This document shows, in pieces, positions 1-64,000 of a stretch of DNA of 64,000 bases. Position 1 is the first letter of the stretch; each line of letters opens with the position of its first letter. The position numbers and the translations under genes were made by a program. The DNA is from an uncultured Planctomycetota bacterium (GTDB lineage Bacteria > Planctomycetota > Planctomycetia > Isosphaerales > Isosphaeraceae). The notes beneath the pieces were generated by a model. The model saw only the letters and a list, made by a program, of their open reading frames with translations. It did no database searches and was not told the origin of the DNA. The stretch covers positions 128,001-192,000 of the forward strand of contig CAWJTV010000033.1 of assembly GCA_963845755.1 (NCBI GenBank), read 5' to 3'.

Positions 1-508
1 CCTCTTGATGCCCTGGCTGCCCAAGCTCCTGATGATGCTGCGCCCCCACGCCGCGACCGCCTTGCCGACCCTCGTCAAGGAGGCCGTCGCGCTCTTCCCG
101 CCCGACCTGGACGCCCTGAACCGGTGGCAGCCGCCGTGGTATCGGCTCGTTGCAGGTCCCGAGGCTGGAACGTCCGTTGAGACGGTCGAAGCCATCACTT
201 CGAGTTCGGTCCTCGAGCCGTCGCAGCAGGCAACGGCCTCGCTCCTGTCCGCTCATCCGGCGACGACCGACGCGCTCGCCGCCAATCTGGGCGTCCCCAT
301 CCTCTGGGCGAAGCCACCGGTCACCGCGGTACCTGCTAGCCTGCGATCCGAGGCGCACGACGCCGTTCGTGCCCTTCTGCACCAATTCCCCTCGACGCCG
401 CAGGCGATGCCCGAACTTCTGGCGCGGAGCTCGCCCAAACATCGAAAACTCCACGATGATGAGCGCGCGGTTCGTCGAACACCAATTACAATAAATGTTA
501 ATTATTGA
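1..508 (+). CDS. C-terminal part of a hypothetical protein running in from the left edge (possibly DUF5682-like)
   Basis: Open frame from the window edge (LLMPWLPKLLMMLR...KEAVALFP...WQPPW...LLSAHPATTDALA). Family resemblance is from memory only, and the end runs into an AT-rich stretch. Confidence 0.35.
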   Translation, partial: LLMPWLPKLLMMLRPHAATALPTLVKEAVALFPPDLDALNRWQPPWYRLVAGPEAGTSVETVEAITSSSVLEPSQQATASLLSAHPATTDALAANLGVPILWAKPPVTAVPASLRSEAHDAVRALLHQFPSTPQAMPELLARSSPKHRKLHDDERAVRRTPITINVNY

Positions 509-701
509 ATATATTATTTACTTTACTGACGCCGATGATACTAGTGTACGGACGCTCCACCTGTTATTCCACCTGTTATCAGGTGCACGGCCCTCGGGAG
601 CGTCGCCCTCGGATCGTGCCCGCGCCGGCGGGTGCCCCGGTGTGCACAACGCATTCGTGGGGCGCTCGCTGATCGCCGCTGGTGCATCGGTCGATCCGCG
701 A

Positions 702-2525
702 TCATGAGCGCGTGGCTTGATAGTCCGTCCACATGCGAAGCGCCTCGTGGGCCGTCTCGGTCGTCAGCCGATCGTCGTTGTGGCTGAGCGCGCGGAGAGA
801 TTCATCGAAGCGCCGGTTCGCCATTCGCAGATAGAGCTCGGCGGCCGACCTCTCCGCAGGCGTGGCCCGATTCAGGGCCTCGGAGCGATCCCAGCGCGCG
901 AGCGTACACGCGGACGTGACCAGCGCGATGGCGGCGTCGGCAACCCGCTCCTGGATGTACTGCTGCTCGAGGATCGCTTCGCGATGGGCGATCAGGAGCC
1001 GCTCGACCGACCGACCGAAGCGCGCGACTCGGCGGGCCAGCGCCTCGGCCATCGGCCGGAGCATCCGCGTGGCCACTGGGACCGTGGGTGTCCGGACCAT
1101 CCGCCCGAAGTGGTCGCGAGTGAAGTTCCAGAAGGTCGGGAGGAACGTGCTGGGGCGCTTGAGGCCGTCGAGGGTCGACTTGAGCCCCTCGGCGATATCG
1201 CGCATGCCAACCAGGGCGATGAATGCCTTGAGGACCTCGTTGGCCCCTTCGCCGATGGTATTGATCCGAGCATCGCGCATCATTCGCTCGTAGGGCTCGT
1301 CGCTGAAGTAGCCCTGACCGCCATGGACCTGGAGGGTCTCGTAAACGCCCTGCCAGAGGACCTCGGTGGAAAAGACCTTGAGGATCGCGGTCTCCAGCAT
1401 ATAGTCCTCGGCACCCCGATCGATCAAGGCGGCCGTCTGATAGGTCGTCGCCTCCATGGCATAGGCCGTGGCGGCCAGGTACGCAATCTTCTTCTTGATC
1501 AGCTCGAGGTCGGCGAGCGGCCGGCCGAACTGATGTCGGCGCGCGGCGTGGCGCGCGGCGGTGGCAAGGCAGACCTTGGCCGATCCGGTGCAACTGGCGC
1601 CGAACGTGGTGCGGCCGAAGTCCAGGACGGTCAGGGCGACCTTGAGCCCTTTGCCCAGCGGTCCGAGGATGTGCGAGGCCGGGACGGGCATGTCGTGGAA
1701 GGCCAGCTTCGCCGTGGCCGTGCCCCGAATGCCGCACTTGGGCATGCGGGCCTCGACCACCTCGAAACCGGGCATATCCGGCGTGACCAGGAAGGCTGTG
1801 ACCTTCGAGTCGCCGCCGCGCGGATCCGGCGTGCGCGCCATCACAGTCAAGACGCCGGCGATGGCGCCGTTGGTGATGTATCGCTTGGTCCCGTTCAGGA
1901 TGTAGGTCTGGCCGTCCTCGGAGGGCCGCGCCGTGGTCTGGACGTTGCTCGCGTCCGAGCCTGCCTGTTCCTCGGTCAGGGCGAACGCCGCGAGCGTCTC
2001 GCCGCTGGCCAGCGAGGGCAACCAGCGCGCCTTCTGCTCCGGCGTCCCGAAGAGAACCAGAGCCCGAAGGCCGATCGAGTGGTGGGCATTGACGAATACG
2101 GCCGTGGCGGCGCAATGGCCGCCGATGACTTCCATGATCCGGCAGTAGCCCATCTGGGAGAAGCCGCGGCCGCCAAACTCCACGGGCGCGGCCATTCCGA
2201 GGACCCCTAGCCCGGCCAGACCCTGGATCACCGAAGGCGGGATATCGGCCTCGCGATCGATGGCCGCGGCGTCGATGTGGGCATCCGCGAACGCCTTGAC
2301 CTCCGATACAGCCTGCTCGACCGCCGGCCGTTCGTGCTCGGTCAGGTCGGGGTAGGGGAAGAGCGAATCGCCCCGGAACTGGCCCCGGAACAGGGCCTTG
2401 GCGAACCCGATGGTCGACGGGCCCGAAAAGAGCAGTTCCTCCGCCTGACGGACCTGCTTGGCTCGCAGTGACTCGTCGTGATCCGGCATCGCGGGACGGT
2501 CGGGTGCCGAGGTCGTTACCGCCAT
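702..2525 (-). CDS. Acyl-CoA dehydrogenase (long, VLCAD/ACAD9-like)
   Basis: 607 aa with AFALTEEQAGSD, LNGTKRYITNG, GIRGTATA, R-QFGRPL, QVHGGQGY and RDARINTIGEGANE, plus a C-terminal extension. Confidence 0.95.
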   Translation of the reverse strand: MAVTTSAPDRPAMPDHDESLRAKQVRQAEELLFSGPSTIGFAKALFRGQFRGDSLFPYPDLTEHERPAVEQAVSEVKAFADAHIDAAAIDREADIPPSVIQGLAGLGVLGMAAPVEFGGRGFSQMGYCRIMEVIGGHCAATAVFVNAHHSIGLRALVLFGTPEQKARWLPSLASGETLAAFALTEEQAGSDASNVQTTARPSEDGQTYILNGTKRYITNGAIAGVLTVMARTPDPRGGDSKVTAFLVTPDMPGFEVVEARMPKCGIRGTATAKLAFHDMPVPASHILGPLGKGLKVALTVLDFGRTTFGASCTGSAKVCLATAARHAARRHQFGRPLADLELIKKKIAYLAATAYAMEATTYQTAALIDRGAEDYMLETAILKVFSTEVLWQGVYETLQVHGGQGYFSDEPYERMMRDARINTIGEGANEVLKAFIALVGMRDIAEGLKSTLDGLKRPSTFLPTFWNFTRDHFGRMVRTPTVPVATRMLRPMAEALARRVARFGRSVERLLIAHREAILEQQYIQERVADAAIALVTSACTLARWDRSEALNRATPAERSAAELYLRMANRRFDESLRALSHNDDRLTTETAHEALRMWTDYQATRS

Positions 2526-2648
2526 GGCCGTGGTCTCCTTCCTCGTTGTCGCGACTCGAATCGAGAGGAGCGTGCGACGATCTCCGCACCTCTCCAGGAA
2601 TTGTAGGACCGGCCCCGCCGAAGAGAAGCCGTCCAGCCCGGCCAGCGA

Positions 2649-3081
2649 TCATACCTCTTCCGCAGGATCCTTCTTCGTTTCGGCCGGTGCAGGGACTCGA
2701 CCCTGGGGCCGCCACCGGTAGCCTCCATCCTTGCCGACCCAGAATGCGATGACGGTTCCGATGACGATCATGAGCAATGTGACGGGACTCTTGTCCGTCA
2801 AGTGGGCGACCATGAATGAGAAGCTGTTGTCCGCCAGGAAATGATGGAACTTCCATTCCGTGAACAGGGACAACCCCAGTGCGCCCAGCGCCGCACAGGA
2901 CTCCGCGCGTGACCGAGCTATGTTGCGCGAGCAGGCCGCAGCCCAATCCCAGGAACGCCCCGGGTATGGCCAGGCCGTAGAATCCTTTGTCCTCGAGCCA
3001 GGCGAAGGTGTAGAATCCCAGCACGCCGCCGATGATTGCACCGACGAGACCCAATACATTGCTGATCAGAAGCCTCCGCAT
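2649..3081 (-). CDS. Small membrane protein (about 4 TM), frameshifted near 2885
   Basis: Hydrophobic N-terminal half (MRRLLISNVLGLVGAIIGGVLG...) in the 802..3096 frame joins the hydrophobic C-terminal half (LGLSLFTEW...TLLMIVIGTVIAFW) in the 2649..3059 frame. Confidence 0.7.
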
Positions 3082-3150
3082 GCTCTCGGCTCCCATTACC
3101 GGACCCGATGCGCCGTGCTCCCAATTGCCCGATCATAACTTCAGAACGAG

Positions 3151-4044
3151 GTGATGGCCATGTCTTCCCCGGCCTCCCGGGTTTCCTGGCGACGCGAGCG
3201 CGACGATCGCGGGGTCTGGACATTGTGGTTCGATCAGGCCGGACGATCGTACAACGTGCTCGACCGCCCCGCTATCGATGAGCTGGAGTCGCATCTGGCC
3301 GATGCGGAGGCTGATCCTGCGATTGCCGGTCTCATCCTGAGGGGAGGAAGGCCCGGCGGCTTCTGCGCGGGTGCCGACCTCAAGACGGTCCTGGCCTGCC
3401 GGACGATGACCGAGGTGGAACAGCTACTCCGGCGGGGATTGACGGTCCTCGACCGCCTGTCGTCGGTCCCGGTCCCCACGCTCGCGGTCATCCACGGCGT
3501 CTGTCTCGGCGGCGGCCTGGAGCTGGCCCTGGCCTGCCGTCGGCGCGTCGCCCTCGCCTCCGCGGAGCCGCTCCAGGTCGGATTGCCGGAAGTGCATTTC
3601 GGATTGGTCCCCGCCTGGGGCGGGATCACCCGGCTTCCCCGGCTCATCGATCCCGACGATGCTCTCGACCTCCTGGTCTCGGGCCGATCGATCGGATATC
3701 TCCGCGCGCGGTCCCTCGGCCTGGTCGATCGGCTGGCTGCCGAGGGCGATCCGGTCGAACCGCGCGACTGGCTGGAGTCGACCGGGCGTCTGGAACGAGC
3801 TCCCTCGGTCGAGGCCTGGGAGTCTGCTCTGGAACGGGCTCGCGCCCAGATCCTTGACCAACCCGGCCAGCATCCGGACGCCCAGGAACGGATCCTGTCC
3901 ATCGTCGAGGTCGACATGGGCCAAGGCCAGGAGACCGCGCGCCAGGCCGCGATCGCAGCGTTCGCGGAACTGGCCCTGTCGGAAGATGTTCGTGAATCGA
4001 TCGCCTCGTTCCTCCAACGCGGTCGCGGGCCATCTAGCCATTGA
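3151..4044 (+). CDS. Enoyl-CoA hydratase/isomerase (crotonase) family protein, resembling the FadJ/FadB N-terminal domain
   Basis: FCAGADL, IHGVCLGGGLELALAC and GLPEVHFGLVPAWGGITRLPRLI motifs. Confidence 0.9.
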   Translation: MMAMSSPASRVSWRRERDDRGVWTLWFDQAGRSYNVLDRPAIDELESHLADAEADPAIAGLILRGGRPGGFCAGADLKTVLACRTMTEVEQLLRRGLTVLDRLSSVPVPTLAVIHGVCLGGGLELALACRRRVALASAEPLQVGLPEVHFGLVPAWGGITRLPRLIDPDDALDLLVSGRSIGYLRARSLGLVDRLAAEGDPVEPRDWLESTGRLERAPSVEAWESALERARAQILDQPGQHPDAQERILSIVEVDMGQGQETARQAAIAAFAELALSEDVRESIASFLQRGRGPSSH

Positions 4045-4114
4045 CAACGATCGCGCCGCGGTCGAGCAGAGAGTAGTGCCGGCACAGGCGGCTGGACACG
4101 AGACGTGTCGCAGT

Positions 4115-4837
4115 TCAGTCACATCCGATATCGATCACGGGCGCTCTTCCGATGGCCGATTCGATCAGATGACGGACGAGGTTGAACCAACGCGGGCCCG
4201 CGTCGAGAATCGCGCTGTCGGCCGTCGCGACGATCTCGGTCGATCGCTTCAGGATCGGGTCCGGATTATCCACCAGCTCGACCGGCCAATCGCACGATCG
4301 TTCGGCGGCGTTCTGGCGGACCAGCGTCCCGATGCGCCCGCTATTGGAGACTGGCCGATCGAAGAACCAGCGGGCCCGGCGGACACCGAGACCGGCGAGC
4401 CCGGCCCCCAGGATCTCGAGGGACGGCAGGGTCTCGGCGACCCGTCGATAGGTCCCATGGACTCCCGCCAGGTCGCGGTAAGCCCCATCCCGGCAGCGCA
4501 GGACCACCCCGCCACCCAGCCAGGTCTCGATCGTCGTCACCACGTTGAATCCATCGATCCATAGCTCAACACCGGCGAGTTCGGCCGCCGCACGTTCGCC
4601 GGCCCGGCGGCGGATCCGTGCCTCGTCCGAACAGGCCGATCGCCGCACGGCCATCCGCTGCCGCTCGGTGAGGCTCCAGCGATCGCCGACCAGCTTCAAA
4701 GCAGAGACCGGCGCATAGCCCCGGCTCAGCAGCCAGGACAGGTCGAGCACCGCCGTGCGCAAGGCCGGCAGGCTCGACGGTCCGAAGGAATCCGCGTCGC
4801 GGGGGTCGGGGCCGCGATGTGTTCGAGTATCGGGCAC
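4115..4837 (-). CDS. DUF434-family protein (PIN/NYN-like acidic motifs)
   Basis: GTG start at 4837; HRGPDPRD, DLSWLLSRGY...LKLVGDR, WIDGFNV, DLAGVHGTYR, FDRPVSNSG and ATADSAILD. Confidence 0.75.
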   Translation of the reverse strand: MPDTRTHRGPDPRDADSFGPSSLPALRTAVLDLSWLLSRGYAPVSALKLVGDRWSLTERQRMAVRRSACSDEARIRRRAGERAAAELAGVELWIDGFNVVTTIETWLGGGVVLRCRDGAYRDLAGVHGTYRRVAETLPSLEILGAGLAGLGVRRARWFFDRPVSNSGRIGTLVRQNAAERSCDWPVELVDNPDPILKRSTEIVATADSAILDAGPRWFNLVRHLIESAIGRAPVIDIGCD

Positions 4838-4998
4838 CGCTCGCTGACCTTGATCGTCACCCTGATGCCGTTGTCGGCGCCAACGAGAGACGGATTCCAG
4901 GTTCACGATTCTGGAATCACCCCTATCTCGAACGTTGAGCCTTGGATTTGAGATTCCCAATCAGACGCTCACGACGCCGAGGGCGACGGAGGGAAACA

Positions 4999-5472
4999 CT
5001 AACGCTGGTACGTCCCCATCAGCTCCCCCTGCGCGAGGATATGCCCCTTCATCGCCTTGAGCAAGCCCGCCTTGTCCAGGCCCTCGGGGAGCTCGAGCCC
5101 TCGATCGAGGGCGTACAACCGGAAAACGTAGCGATGCATGCCGTGCCCTTTTGGCGGAGCCGGTCCCTGGTAGCCGAGCGAATCCCACGAATTCCTGCCC
5201 TGGATGGATCCCAGGGGAGCCTTCGGCCGCGTCATCGGTGGCACACCTTCCATCAGTCCTTCCTGGGTCGCGGGCAACTTGTAGATGACCCAATGAACCC
5301 ACGGCTCGGTGGTCGGTGCGTCGGGATCGTTGACGATCATCGCCAGTTCCCGCGTCGCGGCCGGCAAGCCCTCCCAGGAGAGGGGCGGTGAGAGGTCCTC
5401 GCCGTCACCCGTATGGCGGCGCGGGATGGATGCTCCTCCCGCAAATGCGGCACTTTGCAACGTGATGCTCAT
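4999..5472 (-). CDS. YbhB/YbcL family (PEBP, Raf kinase inhibitor-like) protein
   Basis: DGEDLSPPLSW, DPDAP...WVHWV, GYQGPAPPKGHGMHRYVFRLYALD. Confidence 0.93.
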   Translation of the reverse strand: MSITLQSAAFAGGASIPRRHTGDGEDLSPPLSWEGLPAATRELAMIVNDPDAPTTEPWVHWVIYKLPATQEGLMEGVPPMTRPKAPLGSIQGRNSWDSLGYQGPAPPKGHGMHRYVFRLYALDRGLELPEGLDKAGLLKAMKGHILAQGELMGTYQR

Positions 5473-5730
5473 GCTGCCCTCCCGTGTAACTTCACCACGC
5501 CAACCAATCGTCCGTTCGGTGGATCAAGCCATGCGACTACCCATCGCCCTCAGTTTCGGAATTCGCTCGTCCAAAGACAACCCCTTGACCCGGGATTGTC
5601 GTGTCCGCACGCGCAATCTGGCCTTGAACCAAAGGGCATTCCCTGGCATCTTGCCGCCGCGGGAGCGTCCCGATCTCCGCGGGGCGGATGGTCCGAATCG
5701 AAACCAGCCGCGACCATTGAGGATCCCCAG

Positions 5731-6651
5731 ATGCGTCCGATACTCTTCGTGCTTCTGGGGTCCGGTCTCCGGATCCACAGTTATGGAGTCATGATCTTCG
5801 CCGCCTGTGCGGCGGCGCTGATGATGGCCGTCTGGCGCGCTCGCCGGGAGAAGGTCGATCCCAACGCGGTTTACGAGCTGGCGACCTGGCTGTTCCTCGG
5901 CGGTGTGATCGGAGCACGGGCGTTTTACTTCGTCCAGCATCCTGAGGTGCTTCATGAACCGAGTGATCTCTTCCGTACCTGGCAAGGGGGAAATGTCTTC
6001 TATGGATGCATCCTCGGCGGGTTGACGGGCTCGATCCTCTACTGGCTCCGCCGGCCGTTCCCGTTCTGGCGGATGGCGGACGCGGTCGCGCCGGCGGTGG
6101 CGATCGGGGCCGCGCTGGGCCGCATCGGTTGCTTCCTCAACGGCTGTTGCCATGGTGCGATCTGCGATCTGCCCTGGGCCGTGCGGTTTCCCGCCGGCTC
6201 CCATGCCTGGGCCCGCCAGGTGAATGACGGACTCATCTCGACCGAGGCTCGCCTGTCGCTGCCCGTCCATCCCACGCAACTCTATTCCGCCCTGGCTGGC
6301 TCTGTCGTCGTGGGGTTGCTCCTGCTCTACGCACGCCGGGATCGATCTCCGGGCAAGGTCATGGCACTCTTGATGATCGCCTACTCCGTGACCCGTTGGC
6401 CGATCGAAGCGCTGCGTAGCGACGAGCCGGTTGTCTTCGCCGGAATGACCTGGTCGCAGAACATCAGCGCGGCTCTCATCGTCGGCGGCCTGGCCGTCTG
6501 GTTCAGCCGTCGGCAGCCTGCGAGCGGAGAGCTCGAAGGAACGCCAACCCTCTCGACCCGGACCGACGTGGACGCGACCTCCATCGCGCTCAATCGGGGA
6601 CGCCGGCACGCAAGGAACCCCAGCCAGGTTACCGGCGATCATTTCCGCTGA
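5731..6651 (+). CDS. lgt: Prolipoprotein diacylglyceryl transferase
   Basis: MRPILF...IHSYG, GVIGARAFY, WQGGNVFYG, GRIGCFLNGCCHG, VHPTQLYS and IEALR; multi-TM. Confidence 0.88.
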   Translation: MRPILFVLLGSGLRIHSYGVMIFAACAAALMMAVWRARREKVDPNAVYELATWLFLGGVIGARAFYFVQHPEVLHEPSDLFRTWQGGNVFYGCILGGLTGSILYWLRRPFPFWRMADAVAPAVAIGAALGRIGCFLNGCCHGAICDLPWAVRFPAGSHAWARQVNDGLISTEARLSLPVHPTQLYSALAGSVVVGLLLLYARRDRSPGKVMALLMIAYSVTRWPIEALRSDEPVVFAGMTWSQNISAALIVGGLAVWFSRRQPASGELEGTPTLSTRTDVDATSIALNRGRRHARNPSQVTGDHFR

Positions 6652-8028
6652 TCGGGAACCGGACGATCCGGCGTGGCCTCGGCGGGCGACGCAACGGGTT
6701 GGTTCGCGTCCTCGCCGGCCGGCCGGGAACCGGGAGTCGCCGGCCTGTCGAACTGGCGGCGGTGGGGGGTACGGATAAAACGGCGTCCGGTCGAACAGAT
6801 TCCGGGGACGGAGATCCATGCCGCTCCACATGATCGGGGCCGAGCCCGCCCAGGCATCGTCACCCGGCCAATACCGACGACCCGCGCCCGGCATGCCGTC
6901 CTCGTTCCTCGGCTCATGGTGCACGGCCGAGTTGCACCACAGGACGATGTCGGCCTGTTCGATCACCTCCTCATCCTTGACGATGTTCGGCAAGTTGACG
7001 AACAGGTACTCCAGCGGCCGATCGGAATGAGACCGGCTGACCCAGAGGTCGTGGTGCGTGAACGGCTCGCGGTGCCGCGGCGTGCCGTAGCGGAGCGGCA
7101 TCAGGTCGTAGGCGATCGTCTGGCCGCGCGCGTTCTTCTTGTCCGACTCGACCCGGATCATCGTGAATTCCTTGGGATCCCAGTCGACTCCACCCTCCAT
7201 CCCGCCGTTGAACGGCTCCTTCACATCCTCGGCGGCCAGGCTGGCGGGGTCCTCCACATGTTTCATGAGCATGGCGGAGTTCTTCCGGGCATCGAACAGG
7301 TCAATATCGATGCGCCAGTGGGCGCTGTGGACGTGGGCCTCATACCGCTGGCCGGGCAGGTTCTGTCCCGTCGCCCCAACCCGAAACGCGATGGTCCCGT
7401 CGTCGTGAAAGGAGTAGGACATCAGATACATGTAATTCCCGGCCTCGAGGGCACCCCAGAGGACCAGTTCCCGACCCCGACGAACGCCGTGGGCGTAATC
7501 CTTCCAGGCGATGCCCCGGTCGCGCACTTCCTTCACGACCGTCGGGTAGGTGTCCCCCTGGAACGCGGGCATGAGCGTGCCGAAGGGGCCGGCATCCTCG
7601 GCCTTGACCTCGGCCATCGGGAACGAGAAGCTGGTCAGGTCGAGAAAGCGCACGTAGCTGTGCTGGTGGTAGGGGACGAACAGCTCGGCAACTCGCGCGT
7701 CGTTGAGGATCTTGATCCAGTCCTCTCCCAGGTCGCGCTTGAACCACGCCCCCGTGATGTAGAGGCCCTTGTGCACGCCCCGGGTGTAGTGGACCTTCCA
7801 GGCCGTCCCCTTGCGTGGCTCCACGCCACCCGATTCGCTGAACAAGAACTCGGCAGTCACCTCCTGGGACGGCGGATCGACGGGCACCGGTCGCCGGAAG
7901 TATGGCTGTGCCGAGGCCGTGGCTGCGCCGATCACCGCGTACCACCAAAGCGCCAGGAACAGAGCCGGGCGGATTGGGCGAAAGACCACGGCACGCGCCG
8001 GATGCGCGGAGAGAGCAACAACAGACAC
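6639..8028 (-). CDS. Copper amine oxidase catalytic (D4) domain protein with a signal peptide; true 3' end probably reached via a frameshift near 6765
   Basis: GTG at 8028 after GAGGAG. Motifs AELFVPY, FLD (catalytic-base position), GNYMY (TPQ-precursor Tyr), FHDDGTI...GATG, HVH and DIVLW...HHEPRNED (Cu ligands), LRPRNLFDRTP. The computed ORF continues antisense through lgt, which is implausible. Confidence 0.85.
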
Positions 8029-8204
8029 GGAGTTCTCCTCCTCAACAGGGTGCACACGGCAGCCCCCAGGGTTTCACCCTGGGATGAGCGCCGCCGGCCA
8101 ATGGGGCCGGGGGGAATCGGGCCGGCCCGACTCGGCTTCAGCGGCATGAGGGGCCGCGGGAACAGAGCCCCGGGGAAACCCGGGGTCCACAGCGGAGCGA
8201 GATT

Positions 8205-8948
8205 CTACTTCCCATCACCCTCTCGCTTACGGCGCGGGCGATCGGGATCGGGCTCCGGGTCCGGAGTCCGGACCTCGCGAGCCGTCAGGTTGACCTGGGG
8301 ACGCGGATAGCTCAGGTCGTGCTTACCCAAGCGATAATTCAAGTAGACGACCCGGTGAACCCGGGGCTCGTCCTTGACGGTGTACTGGCTGAATTGCGGA
8401 TAGACCTTGAGCTGCTCACCATAGGTCTCGTACAGCTTCTTGACCTCATCGCTCTTCTCGCGTGCCGCGGCCACGGCCTCGTCGAACTCGGTATCGGAGA
8501 GCGGCGTGGGAATGTGCTGGGCCGCCTGGACATCGACGACGCGCCCCGTGTTCAGGTTGACGGTCGCATAGAACGTGATGTCGTCGAAATAGCGATAGGA
8601 GGTCACGACGGCTCGAGGAGCCGGGGCCTTGGCCGTGTTCTTGGTCTTGGCCTTGGCCTTGGAAGCCTCGCCCGGGGCCGGCGGATCGTCCTCCTTGCGG
8701 GGGAGGAGCTCGACGTTGACCACGTATTCGCGCTGATCGGCTTCGGGTTCGGAAGCCCCTTCGGTCTTCTTGCGCAGCTCTCGCATCGCCCCTCGGGCCA
8801 GCTCGACGGCCTGCTTGGTCTGCTGGGCGGTCAACCCGGGGCGCGGGCTCGGAGGCTGATCCTGAGCACCCGCCTGCCAGACCATGATGGAACCGACCAG
8901 CCCCATCGCGGCGGCCAGGACTGCCAGGGCCCGGAATCCGAGATTCAT
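8205..8948 (-). CDS. Secreted protein resembling the copper amine oxidase N-terminal D2/D3 domains
   Basis: Signal peptide (LAVLAAAMGLVGSIMVWQAGA); RAVVTSYRY...ATVNLNTGRVVDV...PTPLSDTEFDEA...VNLTAREV matches the D2/D3 pattern; AGGAGA RBS. Confidence 0.65.
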   Translation of the reverse strand: MNLGFRALAVLAAAMGLVGSIMVWQAGAQDQPPSPRPGLTAQQTKQAVELARGAMRELRKKTEGASEPEADQREYVVNVELLPRKEDDPPAPGEASKAKAKTKNTAKAPAPRAVVTSYRYFDDITFYATVNLNTGRVVDVQAAQHIPTPLSDTEFDEAVAAAREKSDEVKKLYETYGEQLKVYPQFSQYTVKDEPRVHRVVYLNYRLGKHDLSYPRPQVNLTAREVRTPDPEPDPDRPRRKREGDGK

Positions 8949-9106
8949 GGATGTCTCCTCGTAGTATGTCTTGATGCTCGTCCTCGTCGGCCTGGGGGCT
9001 GCACCGGCACGACCGGCCGGACCTCATCCACCCAGCCGACATCGAATCGAGGCTCGGACGGAGCCGCATCCCGACCAAATCGAGCTTCGCGTTCACAGGC
9101 TCGTGC

Positions 9107-12100
9107 TCACGGCTCGTGGTCGTCGAGATGGGCCTCGAGGACCTTGGCAATTCGGTGGCGGCACTCCTCGAGGTGTGCCCGGCTGGTGTCGTCGATCGTC
9201 AGGTTGGTGGTCTCGAGGACCTTGCCGATCCGGCTGGCGATCTCCTTGAGGTGAAGGCGGGCGAGGGCTCGAGCGTCCGCCGGGACCCCCGCGGCGCCAC
9301 CGCGGATGAATACCACGTAGGTGAACTGGTCGGCGGCCGATGCGCCGTTATTGCCGAGGATCATGGTGCTGAGCCGGCGCAGGTACTCGCGTTGGAGGTT
9401 GCGGCGGATGGTAGACAGGGCCGCCTTCGCCGCCTTGTCCTCCTTGGGACCGCCGAGATGATCGAGGTCCGACCAGACGCCGTCGGTCATCGCCCGGAAG
9501 ACCTCCTCCATGCGGAGCGGGTCGGTGCCGGGATTGGCCTGGAGTTGCTGGTTCTGGAGTCGGGCCAGGGTCCGGCCGGACAGGCAGCGGCTCAGGACGA
9601 TCTTCTGAATGCCGAGGATCTTCTCGAGCACCGAGATATCCATGCTGGGCCCGGAGAAGCCGCTGGAACCCCAGTGCATCCAGCGTTCGGTCCCGAGGCG
9701 GCGGAGCAGAGCGGGGGAGAACTGGAACGAACCATCGCTGAGGATCGCATCGACCAGGAACTTGAGGCAATCGCGCTGCTTGGCCCCGGGCACGGGGACG
9801 ATCGGGTCGTGAGCGTCCTTATCGGCCTTGTGGTCGCGCGAGACCGACTGGCCGCCGATATGCTCAGAGGCCAGCGTCGCACCGTCACCCCACTGTTGCA
9901 GAAGAATACTGAAGGCGCGGCGGGTCCGCGCCCAGGAGTCGCCGTCCTTGACCACCCGCTCGTCGAGATCCTTCAACAGCTCGATGGCCATGGCGATCCG
10001 CTGCTTGCCGAACTCGCAGGGGTCTGACCCGAGATCCCAGCGGTTGACATACGGGTCGTCGTTGAGCATGGCGTCTTCATCGGTCGCGTAGACCAGATCG
10101 CTCTCGGGCGCCTGCGCGGCGATCTTCTTCAACTCGGACGCCTCATCCCCCATCAAGGGCTTGTAGGCGTACTCGATCGCCCAGTAGTCGTACGGGCCGA
10201 TCGTGGTCGAGTAATAATCACCCTGCTTCTTCCCCTTGGGCGCGATGTTGATCGGACTATAGTCCATTACACTGCCGACTAGTCCTTTGACGTGCGTGAT
10301 CGACGTGTCGTTGAGCTGATCGCTCTTCAACATCGTGCTGGCCTTAAAGTTGTGACGCAAGCCCAGCGAGTGCCCCACTTCGTGCATCACGATATGCTTG
10401 ATCGCCTGGCCGACGAACTCCTCGGGCAGTTCGTCCTTGGGCTGGGGCTTCTTCGCGCTGGACTTACCCTTCCCCTGATCCTTGGGCGGTGCGATGGTCT
10501 CCAGAGCGACCTCTGCCGCATCCAACTTGAAGGCATCGTTGCCTTGCTTCTCGAGAACAGACTTGTCTTTCGACTCGTCGGAATCCACGGGCGTCAATGG
10601 CGGGCGTGTTTGGACATTCCGCTCCCCATCCGCCATGGCGATGGCGGCCAGGGCGAAGTCGCGCTGGATGCCGGTCTGGAACTGGCATTCGCCCCGCGTT
10701 CCCCGGGCCACATTCCGGGCCAGGTCCCAGGCGAGGAAGTTCTGATCGGCGGGGACGACCTCCGGATGCATCCGATTGGGATTGTGATCGAGCGCGTCGA
10801 TTCCGAGGAGAGAGCCGGCCGTCGGCTGCCCGTAGCCCATCTTGGCTGCCAGAATGGGGCTGATCACTTCACCGAGGGCCAGGGGGGCCGTGGGCTCCCG
10901 GCCACTCGTGGCCGTTTGGCTGCCGATCAGGAGGGCGTATTGCTGTTTCCACGAGCGGATGAAGTCGGCATCGAACACCACATCGCCGTCGATCATCTCG
11001 CCGGTCATGGGGTTGGCACGCAGGCAGGACATGGCGCCGCCCATCTCGCCGGTGACCCAGCGGAACGTGCAATAATTCGTGTCTTCCGGATCGAAATCGT
11101 CCCGTCCCTGCTCCTCCCAGCGGACGGCGATCGCGTCTCGGAAGCCGATCCGTTCGAACGCCTTGTTCCATTCGCGAATCCCTTCCTCGACGTACGGGCG
11201 GTACTCGATCGGCACGGTGTCCTCGACGTACCAGACGATCTGCTTCCTCGGCGGCGAGAGCTTGGCTCCGGGGTTGGCCTTTTCCAACCGCCAGCGGTTG
11301 ATCATCCGGACGAAATTGGAATCCGCATCCGCGACATCGAAATCCTTGGTCGCGCTCAAGAAGTGGCCGACGCGATCGTCCGCCATCCGAGGGTGATAAC
11401 CGAACCCCGGGGCCCGAATCAGGCTGTAATGCATGACAATCGTGATGCCCCGGTGGTCCACCACAGGATCGTTCTGGCCCGACATGAACCGCCGGCCGCC
11501 GCTGAAGGTGGTCTCGACCTCCAGTTCCAGGTTGTTCGGAAATCCCTTGGCCTTGACCCAGCTACAGCGGCTGCGGTCCACCATGCCCAGCCCGAGCTGA
11601 GCGAAATCGGTCATGAAGATGTCGGAGAGATCGATCAGGACCGCACCCCCGCGCATCATGTTCACGGAGGCGATCGGCAGCGCCATCAGGACCGAGTCGG
11701 TGTAGTTCTGCTGGACCGACTTCCCCAGCGGCGTGCCATCCGCGGCCTTGAAGTGGATGTTCCGTCGGACGACCTGGATCCGGTCGTTGACGCGCCGGAA
11801 GATCAGGACCATCTCGTCGTCCCGGCCGATCGGAAAGCCCGTCATGCCCATGCCGTGCGCGATCGTGATGGGGACGAGGAGCGGCTGGTTGAGCTGATGG
11901 GGCAGGAACTCTGCGTAGAGATGCTCACCCTTCCGGTAGAGTGTGAACAACCCTTCGATCCTCTCGGCTCCACGGGTCACTTCATTGAAGTCACGGCCCG
12001 GCCCCATGGCGGCTCGCGGCCCTCCCCGCGCACCCGCGATGACCCCTTCGAAATCAATCGGTCTCGACTCCTGAGCAGCCAGGTCCGAGGCCATGAGGCC

Positions 12101-12145
12101 CACGGTCAGGGCCGCGGCCCATCCCACACCGATGACGCGACTCAT
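9107..12145 (-). CDS. Zinc-dependent metalloprotease (EcxA/Met-zincin, DUF5117/DUF4953-type), secreted
   Basis: 1012 aa with a signal peptide, PRMADDRVGHF, HEVGHSLGLRHNF zinc motif, GSVMDY Met-turn and IGPYDYWAIEYAY. Confidence 0.92.
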   Translation of the reverse strand: MSRVIGVGWAAALTVGLMASDLAAQESRPIDFEGVIAGARGGPRAAMGPGRDFNEVTRGAERIEGLFTLYRKGEHLYAEFLPHQLNQPLLVPITIAHGMGMTGFPIGRDDEMVLIFRRVNDRIQVVRRNIHFKAADGTPLGKSVQQNYTDSVLMALPIASVNMMRGGAVLIDLSDIFMTDFAQLGLGMVDRSRCSWVKAKGFPNNLELEVETTFSGGRRFMSGQNDPVVDHRGITIVMHYSLIRAPGFGYHPRMADDRVGHFLSATKDFDVADADSNFVRMINRWRLEKANPGAKLSPPRKQIVWYVEDTVPIEYRPYVEEGIREWNKAFERIGFRDAIAVRWEEQGRDDFDPEDTNYCTFRWVTGEMGGAMSCLRANPMTGEMIDGDVVFDADFIRSWKQQYALLIGSQTATSGREPTAPLALGEVISPILAAKMGYGQPTAGSLLGIDALDHNPNRMHPEVVPADQNFLAWDLARNVARGTRGECQFQTGIQRDFALAAIAMADGERNVQTRPPLTPVDSDESKDKSVLEKQGNDAFKLDAAEVALETIAPPKDQGKGKSSAKKPQPKDELPEEFVGQAIKHIVMHEVGHSLGLRHNFKASTMLKSDQLNDTSITHVKGLVGSVMDYSPINIAPKGKKQGDYYSTTIGPYDYWAIEYAYKPLMGDEASELKKIAAQAPESDLVYATDEDAMLNDDPYVNRWDLGSDPCEFGKQRIAMAIELLKDLDERVVKDGDSWARTRRAFSILLQQWGDGATLASEHIGGQSVSRDHKADKDAHDPIVPVPGAKQRDCLKFLVDAILSDGSFQFSPALLRRLGTERWMHWGSSGFSGPSMDISVLEKILGIQKIVLSRCLSGRTLARLQNQQLQANPGTDPLRMEEVFRAMTDGVWSDLDHLGGPKEDKAAKAALSTIRRNLQREYLRRLSTMILGNNGASAADQFTYVVFIRGGAAGVPADARALARLHLKEIASRIGKVLETTNLTIDDTSRAHLEECRHRIAKVLEAHLDDHEP

Positions 12146-13479
12146 GAAGCTCTCCTCGAAGGTGGTGACGATCTGATGCTGAACGGCGACCGCCGTGGAT
12201 TCGATTTGCCTGGTACCCGGGACGCGCAGCGTGTCTCGGAAAGGATGGCCAGCGTCGCTCGATCCGCTGCCTCAGACTTCTCCCAGCTTGCCGATCCCGC
12301 ATTCCTCTTTATCTTGACGAATGAATTCCGCAGTGGCAAGCGGGGCCTGGGACATTGGTCGTCGGATCTCGGCCGTCCCCAGGCCATCGCGGTCGGTCCT
12401 CCACCCGCTCCGACTCGGCCTTCGTCGCATCCGTTCCCGATCCTCGACCCGTGTCGCCGGCGGGCTCGGCCCTTTTTTCGAGAGTCCTGGGCGAACACCA
12501 CTCCGTGATGGAGGTGGTGCGCTGTCTGGCTCCGAGAACCCGAGTGGTCATCGGCGACGTCCCAGGCGACAGCGCGCGCTCGGCTCGTTGGTCGCCGAGG
12601 GGGTGGCGCCGACCGCGGATCGTGACGCAGGTTGGCACGGATGGGCAGTGATTTGCCAGGCCGCCCTCGCCGATCTCGCTGGCCCGAAACGAGTTCGGGA
12701 TGAGTGCGTCCCGGCGCGGTCCGGGCCGGTTATTGACCCGGGCATTCGGAAGGCGGATCGTTGAGGTTTGTCCACTGGATCGGTCTCGGAAGGCCAATGA
12801 CGGCGCTCGGAAGTGTGCAGCATCGCGCTCTATTTAATAGGATGCCTCAACTTCGGAAAACCGTTAATGCACCTAGTCCCGAAATCGGGGATTTAGACTT
12901 CCGAACTCTCAATCGCGGCAGGGGTTACGAAAAATCGAAAAAAATTTTTTGATGGTGGATTGCGCACCGCCATACTGCGCACAAATGTATCGGACGTCGA
13001 GACCGGAAAGACCCCACCGACGAACTCACGTCCTCTCCCATCCCGCCGCCACGATCGGCGCGGAGATCGGTGAGGGTCGGCGAGGGTCTTGATCGGTTCC
13101 CGTCTCGCGAACGCGCTGTGATCGGCGATGGCACGATGCGCGTTGCGCCACGGCGACCCGAAGGGCGAGAGGGATCCATTTTTCGCGAGTTATGAGACGC
13201 ATGTCCACATGGAATTTGACGCGACGGACGAACAGGATCAGCGATCTTCTCTGACTCATCCGCACTGGTGTGGGAAGATTTTGATTTGCCTGCGCCCTCG
13301 CCCCACGATCGGCCCAAAAGAGGCCCGAGTCGGCTCGCCGCCGGGCGTTTCGCCAAGACCGAGACGTACGGCGAGGCTGGCCTCATCGACTACGGGTTGG
13401 AGGCGCTGGGATTGGCATCGGATCGGAATCGCTGATTGTGGAACTCGTGAAAGACCTCCACCAGCGGGCCTCCTCCGCG

Positions 13480-13795
13480 CTTGATGGCGCCCTGGCGCAT
13501 CGAGCTGGCTCATGGCCTTGCGAACGGTGATCACCACGAGCAATCGCCAGAGATCATCGCGATCGGCGAGCCGGGGGAACCGGCTCTCGGCGGCGCCGCC
13601 GCAGAAGGAGTTGAAGGCGCTCTGCGCGGCGTCCTCCGCGTCTTCGGCCGCGCCGGCCCGGGCCCGGAGCCGCTCGCGCGCCAGGCGGACCAGCCGGTCG
13701 AAACAGCGCTCCCACAGATGCTGGGACGCGGCGTCGCCGCCCGACTTCAGGTCGCCGATCCAGCACGTGACCGACCCCTCGCACATCATGGTCAT
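13480..13795 (-). pseudogene. Truncated planctomycete-type ECF sigma factor (region 2 only)
   Basis: GSVTCWIGDLKSGG-DAASQHLWERCFDRLVRLAR...DAEDAAQSAFNSF...FPRLADRDDLWRLLVVITVRKA. No region-4 HTH was found in the downstream frames. Confidence 0.7.
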
Positions 13796-14214
13796 GATTG
13801 CCCTTCGCGGCGGACGTGGTGCGGTTCCCTCGCGACTCACCGATAGTACGGCGTAGAGCTTCCCTGTGACATGCATATTCTAATCCGACTTTGGCGTAAG
13901 GCGTCAAGGACCAAGTCGTGCGGCGGGCATTCGCCCGGCCGCGAATGCTCTCGATTCCGGTTCGAACGGGAACCCACCGAGAAGGGGAGGACTTCGGATC
14001 ACATTTCTTTTTCGCAACTATATCCCGATTTGCGGCCCATTTCGGATGAAGAGGGAGAGGGCGATCGGGAATGGCGGGCGAGGATCCTTAGAACGACGGG
14101 AGATCGCCGGAGTCCGGAGGATCTTCCCTGCGTCCGGAGCGGCCACATCGCAGGTTGGCTGAGGTCGGGCAACGGGTGGATTCCTGGGCCGCGATTCCAG
14201 GCCGGCCGAGGCTG

Positions 14215-14235
14215 GTGAAAGATCCCGGCAATTCT
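14215..14235 (+). promoter_or_regulatory. 21-bp motif, copy 1, upstream of the PEP-CTERM-like gene
   Basis: gtgaaagatcccggcaattct; 20/21 identical to 15170-15190. Confidence 0.6.
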
Positions 14236-14382
14236 CTTGATGTCGCCTCTCGGAAGAACCCTGTTCGATCGTCTCCCGAGCGGCCCGGTTCGTTGACCGC
14301 CCATTGTCGGGGCGAGTTCGTCGGGTCATGCCTGACCTGACGTTCCAACTTCTTCGCAACCTCAGAACTTCGGAGGACGCCC

Positions 14383-15112
14383 ATGCGCCGGATGACTTCG
14401 ACTCACCTCCTAGGGATCGTCTGCGCGACTGGCCTCTTGCTCCTGGGACCGGCTCGGCCCAGTTTCGGCGGGGGCCTGCTCAACTTTCAGTTCGATCCCA
14501 ATGGACCGGCCGGCCTCACGATCAATGGCGGCTTGAGTTATGACGCTTCCACCGGTGAATTCAGTGGCACGTCGGTTCCTCTCACACTCAGCTCATCGAC
14601 GATACCCGGAGGCGCCGGTTTCGTGCGTTTCTCCGGCGATCCTCAGCTCTCCTTCGACCTGTTCGTTAACCAGGATGGGACGTTCGCGGGTAACGGCGCC
14701 GGGTTCGACTTGACCGGAACCTTGTCGATCGGCGGTACCAACATCTCCGGGACACTGCTCACCGGAGACTTCACGGCGTTCGGGGCGGAGCCCGCGGGAC
14801 CGCCGACGTGGGTGGCCAACGCGGCTCTTTGATACCACCGGGGGATTGCTGACCCAATCCAATCCCTTGGCCGACGGGACCACATTTCCCACTCAGTTCC
14901 CCATCGGAGGACCCCCGGTCGGGATCGACTTCCTCGCCGAACATGTCAGCAGCGGGACTCTCGGTGATTTCACCCATAACTTCAGCGATGATTTCAAGAC
15001 CATTTTCAACCCGACCACGATCGCTGAGCCCGCGAGTTGGGCCCTCGGGATGATCGCCATCGTCATCCTCAGTGGCTTCGGTTTCATCTCGAAACGGGGC
15101 ACCCGCCGCTGA
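14383..15112 (+). CDS. PEP-CTERM-like surface protein, frameshifted near 14830
   Basis: GGAGG RBS and signal peptide; beta-rich domain; C-terminus IAEPASWALGMIAIVILSGFGFISKRGTRR (xEP, TM, basic tail). The frames join at gct ctt tga / ctc ttt gat. Confidence 0.8.
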
Positions 15113-15169
15113 TATCGCCCTCATGGTGGCAAGTCGGAGGGGCGGGAGTTGAACGACTTCACGGAGATC

Positions 15170-15190
15170 GTGAAAGATCCCGACAATTCT
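15170..15190 (+). promoter_or_regulatory. 21-bp motif, copy 2, upstream of the RHS gene
   Basis: gtgaaagatcccgacaattct. Confidence 0.6.
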
Positions 15191-15300
15191 TCGTTTAATG
15201 CGGACGAGCCGGTTCCATCGGTAGGCCCGTCTCCAAGGATCCCATTGCGCACCGAGACCAAGCCCCACATCGCTCCAGGCTTTGCAAGAAGGAGACATCC

Positions 15301-18300
15301 ATGCGTATCACATCGCTTTGCTCAATCTTCCGCAGTGGACTTGCATCTCGGGAACTGAAAGCGCTCTCAGCGGTCCCGATCGAGGCGCAAGCGATTGCAC
15401 CTGTTCGTCGATCGGCTGGAAGACTACGCTCCCCCGAATGTTTTGGCTCCGGGCTCGCTCTCGATTGGAGTGGAACTCGGGACGAAGGCGATGGCGGCCG
15501 GAGCTCTCGCTTCGGCGGTCGCCGACTCGGTGGGGGATCGCGAGTATCGCGAGGTCGCGGCGAAGCGACTAGCCCATGTCGAGGGGCCGTTTGCGGCGAT
15601 GGCCCACAGGACGAAATGGCATGGTCATAGCTCTGCGACGAGCCACGCTCGACCATCGACCGGCGCAGGTCGACGGAATGCGGTCGTCCGGTTCCTCCCA
15701 CAGGATCCGTTTACGCAGACCCTCGGAGGGTCGTTCCGAGGAGTCTCTTCGATTCACCCACAAAGCTCCTCTCAACTTGAACAGCGGATCGGGCCCGATG
15801 GCGGGCCGTGGGTCCCTGGCTTCGTCGTCGGCGACGTCGCCGATTACGAGCCAGCGGACCCCGGCTGCGACAGCCCCGAATCCCGGGCTCAATTCTTCGA
15901 CCGCTTTCGCCGGGGCCATCGGAGCCCTCTCGGCGCCGGTCAACTCGGCCCTCGCCGGCGCGGGATTGCCGTCGAACGCTTCGGGCAACGGCCAGGCTGG
16001 AGGAGCCGGCATGCCGGGCGCTGCCGGAACCGGCTTACCCTCCCCTTCGCCGGTGGCGCCGGTCGCGCTTCCGACCCCACCTGCGAGCAATCCCGAGTCA
16101 GGCGGACCGGCTGGGGGTGGGCTGCCGTCGACCGACGGTGGCGGGCTGACCCCATTAACCGGCGGTGGGGGGGCAGGCGGTGGTTTCGGTGGAAACAATG
16201 GCCTGCTGAATATCGCGCAGGATTCGGTGGGGCCCGATATCGCCTCCGGCGCAAACACCGACATCTCCTACACCCAGGTCGGCAACAATGCCAATCCGTT
16301 CCAGTACAGTGCCATCCCTCTCGAAATCACACTGGGAGACGGCTCGACGTATCCGATCAACGACCCTTCAGCCGGCGGGACGGCCACGACGAGTTTGAAC
16401 GTGCTCCTGGACAATACGGGGCACTACTCCCAGTTCATGGCGGGCGACGGCCTGAGCGTGACTGGCTCGGTCACCATCAACGGCACCACGTTCGACGGCA
16501 CATTGGTCACGGCCCAGGTCCAGGTCTTCAGCTTCTCCCAGCCGCATCCGGCCGACACGGAGTTCGCCGTTCAACTCATCGTCACTGGCGGCCTGCTGGC
16601 CCAGCAACCGGCCGGCCAACTCCAGGTCGGCGGCGAGATCAACCTCTTGATCCACCAGCCTGGATTGACGATTAGTCGGTTCCCGCAGACCTTCTCTCTC
16701 GACTATGGCCCGGCGACCTCGGATCTCAAAGGCAATGGCGGCTCAACGGGCCAGCAAGATCCTCCTTGCCCGAGCTGCTCCGGTAGCCACAGCGTCTATC
16801 TTTTTGACGGCTCGTACCAGTACACGGTTACCGACCTGTCCATCCCCGGCCGGGGAATCGACTGGACATTCGAGCGCACCTATCGCAGCGACGTCTCCGA
16901 GACCGGTCCACTGGGTCACAACTGGGATTTCAACTACGACCGGCGCGCTCGTCGAGGTGACCGCGCAGAACCTGGCGGAGATCCAGGTCTTCTCGCCCAC
17001 GGCGAAGGTGGGCGATGTCCTCGAGCAGAACGGGCTCGAACGCACGGACCTCTACGTCCTCAATCCGGACGGCTCTTACACCGCGCCGACCGGCTACTTC
17101 ACCCAACTGGTCCATCATTCCGACGGCTCTTTCACCGAGCGGGACGCGACCGGAAACGTGGTCAACTACGGCGCACCGGCCACCGATGGCACCGCGCTGA
17201 TGACCAGCATGGCCGACCCCAACGGCGACACGATGCAATTTCAATATAATAATATGAACCAGCTCGTACGCGTGCTCGATACCCTCGGTGAACCGATCAA
17301 TTACATCTATGATACCAATCCCAACTCGGTTTCGGATGGACTCCTAATCGCGGTGCAGGACTTCACCGGCCGCACGCTCTCGTTCCACTACGACGCCGCG
17401 GGAGACCTGGTGGGCGTGACCTCCCGCCGTGACCGGCACGCCTACCGGCAACGACTTCCCCCAGGGGAAGACTGAAGCCTATACCTACTCGTCCGGCTTC
17501 AGCGACGACAATCTCAATCATAACCTGCTGACGATGACGGCGCCCGACGAGGTCGCCGACGGCGGCTCGCCGCGCATCTCGCTGACTTACGGCACCAATC
17601 CGAGTCTCCCCACCTACGACCGTGTGACCAGCCAGATGGAAGGGGGGACGAACGCGAATGGAGTCCCATCCGGCGGGACGATGACCTACCAGTACCAGGT
17701 CCTGGGGACCGCAGCGCCCCGGCGATTTCGCCACTCCCGTCTTCCAGACCATCGTCACCGACGGCGACGGCAATGTGGATCTCTACCAGTTCAACCAGTT
17801 GGGTAACACCGTTGAGTACCAGGTCTTCAACAACCGCAACGTCCGGCCCAGCGATCCGGCCTCGTACACCACGGTTTACCAGTACAACAAGGATTACCTC
17901 CGGCTCAGCGGGACGGATCCCGACGGCAATTCGGTTCAATATGTCTACGATTCCAGCAACCCGGATCGGCTCCTTCAAGGTAATCTGCTCGCGGAGATCC
18001 AGCACGCCGACCCCGCGCGGGGCGGCGACCAGTCAACCATCGAAACGACCTACACCTACGAGCCGTTCTACGACGAAATCCACACGATGACCGAAGCTCG
18101 AGGCAACGATCCCAACTACGTGCCTCCCAATGGCGGATCCAACTCCGCGGCCCGCTACACCACCGTCTACACCTACGACTACCAGGAGGGGACCAACTTC
18201 GCCGGCCTGGGCCAGGTGCTCGGAATCACTGCCACCCAGGCGCAGCTACTCCTCGCCCAGGCGGGCATCCCGATGGGTCTCGGTGACGTCAACGGCGATG

Positions 18301-21300
18301 GTCAAACGAATGGTATCGCGGGCAATCTGATCCGCGTCGATCAGCCCACCGTCAACCTGCTCCCCGGCTCCAACGAGGCGGCCATCGAGGGCTCGACGCT
18401 CCAGCCGGTCGTCACCCTGTACACCTACAATCAGTTCGGACAGAAGACGTCACAGACGGATGCCGAGGGGAACGTCACCGCTTACACCTATTATCCGGCG
18501 GATGACCCCGACGGGGACGGCGACGTTGACGTCCCGGGCGGCAATTCCACAACCGGCGGCTATCTCGCGACCGTAACGACGGATACGACCGCGCTGCCGG
18601 GGCGCGATTCCGGCACCAACCCCACTCCGGCCAACATCCTGAACGAGTACTTCTACGACGAGGTCGGAAACGTGATCGAGTCGGTCAACGGTCGGGGGAT
18701 CGCCACCGACTACGTGGTCAACCAACTGAACCAGGTCGTCGAGACCATCCGGGCCGACGCCCACAATGTCTTCACGCCCGGCGTGGCCGAGCCCCTCCCG
18801 CTCACCGACTTCCAGTACTTGACACGGTACTTCTACGATGCCAACAACAACGTCGTGCTGACCGAGGTCGAGGACCGTGGCAATACCTCGAATGTGCAAG
18901 GCAACCCGCCGGCTGCCGATCTGCCGATCCTGAGCGTCAACCTCGCCAGCGTCTCCACGGGGAGCAATGGCAGCACGACCCTGAACGACTCGACCCAGAA
19001 CTGGACGACCAACGAGTGGGCAGGCCAGGCGGTCCGGATCACCTCGGGTAAGGGCGTCGGCGAATTCGCCCTGATCGTCTCCAACACGTCCACCCAGCTC
19101 ACCTTGAGCACGTCCCGGACGACCGTCCCCAACACCACCTCGCACTACGCCATCTATCCCCTGATCAATCCCGATCCCATCGGCGGCTCGACGGCGTTCC
19201 AGGACACCGTCATCAAGTACGACATCCTGGACAACCCGATCGAGACCGTCCAGGAAGTCTCCAACGGCGCCAATCCCGAGTTCCTCGACACGCTGAACCG
19301 CTACGACCCCAACGGCAACGTGGTGCTGACGATCGAGCCGGAGGGGAACGCCACAGCCATGGTCTATGACGAGCGCAACCTCGTCTACCAGACGATCCAG
19401 GGAGCGACGGCACCTCCGCCGCTGGCGCTGCTGGCCGCATCCGACCCCCGCAATTACGACGTGCGCGGCGGCCTCCCCGCGACGACGACCGATGATTACG
19501 ACCCCAACGGCAACCTCATCCAGACGGTGGCGGCCGACGATACGGACGGCTCGCTGGCGAACAATCCCAGCTCTCCAGCGGGACATCCACGGGGGCCGAT
19601 ACCGCGACCACTCTCGTCGACACGAGTCAGAGCTGGATGCCCAGCCAGTGGCAGGGCCGCACCGTGCTGATCGTCAGCGGCACGGGGGCGGGTCAGTTGC
19701 GCACCATCGCCTCCAACTCGGCCCACCAGCTCACGGTGACCGCGGCCTGGACGACGATCCCCGACGCCACGTCGGTCTACGCCTTCCAGGGAGACCGCAC
19801 TCGCTACGTCTACGACGGCTTCGATCGCCTGACCAGCGTGATCGACGCCGTGGGCAATCAGACGGTCTATCAATACGACCCGGTGGGCGACATCGTGCGC
19901 ACCCTCCACTTCGGCCCGGTAGGCGGTCCCAGCCCCTCGTCCGATGGCCCGAACGTACTGCCGGGACCGGTCTCGTTGGATGGCGTGATCCAGACCGCGA
20001 ACCTGGTGAGTTTCAACTTGCTCTCGGCCTCGGAGAGCTCGTACGACGAGCTGGGCCGCGACTACCAGAATTCCCAGGTCCTGTTCGTGAACACCATCCC
20101 GACCGTCCGCCCGGCCGACGTGGCGGAGGGGGCCAGCGACATCGGCCTGGGAAGCCTTACGCCCGGCCAGACGCAGGCCATTCCGGGCATCAGCGGCATC
20201 ACCATCCTGGGCCGAGTTTCCGACCGGACCGAATACGATCGCAATTCGCGAGTTGCTTTCATGGTCCAGGACGACCTGGCGACCTCGCGCACGTTCTACG
20301 ATGGAGCCAGCCGGGCAATCAAGACCGTGGATCCCCAGGGGAACACGCTCGAGACGGCTTATGACGGCGACAGCAACGCGATCGAGACCCGCGAGACCGA
20401 CGTCTCCCAGGTGCCCGGCGTTGCCCCCGAGGTGTTCCTCACCACCAACTTCTACGACAGCCTGAATCGCCTCCAGGAGACCGTGGACAACCTGGGTGAG
20501 ACCACGTACTACCGGTACGATTCGCGCGGCAACCTCGTGGCCATGGCCGACGCCTCCGGGCCGGCCGGCCCTGCGATCACGCGCCGCGACTTTCCCGAAC
20601 GGTCCCCGCACCGTCAACGTCACGAATCTATTCGGCAACGTGACACTCTATTTCTACGACGGCATCGATCGCCAGACGATGCAAGAGCAGATCCTGACCG
20701 CCTCGGGCAAGGGTGACGGCGTACACATCGGGGCATCGATCTTCGGCGTCAAGGACGACCCATCCGCACCCGAATCCTTCCCGCCGACCCCCGACCTCTC
20801 CCAGGGAGGCGGCGACGGAATCATCCGCACCGGCACGATCTGGGACAAGAACTCGCTGCAATCCGCACTCATCGACGACGACGGCAATGTCACCGTGTAC
20901 CTATATGACAACCTCGATCGGCAGGTCGCTGAGACCACCGGCCTGACGGTCAATTCCTCGCTCACCAGGCCCGCGATCATGGGTTCCGAGGTGATCCCGA
21001 CACCCACCGCGGCCACGATCAACAATCCGGCCGTGATCGCGGCGGCCAAGATCAACACGCAGTTGGGCGAAGTCCAGGCGAGGCTGACCGCCGTGGCCGC
21101 ATTGTTCCCACCGCTGGCGAGCACGATCGATCCGCCGACCACGTCGATCACCGACTACGACCCGCGTGGCAACGTCTTGATCCATGAAGATCAGAATGGA
21201 TCGGAGATTTTCACGCGATACGACGCGGTTAACCGCTCGATCGCGGTCCGCGTCTTCCGCACCGGCCAGCACGACTCGTTCACCGGCGACCCGATCTTCG

Positions 21301-23618
21301 CCCCGGCCCCGGTCAGCATCATCACGAATAACGGGAAGAATACGACCGTCGTCGTCGGGACCACCAAGCAGAACTTCCAGTACGACGGCCTCTCGCGGGT
21401 GACTCTGGCCACCGACAACAACGACCCGACCAACCCCAATGATGACTCGACGGTGACCGACGCCTACGACAGCCTGGGGCGGGTCATCGAGGAAAGCCAG
21501 CAAATCGGCACGCAACCGGCCCAGGCCATCGACTCGGCCTGGAGAGATGATGATCTGCGTAGCAGCCTGACCTACCCCAATGGCCGCGTTGAGGTCTACA
21601 CCTACGACACGCTCAACCGGCTCAAGACAGTCTCCGACCAGGGAGCCACGCGGCCGATCGCCGTCTATCAGTACATCGGGCCAAACCGCGTCCTGGAACG
21701 GTCCTATCCCCAGGACGGCACGATCGAGACCTTCCTCGATGATTCCGGGACGGTCAACATCGGCTACGACGGCATGGCCCGCCCGATCGAGGAGCGCGAC
21801 CTGGAGGCCAACGGCTCCTTGATCGTCGGCTTCACGTACACCTACGACCGTATGGGTAACAAGCTGACCGAAGGGAAGCTGCACGACCCGGCGAACAGCG
21901 AAACCTACACGTACGACTCCGCCTTTCGCCTGATCACCTTCCAGCGCACCCGGGCGGCATCGCTCCCTTGCAAAGCACCTGGACGCTGGACGGCGTGGGC
22001 AACTGGCTCCAGGTCAACGGACAGTCGCAGCAGTTCTCCTCGACCAACGAACTCCTCCAAGGCGCCCAGCGGCAGGCGGCCCCGCGACGATCCTCTACGA
22101 CAACAACGGCAATGAAACCGACGACGGCACGTATTTGTACACATACGACGCCGAGAACCGGCTGCGTACCGTCACGCTCAGGTCGAGCGGCGAGCTCATC
22201 GCCGTCTACTCGTACGATGCCCTGGGGCGGCACATCGAAAAGGATGTGACCAACTCCGGCAGTCAGAACGGCACGACCGATTTCTACTACGACGGCTGGC
22301 GGGACATCGAGGAGCACGACGGTGCCGGCGTCCTCACTCAACAATATGTCTTCGGCAACTACATCGACGAGCCTTTGGTGATGGACCGCAACCTGGATGG
22401 AGACAGCACGGCGACCGGACCCGGCGACCGGCGCATCTTTTACAACCAGGACGCGCTCTATTCCGTCTACGCCTTGACCGATGCCGCGGGCAAGATTGTC
22501 GAAGGCTACATGTACGACGCCTACGGCCGCCAGACGGTCTACACCCCGGCGCTAGCGGCGTCGTAACATTCGGCACCTCCGACGTCATCACGCCGGGCGG
22601 CCTGAGCGCCCTTGCCAACCCGTTCATGTTCACGGGAATGAGGCTCGACGCGGAAACCGAGCTTTATTACGACCGTGCCCGCTTCCTCGACCCGATCACG
22701 GGGCGGTTCATCGGCCGCGACCCCGAGGGGTACGTCAACGGCATGAGCCTGTACGCCGAGTATTTCTCCCCCAACGCCGTGGATCCCTACGGGCTCTGGA
22801 GTTGGCGTGGCTTCTTTAGTGGGGTTGCCAATGTCGTTGCTGAGCCATTTCGCGCCGCTGCCGACGTCGTGACTGTGGTTGGAGCTAAGGCGATGGGCAT
22901 CGATCGGGAGGATGTAAGCTTATCGAGTATGAGTGCCCAGGCCACGGTTGCCCGACTAGATGAAGGGCAAAGCGGCATCGTGGCAACAGCGAAGGGAGTC
23001 GGTGAACTCGCTGCCAACGTTGGCACAGGTGGTGGATACGGAGTTGTAAAAGGCAATATCGAGGCCTATAACGCATATCAATCGGGTCAGATTTCTTTCG
23101 AACAGTATGACTACGCTTTGAGCGAGATTGCTGGAGGCGCTGCGGCTGGTGTTGCGATCGCGAAGGCCGTTGCACTGACCGTGAAGCCTGGCAGTGCTCC
23201 GCAGCCTGGAGCCACAACTGTATATACGTCTACTGATTCTTCTGGCGTCGTCCAGTATGTTGGAATAACCGACGACTTGGTCGCCCGCGCAGCAAACCAC
23301 ATGAGCCAGAAAGGCATCGAGATAGATCCTATTCCAGGACTATCGGATATCGCGCGTGCCGATGCGCGCACGATCGAGCAAGTGCTTATCGAAAACTACG
23401 GCCTGGGGAAAAATGGCGGGACACTGCTAAATAAGATCAACAGCATAGCTGAATCCAACCCAATCTATGCCGATGCCATCGAGCGAGGCAGTGACTTCTT
23501 GGCCTGGGCCCGTTATGATGGTTTTAGCCAGGGCAATCCATCGATCTTGACAGCGATTTTAATGCTCATGAGTCAAAATATTTATTTCAATTCAACGGCT
23601 AACCCTTGTCCGAGGTGA
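15301..23618 (+). CDS. Giant RHS/YD-repeat polymorphic toxin (about 2,750 aa when reassembled across about 10 frameshifts)
   Basis: AAGGAG RBS and ATG at 15301; RKRLHLFVDRLED export-like motif; GRGIDWTFERTYRS...GPLGHNWDFNY (DUF6531-like); many YD repeats in ORFs 16705, 17429, 17775, 19637, 20496, 21968 and 22135; core FTGMRLDAETELYYDRARFLDPITGRFIGRDP...VDPYGL; variable C-terminal tip. Confidence 0.9.
23210..23525 (+). other. C-terminal toxin domain of the RHS protein: GIY-YIG/URI-fold nuclease-like (Tox-URI2-like)
   Basis: TVYTS...QYVGITDDLVARAANH...ARTIEQVLI...LLNKINSI gives the Y..YVG.T...R...H...E...N pattern of URI/GIY-YIG nucleases. Confidence 0.7.
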
Positions 23619-23625
23619 ACCGACC

Positions 23626-24094
23626 ATGGCTGATGACAAGGTTCAGTTGGGATCGCTTCTCGAAGTCCCAGTGTCTAATGGGTTCCGCTACGCTCTCTAT
23701 ACGCACGAACATAAAAAGATGGGGTCGTTGGTCCGTGCGTTCGAAACGCGCTGTGCCCGTTCGTCCAGAAGACTATACCGACATAATGTCGAGTCGGGTC
23801 CTGTTCGTATGCTTCATTCCTCTCAAGGCCATCATTCGCCAGAGCATCCTGTCTGTGGCTGCCGTCGTGCCTGTCCCAACTGCTTTTCAACAGTTCCCCA
23901 TTTTTCGGGCGGGCGTCAGCGATCCCGTTACTAAGAAGGTGCGTGATTGGTGGCTTTGGGATGGCAACAAGGAGTGGATGGTCGGGAAACTCAACGCTGA
24001 ACAGCGGGCCTATCCGATTCGTGGAATCTGGAACGACACGCTCTTTAAGGAACGCATGAACAGTAGTTGGACGGTTGAACAAGACCCCAGGTAA
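23626..24094 (+). CDS. Putative immunity protein (Imm26-like), frameshifted near 23755
   Basis: Starts 7 nt after the toxin stop. MADDKVQLGSLLEVPVSNGFRYALYTH joins ...FPIFRAG...WWLWDGNKEWMVGKL...YPIRGIWNDTLFKER. Low GC like the toxin tip. Confidence 0.75.
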
Positions 24095-24244
24095 AACAGA
24101 AAAAAGGGACACAGAAAAACGGGGACATAGCATTTGGGAGGTCGGGGGCATAGCGTCAGGTAAGCTCGAGAAAGGAGGAAGAAACTCGAACTCGGAAACC
24201 TTTCATCGCAACCATGCGGGTGAACGAATCCCGCCCGGCACAGC

Positions 24245-24369
24245 CTAAGCAACTCCGCAGAATTGATTTGACATCGCCGCGCTTTTCGAAATGGCGTCCG
24301 CCTGAAATACAGCCAGTTTTCCGCGAGATCGTGGGACCCTTGTCAAGTTATTTCTGCGGAGTTGCTTAG
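24245..24369. mobile_element. MITE-like element (125 bp) with terminal inverted repeats
   Basis: ctaagcaactccgcagaa (24245-24262) is the exact reverse complement of ttctgcggagttgcttag (24352-24369), with further ttgaca/tgtcaa pairing inside. No ORF. Confidence 0.7.
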
Positions 24370-24386
24370 CGAGCAGCCGCGGGGAC

Positions 24387-24434
24387 TCGGGCCGGGTCGC
24401 TCCAGGGAGCAATCCCTGGAGCGACCCGGCCCGA
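24387..24434. repeat. Perfect 22-bp hairpin with GCAA tetraloop
   Basis: tcgggccgggtcgctccaggga-gcaa-tccctggagcgacccggcccga, followed by three copies of cccgacggcccc up to about 24478. Confidence 0.85.
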
Positions 24435-24480
24435 CGGCCCCTGACCCCGACGGCCCCTGGTCTGACCCCGACGGCCCCCG

Positions 24481-24608
24481 GCCAGCACCTCCAGGACGAC
24501 CTTCGCCTTGAACTCTGGTGTGAATCGCCGCCGCTTCCTCATCCCAATACTCCTCCTCGGGGTCTCAACCCCCATTATGCACTGGTCTGAATTCTGGGGC
24601 GCACTTCA
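24481..24608 (-). mobile_element. IS3-family remnant: left end and first ~22 codons of OrfA
   Basis: The end starts TGAAGTGCGCCCC...; GAGGAG RBS; ATG at 24542 gives MRKRRRFTPEFKAKVVLEVLAG (HTH_Tnp_1 start), then it is truncated by short repeats. Confidence 0.8.
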
Positions 24609-24818
24609 ATTCGCGTCGACCTCCGTAGAATCTCTCCGCCGTGCGCGCATGTCATGGGAAGGGAAGCGTCTCACGTGGAGGGGCGGAGAACGCGGAGTCG
24701 GACCAAGACGGCCGAGAATCGGATCCGGGTGGTTGAGCGGCTTGTCCACGTCCTCCGCGTCTCCGCGTGAGATTTCAGGGCGTCCTCGCGAAGAATCCGG
24801 TTGGGGACGATGGACCGG

Positions 24819-25535
24819 CTAACGCGGAGGAAGGTCATCGATCGGGCGAGCCGCGGCGCGAGCTGCCCGGATGAACGCGCCGACCGCGGCGGCGTCCTTC
24901 CGGCCCGGCGACCACTCGACCCCGCTGGCGACGTTGACCATCCAGGGTCGGAACCGGGCCACACGCTCGGCGACATTGCCAGGGGTCAGGCCGCCAGCCA
25001 GGATCAGTCGGGGTAGGGGGGGGATGCGATCCAGGATGGTCTCGGCGATCAGGGCACCGGTCCCGCCCGGTTGGCCGGCGACAAAGGCATCCACCAGGAC
25101 CGCATCCGGCGGCCGGCCCAGTGCGGCGGCCCGCGCCAGATACCCGGAGACGCCATCCCAGTCCGACGCGGACTTCAGGCGAAAGGCACGAATCACGCGG
25201 AGATGCTCGAGTACGACGAGATCCTCGGGCGGTTCTCGACCGTGCAACTGAACAATCCCCAGACCGAGATGTTCGGCCAACACCGCCACTTCGGCGGCCG
25301 GCCGGTCTACAAATACGCCGGCTACGGCGACGGAGTCCGGGAGTGCGGCGATAATGTCCGCTGCGACTTCGGGCGTGACATATCGCACCGATGGCGGATG
25401 GAAATTCAGGCCGATCCAGTCGGCACCGGCCTCCGCGCAGGCGACGGCGTCTTCGACACACGTCAACCCACAGATCTTGACAAGAACCGTGGACTCCGAC
25501 ACTCGAAGGTTCTTTCGAGATTCAAAGTCGAACAA
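24819..25535 (-). CDS. trpF: Phosphoribosylanthranilate isomerase
   Basis: VKICGLT, GVFVD, VQLHGREP, LVDA...GGTG, LILAGGLTPGNV and VNVASGVE; exact start uncertain. Confidence 0.93.
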   Translation of the reverse strand: MFDFESRKNLRVSESTVLVKICGLTCVEDAVACAEAGADWIGLNFHPPSVRYVTPEVAADIIAALPDSVAVAGVFVDRPAAEVAVLAEHLGLGIVQLHGREPPEDLVVLEHLRVIRAFRLKSASDWDGVSGYLARAAALGRPPDAVLVDAFVAGQPGGTGALIAETILDRIPPLPRLILAGGLTPGNVAERVARFRPWMVNVASGVEWSPGRKDAAAVGAFIRAARAAARPIDDLPPR

Positions 25536-25575
25536 GGGAGAGCAACCGTCGTCCGTTCGAGAGGAATCTCTCGGG

Positions 25576-25908
25576 TCACGACACTCCGAGCTTGTCCAGT
25601 GAGGCCTTGAACTTTGTCTCGGGATTCACGCCGACCAGCCGGTCAACCTCTTGGCCTTGATGGAAGACCAGCACGGTCGGGATCGCCGAGATCCGCAGGC
25701 TGCCCGGCGTATCCATATTCTCGTCGGTGTTCATCTTGCCGACCTTGACCTTCCCGTCGTACTCACCCGCCAGCTTCTCGATCGTCGGGGCGAGCATTCG
25801 GCAAGGGGTGCACCATGGTGCCCAGAAGTCAACAACCACCGGGATCGGCGAATCCAGTACTTCCGACTTCCAGTTGCCGTCGGTAAATTCCTTCACGCTA
25901 CCGGCCAT
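25576..25908 (-). CDS. trxA: Thioredoxin
   Basis: VVVDFWAPWCTPCRMLAP and SAIPTV. Confidence 0.93.
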   Translation of the reverse strand: MAGSVKEFTDGNWKSEVLDSPIPVVVDFWAPWCTPCRMLAPTIEKLAGEYDGKVKVGKMNTDENMDTPGSLRISAIPTVLVFHQGQEVDRLVGVNPETKFKASLDKLGVS

Positions 25909-25995
25909 GGTCGATGCCTCGCGGTGCTGCGAAAGTCCAAAATCCGTCAAAACTTAACGCGTTTGAAGGTCGTTCATGACGACCGATTCTCCAGG

Positions 25996-26023
25996 ATTAT
26001 AAAGGACGCCCGTTCCGAGTCAA
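25996..26023 (-). promoter_or_regulatory. Sigma70-like promoter for trxA-trpF
   Basis: Minus strand TTGACT-N16-TATAAT. Confidence 0.55.
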
Positions 26024-26048
26024 CTTCTCCCCGGACATTGACCAATGG

Positions 26049-26779
26049 CTACTTGCGTCGGGTATTGGCGACTTCCGTCTCGGCGAGGTACAGCAGGCGG
26101 CCGCAACTGAGGCAGAAACACAGCGAATGGCGATTGATCAGATCGTTCATCATCTGAGCAGTGACGGCCGTGTAACAGCCGTGACAGGATCCATCCTCGC
26201 ACGCAGCCAGAGCGTCCGCCCCATACCGACCGACGATCCGGCGGTAGGTCACGCGGGAATCTTCCGGGATCGCCGTCTCGGCGTTGGTGATCGCCGTCTC
26301 CAGTTCGCGAAGCTGGTCCTTCTGGGCGAGAGCCTGATCCTCGATCTGTTTCTGGAAGGTCGCGATCTCGCCGGCAAAACGCTTGACGTCAGCCTCGAGC
26401 TTGGCGAGCTCGCTGGTCTTGGTTTCGATCGCCTCGAGCGCCAGCAGGATGTCCTCTTCCAGCTTGGACTTGGTCGCGTTGTCGTGGGCAATCTGATTCT
26501 GGAGGGCCTTGTACTCCTCGTTCTTCTTGACCTGATTGAGCTTGATTTTCAAGTCATCAATCTTGGCCTCGACGCCCTGAAGCGAGTGCTCGTGTTTCTT
26601 GAGCACCACCTTGGCATCCTGGAGCGCCTTGCGAAAGGCGTCCGTCTCCGCCTGCCGGGCGAGCAGAGCCGTCTGGCGGGCGGCCAGAGTCTTGGGACCG
26701 GAGGTCAGTCGGTCGCGCAGCGCCGTGCGCGCTGATGCAAGAGATGGAGGTCGCGTAGGTTCTCGGCGGTCGCGGGCAT
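26049..26779 (-). CDS. Coiled-coil / C4 zinc-ribbon protein (zf-RING_7, CT398-like), frameshifted near 26730
   Basis: ATG at 26779 after a GGAG-like RBS; long coiled coil; CHGC...CLSCGRLLY; typical position downstream of rpoD. Confidence 0.88.
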
Positions 26780-26971
26780 CAGTCGGCGCTCCTTCCTCCG
26801 ATAGGGGTAATGGCGAGGAGTCTCGGCCTGCGGGTGATCGCCTGGGTCCCTTTCCTCCTCGTTAACGGCCTCTGGCCCCACGGCGATTCGGAGTTCCTGG
26901 CGACCGATTCCCCGGGGAAAACCGGGGCGAGGCCGTCGGATACTCCGGGGCCATTGATAAGTTGACGGGCC

Positions 26972-27007
26972 AAAAAAACCCCCGGACGCCTGGGGCGGCC
27001 GGGGGTT
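26972..27007 (-). terminator. Rho-independent terminator after rpoD
   Basis: Minus strand aacccccgg...ccgggggtt stem followed by a 7-nt U tract. Confidence 0.8.
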
Positions 27008-27017
27008 GGCTGGGAGG

Positions 27018-28674
<1,657 letters not shown>

Positions 28675-28691
<17 letters not shown>

Positions 28692-30620
28692 CCAAAATCC
28701 TCCCACTCGCACGAGACGACGGATCGGGTCGCTTCAGGTTTTTCGGACTCAGCCGCTGATTGTAGAGACGTCGATATTCTAATTCTATGGCACGATAGGC
28801 GTCCGGGTCGGACGCCGGATCGGTTTGATCGAGGATCCGTTTCAGGTCCTTGACCCGGGCGCGCCGCTCGCGTTCCGCCAGGACGATGAGCATCGGCTCG
28901 AGCCGCTCGCCCCAGGGAGCCGGCCGCACGCCGACGGACAGGGGCGCCGCCTCGGGCATTCTCAAGGCCGACATCGCGATCAGGTCGGTCGCCAGGGCGC
29001 GGATCGCCGGGTCTTCCAGGCGGACCATGAGGTTCTCGTAACTGGGGGCCTTTCCCTCGGTGTGGAGGTCGTAGCAAGCCTGGAGGATCACCTGCAAGGG
29101 GGGATCACTGAGGGTCGCCAGCGAGACTCGAGGGACCACCAAGGTGATGGCGCTCGGCTCACTCAACACGATACGGATCAGCTCCAAATCGGTCTGGTCG
29201 AGTTCCGAAGGGCGGATCGGTGCCGACTCGGGAGGCGACGCCGTGCCGGTGGCGACGACGACCGGTCGGCCGGGGGCGGCCGGTGCTTCAACTGCCGGCG
29301 GAGCCGATTCAGCGTATCCAAGGGGACGCGGAGCCGCTGCGACAAGGTATCCAGGACCTTGGCCAGCTTGACCTCGAGCCCCAGCCGGTGTGCCTGCGGC
29401 ACGCTGTTCACGATCCCTACCACCCATTCGGCGGCGAGGCGAGATCCCTCGCTCGAGTCGAGGTCGAACCGCTTCGCGGCCCGGTCCAGCACGTAGGCGA
29501 GGGGATCCGGTGCCCGCTCGACCAGGCCGCGGAAGGCGCCGGCCCCCTCTTTCAAAAGGAAATCGCACGGGTCCAGCTTCGCCGGGAGCGTGAGTACCCG
29601 CAGGTCCAGTTCATGGCCCAGGAACAGCTCCAGCGAGCGGTCCGCCGCCGCTTGCCCGGCCTCATCACCGTCGAAGACCAGGACGACCCGATCGGCCAGC
29701 CGGCGCAGGCCGGAGAGGTGGTCCTCTCCCAGCGCCGTCCCGAGCGTGCCGACCACATTGGACAGCCCGACCTGGTGCGCGGCAATAACGTCCGTATATC
29801 CCTCGACGACCGCCACCCAGCCCGCCTGACGGGAGGCTCCCCGCGCCAGGTCCGCCGCGTAGAGCAGCGTCCGCTTGTGAAACAGCGCCGTCTCGGGTGT
29901 ATTCAAATACTTGGCAACGTGCCGGCCCTGGGCCTCGATGGCGCGCTCAGCCTCCGGGAGGATGCGACCGCCGAACCCGACGGTTCGCCCGCGGTCATCG
30001 TGGATCGGGAACATCAATCGACCCCGGAACCGCTCGCGCAACGGGCCCGCCACCTCGCCGCCGCGGCCGGCGAGCCCGGCCTGCTCCAGAGCCTCCATGC
30101 TGAGACCGCGCCGACGCGCCAGGCCCAACAGCCAACCGCGGGCCGTCGGCGCATAACCCAGGCGAAACTGCTCGACGCTCGCTGGTGTCAGGCCGCGTCC
30201 CTCCGCGTATTTCCGGGCCTCGGCCGATTCATCGAGGGCCCGCGCAAAGACCTCCTCGGCCCAGGCGTTGACCTCGAAGAGCTCGGTCTTCGAAGGCCCC
30301 CGAGACGTCGCGACGGCCGACGGCTGCTTCTCCAGCACGATCCCCGCCCGATCCGCCAACATGCGCAACGCCTCTGTAAAATCAACGCGTTCGTGATTCT
30401 TAACAAAATCAAAGATGTCCCCGCCGGCCCCGCAACTCCAGCATTTATAGGACTGGCGCTCCGGGTTGACTTCGAGGGACGGATTGTGGTCCTGATGGAA
30501 CGGGCACAACCCCTTGTACTTGCTTCCCACACGGCGCAAAGTAATGGACTCGCCCACCAAGGCGACAATATCAACTGCGCTTTTTATAGCGGTTAGCAAC
30601 GTTTCGGGATGGCGGGGCAC
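28675..30620 (-). CDS. dnaG: DNA primase, frameshifted near 29290; 3' end approximate
   Basis: CPFH...CWSC zinc finger, [25 protein letters not shown] and FDGDEAG TOPRIM. The C-terminal domain is in the 28675..29568 frame. Confidence 0.95.
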
Positions 30621-30752
30621 CGGGAACTCCTGATTGAGAGGGCTCAGGCCCGGATCCTTGGTCCGCGGCCCTCCGAGAGCCGAACTGGTCGGTCCGTACT
30701 CATCAGAAGACCGCTCACCGTGCCCTGTTCGTTCTGGGCGGCTTCTACCCGA

Positions 30753-30780
30753 ATTATAACCCTTCCGGATTTAGGGTCAA
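30753..30780 (-). promoter_or_regulatory. Sigma70-like promoter for dnaG-rpoD
   Basis: Minus strand TTGACC-N16-TATAAT. Confidence 0.55.
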
Positions 30781-31255
30781 GTTTTCCCGACACCGCGCCG
30801 ACGCCTCAGCGATCTTTCTAACACGGCATGCTTTTAGCGTTTAGGAAATGACGGCCGGTTGGGCGGCTGCGTCCGCCTCCATGACCGCGACGCCACCCGG
30901 GCTTCTCATACGACGCGCCTCCCATCCGTCAGGCGACCTGGCGTCTTATCTATTTCCTCACAATCGGGAAGATCCTATCTCGCGAACCAGGTGTCCAAGT
31001 CAAGTCAAGACGCCGATCTTGCTGGAATATTCTTCATGCCCTCATGACGTTGGGGAGGGCCGCATCGGGCCGATGATTCTGCCAGGAGAATGCAAGGACG
31101 ACGCCAATGGTTCACGGCCTCTGGGCCCAAGCGGGATGGCTTCCTTGCGTTGGCCGGCAGGGCATGATTCCCGCCAACATGGTCGGCGGGGTAGCCGTGA
31201 AAGGCTCAATTCCGATGACGAAGCGACGGTGACACGGCGACGAGCGGCGTGGGTC

Positions 31256-32755
31256 TCAGGGTTGCCTGGGCGCCCGATCGCCCCCCCCGATGAGGCGGTT
31301 GCCGACCCGGCCGTCAACCGTCTGGACCTTCAGGGGAAGGCCCCGTTCGATATCGATGTTCCGGACCGCGGTCTCGAACTGATCCAGGGTCGCGATTGGC
31401 AGATTGCCCACGGCGAGAATCTGCATTCCGGGCCGGAGTCCTTCCTGAAATGCCGGACTCCCGTTGACGACCTGATCGATCTCGACGCCGGCGCCGTTGC
31501 CGTCGGGGTCGGCCGCACGCGGCCGGACGCGGAATCCCAGTCCGAGCACCTCCGGAGCCGCCGGCAGCTCATCGATCGTCAGCGTGCTGGTCTGGGACTT
31601 CCCTTCGCGGTAGAAGGTCACCTGCGCCTGCGTGCCGGCGGGCAGGCTGGCGGCCAGGTTCCTCAGACTGGCCCGGTCGGCCACGTCACGATCGGCGAGT
31701 TTGACGATCACGTCGCCCGGCTTGAGCCCCGCCCGTTCCGCGGGGCTTCCCGGCTGCACCCCGCCAATCAGGGCGCCCTGGTTCGTGGGCAGGCTGAGCT
31801 GCCGGGCCAGGCCCGAATTGAGCGGGGCGAGCCGCACTCCCAGGTAACCTCGGGAGACCTTGCCATCCTTGATCAGGCCCTCCACCACCCGCCGCGCCAG
31901 CGCCGAGGGGATCGCCAGGCCGATCCCCTCATAGAAGCCGGTCTTCGACATGATCGCCGTGTTGATCCCCACGACTTTCCCGGAGAGGTCGATCAAGGGC
32001 CCGCCCGAATTCCCCGGGTTGATGGCGGTATCGGTCTGGATAAACGACTCGTAGTCGTTGATCCCGACGTCGTTCCGCTCCGTCGCCGAAACAATGCCGG
32101 CGGTCACCGAATGATCGAGGCCCAGTGGGCTGCCGATGGCCAGCACCCAGTCGCCGCTATCGAGCTTGTCCGAATCGCCCCATTCCGCTTGCACCTTCAG
32201 GTCGGCGCTGACCTGAAGGACGGCCAGGTCGGACTTGGAATCGGCGCCGACCAGGCGCGCCGGCACATCGTTGCCCATGCCCAGCCGGACGACGATGTGG
32301 TCGGCGTCCTTGACCACATGGTTGTTGGTGACGATGTAGCCCTTCGCCTTGTCGATGATGACCCCCGACCCGAGCTCCGCACTGCGAAACGCCGGCCCGA
32401 ACCGATCTCCGCCCAGTGGTAGGCCGCGGAACCCTTCACCGCCGCGGCTCTCCTTGAACGATTGAACGTTCACGACCGCGGGCGACACGGCCGTCTTCGC
32501 CATGCGAAACAATTTCGATGCTCCCGAGACAATCCCCTGTTCCTCCAGCTTCGACAGAGCTTCCGACGCGGCACGCGACCGGCCTGCTTCCCAGGCATAG
32601 CCGGTCCGTTCGGCCATGTAAGGAACGCCGTAGCGGATGAGTGCGGCCACGCAGAGTACGAACAGTACGAGCAGAAAGCCCCGACGCACCGGCGGCGTCG
32701 TCGGACGGGGCGGTGGTTCGTCGAAGCCGTATTCCTGGGGGTCGAAAGAAGCCAT
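31256..32755 (-). CDS. HtrA/DegP-family serine protease with two PDZ domains
   Basis: TNNHVV, DLAVL and QTDTAINPGNSGGPL; N-terminal TM; PDZ motifs. Confidence 0.95.
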   Translation of the reverse strand: MASFDPQEYGFDEPPPRPTTPPVRRGFLLVLFVLCVAALIRYGVPYMAERTGYAWEAGRSRAASEALSKLEEQGIVSGASKLFRMAKTAVSPAVVNVQSFKESRGGEGFRGLPLGGDRFGPAFRSAELGSGVIIDKAKGYIVTNNHVVKDADHIVVRLGMGNDVPARLVGADSKSDLAVLQVSADLKVQAEWGDSDKLDSGDWVLAIGSPLGLDHSVTAGIVSATERNDVGINDYESFIQTDTAINPGNSGGPLIDLSGKVVGINTAIMSKTGFYEGIGLAIPSALARRVVEGLIKDGKVSRGYLGVRLAPLNSGLARQLSLPTNQGALIGGVQPGSPAERAGLKPGDVIVKLADRDVADRASLRNLAASLPAGTQAQVTFYREGKSQTSTLTIDELPAAPEVLGLGFRVRPRAADPDGNGAGVEIDQVVNGSPAFQEGLRPGMQILAVGNLPIATLDQFETAVRNIDIERGLPLKVQTVDGRVGNRLIGGGDRAPRQP

Positions 32756-32905
32756 CGCTTACCCATTCCCTCCGCGCTCGGCTGCTGAGCCAGCCAGAAC
32801 CAGTGTGCCGCCCTCCTCCTTGGCGAAAAACGGGTCGGTCCGTGAGTGCAGGAACATTGTGGGCAACGTGGGAGGGGAAATCAACGGGGACAATAGGCGG
32901 TAGAG

Positions 32906-33242
32906 AGTAGGCAGTAGGCGGTGGAATGCGGAAAAAGGGACACTTTTCGCCGAACACCACTCGGTTCATGAACCGACGAGCGGGATTCCGCGGCAAGCCT
33001 TACGCCAAAGGCGTTAAGAGCAAAGCCGTTGGCGTAGAGAACTCTGTCGAACCGAGGTGGTGATGAGCGAGGAGTGTCGAAAAAGGGGCGACGGAATCGA
33101 AAAAGAGATCTGGCGTCCTGGAGTCGCTCGACAGGACAATGAAACGGGAGCGTCGGACATTGAGATGACCGATGCCACCCCGGAAAGGCGATCGGACGTC
33201 GATCAATGTCTACTTCCTCCTTTCTACCGCCTACTGCCTACT
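32906..33242. repeat. Nested inverted-repeat element between the divergent htrA and asnB genes
   Basis: Perfect 17-bp IR at 32906-32922/33226-33242; internal stems at 32939-32967/33049-33078 and 33001-33012/33025-33036. Confidence 0.7.
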
Positions 33243-33248
33243 GAGCCA

Positions 33249-35123
33249 ATGTGCGGCATCGCCGGATTCATTCGAAACGACGGGCAGTCGGCCGACCGCG
33301 AGATCGTGGAGCGGATGACGGCCACGGTCGCGCATCGTGGGCCTGATGGCGAGGGGTTTCTCTGCGACGGGCCGGTCGCGCTGGGGCATCGCCGGCTCTC
33401 GATCATCGACGTCGCGGGCGGTTCCCAACCGCTGTCGAACGAGGACGGCACGATCTGGGTCAGCTACAATGGCGAGCTTTACAACGAGCTGGAACTGAGA
33501 CGCGACCTCGAGAGGAAGGGGCATCGGTACCGGACGTCGTCGGACACGGAGAGCCTGGTCCATCTCTACGAGGAACACGGGGTGGATTTCGTCCGGCGGC
33601 TCAACGGGATGTTCGCGCTGGCGCTCTGGGATCGCACCCGGGCCCGATTGGTCCTGGCGCGGGATCGGATGGGTCAGAAGCCGCTGTTCTACGGGATGTT
33701 GCCCGGCGGTGGACTGGCCTTCGGTTCGGAGCCGAAGGCGGTCCTGGCACACCCACAGGTCGGCCGCGCGCTCGATACCGGGGGCTTGACCCGCTACCTG
33801 TTCTACGAATACGTGCCCGCGCCTCATTCCATCTGGCAGTCGTTACGCAAGTTGCCCCGGGCTCATGTGCTGGTCTGGGAAGCGGGATCGATCTCGGTCC
33901 GAAGCTACTGGGAGTCCGCGGTCGTCCCGCCCGTCAACACCGGTTTTCGCGCGACGGCCGAATCGTTCTGGGACGCGTTCCGGTCGTCGGTGGCCCGTCA
34001 TCGGCGCTCGGACGTGCCACTGGGCGTCTTCCTGTCGGGCGGGGTCGACTCGTCGAGCGTGGCCGCCGCGCTCTGTGAAGTCGAGCCGGCGCGAAACGTC
34101 CGGACCTTTTCGATCGGCTTCGAGGACCCCAGCTTTGACGAGAGCGCCCATGCACGAGCGGTGGCTCGACACCTCGGCACCGACCACCACGAACGGACGT
34201 TCTCGATCAAGACGGCCTACGAGCTGTTGCCCGAGGCTGCGGCGTGGCTCGACGAGCCGTTCGGCGACGCCTCGATCCTACCGACCCATCTCCTGAGCCG
34301 GTTCGCGAGAGAAGAGGTGAAAGTCGTCCTGGGCGGGGATGGCGCCGACGAGTTGCTGGCCGGCTATCCCACGTTCGCGGCCGAGCGAGCGGCCGGGGTC
34401 TTCCGCCGTCTCCCCCGGCCGGCGCAGGCGCTGGCGGGCGCGGCCGTCGGACGGCTGCCGGTCGACCACCGCAACTTCAGCCTCGACTTCAAGTTCAAGC
34501 AGTTCCTCCGCGGTGCGGCCGAACCGCTCCCACTCGCCCACCAGCGCTGGCTGGGATCATTTTCCGGGGCCGAGATTTCGCAACTGCTGGTCGATGGCGA
34601 TCGGATCGGCATCGAGGCCGAACACCTCCGTCGCGATGAGTCCATCAACGGAGGTCGCGACGCCCTGTCGCGGTCGCTGGCGCTCTACCAGGACACCTAC
34701 CTCCCGGAGGACATCCTCACCAAGGTCGACCGGGCCAGCATGGCTTGCAGCCTGGAAGTCCGCGCTCCGTTCCTGGACACCGAACTGGTCGACTTCATGC
34801 AGGCACTCCCCCCGTCCTTCAAGTATGGCCACAACCAGACCAAGCGAATCCTGAAGCGAGCGGCGGCCAGTCGTCTTCCGGCATCGATCCTCGCGCGTCC
34901 GAAGAAGGGCTTCGGCATCCCGGTGGCGCGGTGGCTCCGCGGACCCTTGGCTCCGTTGCTCGGTCGGCTGCTGGGTCGAGATCGCCTCGATCGTCAGGGG
35001 ATCTTCCGACCCGAGGAGGTCGCCCGCCGCATCGCCGAGCACCAGGCCGGCGTCCGCGACCATCGAAAGCCGCTCTGGACGTTACTGATGTTCCAGCTCT
35101 GGCACGAGAAGTGGTTGGGATGA
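33249..35123 (+). CDS. asnB: Asparagine synthase (glutamine-hydrolysing) family amidotransferase
   Basis: MCGIAG Ntn start, HRGPD, RLSIID, NGELYN, FLSGGVDSS, GDGADEL and KVDRASMACSLEVRAPFLD. Confidence 0.95.
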   Translation: MCGIAGFIRNDGQSADREIVERMTATVAHRGPDGEGFLCDGPVALGHRRLSIIDVAGGSQPLSNEDGTIWVSYNGELYNELELRRDLERKGHRYRTSSDTESLVHLYEEHGVDFVRRLNGMFALALWDRTRARLVLARDRMGQKPLFYGMLPGGGLAFGSEPKAVLAHPQVGRALDTGGLTRYLFYEYVPAPHSIWQSLRKLPRAHVLVWEAGSISVRSYWESAVVPPVNTGFRATAESFWDAFRSSVARHRRSDVPLGVFLSGGVDSSSVAAALCEVEPARNVRTFSIGFEDPSFDESAHARAVARHLGTDHHERTFSIKTAYELLPEAAAWLDEPFGDASILPTHLLSRFAREEVKVVLGGDGADELLAGYPTFAAERAAGVFRRLPRPAQALAGAAVGRLPVDHRNFSLDFKFKQFLRGAAEPLPLAHQRWLGSFSGAEISQLLVDGDRIGIEAEHLRRDESINGGRDALSRSLALYQDTYLPEDILTKVDRASMACSLEVRAPFLDTELVDFMQALPPSFKYGHNQTKRILKRAAASRLPASILARPKKGFGIPVARWLRGPLAPLLGRLLGRDRLDRQGIFRPEEVARRIAEHQAGVRDHRKPLWTLLMFQLWHEKWLG

Positions 35124-35201
35124 TCGGGAGTCGACGATGAGCGAAATCGCCTTCGACCTTCGGCGACGTACGCCGCGGGGTAGAGACTGATGGTCGTCGA
35201 C

Positions 35202-35227
35202 CGTTGACGCGATGTCAACGATATAAT
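35202..35227 (+). promoter_or_regulatory. Palindromic operator-like site next to a TATAAT box
   Basis: CGTTGAC-gcgat-GTCAACG (35202-35220), then TATAAT at 35222-35227. Confidence 0.5.
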
Positions 35228-35320
35228 TCGGAGTGAGCAGCGAGCGGTGCCCGTTGCATTCCCGGTTCGGAAGAGCGAAACTATTCGCCGCTCCCAAAGT
35301 CCCGCGAGCGAAAACCCACG

Positions 35321-36094
35321 ATGAGGATTCTGGTCGTCTCCGACATCCATGCGAACTGGGCCGCACTCGAGGCGATCGCCCAGCCGTTCGACGTCTGCCT
35401 GTGCCTGGGCGATCTGGTCGATTACGGGCCGGACCCGGCTCCGTGCGTCAGGTGGGCGATGGCACACGCGGATTATGCGATCCGGGGCAACCACGACCAC
35501 GGCGTGGCCCAGGGAATCCCGGTCACGGGCGAAACGGGATTCCGCTACTTGACGCGGGCGTCTCGACCGTCGATGTGGGAGGCGCTGGGTCCCGAGGAAC
35601 GGCGATTCCTCTTGCAGTTGCCGGTGACCCAGCGGTTCACGCTGGCGGGCAGGCGGTTCCTCCTGGTCCACGCCACCCCGCGCGACCCGCTCGACGAGTA
35701 CCTGCTCAAGGATCCGAGCGTCTGGGCCAAGCGCCTGCAGAACGTCGATGCCGACATCGTGTGCGTGGGCCATACCCACATGCAGTTCAAACTGGAAGTC
35801 AACAATGTGTTAGTGCTCAATCCGGGGAGTGTGGGACTGCCCCGCGACGGCGATCCTCGCGCCGCCTACGCCGTCATCGAGGATCACCGGATCGAGCTGA
35901 GGCGGGTCGACTATCCGATCGAGGAAACCGTCGCCCGGGTCGAGGCGATGCCCTGGCCGCGCCGGGCCAAGGACATCACGTCCTACGTGCTGCGTCTCGG
36001 CCGCCTGCCCATGGAGATGGGGCCCGACGGTTCGGGAACGGCCATCATCGACGACGACCCGGATGCCGACTCCGATGATGGCGAGATGGAATGA
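35321..36094 (+). CDS. Metallophosphoesterase (YfcE-like)
   Basis: SDIHAN, LGDLVDYG, RGNHD, GHTH and NPGSVG. Confidence 0.93.
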   Translation: MRILVVSDIHANWAALEAIAQPFDVCLCLGDLVDYGPDPAPCVRWAMAHADYAIRGNHDHGVAQGIPVTGETGFRYLTRASRPSMWEALGPEERRFLLQLPVTQRFTLAGRRFLLVHATPRDPLDEYLLKDPSVWAKRLQNVDADIVCVGHTHMQFKLEVNNVLVLNPGSVGLPRDGDPRAAYAVIEDHRIELRRVDYPIEETVARVEAMPWPRRAKDITSYVLRLGRLPMEMGPDGSGTAIIDDDPDADSDDGEME

Positions 36095-36178
36095 GGATCG
36101 GAGTGCCGGTACGGCCCATGACCGAACTCATCGTCCCCGCCCCTTCGCGCAGTCTGGCCGGAATCACACCCGTCGCAT

Positions 36179-37447
36179 TCAAAGCCCCCCATCGAGCCAC
36201 CCACGAATCGTCGGCAGGTATTTCTCGGCTGAAGCCGTGTTGACCAGGACGACCCGGTCGTTAGGACGGATCATGCCGCGGTCGGCCAGCTCCGGGAGTG
36301 CGGCGAGCGTCGCGGCCCCCTCCGGCGACCAGGCGAAGCGTCGCTCGCGCCATTCGTCGCGAATCACGGAACCGATGTCCTCGTCGGAGACCGTAACGGC
36401 ACAGCCGCCCGATTCGCGGATGATCCGCAGGACATTGATGTGACCGATGTTCTGGGCCACGTTCAGGCCCGTGGCGACCGTCCGGCCCGGGGGTAGGGGC
36501 TCGATGTCGGCGGCCCGGGCCGCGAAGGCGCGTACGATCGGCGTGCTGGCGGCGCTCTGGACACAGACCATCCGGGGCCGATCGGGACCGACCAGGCCCA
36601 GTGCCTCCAGCTCGTCGAATGCCTTGGCCATGCCGACGACGCCGGTCCCGCCGCCGGTCGGGTAGACGATCACATCGGGGAGCTGCCAACGGCGCTCGAC
36701 CAGCCGATCGCCGGCCGGCTCGGCCATCTCCAGTCCCAGCGTCTTCTTCCCCTCGGTGCGCCAGCCCGGCTCCTGGAAGGTCGCGACGCTGAAAAACCCC
36801 TTCGGGATGTACTCCGTGCGGACCCGCTTCCCACAATCGATGATCGTCCCCGCGACGAGTTCCAGCTTGACGCGCTCCGGGTGGAGCAAGGCCAGGGCGG
36901 CGACCTTCCCCAGCACGGGCAGGTCGGTATCGGGCGACATCACCACGGCGGCCTCGATGTCCGCAGCGACGGCGTATTCGGCCAGCGAATCCCCGGCATT
37001 CCCCTGTGTCGGCACCGCCAGTCGGCTCAGTCCCAGGGCTCGGGCCATGGAGACCGTCATCGCCATGCCCCGATCCTTGAACGACAAGGTGGGATTCCCC
37101 CCGAAGCCCGCGTGGTGTTTCCCTTCATCCTTGACTTCCAGACGGCATCCCAGCCGATCGGCCAGCGGGTGAGAATAGGCCAGACTCGGCGTACAACCCT
37201 CCCCCAGGCTGATGATGTGCTTTCGATCCTCGGGATCATCCACATCCAGCGGCAACAAGCCGCCAAAACGCCAGAGATCCCGACGATCGGGCGACCACCA
37301 GCCGTCCTGTCCGCGTTCCGCCTTCAACCGTTCCACATCCAGGACCATCTGGAGCGGGCGGCCATCGCGCTCGCACAGATTCATGACCCGTTCCGCCGGG
37401 TACTCCGCCCCGCAAACCGAACACGCAAGATGAGAGACGTAACGCAT
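36179..37447 (-). CDS. Threonine synthase-like PLP-dependent enzyme
   Basis: N-terminal CxxC, SLGEGCTP, NPTLSFKDRG (PLP Lys), GNAG, YPTGGGTG and PEGAA. Confidence 0.88.
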   Translation of the reverse strand: MRYVSHLACSVCGAEYPAERVMNLCERDGRPLQMVLDVERLKAERGQDGWWSPDRRDLWRFGGLLPLDVDDPEDRKHIISLGEGCTPSLAYSHPLADRLGCRLEVKDEGKHHAGFGGNPTLSFKDRGMAMTVSMARALGLSRLAVPTQGNAGDSLAEYAVAADIEAAVVMSPDTDLPVLGKVAALALLHPERVKLELVAGTIIDCGKRVRTEYIPKGFFSVATFQEPGWRTEGKKTLGLEMAEPAGDRLVERRWQLPDVIVYPTGGGTGVVGMAKAFDELEALGLVGPDRPRMVCVQSAASTPIVRAFAARAADIEPLPPGRTVATGLNVAQNIGHINVLRIIRESGGCAVTVSDEDIGSVIRDEWRERRFAWSPEGAATLAALPELADRGMIRPNDRVVLVNTASAEKYLPTIRGWLDGGL

Positions 37448-37744
37448 ATCAGGTCATCCCAAGAGAAGAGAATCGTCCGTCAAGTCCGGCAACGAACGCC
37501 CTGCCTTTCATCCGAAATCGTCCCTGAGAACGAATCATCTCTCCTGATGACTCCTCGATCAGGAGGCAGGGGTCGATGTCGAGCCCCGGCGGTCCGTCGA
37601 GGGACAGACGCGGAGTTCCTCCGCGTCTCACTTCTCGCCTTCGGGCGCGGGTTCTGGCCGACGATCGCCATCAGGTGACCGCGAGGGAGGGTTGCCACCC
37701 CGGCTTTTCGTCCGGCACGACCACGAATCGGGGAACTCGCGTCG

Positions 37745-38983
37745 TCAGGCCGGCATGTGGAGGTCGGTCGTTGGTCCGACCGAGACGATCGTCATCGGCC
37801 AGAGGGGCCATTCCGACAGGACCCGGCGCACGTCGTCCAGGGTCACGCGGCTGAAGGCCTCGAGATCCCGTTCCACCGAGATATACTCTCGGTACGAAAC
37901 CCAGTGATAACCCAGTGGGACCAGCCGGCCCATGGGACGCTCGCTGCGGAGGACCGAGCGGGCGAGCACCTTGTTCTTGGCCTGGTTCAGCTCGTTCTCG
38001 GTGGGGCCTTCGCGCATCAGGGTCGCGTAGACCGTTTCGATCCGGCCGAGGTTCGCCTGCGTGGAGTCGGGCTCGCAGCTCAGGAACGTGAAGAAGGCGC
38101 CGGCCTGCTCATAATTCTGATAGGACAACTCGGCGCCATCGGCGAGCCCGGGATCGATCAAGGTGAAGTAAAGCCGGGAGCCGGTGTGGTCGCCGAGGAT
38201 CGTGGCCAGGAGGTAGGCCGTATAGCGGTCTGCACTTTCCAAAGGTGGGCCGTCGCTGACGCCGACAATCGTCTGTTGCAGATCGTCGGCGCGGAGAATC
38301 GTCTGGAACGCGCCAGTCCCGCGTGGCGTCGTCGCTTGCCGGCTGGCTGGTCCACCTTCCCATCCCCCGCAATGCGTCTGAGCCAGCTTCACCAGGGGGT
38401 CCCACTCCGCCTTGCCGGCGAACGCCAGCACGATATTGGCCGGACTGTATCGCGTCGCGAAATACTGGCGCATCTGGCCGGCCGTCATCGCCGTGATCGA
38501 CTCGACGGTCCCGAGGATACTATTGCCCAGCGAGTGGCCGCTGAAGTGCGCCGTCTTGGCCGCTTCGTATGCCACCGAGAGCGGGTTGTCCAGGTACATC
38601 CGGATCTCTTCGATGATCACCTGCTTCTCGGTCTCGAAGTCGTCGTCGCGGAGCGTCGGACGAAGGATATCGGAGAGAACATCGAAGGATGCAGGCAGGT
38701 ATTCCGGCAGGCACGTGACGTGATAGAACGTATCTTCTTCGGAGGTCTGGGCGTTATGCTGGGCGCCGACGCGATCGAAATCGCGATTGACCGCCAGGGC
38801 ATCGCGGCGCGGCGTCCCCTTGAATGTCATGTGTTCGAGGAAGTGCGAGACCCCCGCCAGCTCACTGGACTCATCGCGACTGCCCGTCTTGACGAAGAAT
38901 CCCGCGGCAACCGAGTGCGCCCGTTCGTTCAATTCGGCGATCACCTGAAGGCCGTTACTCAAGGTCGTTTGATGGAATTGCAT
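37745..38983 (-). CDS. M16 (pitrilysin) peptidase, catalytic subunit
   Basis: GVSHFLEHMTFKGT inverted zinc motif, NAQTS and EKQVIIEE. Confidence 0.93.
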   Translation of the reverse strand: MQFHQTTLSNGLQVIAELNERAHSVAAGFFVKTGSRDESSELAGVSHFLEHMTFKGTPRRDALAVNRDFDRVGAQHNAQTSEEDTFYHVTCLPEYLPASFDVLSDILRPTLRDDDFETEKQVIIEEIRMYLDNPLSVAYEAAKTAHFSGHSLGNSILGTVESITAMTAGQMRQYFATRYSPANIVLAFAGKAEWDPLVKLAQTHCGGWEGGPASRQATTPRGTGAFQTILRADDLQQTIVGVSDGPPLESADRYTAYLLATILGDHTGSRLYFTLIDPGLADGAELSYQNYEQAGAFFTFLSCEPDSTQANLGRIETVYATLMREGPTENELNQAKNKVLARSVLRSERPMGRLVPLGYHWVSYREYISVERDLEAFSRVTLDDVRRVLSEWPLWPMTIVSVGPTTDLHMPA

Positions 38984-39098
38984 GAGGCTTGCTCCGGGTG
39001 ACTCGGTGTTCCGCGGTTCGTTAACCCCGAGGCTCGAACCAGGACGGCGACCGGCTCCGCGTCTTCGAGGTGCCGGTCGCCGTCCTGGTTCGAGCCTC

Positions 39099-40365
39099 TT
39101 ATTCCGGGAGTTGCAATGCGCTGGATCCGAGGGTAAGGATCGTCATGTCGCTGGGCTTTCCCAACCCGGCGGCGTAGGCCGAGACTCCTTCGGGAGTCAG
39201 GGCATCGAGGGCGGCCGAGATCTCGGCGATCGAGCGGACCCTGCCCAGGAAAAACCAGTCGGAGGCCAGGGCGGCCGAGCGGCGCATGCTGGACTCTTGC
39301 GCCATGATCAGGGAGCTCTTGAGCCCCGCGCGCATGGTCTCGAGTTCCTCCGGGGCGACGCCGTCGCGGGCGAGCCGCTCCAGCTCGGCGAGCATGACAT
39401 CGAGGGTTTGCTGGGCCCGGTCGGGGGACGTACCGGCGTGGCAGAGGACGGCGGCGCGATCGTGCTGACCTTCATAACTGGAGTACACCGAGTAGCAGAG
39501 CCCGCGCTTCTCGCGGACTTCGGTGAACAACCGGGACGAGGAATAGCCGCCCAGGATCGCCTCCGCGGCGCGGGCGGAGTAATAGTCGGGGCTATCGACG
39601 GTCGCCGCCGGATGGGCCAGGGCGATCTGGATCTGCTGGGTCTCCCGGAACAGGTGGTCGCGGCGCGGACCGGTCGGTCGAGGGTGGATCCGGGGCTCGG
39701 AGCGTGACTTCCAGTCGCCGAAGAGCCGGCCCACTCCGTCGCGGAGTCGGGGCCAGTCGATCGCGCCGGCCACTCCGAGGATCGCGCCGTTGGGCCGATA
39801 GGTCGCCTCGTGGAACCTTCGGATCTCGTCCGGCGTCAGGGACGCGACGCCCTCCGGACTCCCCGGCGCGGGGCGGCCCAGCGGGTCCGGGAAATGTCGG
39901 CGCCGGAGCTCATGGATGACCTTCGAAACTGGGATCGTCCTCGAGACTTCGCAGGCCCTGGAGACAAAGCGCGCGGATCGGTTCCACCAGGCCGTCATCG
40001 AGGTGGGGGTCGAGCACGATGTCGGCGAAGATTTCCAGGGCCGGTTCCAGGTTGCGGCCGAGCGTGGCCGCCGCCAGCGACGTGTGGAACGTCTGGGCAC
40101 CCTCGGCATGGCTGACCCCCAGGTTATCCAGCGCCGTCAGGAGCTCGCGACTATCGCGATCGCCCGCGCCCCGCGTGATCCAGTCCGCGGCCATCGTGGC
40201 GGCACCGCCGCCCAGGTCCAGCCCCTCAGCCCCCTCATAGGCCACACCGGCCGGCAAGAGCAGCGTAAATGCCGCCGACTGAACTCCCGGCATCGTCTCG
40301 GCCAGGAGCACGAGCCCATTCGAATAGATGTGCTGCTCAATGGCGGATGAGTGTGCGTCGGACAC
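39099..40365 (-). CDS. M16 peptidase, non-catalytic partner subunit, frameshifted near 39920
   Basis: SNGLVLL start, no HxxEH, ILGGYSSSRLFTEVREKRGLCYSV; tandem with the catalytic subunit. Confidence 0.88.
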
Positions 40366-40570
40366 GAGAACCTCGAGCTAGGGAATTCGGCTGCGACTGA
40401 ATTTCGGTCGTGGAGAATCAACGGTATCGATTATGCGGGGGGCGCCGCAACCTCTTTCGCCCGCGGCAGTCCGCGGTCGGTAGCCAGTCGTGAGGTCCCT
40501 GGAACGCGCTTGCAGGCTCGCACGCTCCCCGATCCAACCGATGACTCATGACTAATAACGAATAATCATA

Positions 40571-41100
40571 TCAGTTATCGACCGCCTTGTAAAGCGTCTT
40601 CGCCCGCCGGAATCCGACTTCGCGATAGAGTTGGACGGCCGCCGCGTTCTCGGCGGTCACTTCCAGGTAAGCACGATGGAGGCCGGCCTGATAGAACCCG
40701 CCCAGCGCGCGGCGGACCAGGGCACGGCCGAGACCCCGGCCGCGGAACGAGGGAATCACGCCGACGTTCTGGATCGCGCCGATGGGGCCATGGTCCTTCA
40801 CTCCCTGAACGGTTCCCACGTACCCTTCCGGACCTGCGATCAGCCACGTGGCTCCCGGCAGGAAGCCCGGTTGCGCCGGATCTCGTTCATCAGCCGTCGG
40901 CAACCGTTGCGATCCCCCAAACTGGGGAAGACATAGGCGTCGATCTCACCGAGGAAACTCCGATACTTGACCTCGGCGTGCAGTTCGAGGAGGGCGTCTT
41001 CCCAGGGCACCCAGACGAACGAATCCGGCAGCACGGTGCCGGTGATCGCCCGGTCCAGGTCGATCTCCATGCGGAATCGTTTGTAATACGTGATGGCCAT
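40571..41100 (-). CDS. GNAT N-acetyltransferase, frameshifted near 40870
   Basis: MAITYYKRFRME joins NVGVIPSFRGRGLGRAL...LEVTAENAAAVQLYREVGF. Confidence 0.88.
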
Positions 41101-41166
41101 CGCCTGGTTTCGGCCCGCACGTGCCGCCGACTGACTCGCTGCGAGGGATCCCGCTCGTCGTAAGGG

Positions 41167-41196
41167 ATTATAAGGCGTTCTTCGAGAGACGGTCAA
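41167..41196 (-). promoter_or_regulatory. Sigma70-like promoter for the GNAT gene
   Basis: Minus strand TTGACC-N18-TATAAT. Confidence 0.45.
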
Positions 41197-41367
41197 TCAC
41201 TGCGTGGGGACGTCTCCGGACTCGTTCGATACGCGGCCGGAGAAGACGTCCTCTGACGAATTTCTTACACCGCGCACTCACGCGTGGCCTCATCGAGCTA
41301 CAATCGATTTGCTGGTGGACTGCTCCGTCCAACGGAACGGCGCGCACCGGGGAGGCAAGATATCGCC

Positions 41368-42417
41368 ATGACCGCCATTCGAATCGCGACGGTCCTGGCC
41401 GCGCTGGGAACACCGGCGATCTTCGCCCCGCTGCTGGCCCGGGCTCGGAGCCGCATCCCCGTACCGGTCTGGCGTCTCCTCGCAGTCGTGATTTGCGTCG
41501 TTCCTCTGTTCGCATTCTGGACACTGCTGGGGATCGCACGTCCACTCCCCGTGTGTCTGGTCACGATCCTGGGGGGTATCGTGATGATCAAGGCCATCGA
41601 CTGGTTGAGCAACCCGCGACAGCAGGACGACCTCCTCCGCGTCTGGCTGGCCCTCACATTCTGGCCGGCCCTTCAGATCGAAGACGTCGCGGTGCCGATC
41701 CAGGGGAGACGCCTGCGCATCGGCCTGATGCGGCATCGCGTGACGACTGGAACGCTCCGAGTCGCGTTGGGCCTGGCCCTGGCCGCCACCGGTCAATCAC
41801 TCGATGTGGCCCGGTATGGCTTCTGGTTCGATGGCGCGCTCAAGGCCATGGAAATCTACCTGCTGGGCGGCGGGCTCAACGATTTACTCGTCGCGACACT
41901 CAACCTCGCTGGATTCCGTGGAACCGACGCGTTCCGCTATCCGATCCTGGCCCACTCGATCCTCGACTTCTGGAGCCGTTACAACGTCTGGATCCATCGA
42001 TGGCTGAAGAAGCACATCTTTGATCCGATCGGGAGGCAAAGGCGGAGGCCGGCCCTGGGAATCCTCGCGGTTTTCGCGGTCAGCGGAGTGCTGCATGAGT
42101 ATGTCATTGTCCCGGTTGCACCCGACCTGATCGGCTGGCAGTTCGCGTTCTTCAGTCTACACGGGCTGGGCGCACTCGGAGGGGAGTGGCTGGGCCGCCG
42201 GTATCGGTCGCTCGCCGGCCGACGCGTGCCACGACCTCTGGCGATCGCGGCGACGCTCGCCTTCGTCCTGGCGACCGCGCCCATCTTCATCCATTGCCTG
42301 GACCGCGTCGGTGACTTGCACCGCGACCTCGGTGCGCTCGTCCTGAAAGGGGTCCAGCAGAGCCGATCGTCGCCGGGCCCGATTCTGCCGAGATCGCGAG
42401 TCACGGCCAGTGACTGA
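41368..42417 (+). CDS. MBOAT (wax synthase-like) membrane-bound O-acyltransferase
   Basis: Multi-TM; FRYPILAHSILDFWSRYNVWIHRWLK and FAVSGVLHEY. Confidence 0.85.
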   Translation: MTAIRIATVLAALGTPAIFAPLLARARSRIPVPVWRLLAVVICVVPLFAFWTLLGIARPLPVCLVTILGGIVMIKAIDWLSNPRQQDDLLRVWLALTFWPALQIEDVAVPIQGRRLRIGLMRHRVTTGTLRVALGLALAATGQSLDVARYGFWFDGALKAMEIYLLGGGLNDLLVATLNLAGFRGTDAFRYPILAHSILDFWSRYNVWIHRWLKKHIFDPIGRQRRRPALGILAVFAVSGVLHEYVIVPVAPDLIGWQFAFFSLHGLGALGGEWLGRRYRSLAGRRVPRPLAIAATLAFVLATAPIFIHCLDRVGDLHRDLGALVLKGVQQSRSSPGPILPRSRVTASD

Positions 42418-42554
42418 CCCTGAGTCCAAGAGGAAGCCGTCAGCCGTGGCCTCCGGCCGACGCCGATCATGCCGCGTGAGTCCATCTCCATGGAAGTCGA
42501 GCGGCGCGTACGGCAGGCGGCCCGTCGCCGTTGTGTGGACCGGCCAGCGGGGTG

Positions 42555-45464
42555 TCACGCCCGGAGATGTGCCTTCAGGAACGAACCGGTGTGTGACACC
42601 TTGCACGCGGCGACCTCCTCCGGCGTGCCCGTCACCACGACCTCACCGCCCGCGTGACCGCCCTCCGGCCCCAGGTCGATCACGTGGTCGGCCGTCTTGA
42701 TCACGTCCAGGTGGTGCTCGATCAAGAGCACCGTGTGCCCGGCGTCCACCAGCCGATTCAAGGACTCGAGTAGCCGCTGCACGTCGGCCAGGTGCAGGCC
42801 CGTCGTGGGCTCATCGAGGATGTATACCGTGTGCTTCGATCGCTGGAGCTTGCTCAGCTCGGTGGCGATCTTGATCCGCTGCGCCTCGCCCCCGGAGAGC
42901 GTCGTCGCCGACTGGCCCAGGGTCAGGTAGCCGAGCCCGAGGACATTCAGCACCTCGATCTTCTTGCCCACGACCGGTTCACCGGCGAAGAAGACTGCTC
43001 CTTCCTCGACCGACATGTTCAGCACGTCATCGATGGTCTTGCCGCGTAGCATGACCTCCAGGGTCTCGCCGTTGAACCGCGCCCCCTTGCATGCGCCGCA
43101 GGTCACCTCCACGTCGGGCATGAAGTAGAGCTGCGTGGTGATCACCCCCTCTCCCTGGCACTCCTCGCACCGGCCGCCCTTGACGTTGAAGCTGAACCGC
43201 CCCGCCTTGTAGCCGCGTTCGACCGACAGCGGCGCCCTGGTGAAGAGGTCGCGGATTGCGTCGTAGAAGCCGATGTAGGTGGCCGGGTTCGACCGACTGT
43301 TCCGTCCGATCGGCGATTGATCGATGTTCACCACCTTGTGCACGTGCTCGAGACCGTCTACACCATCGTGCTCGCCGGGCAAGGTACGTGTATCCACAAG
43401 CCGCTTCCAGAGCGCCTTGTAGAGGACCTCATTGACCAGAGTGCTCTTCCCCGAGCCGGAGGCGCCGGTGACCGCCACCAGCTTGCCCAGGGGGAACGTC
43501 ACATCAGCCGCCTTGAGGTTATTCTCCCGGGCGCCGCGCACGGTCAGCGACTTGCCGTTGCCCTTTCGGCGGTGTTTCGGCGTGGAGATCGAGTCGCTTC
43601 CCCGAGAGGAACTGACCGGTCGGCGACGCCTTGCACGCGAGCACGTCCTCGATCGTCCCCTGCACGACGACCGTGCCGCCGTGGACCCCCGGCCCGGGAC
43701 CCATCTCGACCAGATGGTCGGCGGCGCGGATCGTGTCCTCGTCGTGCTCCACCACGATGACCGTGTTCCCGATGTCGCGCAGGCTCTCCAGCGTGGCGAT
43801 CATCTTCACATTGTCCTTCGGGTGCAGGCCGATGCTCGGCTCGTCGAGCACGTAGAGCATCCCCATCAGGCCGGAGCCGATCTGTGTGGACAGGCGGATC
43901 CGTTGCGACTCGCCGCCGGAGAGCGTGCCGGAGCGCCGGTTGAGGTTCAGGTAGTCCAATCCGATGCCCAGGAGCACCTCGAGCCGGCCGCGGAGCTCCT
44001 TGAGCACCTGCCGGCCGGCGTCGGCGCCGCGGCCGGTCGGTTTGACCGTGCCCAGGAACGCGTGGAGCTCGTCGAAGTTGAGCTGGCCGAGCTCGTGGAT
44101 GGTCTTGCCCGCGATGGTAAAGCAGAGCCGGGTGGCCCTGACCCGCGCGCCGTTGCAGTCGGGGCAGGTGTGCTCGACCATCACGTTGTCGAGCCAGGCC
44201 TCCATCCCCGAGTTCACCTCGCCCTTCTGCCGGTAGCGACGGTATCGCCGCTCGATCCGCCGGGCGATCCCGCCGAAGCCGACCTCCTTGCCCTCCCAGT
44301 CATCCCGACTCCCTTTCGCCTCCGGGGGCGAAGCGAGCTTGATCTTCTGATCGATCCCGTTGAGGATCGCCTGGCGCACCGGCTCGGGAAGGCTCTCCCA
44401 CGATGTATCGACGGAGAAATGGAGCGCCTTCGCCAGGCTGAACATGACCCGTCCGTCCCAGGTATCCGGGTTGTACTTGAACGCCTCGCGCACGAAACAA
44501 CCGCCGCGGATGCTCCGCCCCGGATCGGGGACCAGGAGCTCCGGGTGCGTCAGCTTGTCGACTCCCAGGCCGCCGCAGGTCCGGCACGCGCTCTCCGGGT
44601 TGTTGAACATGAAGTACTCGGGCTGGATGTCCCCGTAGACGAAGTGGTGCGTCGCGCTGCAGAGTTCCCGGTAGAACCGCTCGCACTCCGCCTTGCTCGC
44701 GCCCTTGACGATCTGCGCCTGGAGAATTCCGTCACCCACCAGCAGAGTCGCGGCGATCGCGGCCTTGATTGCCTTCTCGTGCTTCCGGCCGACCACCAGC
44801 CGGTCCACCACCGCGTCCATGTGCCGGACCTTCGATCCGTCGAGCTCGACCGGCTCGGAGAGATCCACCGGCTTGCCGTCGACGATCAGCCGCCGACACC
44901 CCTTCTTCCGAACCTCGGTCAGGACGAAGTCGAGCTCCTCGCCGTACACCGCGAACACCGGCGCGCGCAGCTCGATCTCCGTCCCGTCCGGGAGCGACAG
45001 GACGGCTTCCAGGATCCGGCTCGCCGTCCGGCTGGGTGTCGGCTCGCCGGTGCGCGGGCAGCGCGGCTCACCGATGGTCGCGAACAGCAGGTTCAGATAG
45101 CTGGCGATATCGGTCATGGTGGCGACGGTCGATCGCGGGTTGCTGGCGAGGGTCTTCTGCTCGATGGAGATCACCGGGGACAGGCCGAAGACGAAGTCGA
45201 CGTCCGGCTTGGCGACCTGGGCGATGAACCGCTTCGCGAAGCTGGACAGCGACTCCATGTACCGCCGCTGCCCCTCGGCGTAGATGGTGTCGAATGCCAG
45301 GCTCGACTTACCCGAACCCGAGAGCCCGGTGACGACGATGAGCTTGTCGCGCGGGATCTCGACCGAGATGTTCTTGAGGTTGTGGACGCGCGCACCCTGG
45401 ACGGCGATGGTCGTGCGCGCGGGGTCCGGGATGCGCTTCGCCTGGCGGTCGACCTAGAAGCCAT
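42555..45464 (-). CDS. uvrA: Excinuclease ABC subunit A paralogue, frameshifted near 45440 and 43590
   Basis: [52 protein letters not shown], second [19 protein letters not shown] and [10 protein letters not shown]. Confidence 0.93.
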
Positions 45465-46389
45465 CCGGTCTGCCCTCGAGGTGAAAGAAGGCTAACTCCT
45501 GCACTTCGATGTTGCTCCTCCTGGTGAGCTGCACCGGCACGGAGGCCTTGCCGATGAGGCCCTGGTCGGCCAGATACTCGCACGCCCCGGTGACGCCGCC
45601 GAAGTCGAGGTTTCGCCGGAAGTGGTCTTCGAGCTCGGTGCATGACCGCGCCTCGCCGACCTCTCGGAGGTGTTCGATCACCGGCCCGAACAAGGTCGTT
45701 GCGCGCTCGGCCAGGTAGCGGTCGACCGACGCCAGCGCCTCCTGGACATTCTTTCGCGTCTTCTTGCTATTGAGGAGGTCGGCGTAGACCGTCTTGAAGA
45801 ACGCCGGGTTCAGCTTCATCGCCTGGGGGATCACTTCTCGGTCGGCGAGAAGCCTCCGGCCGATGACCTCGATCTGCGCCAGCGGCGTCGCGGCATAGAG
45901 GATCCACAGCGCCGTGTATTCCAGGTCGCCGCGGATGAGGAGCCACTTGTGAGCCTTGTAGATCGGCCCCAGTGCGTGGGTCGCCGCGCGCAGGAGCTGG
46001 ACCTGCGTGTCGCGCTCGCCGATCTCGCGCATCTGAGCGCAGAGCTCGGTGATCGTCTCATCATGAGTGAAGAGGAGCCGCCCCTTGGCCAGGAGCGAAT
46101 GCATGAATGAGTTGCGAATCGACCCTTCCGCCGTCTTGCGGAACTCCGCGCGTGGGACGAGGAGGGCGTGGACGTTCAGCCCGTCCGCATCGAGCGCCAG
46201 GTCTCCGGCCTGCACCTTCTTGTCGTCGATCGTCACCAGCACCAGATCGATGTCGGACTTGGCCCATACCTTGTCGTGCGACAGGCTGCCACAGAGGATG
46301 GCCGCCAGGACGGAACGGTCTTTCTTCACCTGCTCGAGGAGCGCCTCGAGCGCCTCCCTGAACCTTTCCTCGATCGGCTCCTGCCTCAT
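45454..46389 (-). CDS. Pol-beta superfamily nucleotidyltransferase with helical and winged-helix domains (YgxA-like architecture)
   Basis: ILCGSLSH...SDIDLVLV (hGS..DxD) motif; helical middle; C-terminal wHTH-like ...[12 protein letters not shown]. Overlaps the uvrA start by 11 nt. Confidence 0.7.
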
Positions 46390-46676
46390 GCCCCACCGCC
46401 GCCGCTATTGGTATCCACAACCTGTACGCTTCCGTACGTACTCCTCTCGCCCATTACTCTATCAAGGTAGCCGGCCTTAGGCGAGGGAAGCTTCGGTCGC
46501 GGCGAATTCTTTGCTCCGGGTTCACGATTTCGTGTAACCGGAAGGCGGGATTGACGCTCTTTTACATTGTGAGAGTAGGTGCGCATCGGCCGCAGAGCCC
46601 AGGTGATAGCCCGTGGGCACGGTTCACGATTCATCGGTCGGACGACCAATCTCCTACACCTGCTGAGACACTACCA

Positions 46677-47529
46677 ATGTTCCAAGCACTCAAGAAGATC
46701 ATGCGTCGGGTGGGGTTCGATAGCCTGGAACGTCGGAAACGTCGCTACGCGCCATCCCTCGCCGTGTCCGCGGATTGTCTCGAAAACCGGCAACTTCTGT
46801 TCGACGGGGCTCGGGAAGGAGCACGTCGCCCCGACCGCGGCGGCCCCGAGACCCGAGGTCCGTTCGCCGCTCAGGAGCAACTCCAGTCCGTCCGCCGCGG
46901 AGTTGCTGGTCATATCGCAATACGAGTCGATCCTGTTCCGCGCACCCACGGCCAGCGAGCTGAATGGCTGGGCAGGGGAGCTGAGCACCGGGTCGATCAG
47001 CAAGGCCCATCTTCGCAGCTCCCTCCTCGAATCCCCCGAGCGGCAGCAGTTGCTCATGAACGCGGGTGTCGACCTCTTTGGATCCTCGGCTTCGTTCGTG
47101 GGCTCCCTCTACGCGAACATCCTGCACGAAACGCCGACCGTGGCTGGCATCAATCAATGGGTTCACAAAGTCGGTACGGGCTTGAAACGAGAAGGTGTGG
47201 CTCAGGTTTTCATCACCGCGGCCCGGGCTCGCGGGATCAGGATCGGGAACTCGGCGTTCCCCCCGACAACCCCGGTCACGACGGACGTGCCGACCCCGAC
47301 CCCGACCCCCATTCCGGTCTCACCGACGCCGACGCCCATTCCCACGCCGACGCCGGCGCCGCCGGCGCCACCGCCCATTCTGAGTCCGACCCCGACACCC
47401 ACGCCGACTCCGACTCCGACTCCGACACCCACGCCGACACCGACACCCACGCCGACTCCGACACCCACACCGACTCCAACGCCCACGCCGACTCCAACGC
47501 CCACGCCGACTCCGACTCCGCCATATTAG
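46677..47529 (+). CDS. Exported protein with LExR N-terminal motif, DUF4214-like helical repeats and a Pro-Thr tail; frameshifted near 46800
   Basis: [40 protein letters not shown] and [22 protein letters not shown]; (PT)n C-terminus. Confidence 0.7.
47290..47522 (+). repeat. Degenerate hexamer tandem repeat (ccgact/ccgaca/cccacg) encoding a Pro-Thr linker
   Basis: Visible CCN-ACN repeats; coding low complexity. Confidence 0.9.
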
Positions 47530-47644
47530 AAACGCGGAGTCGGTAACAATGTCAGTCAAGGAGAGCGTAAATCGCTAATTATTGCGGCGAGATGCACGCT
47601 CTCGTGATGCGTCAAACTTGAAAGCGCGGCTCCCGAGCCGCATC

Positions 47645-49673
47645 CTATCCCAGGGCCTCCGGGATCAATCGCTCGGCAGGCCGATCGGCGCCATCCGACG
47701 AGATCATCGGGTGTGGGGGAGCGGATTGGGCTCCTTCCCGTCCGGGTCGTGCGATCAACATCGGCACATCCAGGCCATGGCGGACGCGGTCGACCGTCTG
47801 ACCCAGGAGCAGGTCGCGGACCAAGCCATGGCCGTGCGAGCCGACCACGAGCAGGTTGACCGGGTCGCGGCGCAAATGCGCGACCAGCTCGCCGGCCGGG
47901 TCGGGACCGTAGAGCAAGACTGACCGCGCCGAATAGCCTCGATCGCGCAAGGCGTCCACCAGATCGGACAGGTAACGCTCGTCGGCGGAGGTCTCGCGGT
48001 CCGCCGTCTCGGGGCCCAGGACGCGAGCCATCGCCGTGTCCACGACATGGAGCAGGATCAGCTCGGCCGGGGTGCTCTGGCTCTGGGCCAGGCCCAGCGC
48101 GCGGTTGAGGATCTCCGCGTCGGCCTGGTTATGTTCCAGAGCCACACCGATGCGGGCCAGGGCGCGGGGTCGCAGCGCGGCCATCCAGTCGAGCTTGACG
48201 GCGGCCTGTGGCAGCCATGCGGGCGATGGCCGCACGACCGGCTTGATCGTGACCCAGAGGAGCAATACCCCCACGACGGCCGTCAGGCCGTACAATCCCC
48301 ACGCGACCAGCCAGCTCAACGGGATCGGGCCCATTCGGGTCGCGCTCACCGGCCGCCAGGTTGACCCACTCACCGACCTGATCCAGTACGAGTTTGCCAT
48401 TGAGCGCGACGATGATCGCGGCCGTCGTCCAGGCCAGGATCTGTCCCCACCACGGCGTGGCGAAGACCCCCATGTTCTTCCGGTTCGAGGTGAAGTGAAT
48501 CAGCGGGATCACGGCGAACGAAAGTTGCAAGCTCAGGATCACCTGGCTCAGGATGATCAGACCTTGCGTCGACTGCTCGCCGGTCATCGAGATGACCAGG
48601 ACCGCCGGAATCAGGGCCAGCAACCGCGTGATCAGCCGACGAAGCCAGGGAGCCATCCGCAGGTGCAGGTAGCCCTCCATGACGATCTGGCCGGCGAGCG
48701 TGCCGGTCAGCGTCGAGCTCTGGCCGGCGCACAAGAGGGCGACGCCGAACAAGATCGGTGCGACCGGACCCAGAAAGCGCGGGAGCAGCTCGTGAGCCTT
48801 CTCGATGCTGGCGACTTCCTGGACGTTGTGGAACGCCGCGGCACTGACGATCAGGATCGCGGCGTTCACGAAGAAGGCCGCATTCAGTGCGATCGCCGAG
48901 TCGATCAAGTAGTACCGGCAGGCGACCGCCTTGCTCTTCCGGTCGGAACCGATCCGGCGCGTCTGCACCAAGGCGGAGTGCAAGTACAGGTTATGGGGCA
49001 TCACCGTCGCGCCCAGGATCCCGATGGCCACATACAAGGCTCCCGGCGGCAAGGTGGGCCGCAGCCCCGAGACGACGCCCGCGAAATCCGGACGGGCCAG
49101 GACGATCTGGATCAGGAAACAGGCCCCGATCGTCGCCACCAGGGCCAGGATCACGGCCTCCACCTGTCGCATCCCCCAGCGCTGCAAATACAGCAGCAGG
49201 AACGTGTCGAACGCAGTGATCAGACATCCCCAGAGCAACGGCAGGTGGAAGAGCAACTTCAGAGCAATGATCGTCCCCAGGATCTCGGCCAGATCGGTCG
49301 CCGCGATGGCGACCTCGGCCAGGACCCAGAGGATCGCGTTGATCGCCGGCGAATACTCGGCGCGGCACGCCTGGGCCAGGTCATGACCGGTCACGACCCC
49401 CAGCCGGGCGGCCAGGGTCTGCAACAGGATAGCCATCACGTTCGACATCAGCAGGACCCAGATCAGCGCATAGCCGAACTGCGCACCGCCAGCCAGGTCC
49501 GTCGCCCAATTCCCCGGGTCCATGTAACCAACACTGACCAGGTAGGCCGGTCCCAGAAACGCCAGGAATTGCCTGATCCGCGGGCTCGTCCCACGCACCG
49601 ACGGCACCGCGATCGAACCGTGCACCTCCTCCAGCGACCGCCGCTCCGGGGAGGTTTCCTCAACCATCGCCAT
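47645..49673 (-). CDS. mntH: Nramp divalent metal (Mn2+) transporter fused to a universal stress protein domain; frameshifted near 48345
   Basis: SVGYMDPGNWATD, GATVMPHNLYLHS and TGTLAGQIVMEG; C-terminal USP LLVVGSHGH...LLGQTVDRVRH. Confidence 0.92.
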
Positions 49674-49853
49674 CGATCCGCCTCGTCATTCCTTCCAGAT
49701 ACCCGATTTGATCCCGGCTCCCCGTGACCGACGCCTTCCTGCTTTTATTAGCTTGCCGCGGACGTCGCTTCGGCTTGATCCCACGGTTGGCCCTTTCCCT
49801 TATAACCAATCTTTCGGTTTCCTCCAAGACCTTCTTTCAGATAGAAAAAAGAA

Positions 49854-49872
49854 TTTTTGGGTAAGCCAAAAA
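49854..49872. promoter_or_regulatory. Candidate MntR/DtxR-family operator upstream of mntH
   Basis: Perfect TTTTTGG-gtaag-CCAAAAA palindrome in an AT-rich island about 180 bp upstream of mntH. Confidence 0.55.
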
Positions 49873-50025
49873 CGTAAGAGGTTCTTTGCATTCATGGCCC
49901 TCGTACCGTGAACGGGAGCACTGGCAGACGGGACAGGGTCAGTTTGCATGATGACGGAGGGTATAATGTGGGAGTGGGAGAGGAACGGGATCAGGCGGGA
50001 ACTCGTCGAGGGGAGGGGACTACTG

Positions 50026-50487
50026 ATGCGCCACTTCTTAGCCATCGTGAGCTGGCCTGCATTGGTGATGGCTGTTGTGATCGGCCTGGGGGTGTCAACA
50101 CGAGAGGCGCGAGCTCAGGGCCCGGCAGGAAGCGCCTACATGAACTCATACCGGGTGAGCAGTTACTACATCGCCCCTGGCTGGTATGGGACGAGCTACG
50201 GCTTCGCTAGCTATGGGATGCCACAGACCTACTCGGTGTACTCGGCCTACCCAGGTCCCTCTTACGGCTCGAACTTCCCACCGTATGGACTGCTCCCCGG
50301 ACGCTACGGGGTCGGCCTGTGGCGGCCGGGGTATGTCGCCCCTGGATACGTCTACGGTGCGTCGTACTACCCATCATCGGCGTTCGCCTATCGGACGTTC
50401 CCTCTCCAGTACGGGGCGCCTGGGGGCGCACTCGCCGCACCCCCATCGATCGGAGTCTATGCGCCGGCGCAGGGCCCAGGTTGGTAA
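50026..50487 (+). CDS. Secreted Tyr/Gly/Pro-rich low-complexity protein
   Basis: GGAGGG RBS, signal peptide ending ARAQ, YG/YxP-rich mature part. Confidence 0.7.
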   Translation: MRHFLAIVSWPALVMAVVIGLGVSTREARAQGPAGSAYMNSYRVSSYYIAPGWYGTSYGFASYGMPQTYSVYSAYPGPSYGSNFPPYGLLPGRYGVGLWRPGYVAPGYVYGASYYPSSAFAYRTFPLQYGAPGGALAAPPSIGVYAPAQGPGW

Positions 50488-50837
50488 GTGCCCGGTCAGA
50501 AGGGTCTGGCGTCGAGTGGTCGTGAGCCCAGAAGCATGGATGTATCTAGTGGTTCTGGCATCCCTGTTTCCGGTCGTTGTCTCACGGAACGATCATGGCG
50601 ACAGGCGTATCACGACTTCCCCCCTGGGTTCGTAAGGGGCACCAGGGAAAAACCAGGTACGTAGACTGCACCTCGAGTGCGACGACCTACCTATGAAATG
50701 CGCTCTGAGGTTCAAGGTCGCTGGATGACGCTCCATGCATGATGCCGTCAAGGCTCTCCGAGAGGTTAACAACGCCCCCAGTCATCCCGATTCCCATTTT
50801 CCGGTCCCGGTTTCTGACGGGCGCGCGGATAAAGGGT

Positions 50838-51476
50838 ATGGGATGCTTCATCGAGAAATTGCCTGACGATTCGAACGACCAGATCAAGCCGCTCCGCGGC
50901 GGCGACGGCCAGGCGCTGGCAACGCTCTCCGAACAGCATCGGCAGCGTCTCCGGCGCATGGTGGAGCCGCGGCTGGACCCGCGACTGCGAGCCCGATTCG
51001 ACGCCTCGGATGTCGTCCAGGAGTCGTTCCTCGACGTCGCCCAGGACCTCGACGCCTACCTGGCCGACCCGAAGCTCCCTCCGCTGCTCTGGCTGCGTCT
51101 GCACGTCGGCCGCCGGTTGACGACGTTGCATCGCCAGCACCTGGGCACCCGGATGCGGGACCCAGGAGTGGAGATCTCGCTTTATCAGGACGCTCTGCCC
51201 CAGGCCAGGGCTGCCGCGCTGGCCTCGATGCTGCTGGGTCAACTCACCTCGCCGATCCAGGCGGCGGAGCACGCGGAGCCGGTGCTGCGCGTCCAGGCGG
51301 CCCTGAACAGTCTCGACTCCATTGACCGCGAGGCGCTCGCGCTGAGACATTTCGAGCAGCTCAGCCGTGCCGAGGCGGCCCAGGTGCTCGGGATCAGTCA
51401 GGATGCGGGAGCGAAGCGGTATTTCCGCGCCCTGAAGCGGCTCAAAGCCCTACTGTTGACCATGCAAGGTGAATAG
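50838..51476 (+). CDS. ECF sigma-70 factor (planctomycete, kinase-associated type); start uncertain (50838 or 50859)
   Basis: RLDPRLRARFDASDVVQE and REALALRHFEQLSRAEAAQVLGI...KRYFRALKRLK. Confidence 0.9.
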   Translation: MGCFIEKLPDDSNDQIKPLRGGDGQALATLSEQHRQRLRRMVEPRLDPRLRARFDASDVVQESFLDVAQDLDAYLADPKLPPLLWLRLHVGRRLTTLHRQHLGTRMRDPGVEISLYQDALPQARAAALASMLLGQLTSPIQAAEHAEPVLRVQAALNSLDSIDREALALRHFEQLSRAEAAQVLGISQDAGAKRYFRALKRLKALLLTMQGE

Positions 51477-51490
51477 GAAGGCGCCTGACG

Positions 51491-54400
51491 ATGTCCACGG
51501 AATCCGGTACGCGCGACTACGGCCGGTTCGACGAGCTCGCCGAGGAGTTCGTCCAGCGGTATCGCGGGGGCGAGCGGCCGAGCGTGCAGGAGTATGTCGA
51601 CCGCCTGCCCGAGATGGCCGACGAGATCCGTGAGCTCTTCCCGGCCCTGGCCGAGGTCGAACAGGTCGAGGGCGACGCCCGCGAGGACGCGCTCCAGCAG
51701 CAGCGTCCCGCCGTCCCGCGCCTTTTGCAGATAGGCGATTACCGGATCCTCCGTGAGGTCGGCCGAGGCGGCATGGGGGTGGTGTACGAGGCCGAGCAGA
51801 TCTCGCTGGGCCGCCGCGTGGCCCTGAAGGTCCTGCCTGGGCAGGCGTCGGGCGACCGGGTGGTCCAGGAGCGGTTCCGCCGGGAGGCCCGCGCCGCGGC
51901 CAGGCTGCACCACACCAACATCGTCCCGGTCTACGAAATCGGCCAGGACGGGGATTTCCGCTTCTATGCCATGCAGTTCATCGATGGCCTGGGGCTCGAT
52001 GCGGTCATCACCGAGCTGCATCGGCTCCTGGACCGGGCCCGATCCCAGTCCGGGATCAAGGCGGCCTCCGGGGGCTGGTCGCGGCGGCCCCGGGGAAAGC
52101 CCTCCCGGCATGGTATCGACACGCCGACTCTCGGCGACGGGATCGAGGTCAGCGCGGTGTTGCGGTCCATCCTGACCGGTCGGTTCGACCCGGGCGGCCG
52201 CGGGCCGGATCCGGCGGGTGACTCGCCGTCGATGCGGGCCGGGGACCCCGCCGAAGGCCTCGCGGCACCGACCGGGACCGGGACGGACCGTCCCGCGTCC
52301 GGATCCGACGGCGCGCCGACGCGGACCTCGGCCGGCAGTGCGGCCTCCGGCGACGCAACTGGCCCACAACGGGCGCAGCCACCCGAACCCGACTTCTCAA
52401 AGTCCCCCTCCCCGTCGTCGACCTCGGCGATCCTGCCCGGGGGGACTCAGCTCTCCTCGGTCGAGTCGGGCCGGCGTGGGTTCTTCCGCAGCCTGGCTCA
52501 GATCGGCCGGCAGGTGGCCGGAGGCCTCGCCTATGCTCACGCACGCGGGATCGTGCATCGGGACATCAAGCCCTCGAACTTGCTGCTGGACACCGAGGGC
52601 GTGGTCTGGATCGCCGACTTCGGCCTGGCCAAGGGGGATGACGAGGGGCTGACCCACACCGGCGACATCCTGGGCACGCTCCGCTACATGGCCCCCGAAC
52701 GCTTCCGGGGCGAAGGGGATACCCGGGCCGACGTCTACGCGCTGGGGTTGACCCTCTACGAGCTGCTCACGCTGCACGCGGGCTTCGAGTCGTCGGACCG
52801 GCTCAAGCTGATCGAGCAGATCAAGACCGAGGAGCCGCCGAGGCCCCGGTCTATCGATGGGCGGATCCCGCGGGACCTGGAGACGATCGTCTTGAAGGCG
52901 ATCGAGAAGGACCCCAAGGCGCGGTACCAGACGGCCGAGGCGATGGCGGAGGACCTGGGGCGGTTCCTGGCCGACGAGCCGATCAAGGCCCGCCAGGTCG
53001 GCGCCGCGGAGCGATACTGGCGGTGGGCGCGGCGCAACCCAGCGATCGCCGTGCTGGGCGGAGTGCTGACGGCGCTTCTGGTCGCGGCAACGGTCGGCTC
53101 GCTTATCGTCGCAGGGAACATGGCCCGCCTGGCGGAGAACGCGCAACACGCAGCGCAGTCCGAAACATGGTCGCGTCTGGATGCCGATCTGGCCCGCGAC
53201 GCGGCCCGCAAGAACGAAGGGGAGGCGATCGCCGCCCGGGACGTGGCGAAGCAGGCCCGCAACGCCGCCGCCCACCAGGCCGCCGGGCTGCTGCTCGACC
53301 GTGGGATCGAGGACGCCCACGGCGGGGAGCCAGCCCTGGCGTTGCATCTCTTCGTCCAGCGCATCCGGGCGCTGCCGGCCGGCGACTCGCTGGCGGCCCC
53401 GCTCGGCGGCGTGATCCGCGCGAACCTGACCGCCTGGGCCGAGACCGTACCGGCGCTCGAGTCCATCTGGCCGGGCGGGATCCACTACACGGATATCGCC
53501 TTCAGTCCCGAAGCCGATCGAATCGCCATGGCCACTGCCGAGGATGAGATCCAGTGCTTCCAGACCGACTCCGGTCGCCCGGTCGGCCCGCCGGCCAGGA
53601 TACCCGACGGGGTGGGTGAGTCGATCGTGTTCGCGCCCGATTCGCGGAGCCTATGGATTGCCTCTCCCCACCGTCGGAAGAGGGGCGCCGCGAAGTGGGC
53701 CATCCACCGCCTCGACCCGGTGTCGGGCCGCCCGGTCCAGCCGCCAATCCCGACCAGTGGGCCCGTCCTCGATCTGAGCGTCAGCCCGGAGGGACGATAC
53801 CTGGTCGGGTCAGTCCTCGGGCTCCGCCCGGACGATCCGGGTCCCGGTCCCCCCGGGAGCTTGTTGAACGACCACCAGTGGCGAACCGCGTCGATCATGG
53901 TGTGGGAGATCGCCAGTGGCCGGGTCGTCCGCAAGGTAGACGTCAGCGCCGAGTCATGCCTTTCGTTCATGGGCCTCTCGCCGGATGGAAGATCGGTGAC
54001 CGCCTGGGTCTCGCGCGAGCCGAACGCCTTCGAAGGGATCACCTTCACCGTGGACGGAGATGAGCCTCCGATCCGCCTCGGGCCTCATCCACTGGCACCG
54101 AGTAATCCATGGGCACTCAACTTCCAGAACAACAGGCGCACCGCGCTGGTGATCAAGGACGACCAGATCCACCGCTGGTCGGTCATGAATCCTGGCGTCG
54201 TCGGTCCTGGCCTTTCTACTCCGTTCCGCATGATGTATCGCGAGCCGGCGCCGGACGGACGGTCCGTGATCTCTCTCGAGCAGGGCCGGGTGTACGATGT
54301 CGGCGCCTGGCCACCTCGACCATCGCGAGTTCGGTTTGCTCATCCGGGTTGGGTGAATAATGTCTACAACGGCGACCTTGTCCAAGAGGCAGAGAGTCGA

Positions 54401-56839
54401 GAGAAGTACAGCTCGGACGAGCGGTTTGTCGCGACCTGGGCATACTTACGCAGCGGGGTCGACCGGCGATTGTGGCGACTCCCACGTCCCCGCAGCCGGA
54501 CGTCGCTCTCGCCGGCAGACTTTGGTCCGCCGTCGAGACAGCGGAACTTCTATGAATTCGCCCAGTTCGACCCTCATGGTGCGACCGCGGTTCTCTATTG
54601 GCATCAAGAAGCCCTGGAGACACACGACGTTCTCCTGGCGGATGTTTCAACCGGAGCCGAACGCGGTACAAACGTTCGCCATGGCGCATTAGTTCGGCGT
54701 GTTGTGTTCACTCGAGACGGCCGCTACTTCGCCACAGCCGGTCAAGATGCAACCGCCCGGGTCTGGGACACCGCCACGGGCCGACCGGCCGGACCGTCCC
54801 TTCATCACCGTAATTGGGTCGCCGACGTCTCATTCAGTCCGGACGGGAACACGCTCGCCGCCGGCGACTACGGACCGGCCGGACTGATCAAACTCTGGGA
54901 CTGGCGGACCGGGAAAGAGCTTCGTCCGCCGCTCCAACATGACGACATTGTCATCAATATTGACTTCAGTCCTGACGGCAAGTATATCGCCGCACTCAAA
55001 GCTCCGGACTGGTCCAAGAAACCCGAAATGATCCTTTGGGAGGTCGGCTCCGGAAGGACGGTCTTCCGGGCGCCACATCACTATGCGAGTCACCGCTTTG
55101 TTCAGGCCCGCGATACGGTCGGTGCATTCAATCTCCAATTCCGACCCGATGGTCGGGCGGTCGTGGCACTTGCCGCGAGTGGAGATCTTGCGCCTTTGGG
55201 AGGTGCCGTCCGGCAAGCTCCTCGGTGAGCGGCGGCTCGACCATGCCGGGGTGCCGCGGTTCTCGCCGGATAGCCGAGTGGTCGCGGCGGTCGCGAACCT
55301 CGGCGTCCGCCTGCTCGGCGCCGACACCCTCGTCCCGCTTCCCGGCGGCTATCTTCCCCATCCGGACCCGATCGAGGACGTGGCCTTCAGCCCGGACGGG
55401 GCATTTCTGCTGACCGGTCACTCGACCGGCTCCGCCCAGCTCTGGGAGGTCGCCACCCGCAAGCCGATCGGCCCCCCGGCCGTCCTCATCGGACCGATCC
55501 GCGCGGTCACCTTCACCCCCGATGGCCAGACGTGCGTGTGCGTGGCCGCCGACGGCACCGTCAGGCGCTGGCCGGTGCCCCTCCCGTTCGCCGAGCCAGA
55601 CCTCGCCCGTCTGGCCGATCGAGTCGCCTTGTTGACTGGCCAGCGCATGGACGAGAGCCAGGGGCTCGACTTCGTCCCGGACGACGAGTGGAGATCCCTT
55701 CGCGATCGGCTCGTGGGCGAGAGCAGCACGGCGATGGTCCCGCCCCGGCCGGACGCCGACTGGCACGACACGGCTGCCGCCGACGCCGAGCAGGATCGGG
55801 ACGTCTTCGGGGCCGAATGGCACCTCGACCGGCTGGCCGCCCTGCGCCGCGCGACTGGACCATCCCCGCCCGCCGAGGACGCCTGCTGGCTCGGGCCGGC
55901 CGGCACGAGGAGGCCGCGTCATCCTACGCCGCAGCCCGGCCTCTCGCCCCGTCCCCCCGCAACCTGGCCGACTGGCTGCGGGCCGCCGCCGCCGAGGACG
56001 AGGCGACCAGGAGGTACGACGAAGGGCTGTGGAACCTGGACCGGGCGGTCGAGATCACCCCGGATGACTGGACCCTGTACGCAACCCGGGCCGCGCTGGC
56101 GGACCTGGCCGGGCACCCCGACCGGGCCACGGCCGACCTGGACGAGGCGATCCGCCGTGGTGCGGAGGCGTCCGTGATCTCCTGGGCCGCCGATCGCGCG
56201 GCCAGGGCGAGCGACTGGAAGCGTGCAGCAACCTTCCTGACCACGATGGCCCGCGACCCAGCCTCCTCGACCGGGACTCGTTTTCGCCAGATCTTTGCCT
56301 CGTTGAAGGCCGGTGACAACGCGGGCTATCGCACCGCCTGCGCCGAGTTCGCGGGGCGGGTGCCCCCGGTCGGCCCGGGGCTCTCGGGGAGCCAGGCCAA
56401 CAACGCGGCCTGGGCCTTCGCGCTCGGTCCCACCGCCACCGATGACTGGACCAGGCCGCTCGGCTGGATGGACCACGCCCTGGCCCGGCTTGCCGCGTTC
56501 GAGAAGGCGAACCCGACGGCCAAGGACCAGATCCGGCAGACGCGCCATGTTTTCCTCAACACTCGCGGGGCGGTGCTGTACCGTGCCGGCCGGTTCGAGG
56601 AGGCGGCGCGAACGCTCCGGGAGGGCATCGCGCTCGACCCGCGCGATGCGGCGTTCCAGGATTGGCTGTTCCTGGCCCTCGCCGAACACCGCCTCGGCCA
56701 CGCGGACGACGCGAAAGGGGCCGCGGTCAAGGCCCGGGCGGCGCGTTCCGCAGCGATGGCCGGCTCGGTCTGGGATCGGGCCGAGATTGAGCTGCTGGCC
56801 GCGGAGCTGGACGCCGCCGTACCGCCCCCGGGCCAGTGA
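51491..56839 (+). CDS. Ser/Thr protein kinase with TM, WD40 repeats and TPR region; frameshifted near 55190 and 55845
   Basis: GRGGMGVVY, VALKVL, HRDIKPSN, DFGLAK, GTLRYMAPE; WARRNP TM; FSPDG WD40 repeats; C-terminal TPRs. Confidence 0.92.
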
Positions 56840-57004
56840 GGACGGCTCGGCCTGTGAAAGAAACGCGGGCGTCGAGTGATTGACCGGCCCGAGTCCTCCT
56901 TCTAGATTGAATAGGGTTCCAGGCGTTGCGATGCGACCCCCTGGAAGCCGGCCCGGTCACGCGATGGAGTTGCTACCTCTCACCCTCGTGCAGGATCTCG
57001 ACCC

Positions 57005-58342
57005 ATGACCTTCCCACCCCTCGCCCGCGTCCGCCAATCGATCCCACAACCCAAGGTGGAGGACGTCCCGGGGACCGTGCGCCGACTGATCCGGTCGAGC
57101 CGGCTGCGCCAGCGCGTCAAGCCCGGCGGCACGATCGCCGTTGGGATTGGCAGCCGCGGCATTCATGGGATCGCCGTCGTGGCCAAGGCGATCGTGGGCA
57201 CGCTCAAAGAGATGGAGTATCGGCCGTTCATCGTGGCGGCGATGGGGAGCCACGGAGCGGCGACCTCCGAGGGCCAGCGCGAGCTGCTGGCCGGCTATGG
57301 GGTGACGTCTGAGACGATGGGCGTCCCGGTCAAGACCGACATGGAGACCCGGGTCCTGGGCACCAGCTCGGTCGGGCTGCCGATCTATTTCGACCAGAAC
57401 GCCTATGAGGCCGACGGGATCGTGCTGGCCAATCGCGTCAAGCCCCACACCGACTTCCGGGGCATTCACGAATCGGGCGTCCTGAAGATGCTCGTCATCG
57501 GCCTCGGCAAACGGGAAGGCGCCAGCCAGGTCCACAAACTCGGCCTTCGGGGCGTGCACGAGGTGCTCCCCTCCGTCGGCCGGTTCCTGGTCGAGCACAC
57601 GCGATTCGCCCTCGGTCTGGCGATCCTCGAGAACGCCGATGACGTGCCCGCGGAGATCGTCGCCCTGGAACCCGAGACCATCTTCGACCTCGAGCCGAAA
57701 CTGCTCGACCGCGCCCGCGGGCTGATGGGCCGGCTACCGTTCGACCAGATCGACGTGCTGGTCGTCGGCGAGCTGGGCAAGAACTATTCGGGCGCCGGTA
57801 TGGACCCGAATGTCATCGGCCGGCTGATGATCGAGACGCAGCCGGACCTCGAACGTCCCAGGGTGACGCGCCTGGTGGTGCTCGACGTCTCCGACGAGAG
57901 CCACGGCAACATCGTCGGCATCGGCTTCGCCGACCTGACCACCGAACGCCTGGTTTCCAAGATGGAGACCGGGCCGTTCTACATCAATACGCTGACCTCG
58001 TGCTTCCTGGAACGGGCCCGGATTCCCATCACCCTGCCGACCGACCGCGACGTGCTCCAGGCCGCAATCGAGACCTGCTGGCGCGTTAACCCGTCCGAGG
58101 CACGCATCGTCATCATCCCCAACACGCTCGAGCTGAACACGCTCTGGGTCTCATCGCCGCTCGATGATGAGGTCCGCGCCCATCCCCACCTCACCCGGGA
58201 GACCGAATTCCTGCCGATGCCGATCGGTAACGACGACTCGCTGGACCTCGTCCGATTATTCCCGGAGAGCGTCCGCGCAAGACGCTCGCGGACGGGGGAA
58301 CGCGCCGCGGGCGAACGGCTGGCGGTGGCATCCGCCCGCTGA
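57005..58342 (+). CDS. LarA (lactate racemase)-like / DUF362-type protein
   Basis: IAVGIGSRGI, AMGSHGAATSEGQ, NRVKPHTDF, ESGVLKM...GLGK and SGAGMDPNVIGR. Confidence 0.75.
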   Translation: MTFPPLARVRQSIPQPKVEDVPGTVRRLIRSSRLRQRVKPGGTIAVGIGSRGIHGIAVVAKAIVGTLKEMEYRPFIVAAMGSHGAATSEGQRELLAGYGVTSETMGVPVKTDMETRVLGTSSVGLPIYFDQNAYEADGIVLANRVKPHTDFRGIHESGVLKMLVIGLGKREGASQVHKLGLRGVHEVLPSVGRFLVEHTRFALGLAILENADDVPAEIVALEPETIFDLEPKLLDRARGLMGRLPFDQIDVLVVGELGKNYSGAGMDPNVIGRLMIETQPDLERPRVTRLVVLDVSDESHGNIVGIGFADLTTERLVSKMETGPFYINTLTSCFLERARIPITLPTDRDVLQAAIETCWRVNPSEARIVIIPNTLELNTLWVSSPLDDEVRAHPHLTRETEFLPMPIGNDDSLDLVRLFPESVRARRSRTGERAAGERLAVASAR

Positions 58343-58348
58343 TCCGCT

Positions 58349-59545
58349 CTAGTTGGCCTTGGGGTTGAGGCCGGGCGAGCCGGGCTGGAGGGGTAAGGAC
58401 GCCGTGGCTCCTCGTGACGAAGGGACGACCTTGCTGGCCGCCTGGCGGACCACGATCGATTGGTCGGAACGGGCCATCTCGGCAAGTCGCTTGCGAACCG
58501 AGGGGGATTGGTGGGCAGCCAGCGCCTCGATCGCGCTCATCCGGACCATCTCCTCCGAGTCCCGGGAGAGCTGGATCAGCCACACCACCGGATCGATGTC
58601 GGTGCGGTCCTTCAGGAACGGAATGACCGAGATACGCTGCTGAGGTCTCGGACTGAAGATCAGGCCGCCCAGACTGATTTGCTCACGGGTCAGCCCGCGA
58701 GTTTGGAGGATCAGGGTGGCCGTCTCCCGGTTCGAGGCATCCCCATCGTGGAGGCGTTTCAGGAGCATGTCATCGGTCAACAACAGGTTGCGTCGAGCGA
58801 ACGAGAGCATGGTTTGCTTGCGCACGTCGGAGTCCGGGTTCTCCAGGTAGGCGATCGCCGGCGCGGCGGAACGGTCGATCGGCAGAGAGCCCAGGCAGGA
58901 GATCGCCGCGATGAGGGTGTGGGGATCGCGATGGCCCAGTGCCCGCACAACCGGCGGATAGAGGGCATTCTTCCAGTCGGCCAGGCCATTCTCCTCGGCC
59001 GGCGTGAGCGATCGGCCGGGAAGCCAGACCCAGATCTTGGCGATCTCGGTCAGGGCCGCGGCACGGACATCGTGACTCGCGTCAGCCAGACCGGCCGTCA
59101 AGAGGTCGTGGATCGGTTGGATGGCCTTATCCCATCGCGCAGACGCCGGCTCGACCGCGAATTGATCGAGGATCCGGAATGCCACCGCTACCGCGATCGC
59201 GCGGGCCGGCCCATTGAAGGTCACGAATCCCGACCGTATCCCGGAAAGCGCCTCGACCCACTCCGTGGCCTGCTCGTCGTTCAAAGCCACACGCGTTGAA
59301 CCATCTTGCGCAAGGTGCTGCTGAATGAAAACAAGCGCCCGGGAATTACCGGCCCGCAAGGCCTGTGTGAGGTCGCCCAACGAGCTCGTCGCATCGATCG
59401 GCGTCGGGCCCGCCGTGCTGGATCGCGAGACGCCACGACGGGTCCCGAACATCCCGAACTTCCACCCGACGATCGTGGCCGTGAGCACCACGGCCACTCC
59501 CAAGATGCCCGCGACTTTCCGGCTCACGCGACGTCGCTCCGGCAT
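58349..59545 (-). CDS. HEAT-repeat protein with an N-terminal membrane anchor
   Basis: N-terminal TM; repeated D...VR..A...L helical pairs. Confidence 0.7.
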   Translation of the reverse strand: MPERRRVSRKVAGILGVAVVLTATIVGWKFGMFGTRRGVSRSSTAGPTPIDATSSLGDLTQALRAGNSRALVFIQQHLAQDGSTRVALNDEQATEWVEALSGIRSGFVTFNGPARAIAVAVAFRILDQFAVEPASARWDKAIQPIHDLLTAGLADASHDVRAAALTEIAKIWVWLPGRSLTPAEENGLADWKNALYPPVVRALGHRDPHTLIAAISCLGSLPIDRSAAPAIAYLENPDSDVRKQTMLSFARRNLLLTDDMLLKRLHDGDASNRETATLILQTRGLTREQISLGGLIFSPRPQQRISVIPFLKDRTDIDPVVWLIQLSRDSEEMVRMSAIEALAAHQSPSVRKRLAEMARSDQSIVVRQAASKVVPSSRGATASLPLQPGSPGLNPKAN

Positions 59546-60012
59546 GTTTGCCTCCCTGCATTACTGCAACCGTGCAATGTGTCCCCGCTTCGCTTCGAGA
59601 GCTGAGTTCGCCGCGGCTCCGGGATTCGGATTGACGGGGGATCGACGCAAGTTACCGGGATCAAACGATCCGGAGTGTCCGGGCGACGGGTTGATCCGTC
59701 GTCCCGCGGTGGAGCGGCGCGACTATCCATCGGGGCGACATCTTAGTAGGTAACCCGAACGGGACAAGACCATTTCGTCGGAAGAATGCCGATCCCGGGA
59801 CCACGCCCGTTCCCAATGATGAGGTCGGGATGGCCTAGCAGTGTGAACCGACCGACCCGGACTTCGGCGTCCCCGTCGCCGCCAATCGAGCGTGGGATGC
59901 GATCGTCCTCCGGGTCGGACTTCCTCCCAAGCCCGAGCGCGGCGCCAAGGCCGGCGCCGGCAAGACCCGTCGGAACTGACCGCACCGATGCGAATGTAAG
60001 GCACTCGAGAAG

Positions 60013-62060
60013 TTAGCGGCTCTCAGGACGCGTCTCGATCCGTCCCAGCGCCGCGCGTGCCACGTCGGTTGCGATCGAACCCGGCGCGCCGTGTTCGCGT
60101 GCCCACTGCAGGTGGGACAGCGCCGCGGTGCGGTCCCCGGCTTGCAGCCGGTCGAGGCCGAGGAACGCATGGGCCTCCGTCTGAAACTTGTCTCCGCCCG
60201 CAGCTCGGAGCAAGCCAGCCTCGTCGAGATCGCCTCGGAAATACCGGAGGATCGGTACCGGCCAGGTCCGTCCGCGGAGATTCGCAAGGGCTTCGTCGAC
60301 GAGCCGGCGCGCCTGGGCCTCGCGCGGCGTCCCTCGGGCACCGAGGATCGCGAGCAGGGCCATGTAGGGCGAAAGCGGTTCGTGCCATCCGCGGAGCGCG
60401 AGATAGGCGCGGGCATCGTTATCGGCCCACTCAGCCCCTGCGCACAGACGAGACCAACCCCGGGCGACGTAGAGGTCGGCGCGCTTCGGGTCGATCGCGA
60501 CCGCGCGATCGTAGTCCGTCAGGGCCCCGCGCCAGTCACCCTCCTGGCGCCGCGACGTTGCCACGGGCCTCGATGACCTCCACACGGTTCGGGTCCAGTT
60601 TCAGCGCCATGTCGAACTCGTGGATGGCCTCCTCGCGATGGCCGAGTTGCGACTGGATCCGGCCGATAGCTGTGTAAGCCGGTGCGAGGCGCGGGTCGAG
60701 CTCAACCGCTTGGGTGTAATCCTCCAGCGCCCGGTCTCGCATCCCCAGCCGGACGAATGCCTCGGCGCGATTGAAATGAGTGATCGGGTTTCGCGGCTCC
60801 CGCTGGATGGCCAGGCTGAGGTCGGCGATCGCCGCATCGTACTCGCCGATCGCGAAATAAACGCGCCCGCGGTTGGAGTAGGCTCCCGCGTTCGCCGGAT
60901 CGAGCCGGATCGCCTCGGTCAGGTCATCAACCGCGCGTTCAAAGTGCCCCTGATCGGTGAAGGCGACCCCTCGATTCTGATACGCCGTCGCTCGCTTCGG
61001 ATCGAGCCGGATCGCCTCATCCAGGTCCTTGATCGCGCGATCGAGCTGACCCATCCGGACCAGCACGCCGCCCCGGTCTTTGTAGGCTCCGGCGTTCTCG
61101 GGCATCAGCGTGATGAGCCGCATCGTAGTCGGCCAGCGCCAGCGCGTTCTGTCCCCGGCGCGCATGGGCGGCGCCCCGGTAGCTGTACGCCCTGGCGAAC
61201 TTCGGGTCGATCGCTAGGGCACGGTCGAGGCTCGCCAGGGCGGCCTCGTCACGACCCAGCTCGAACTCCACGATCCCGTGAAATACGAAGGCCCGCGAAT
61301 GCGAAGGATCCAGCCGGGTCGCTTCGTTGAAATCGGCGATCGCCTGATCGTACAACCGCTGTGACGCCAGGACCTCTCCGCGACCGGCGAATCCGTTGGC
61401 ATCGCTCGGATTGATCGCGATCGCCTGGTTGTAGGCCTCGACGGCCGCGCTGGCCTGGCCCAGTCGATAATACGCCTGGCCCAGTCCCGAGTAGGCGGCC
61501 GCGCGGCCGCGGATCATCTGGGCGCGGTTCTCCCCGGTCGGGGGGAAAGGACCCGCTATGAGAGTCGACAGGGTCAGACCTGACCCTTGCGAGTTCCACG
61601 GCAGGTTCCAGAGCGCCACCGATTGCTGGAAGCTCTGGAGTGCGTCCTGGTCACGTCCCAACATCAGCAAGGCGATGCCACGGTTCCCGTAGCTCTCGGC
61701 ATACGACAGGTCCACCGGAGTGGCAGGGATTCCCGCCGGTCCCGCGAAGAGACCGAACCTGGCGTGAATCGCGGCCTGCACGCTCCGCCGATTGATCCGC
61801 TCGAAATCCGGGAGTGCCTTCTCCGGCTGCTCGGTGCGGAGATAGCAGATGCCCCGCAGGTTCAGGATCTTCGCATGATTGGGATGCCGCTCCAGAACCT
61901 CGTTGAAATGCGGGATCGCCTCCGCGAATTGCCCTGTGTTGTAGAGGCGTAACCCTTCCAGCTCCGCCGCCGATGTGGACCCACCCCGCGTCGCCGTCGC
62001 GACCATCACGCTCAGTGCCATCGTCAACCCGAGAACCCGCGCATCCCATGAAGCCCACAT
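60013..62060 (-). CDS. Tetratricopeptide-repeat protein with an NlpI-like C-terminus; frameshifted near 61120 and 60550
   Basis: Many AY.NRG...AI.D...AI.LDP repeats across ORFs 61017, 60536 and 60013; WPVPILRYFRG...EAHAFLG tail. Confidence 0.88.
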
Positions 62061-62244
62061 GATCCATCCTCGCCTTCGCTCGTCGTTGGGACTTCCTCCT
62101 TGTTGTAATGTCGTCCCAATCGGGGACCGCCGATCGCACCCAGCCAGCAACCGGTGCGCGGGAAGTACAGGTCGTGACGCCTTTGCACAAGACGACGACT
62201 GAGGCCCGATCAACGCCCGTCGATTGGCCACGAATGTCTCGAAA

Positions 62245-63700
62245 TCATGACCGGGGCGCGTGCAGGGCGTGGACCTTCCGCGACCCCTGGATCGGGTGAG
62301 ACTTGGATTTGCGAACGTGGTGCGGAAGGACGGGATGCCTCGTCTTCGCTTTGGGTTTCGGGTGCTTCTTTGCCTTCTTCTTATGGCCTGAGATCGGGCT
62401 TACGCTTCCGTGTCCGAGGGTCCCTTGGCTCCCGGATTGCCCGGGGTTCACGGGACCGGGATCGGACGCGCCGAGATTCGACCCGCTGTCGACGCCGACG
62501 GTCGCGTTCAGGGCGAAGGTCTTGCCATCGATGAGGTGTGTGACGAGGACGCGGACCGCATAGACGCCGGCATACGCATAGCGATTCGAACCGATGACGG
62601 AAAAGGTGCCATCGGCGCTGGGGGTCACCGTGGCGAAGGAGGCATTGCCATCGCTCCAATCGATCCGGCGCGTATAACTCGACGCCGTGTCGCCGGCCTG
62701 GAACGGGATGAAGGACCCGAGCTGGCCGCTCACCAAGCCGCCACCAGCGGCGAAGAGGGTCGCACCGTTGGGATCCTCATCAAAATTCACCCGCATGTTG
62801 TCGTTCTGGACGACGACCGTCCGCGCAATCGGCGTAGCCAGCCCGCCGCCGCTGGCCGTGACCGTGTAGACACCGGCCGGCACCTGAATGCTGTAGCCAC
62901 CCGCTTCGAGCGTACTGGTCGTGCCCACGTTCGAAACGGTGATTGTCACACCGCCGAGTCCCTCGCCCGGCTCGTACTCGCCATTTCCGCTCGTATCGTT
63001 GAACACGACGCCCGTCAAGTATGGGTTGGAGTTCGACGTGGAGGCCATGTCGATCGTTGTGTCGGTCTGTCGGTAGATGAATCCGCCGGTCGTCGTGTCC
63101 TGGGAGGCGATGCCGATGCCGACCTGACGATCCGCGTGAAACTGGCCCCCGATGTCCAGGAGCATCACTCGGTGGCCGAGGTCGGGAACGCCCTGGTCGA
63201 CGATCAGGTTCGAGAGGCTGGCGCCGGCGTCCCAGGCTGCGTAATCGGCGGGGAACCCCGCACTGACGGATGTGGGGTTCGTGTCGGTCTCGATGCTCTC
63301 GGCATAACCCGTGTCGCTGAATCCGGTCGCCTCGATCCGTTGTTCGGGGCCAATCCCCTGGGGCGTATAGTGGCTGAAGTAAGCCTGAGCGATCATGTCC
63401 TGCGCGTGCAGTCGCGCCGATTCGACGAGCAGGGTGTTCATCGCCAGGGGCTGTGAAAGCGCGACGCTGGAGAGGTCCAGGCCCAGAGAGTCTCCATAGG
63501 CGGCCGGGTTGAACCGCGCGTCGTTGAGCTCCTCCAGGTAGAGCTCCTCGATCGCCGTCGGCGAGTACCCCGAGAGTAGCGTCCGATGCTCGAGATCTTC
63601 GAGAGCGGGACAGGACTTGCGCAGAGTACGACGGCTTCGCGGCGTTCCGAAGAGCAGATTGACCTCGGAGCGGTCTCGCTCAAGCTGTTCGCGATCCAGG
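62245..63700 (-). CDS. Exported CAP (SCP) domain protein with LEDLEHR motif, Ig/SdrD-like domains and a Lys/His-rich tail; start uncertain
   Basis: LEDLEHRTLLS; ARLHAQDM...FSH...ESI...GHRVMLL...VGIG; GVVFNDTSGNGEYEPGEGLGGVTI. Confidence 0.8.
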
Positions 63701-63840
63701 CCGTTCCGACCGCACTGGGGCGCGAGTGTGCCGATCTTCGAGCGTCCTGGCTCGAGTTCCAGGCTTCCCAACGAAAGGATCTTAGAATCCCTTCAGCCCG
63801 AGTGCGAGACTTTGCCGAAAGTGTTGCCTTTTCGACACAT

Positions 63841-64000
63841 TCACGCCTGGACTGTTGACGGCGGCGGGCCCATGAGGTCGCCCACTTCGATACGATGACC
63901 GTGGAGGAACTCAGCCGCGGTGAAGGGCCGTTTTCCGGGGACCTGGAGGACCAGGATCCGGATCGAGCCCTCCCCGGCGGCGACGACCAGCCGATCGCCT
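63841..64000 (-). CDS. fmt: Methionyl-tRNA formyltransferase, C-terminal end (partial, not in the ORF track)
   Basis: Manual translation gives ...GDRLVVAAGEGSIRILVLQVPGKRPFTAAEFLHGHRI...*, matching the Fmt C-terminal L.VA.G.G...I..LQ..GK......F..G pattern. Confidence 0.8.
   Translation of the reverse strand, partial: GDRLVVAAGEGSIRILVLQVPGKRPFTAAEFLHGHRIEVGDLMGPPPSTVQA

Follow-up and report, generated by a model that had tools for sequence, protein, structure and literature searches.

A conserved planctomycete gene pair encoding a PEP-CTERM-type protein and an RHS protein with paralogous barrel domains that are predicted to bind

The conserved unit at this locus consists of two genes, one for a PEP-CTERM-type partner protein and one for an RHS protein, which are adjacent in each of the nine loci whose upstream DNA is available; these loci span two families and two different RHS cages. 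In the best reading, to which a probability of roughly 0.47 is given, they would form a dock-and-cargo system resembling MafA/MafB and built from paralogous barrels, the partner docking the exported RHS protein at the producer envelope via a predicted barrel heterodimer. The partner would be exported through its signal peptide and then be a substrate of exosortase (both the motifs and the enzyme are present), and the RHS protein would leave through a planctomycete-type leader, visible in the sequence in degenerate form, and not as T6SS cargo. As modelled, the two barrels would pack face to face through equivalent surfaces. RHS cages cut themselves at DPxG; the cage described here, which has this motif, would do so as well and hold a tip that varies between loci and may be swappable.

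The window, that is, the whole stretch of 64,000 nucleotides that was analysed, contains one copy, in which three genes lie in one orientation, as the preliminary description had it. The features are the following:

14215..14235, + strand: first copy of the 21-bp upstream motif; might be an operator or a short dispersed repeat
14383..15112, + strand: gene for the partner ("dock"), encoding a Sec-type signal, a barrel predicted to be all-beta and an AEP-CTERM tail; one frameshift near 14823
15170..15190, + strand: 21-bp upstream motif, copy 2; intergenic, ahead of the RHS gene
15301..23618, + strand: RHS gene of about 2,770 codons with about 10 frameshifts
15359..15440, + strand: basic leader containing a degenerate motif of Planc_extracel type; beats 100/100 shuffles on a model from unrelated leaders
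15441..16199, + strand: Pro/Gly/Ser/Ala-rich linker; also in L021, absent from the other paired loci
16200..16733, + strand: RHS-type paralogue of the partner domain (predicted docking domain), from sequence/profile comparison
16760..22793, + strand: Cys motif, DUF6531, RHS/YD repeats and Rhs core ending in PxxxxDPYG
18942-19163 and 19577-19792, + strand: two inserted 70-aa repeats inside the RHS cage
22794..23618, + strand: variable tip, 274 aa; helical pre-toxin part, then a predicted Tox-URI1/GIY-YIG-type nuclease domain at about 23211-23510
23626..24094, + strand: gene for the putative cognate immunity protein, similar to Imm26 but below cut-off; 53% GC, with a single frameshift near 23744

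Frameshifts interrupt all three genes, at 12 sites in total. Two of the 12 are spanned by short-read contigs of run X1 (at least 99% identity) and the reading frame is intact at both, which points to errors in the assembly. The three-gene module originally proposed is reduced to two genes, the immunity gene being specific to the tip of the window copy and lacking in 4/5 other complete loci. The upstream motif reported for the first two genes is present in two copies that agree at 20 of 21 positions, and sites with up to four mismatches number only three in the whole 14.3-Mb genome, but it was found at none of the four orthologous loci tested and does not stand as a feature of the system. For the same reason, and with no sigma-70 consensus site, it was ruled out as the system promoter.

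The linkage count of 9/9 includes close kin (L022, L023, L024 and L030) and leaves out about 80 partner-type proteins and the non-RHS carriers P0005, P0008 and P0029, which are without genomic context. In a blind test on the second family, each query matched one of 252 genomes, the same one, with the genes adjacent; in the locus's own family, strong matches to both domain forms fell in the same 4 of 121 genomes. In one record (P0011) the pair lies within a single reading frame. The unit is rare, with 5 carriers among the several hundred genomes searched, and its ecological reach is thus limited.

A domain common to genes 1 and 2 had been reported, and two comparisons bear this out: the local alignment scores 109 against 42.5 ± 7.9 for shuffles, none of 2,000 reaching as high, and the profile-profile match has a probability of 98.7% (E 3e-16). 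By sequence, the N-terminal domain of the RHS protein is a true paralogue of that of gene 1. In a quick tree, partner-type and RHS-type domains form separate clades, each with SH-aLRT 99, and identity is 32% within own pairs and 31% for non-pairs, which excludes a recent local duplication. The domain has no name in Pfam or NCBIfam; the ESM Atlas gave no usable match and Foldseek none at E 0.001 or better. VIA-align retrieved generic eight-stranded barrels only (best matches 2q03, Z 8.1, rmsd 3.1, 112 aligned, and 5k21, Z 7.8, rmsd 3.1, 109 aligned), which demonstrate neither a new fold nor a function. Conserved Glu/Lys in the partner and His/Asp in the RHS domain were also seen, and an isopeptide or metal site was considered as a candidate. 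The superfamily is promiscuous, being found in generic PEP-CTERM proteins and in SdrD_B surface proteins as well, and a generic paralogue occurs elsewhere in about 35-47 of the 121 family genomes. The preliminary description would have been contradicted by a promiscuous module whose two forms do not occur together; the wider superfamily is promiscuous, yet these two forms co-occur at all nine loci, each has a clade to itself and binding between them is predicted, so that objection does not apply.

The prediction of binding comes from the L021 orthologues, whose domains, folded together, gave an ipSAE of 0.71, against 0.00 for the best of three controls, which were unrelated proteins rather than homodimers, non-cognate pairs or the generic paralogue. 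At least 80% of contacts recur between runs, and the pLDDT of the partner is 91 or higher. In a rough calibration with our own alignments, the ipSAE mark was reached by 116/157 solved and 2/215 mismatched pairs. The best structural matches have Z values of only 8.1 and 7.8, so there is no close solved relative for the prediction to recall. Close cousins also pass (10/12 colicin pairs) and the controls lie outside the family; the score may therefore reflect family-wide dimerisation. Barrel-to-barrel binding, and the tethering that would follow, are thus predictions of the model. The residues of the predicted interface are no more conserved than the rest on either side (permutation p about 0.95), which would suit an alternative without contact, in which both proteins carry paralogous ligand-binding or matrix domains, for glycan or envelope, and the RHS protein is steered to the same ligand. 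The wide distribution of the domain in adhesin-like and generic PEP-CTERM proteins points the same way, as does the action of PEP-CTERM proteins in floc matrices, reported in the available part of PMC9850573. We regard this alternative as unlikely, because the complex model passes against unrelated controls and a partner clade of its own has been retained immediately upstream in spite of the generic paralogues.

Docking at the surface would further require that the partner be sorted there. The tail of the window partner reads AEP instead of PEP, followed by a hydrophobic helix and a basic end, and matches no Pfam or NCBIfam family; an orthologue with 79% identity clears the PF07589 cut-off, 1/8 relatives lies above the Pfam threshold and 7/8 lie under it, and P-E-P is conserved at 90% or more across 63 alignment rows. 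The PEP-CTERM-like character claimed for the partner finds support in the orthologue, with a window tail that departs from the motif, and from these comparisons gene 1 probably encodes a PEP-CTERM-type protein. Exosortase (PF09721 above cut-off) was found in 4/4 genomes, and the partner would be processed by it and retained at the surface. The tail is not a proof of anchoring, since ZepA, a PEP-CTERM protein, is released according to the available part of PMC10957091. The window partner has no lipobox Cys at the end of its signal, and no partner was found in plasmids or viral contigs. A kinship with floc PepA was dropped: the best partner scores 30 bits against the 80-bit threshold of floc_PepA (NF033554), and unrelated PEP-CTERM proteins reach equal scores. 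The source genome (G000) has about 80 PEP-CTERM-like tails, and the proposal that any PEP-CTERM gene in it shares a domain with a giant encoded downstream was rejected, the leader motif following 3/81 tails and none of these having common sequence, in a crude test in which the window locus itself scored only E 0.006.

The RHS protein matches DUF6531, the RHS repeats and the Rhs core above cut-off (PF05593, PF20148, TIGR01643, TIGR03696), and the cleavage motif PxxxxDPxG precedes the tip, with DPYG at 22782. Leaders of the Planc_extracel kind have a basic stretch and an LExLExR-type motif at the N-terminus; that of the RHS protein, in which the motif is degenerate, was scored with a model derived from 27 unrelated leaders of the source genome. 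On this model 9/10 leaders outscore all 100 shuffles; PF07595 matches none of these RHS proteins, and most orthologues show no clear hydrophobic signal in the leader. The available parts of PMC4452313 and PMC10952558 do not settle the route of RHS export. The source genome holds 12 Rhs cores, the window's being the only one with a PEP-CTERM gene directly upstream, and no fewer than five of the remaining 11 RHS genes have the same kind of leader without a partner; export therefore does not generally need the partner. This weighs against the partner being an export escort or folding chaperone, on which the RHS protein would cross the envelope before release, and so does the nature of the partner, a small soluble barrel with nothing suggestive of a channel. 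We consider such an escort quite unlikely, although linkage and complex model are the same as for docking, the leaders lack a clear hydrophobic signal, a PEP-CTERM protein can be released, and the secretion of MafB depends on MafA (Arenas et al. 2020, PMC7738311, available part).

T6SS PAAR-Rhs effectors combine DUF6531, an RHS cage, a variable tip and an immunity gene with VgrG and EagR. The locus in the window is without PAAR, VgrG and EagR and has the N-terminal leader and barrel domain instead; no T6SS, CdiB, WXG or Tc family was found among the 33 other filtered ORFs of the window, in agreement with the first description, and PAAR has no match in the source genome. That genome does encode TssC and Hcp, on contig C20 away from the locus, and Hcp is present in 3/5 carrier genomes; neither was found in G087 (92% complete) or G069 (69% complete). 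The T6SS independence claimed for the system thus derives from its leader and from the make-up of the locus, and an absence of T6SS is no basis for it. With TssC, Hcp and so many PEP-CTERM-like tails in one genome, an ordinary orphan T6SS effector might have come to lie beside one of them by chance, an explanation that the leader, the missing PAAR and VgrG and the linkage in 9/9 loci, two genomes without a T6SS marker found included, make highly improbable.

The docking reading has its closest parallel in the Maf system of Neisseria, in which every polymorphic toxin with the constant N-terminal domain typical of that lineage is preceded by a gene for a surface protein, a partner proposed to anchor the toxin (Zhang et al. 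2012, PMC3482391). The likeness to MafA-MafB-MafI, a surface partner encoded upstream and linked to the toxin without exception (here 9/9), is an analogy only: MafA, a lipobox protein of the outer membrane, has no relation to MafB-N, whereas the partner here is a paralogue of the toxin's N-terminal domain with predicted PEP-CTERM sorting, an RHS cage serves as the toxin and immunity genes are mostly absent. Neither MafA nor the MafB-N domain (DUF1020) has a Pfam or NCBIfam match on these proteins. The anchoring principle is already published (Zhang 2012, PMC3482391). The Sec/T2SS-exported RHS toxins in the available part of that paper have the same repeats, core, DPxG, Tox-URI1 motif and Imm26-like neighbour, and no PEP-CTERM link is described for them: the term does not occur in 300,000 of the paper's 357,715 characters. 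Microscilla-N and the Amoebophilus prodomains APD1/APD2 are constant N-terminal domains for which anchoring or clustering by homotypic contacts was proposed, but no separate paralogous partner gene or sorting tail is described for them in section 37 of PMC3482391. Floc PepA and ZepA resemble the partner in signal peptide, single beta domain, PEP-CTERM tail and genomic exosortase; neither is tied to a toxin in the available parts of PMC9850573 and PMC10957091. No description of a PEP-CTERM/RHS paralogous-barrel system was found in the literature searched.

Docking, if true, would be a new way of holding an exported toxin and the first concrete job for a PEP-CTERM-type surface protein. The pair offers a small soluble handle on the roles of PEP-CTERM proteins and on the action of RHS toxins without T6SS in Gram-negative cells: two domains of ~180 aa, tightly linked genetically, whose interface is predicted with confidence. 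If the domains bind, polymorphic toxins would have a new chemistry of anchoring, in which a paralogous heterodimer is combined with exosortase sorting, and the cargo of the planctomycete leader could be identified through it. A wider idea, tentative and on the unlikely side, is a general planctomycete display system in which the two products of one old duplication are a dock barrel sorted by exosortase and a matching tag barrel that clips giant proteins to the surface. The tagged giants would then be two RHS cage lineages and SdrD_B and CARDB surface proteins, PEP-CTERM proteins would be modular anchors, like cohesins for dockerins, and RHS cages surface-displayed capsules, their tips ranging from antibacterial nucleases to Cys-rich, immunity-free payloads against non-kin.

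The tips of six loci are mutually unrelated (6/6, best cross E 0.03). Those of the other copies are often Cys-rich and have no immunity genes, so that their targets are probably not kin: no downstream immunity gene was seen in L021-L024, and L060, the fifth other complete locus, has one small gene of no assigned family downstream. The kin tag envisaged earlier fits poorly with these absences, and they also count against the partner being a receptor on target cells, through which the RHS protein would attack cells that have this locus but a different tip, since a producer with its own receptor needs immunity. Such kin-restricted allelic warfare seems improbable to us, even with both genes confined to the same few genomes, tips that all differ and RepA and ParA genes adjoining one paired locus. 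The docking model has no explanation for the delivery of a nuclease into a target from a tethered cage.

The nuclease-like tip and immunity-like gene noted at the outset were both recovered in the window. The residues Y, YxG, R, [RK]xxE and N, corresponding to the URI motif Y-YxG-R-RxxE-N given for Tox-URI1 in the available part of PMC3482391, are at least 85% conserved over the tip and 41 homologues. The tip scores 14.5 bits against Pfam GIY-YIG (cut-off 22.6) and PF01541 matches 1/41 homologues; a Tox-URI1/GIY-YIG-type nuclease is predicted. No homologue of the tip was found in 250 other genomes of the phylum, and no sequence relative in the PDB. PF15428 (Imm26) matches 5/16 members of the gene 3 family weakly (best E 1.6e-4), and a gene 3 homologue lies directly behind the tip in 3/3 unrelated plasmid loci examined, of 4 matches; gene 3 is, on this evidence, the predicted cognate Imm26-like gene of the window tip. 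With a nuclease tip and its own immunity gene, the window copy is likely antibacterial, and antibacterial use might extend across the family. The GC content of the tip is 53%, against 63% for the cage, and tip and immunity gene may have been gained as a low-GC cassette.

The partner gene (gene 1), the RHS gene (gene 2) and the immunity gene (gene 3) lie on the same strand of contig C33, in a genome (G000) of 14.3 Mb that is 88% complete. The features of the window are as follows:

5524–12145, minus strand, three genes upstream of the locus (copper amine oxidase-like, small partner, DUF5117/met-zincin)
13256–13876, minus strand, divergent planctomycete ECF sigma gene (PF07638), N-terminal half alone recognisable
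14383–15112, plus strand, gene 1, frameshifted at one site
15301–23618, plus strand, gene 2, frameshifted
18942–19163 and 19577–19792, plus strand, two β-rich cage inserts of 70 aa, 45% identical to each other
23626–24094, plus strand, gene 3 (Imm26-like), frameshifted at one site

Alignment of gene 2 with an intact orthologue gives nine pieces with eight frame changes, and two further frameshifts are found in its N-terminal part. The frame is kept in short-read contigs of run X1 (at least 99% identity) at both of the sites they cover, which points to assembly error instead of decay in the three genes, on the basis of 2 of the 12 frameshift sites and a run that may be the source sample. At the DNA level, the ECF sigma gene shares 76% identity with the intact one of locus L021, where a Ser/Thr kinase gene also lies upstream of the partner/RHS pair. 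The copper amine oxidase-like/DUF5117 group looks unrelated to the RHS locus.

The partner domain and the N-terminal, putative docking domain of gene 2 are homologous, with a local score of 109 versus 42.5 ± 7.9 for shuffles (0/2000 as high) and an hhalign probability of 98.7% (E 3e-16). The domain has no name in any library searched; models of its two L021 forms are all-β (pLDDT 89 and 79), and the only structures they resemble are generic eight-stranded barrels (best Z 8.1 and 7.8). The superfamily is promiscuous, since the 54 matches of one search take in SdrD_B surface proteins as well as generic PEP-CTERM proteins, and 35–47 of the 121 family genomes hold a paralogue. In a quick tree of 89 rows (22 partner-like rows being a sample, rows below 125 aa dropped), the RHS-type (26 rows, SH-aLRT 99) and partner (30 rows, 99) domains form separate clades, and a family-wide paralogue forms a third (17 rows, 100). 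This third clade is found in a mostly single-copy PEP-CTERM protein (L006, L008, L011, L012, L014, L016, L018), whose gene is often convergent with a sigma-70 gene. The RHS-type domain also heads the non-RHS surface proteins P0005, P0008 and P0029 (SdrD_B; CARDB, fn3, P-domain). RHS carriers have a CxC or CxxC motif after the docking domain (window about 16760–16780; P0002–P0017; L060); it is absent there in SdrD_B carriers, and in L021 a Cys motif precedes the domain.

The partner and RHS genes form a real, rare two-gene unit. A partner gene lies directly in front of the RHS-type domain in all nine loci with upstream DNA (the window, L021, L022, L023, L024, L029, L030, L031 and L060; four are close kin), a count that leaves aside about 80 partner-type proteins known without genomic context. 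Within the family, the same 4 of 121 genomes give strong matches to both forms, the next-best partner score being 57 bits versus at least 224 in carriers, with a model built from these same loci; a class sample of 401 genomes gave no further carriers, at reduced sensitivity. The cleanest linkage test is a blind search of a second family, in which each query matched one of 252 genomes, the same one, at adjacent genes, the RHS protein there having a different cage without DUF6531. In P0011, the C-terminal half of a partner, a PEP-CTERM-like tail, a planctomycete leader and an RHS protein share one reading frame, a fusion that could be an artefact of this single sequence on a 5-kb contig. In L029 the partner and RHS genes overlap by about 20 bases. 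The unit is mobile-looking, on the evidence of one copy beside RepA and ParA genes: at L031:41-7541 its neighbours are RepA, ParA-like, DNA methylase and SLOG genes, surroundings like those of a plasmid or ICE. As a base rate, G000 holds 81 PEP-like tails, with a leader motif after three besides that of the window, and among its 12 Rhs cores only that of the window has a PEP-CTERM gene directly upstream. Several of these cores belong to leader-bearing giants (C41, C34, C33:579979, C49), and at least two on C41 carry long further domains after the core instead of a short tip.

We propose that the partner would be a dock holding the exported RHS protein at the envelope, the likeliest of the readings considered, with a probability that we put at slightly below one half (about 0.47). 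Structure prediction supports binding of the two domains as a heterodimer, specificity lying beyond the model's reach. The L021 pair, 77–79% identical to the domains of the window, gave an ipSAE of 0.71 versus 0.00 for the best control, a mark reached by 116/157 solved and 2/215 mismatched pairs (counts approximate with the alignments used here); the controls were all unrelated proteins, and close cousins pass such a test too. Contacts agree by at least 80% between runs (partner pLDDT at least 91) and, read against the profile alignment, fall on equivalent strands of both paralogues as a pseudo-homodimer. The predicted interface is no better conserved than the other residues (p about 0.95), and partners are 32% identical to their own RHS domain versus 31% to those of other loci. 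Partner and RHS-domain distances are correlated (rho 0.48, p 0.005, nine pairs), as would be expected from linkage alone. It seems unlikely that the two are co-regulated ligand binders without mutual contact; that the partner is a receptor on kin cells appears very improbable.

Both proteins would be exported, by putative routes. The gene 2 leader resembles the planctomycete extracellular motif (Planc_extracel), with no Pfam call, and by a model built from 27 unrelated G000 leaders, 9 of 10 family leaders beat all 100 shuffles, the exception being L029. Exosortase is found in 4/4 carrier genomes; a PEP-CTERM signal need not mean anchoring, as ZepA is released (PMC10957091), and retention of the RHS protein at the envelope is putative. 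An export escort for RHS is a rather unlikely role for the partner. The preliminary description suggested a T6SS-independent module, on which the evidence is mixed. Neither TssC nor Hcp was found in G087 (92% complete) or G069 (69%); TssC is present in 2/4 and Hcp in 3/5 carrier genomes, G000 included (C20, about 679700–686700). PAAR was found among carriers in G032 only, and an RHS protein acting as a T6SS effector, with the partner a bystander, is scarcely credible.

DUF6531, the RHS repeats and the Rhs core of gene 2 all score above cut-off, and a DPYG motif at 22782 would be the site of tip cleavage. The cage inserts have no Pfam name and no other copy anywhere in G000, and are possible outward-facing binding modules; both are found in L021, and L022 is without the second. 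Matches to the window tip comprise 41 longer proteins, including RHS, filamentous haemagglutinin and HINT toxins, with identities of up to 69%, and the Tox-URI1 residues described in PMC3482391 are kept across them; the Pfam GIY-YIG score of the tip is below cut-off. Gene 3, its cognate immunity gene, has 14 full-length homologues, one directly after a tip homologue in 3/3 plasmid loci examined, and weak Imm26 scores occur in 5/16 rows of its family alignment. Tip and gene 3 have 53% GC versus 63% for the cage, a composition in keeping with a swapped-in cassette. All six complete tips are mutually unrelated, and three carry 5–12 cysteines. Immunity-like genes are missing downstream in L021–L024, which suggests that most payloads of the family are harmless to the producer, so the label antagonism, with killing as the putative outcome, is safe for the window copy only; L060 has one small, unassigned gene downstream of RHS. 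The tips of L022, L023, L024 and L060 are unnamed (3–12 cysteines, no Pfam hit), that of L024 being helical and hydrophobic, and in the L021 tip a nuclease-like motif is apparent by eye alone.

RHS, the URI tip and Imm26 are all established components. Section 37 of PMC3482391 proposed that constant N-terminal domains anchor toxins via an upstream surface protein or homotypic contacts, and the term PEP-CTERM does not occur in the 300,000 of its 357,715 characters covered. The partner/RHS pair would work like MafA–MafB, in which MafB secretion is reported to depend on MafA (PMC7738311); it is not a member of Maf, being without lipobox and DUF1020. No description of a PEP-CTERM/RHS paralogue pair was found in the open-access PMC and bioRxiv literature, mostly at title level. 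A known anchoring principle would appear here with an unusual, directly testable mechanism.

The 21-bp motif upstream of genes 1 and 2 is missing from 4/4 orthologous loci. It is real and rare, with three sites in G000, and the third copy (C19, about 56310, minus strand) precedes two PEP-CTERM genes and ECF-like fragments; the motif could serve PEP-CTERM loci as an operator.
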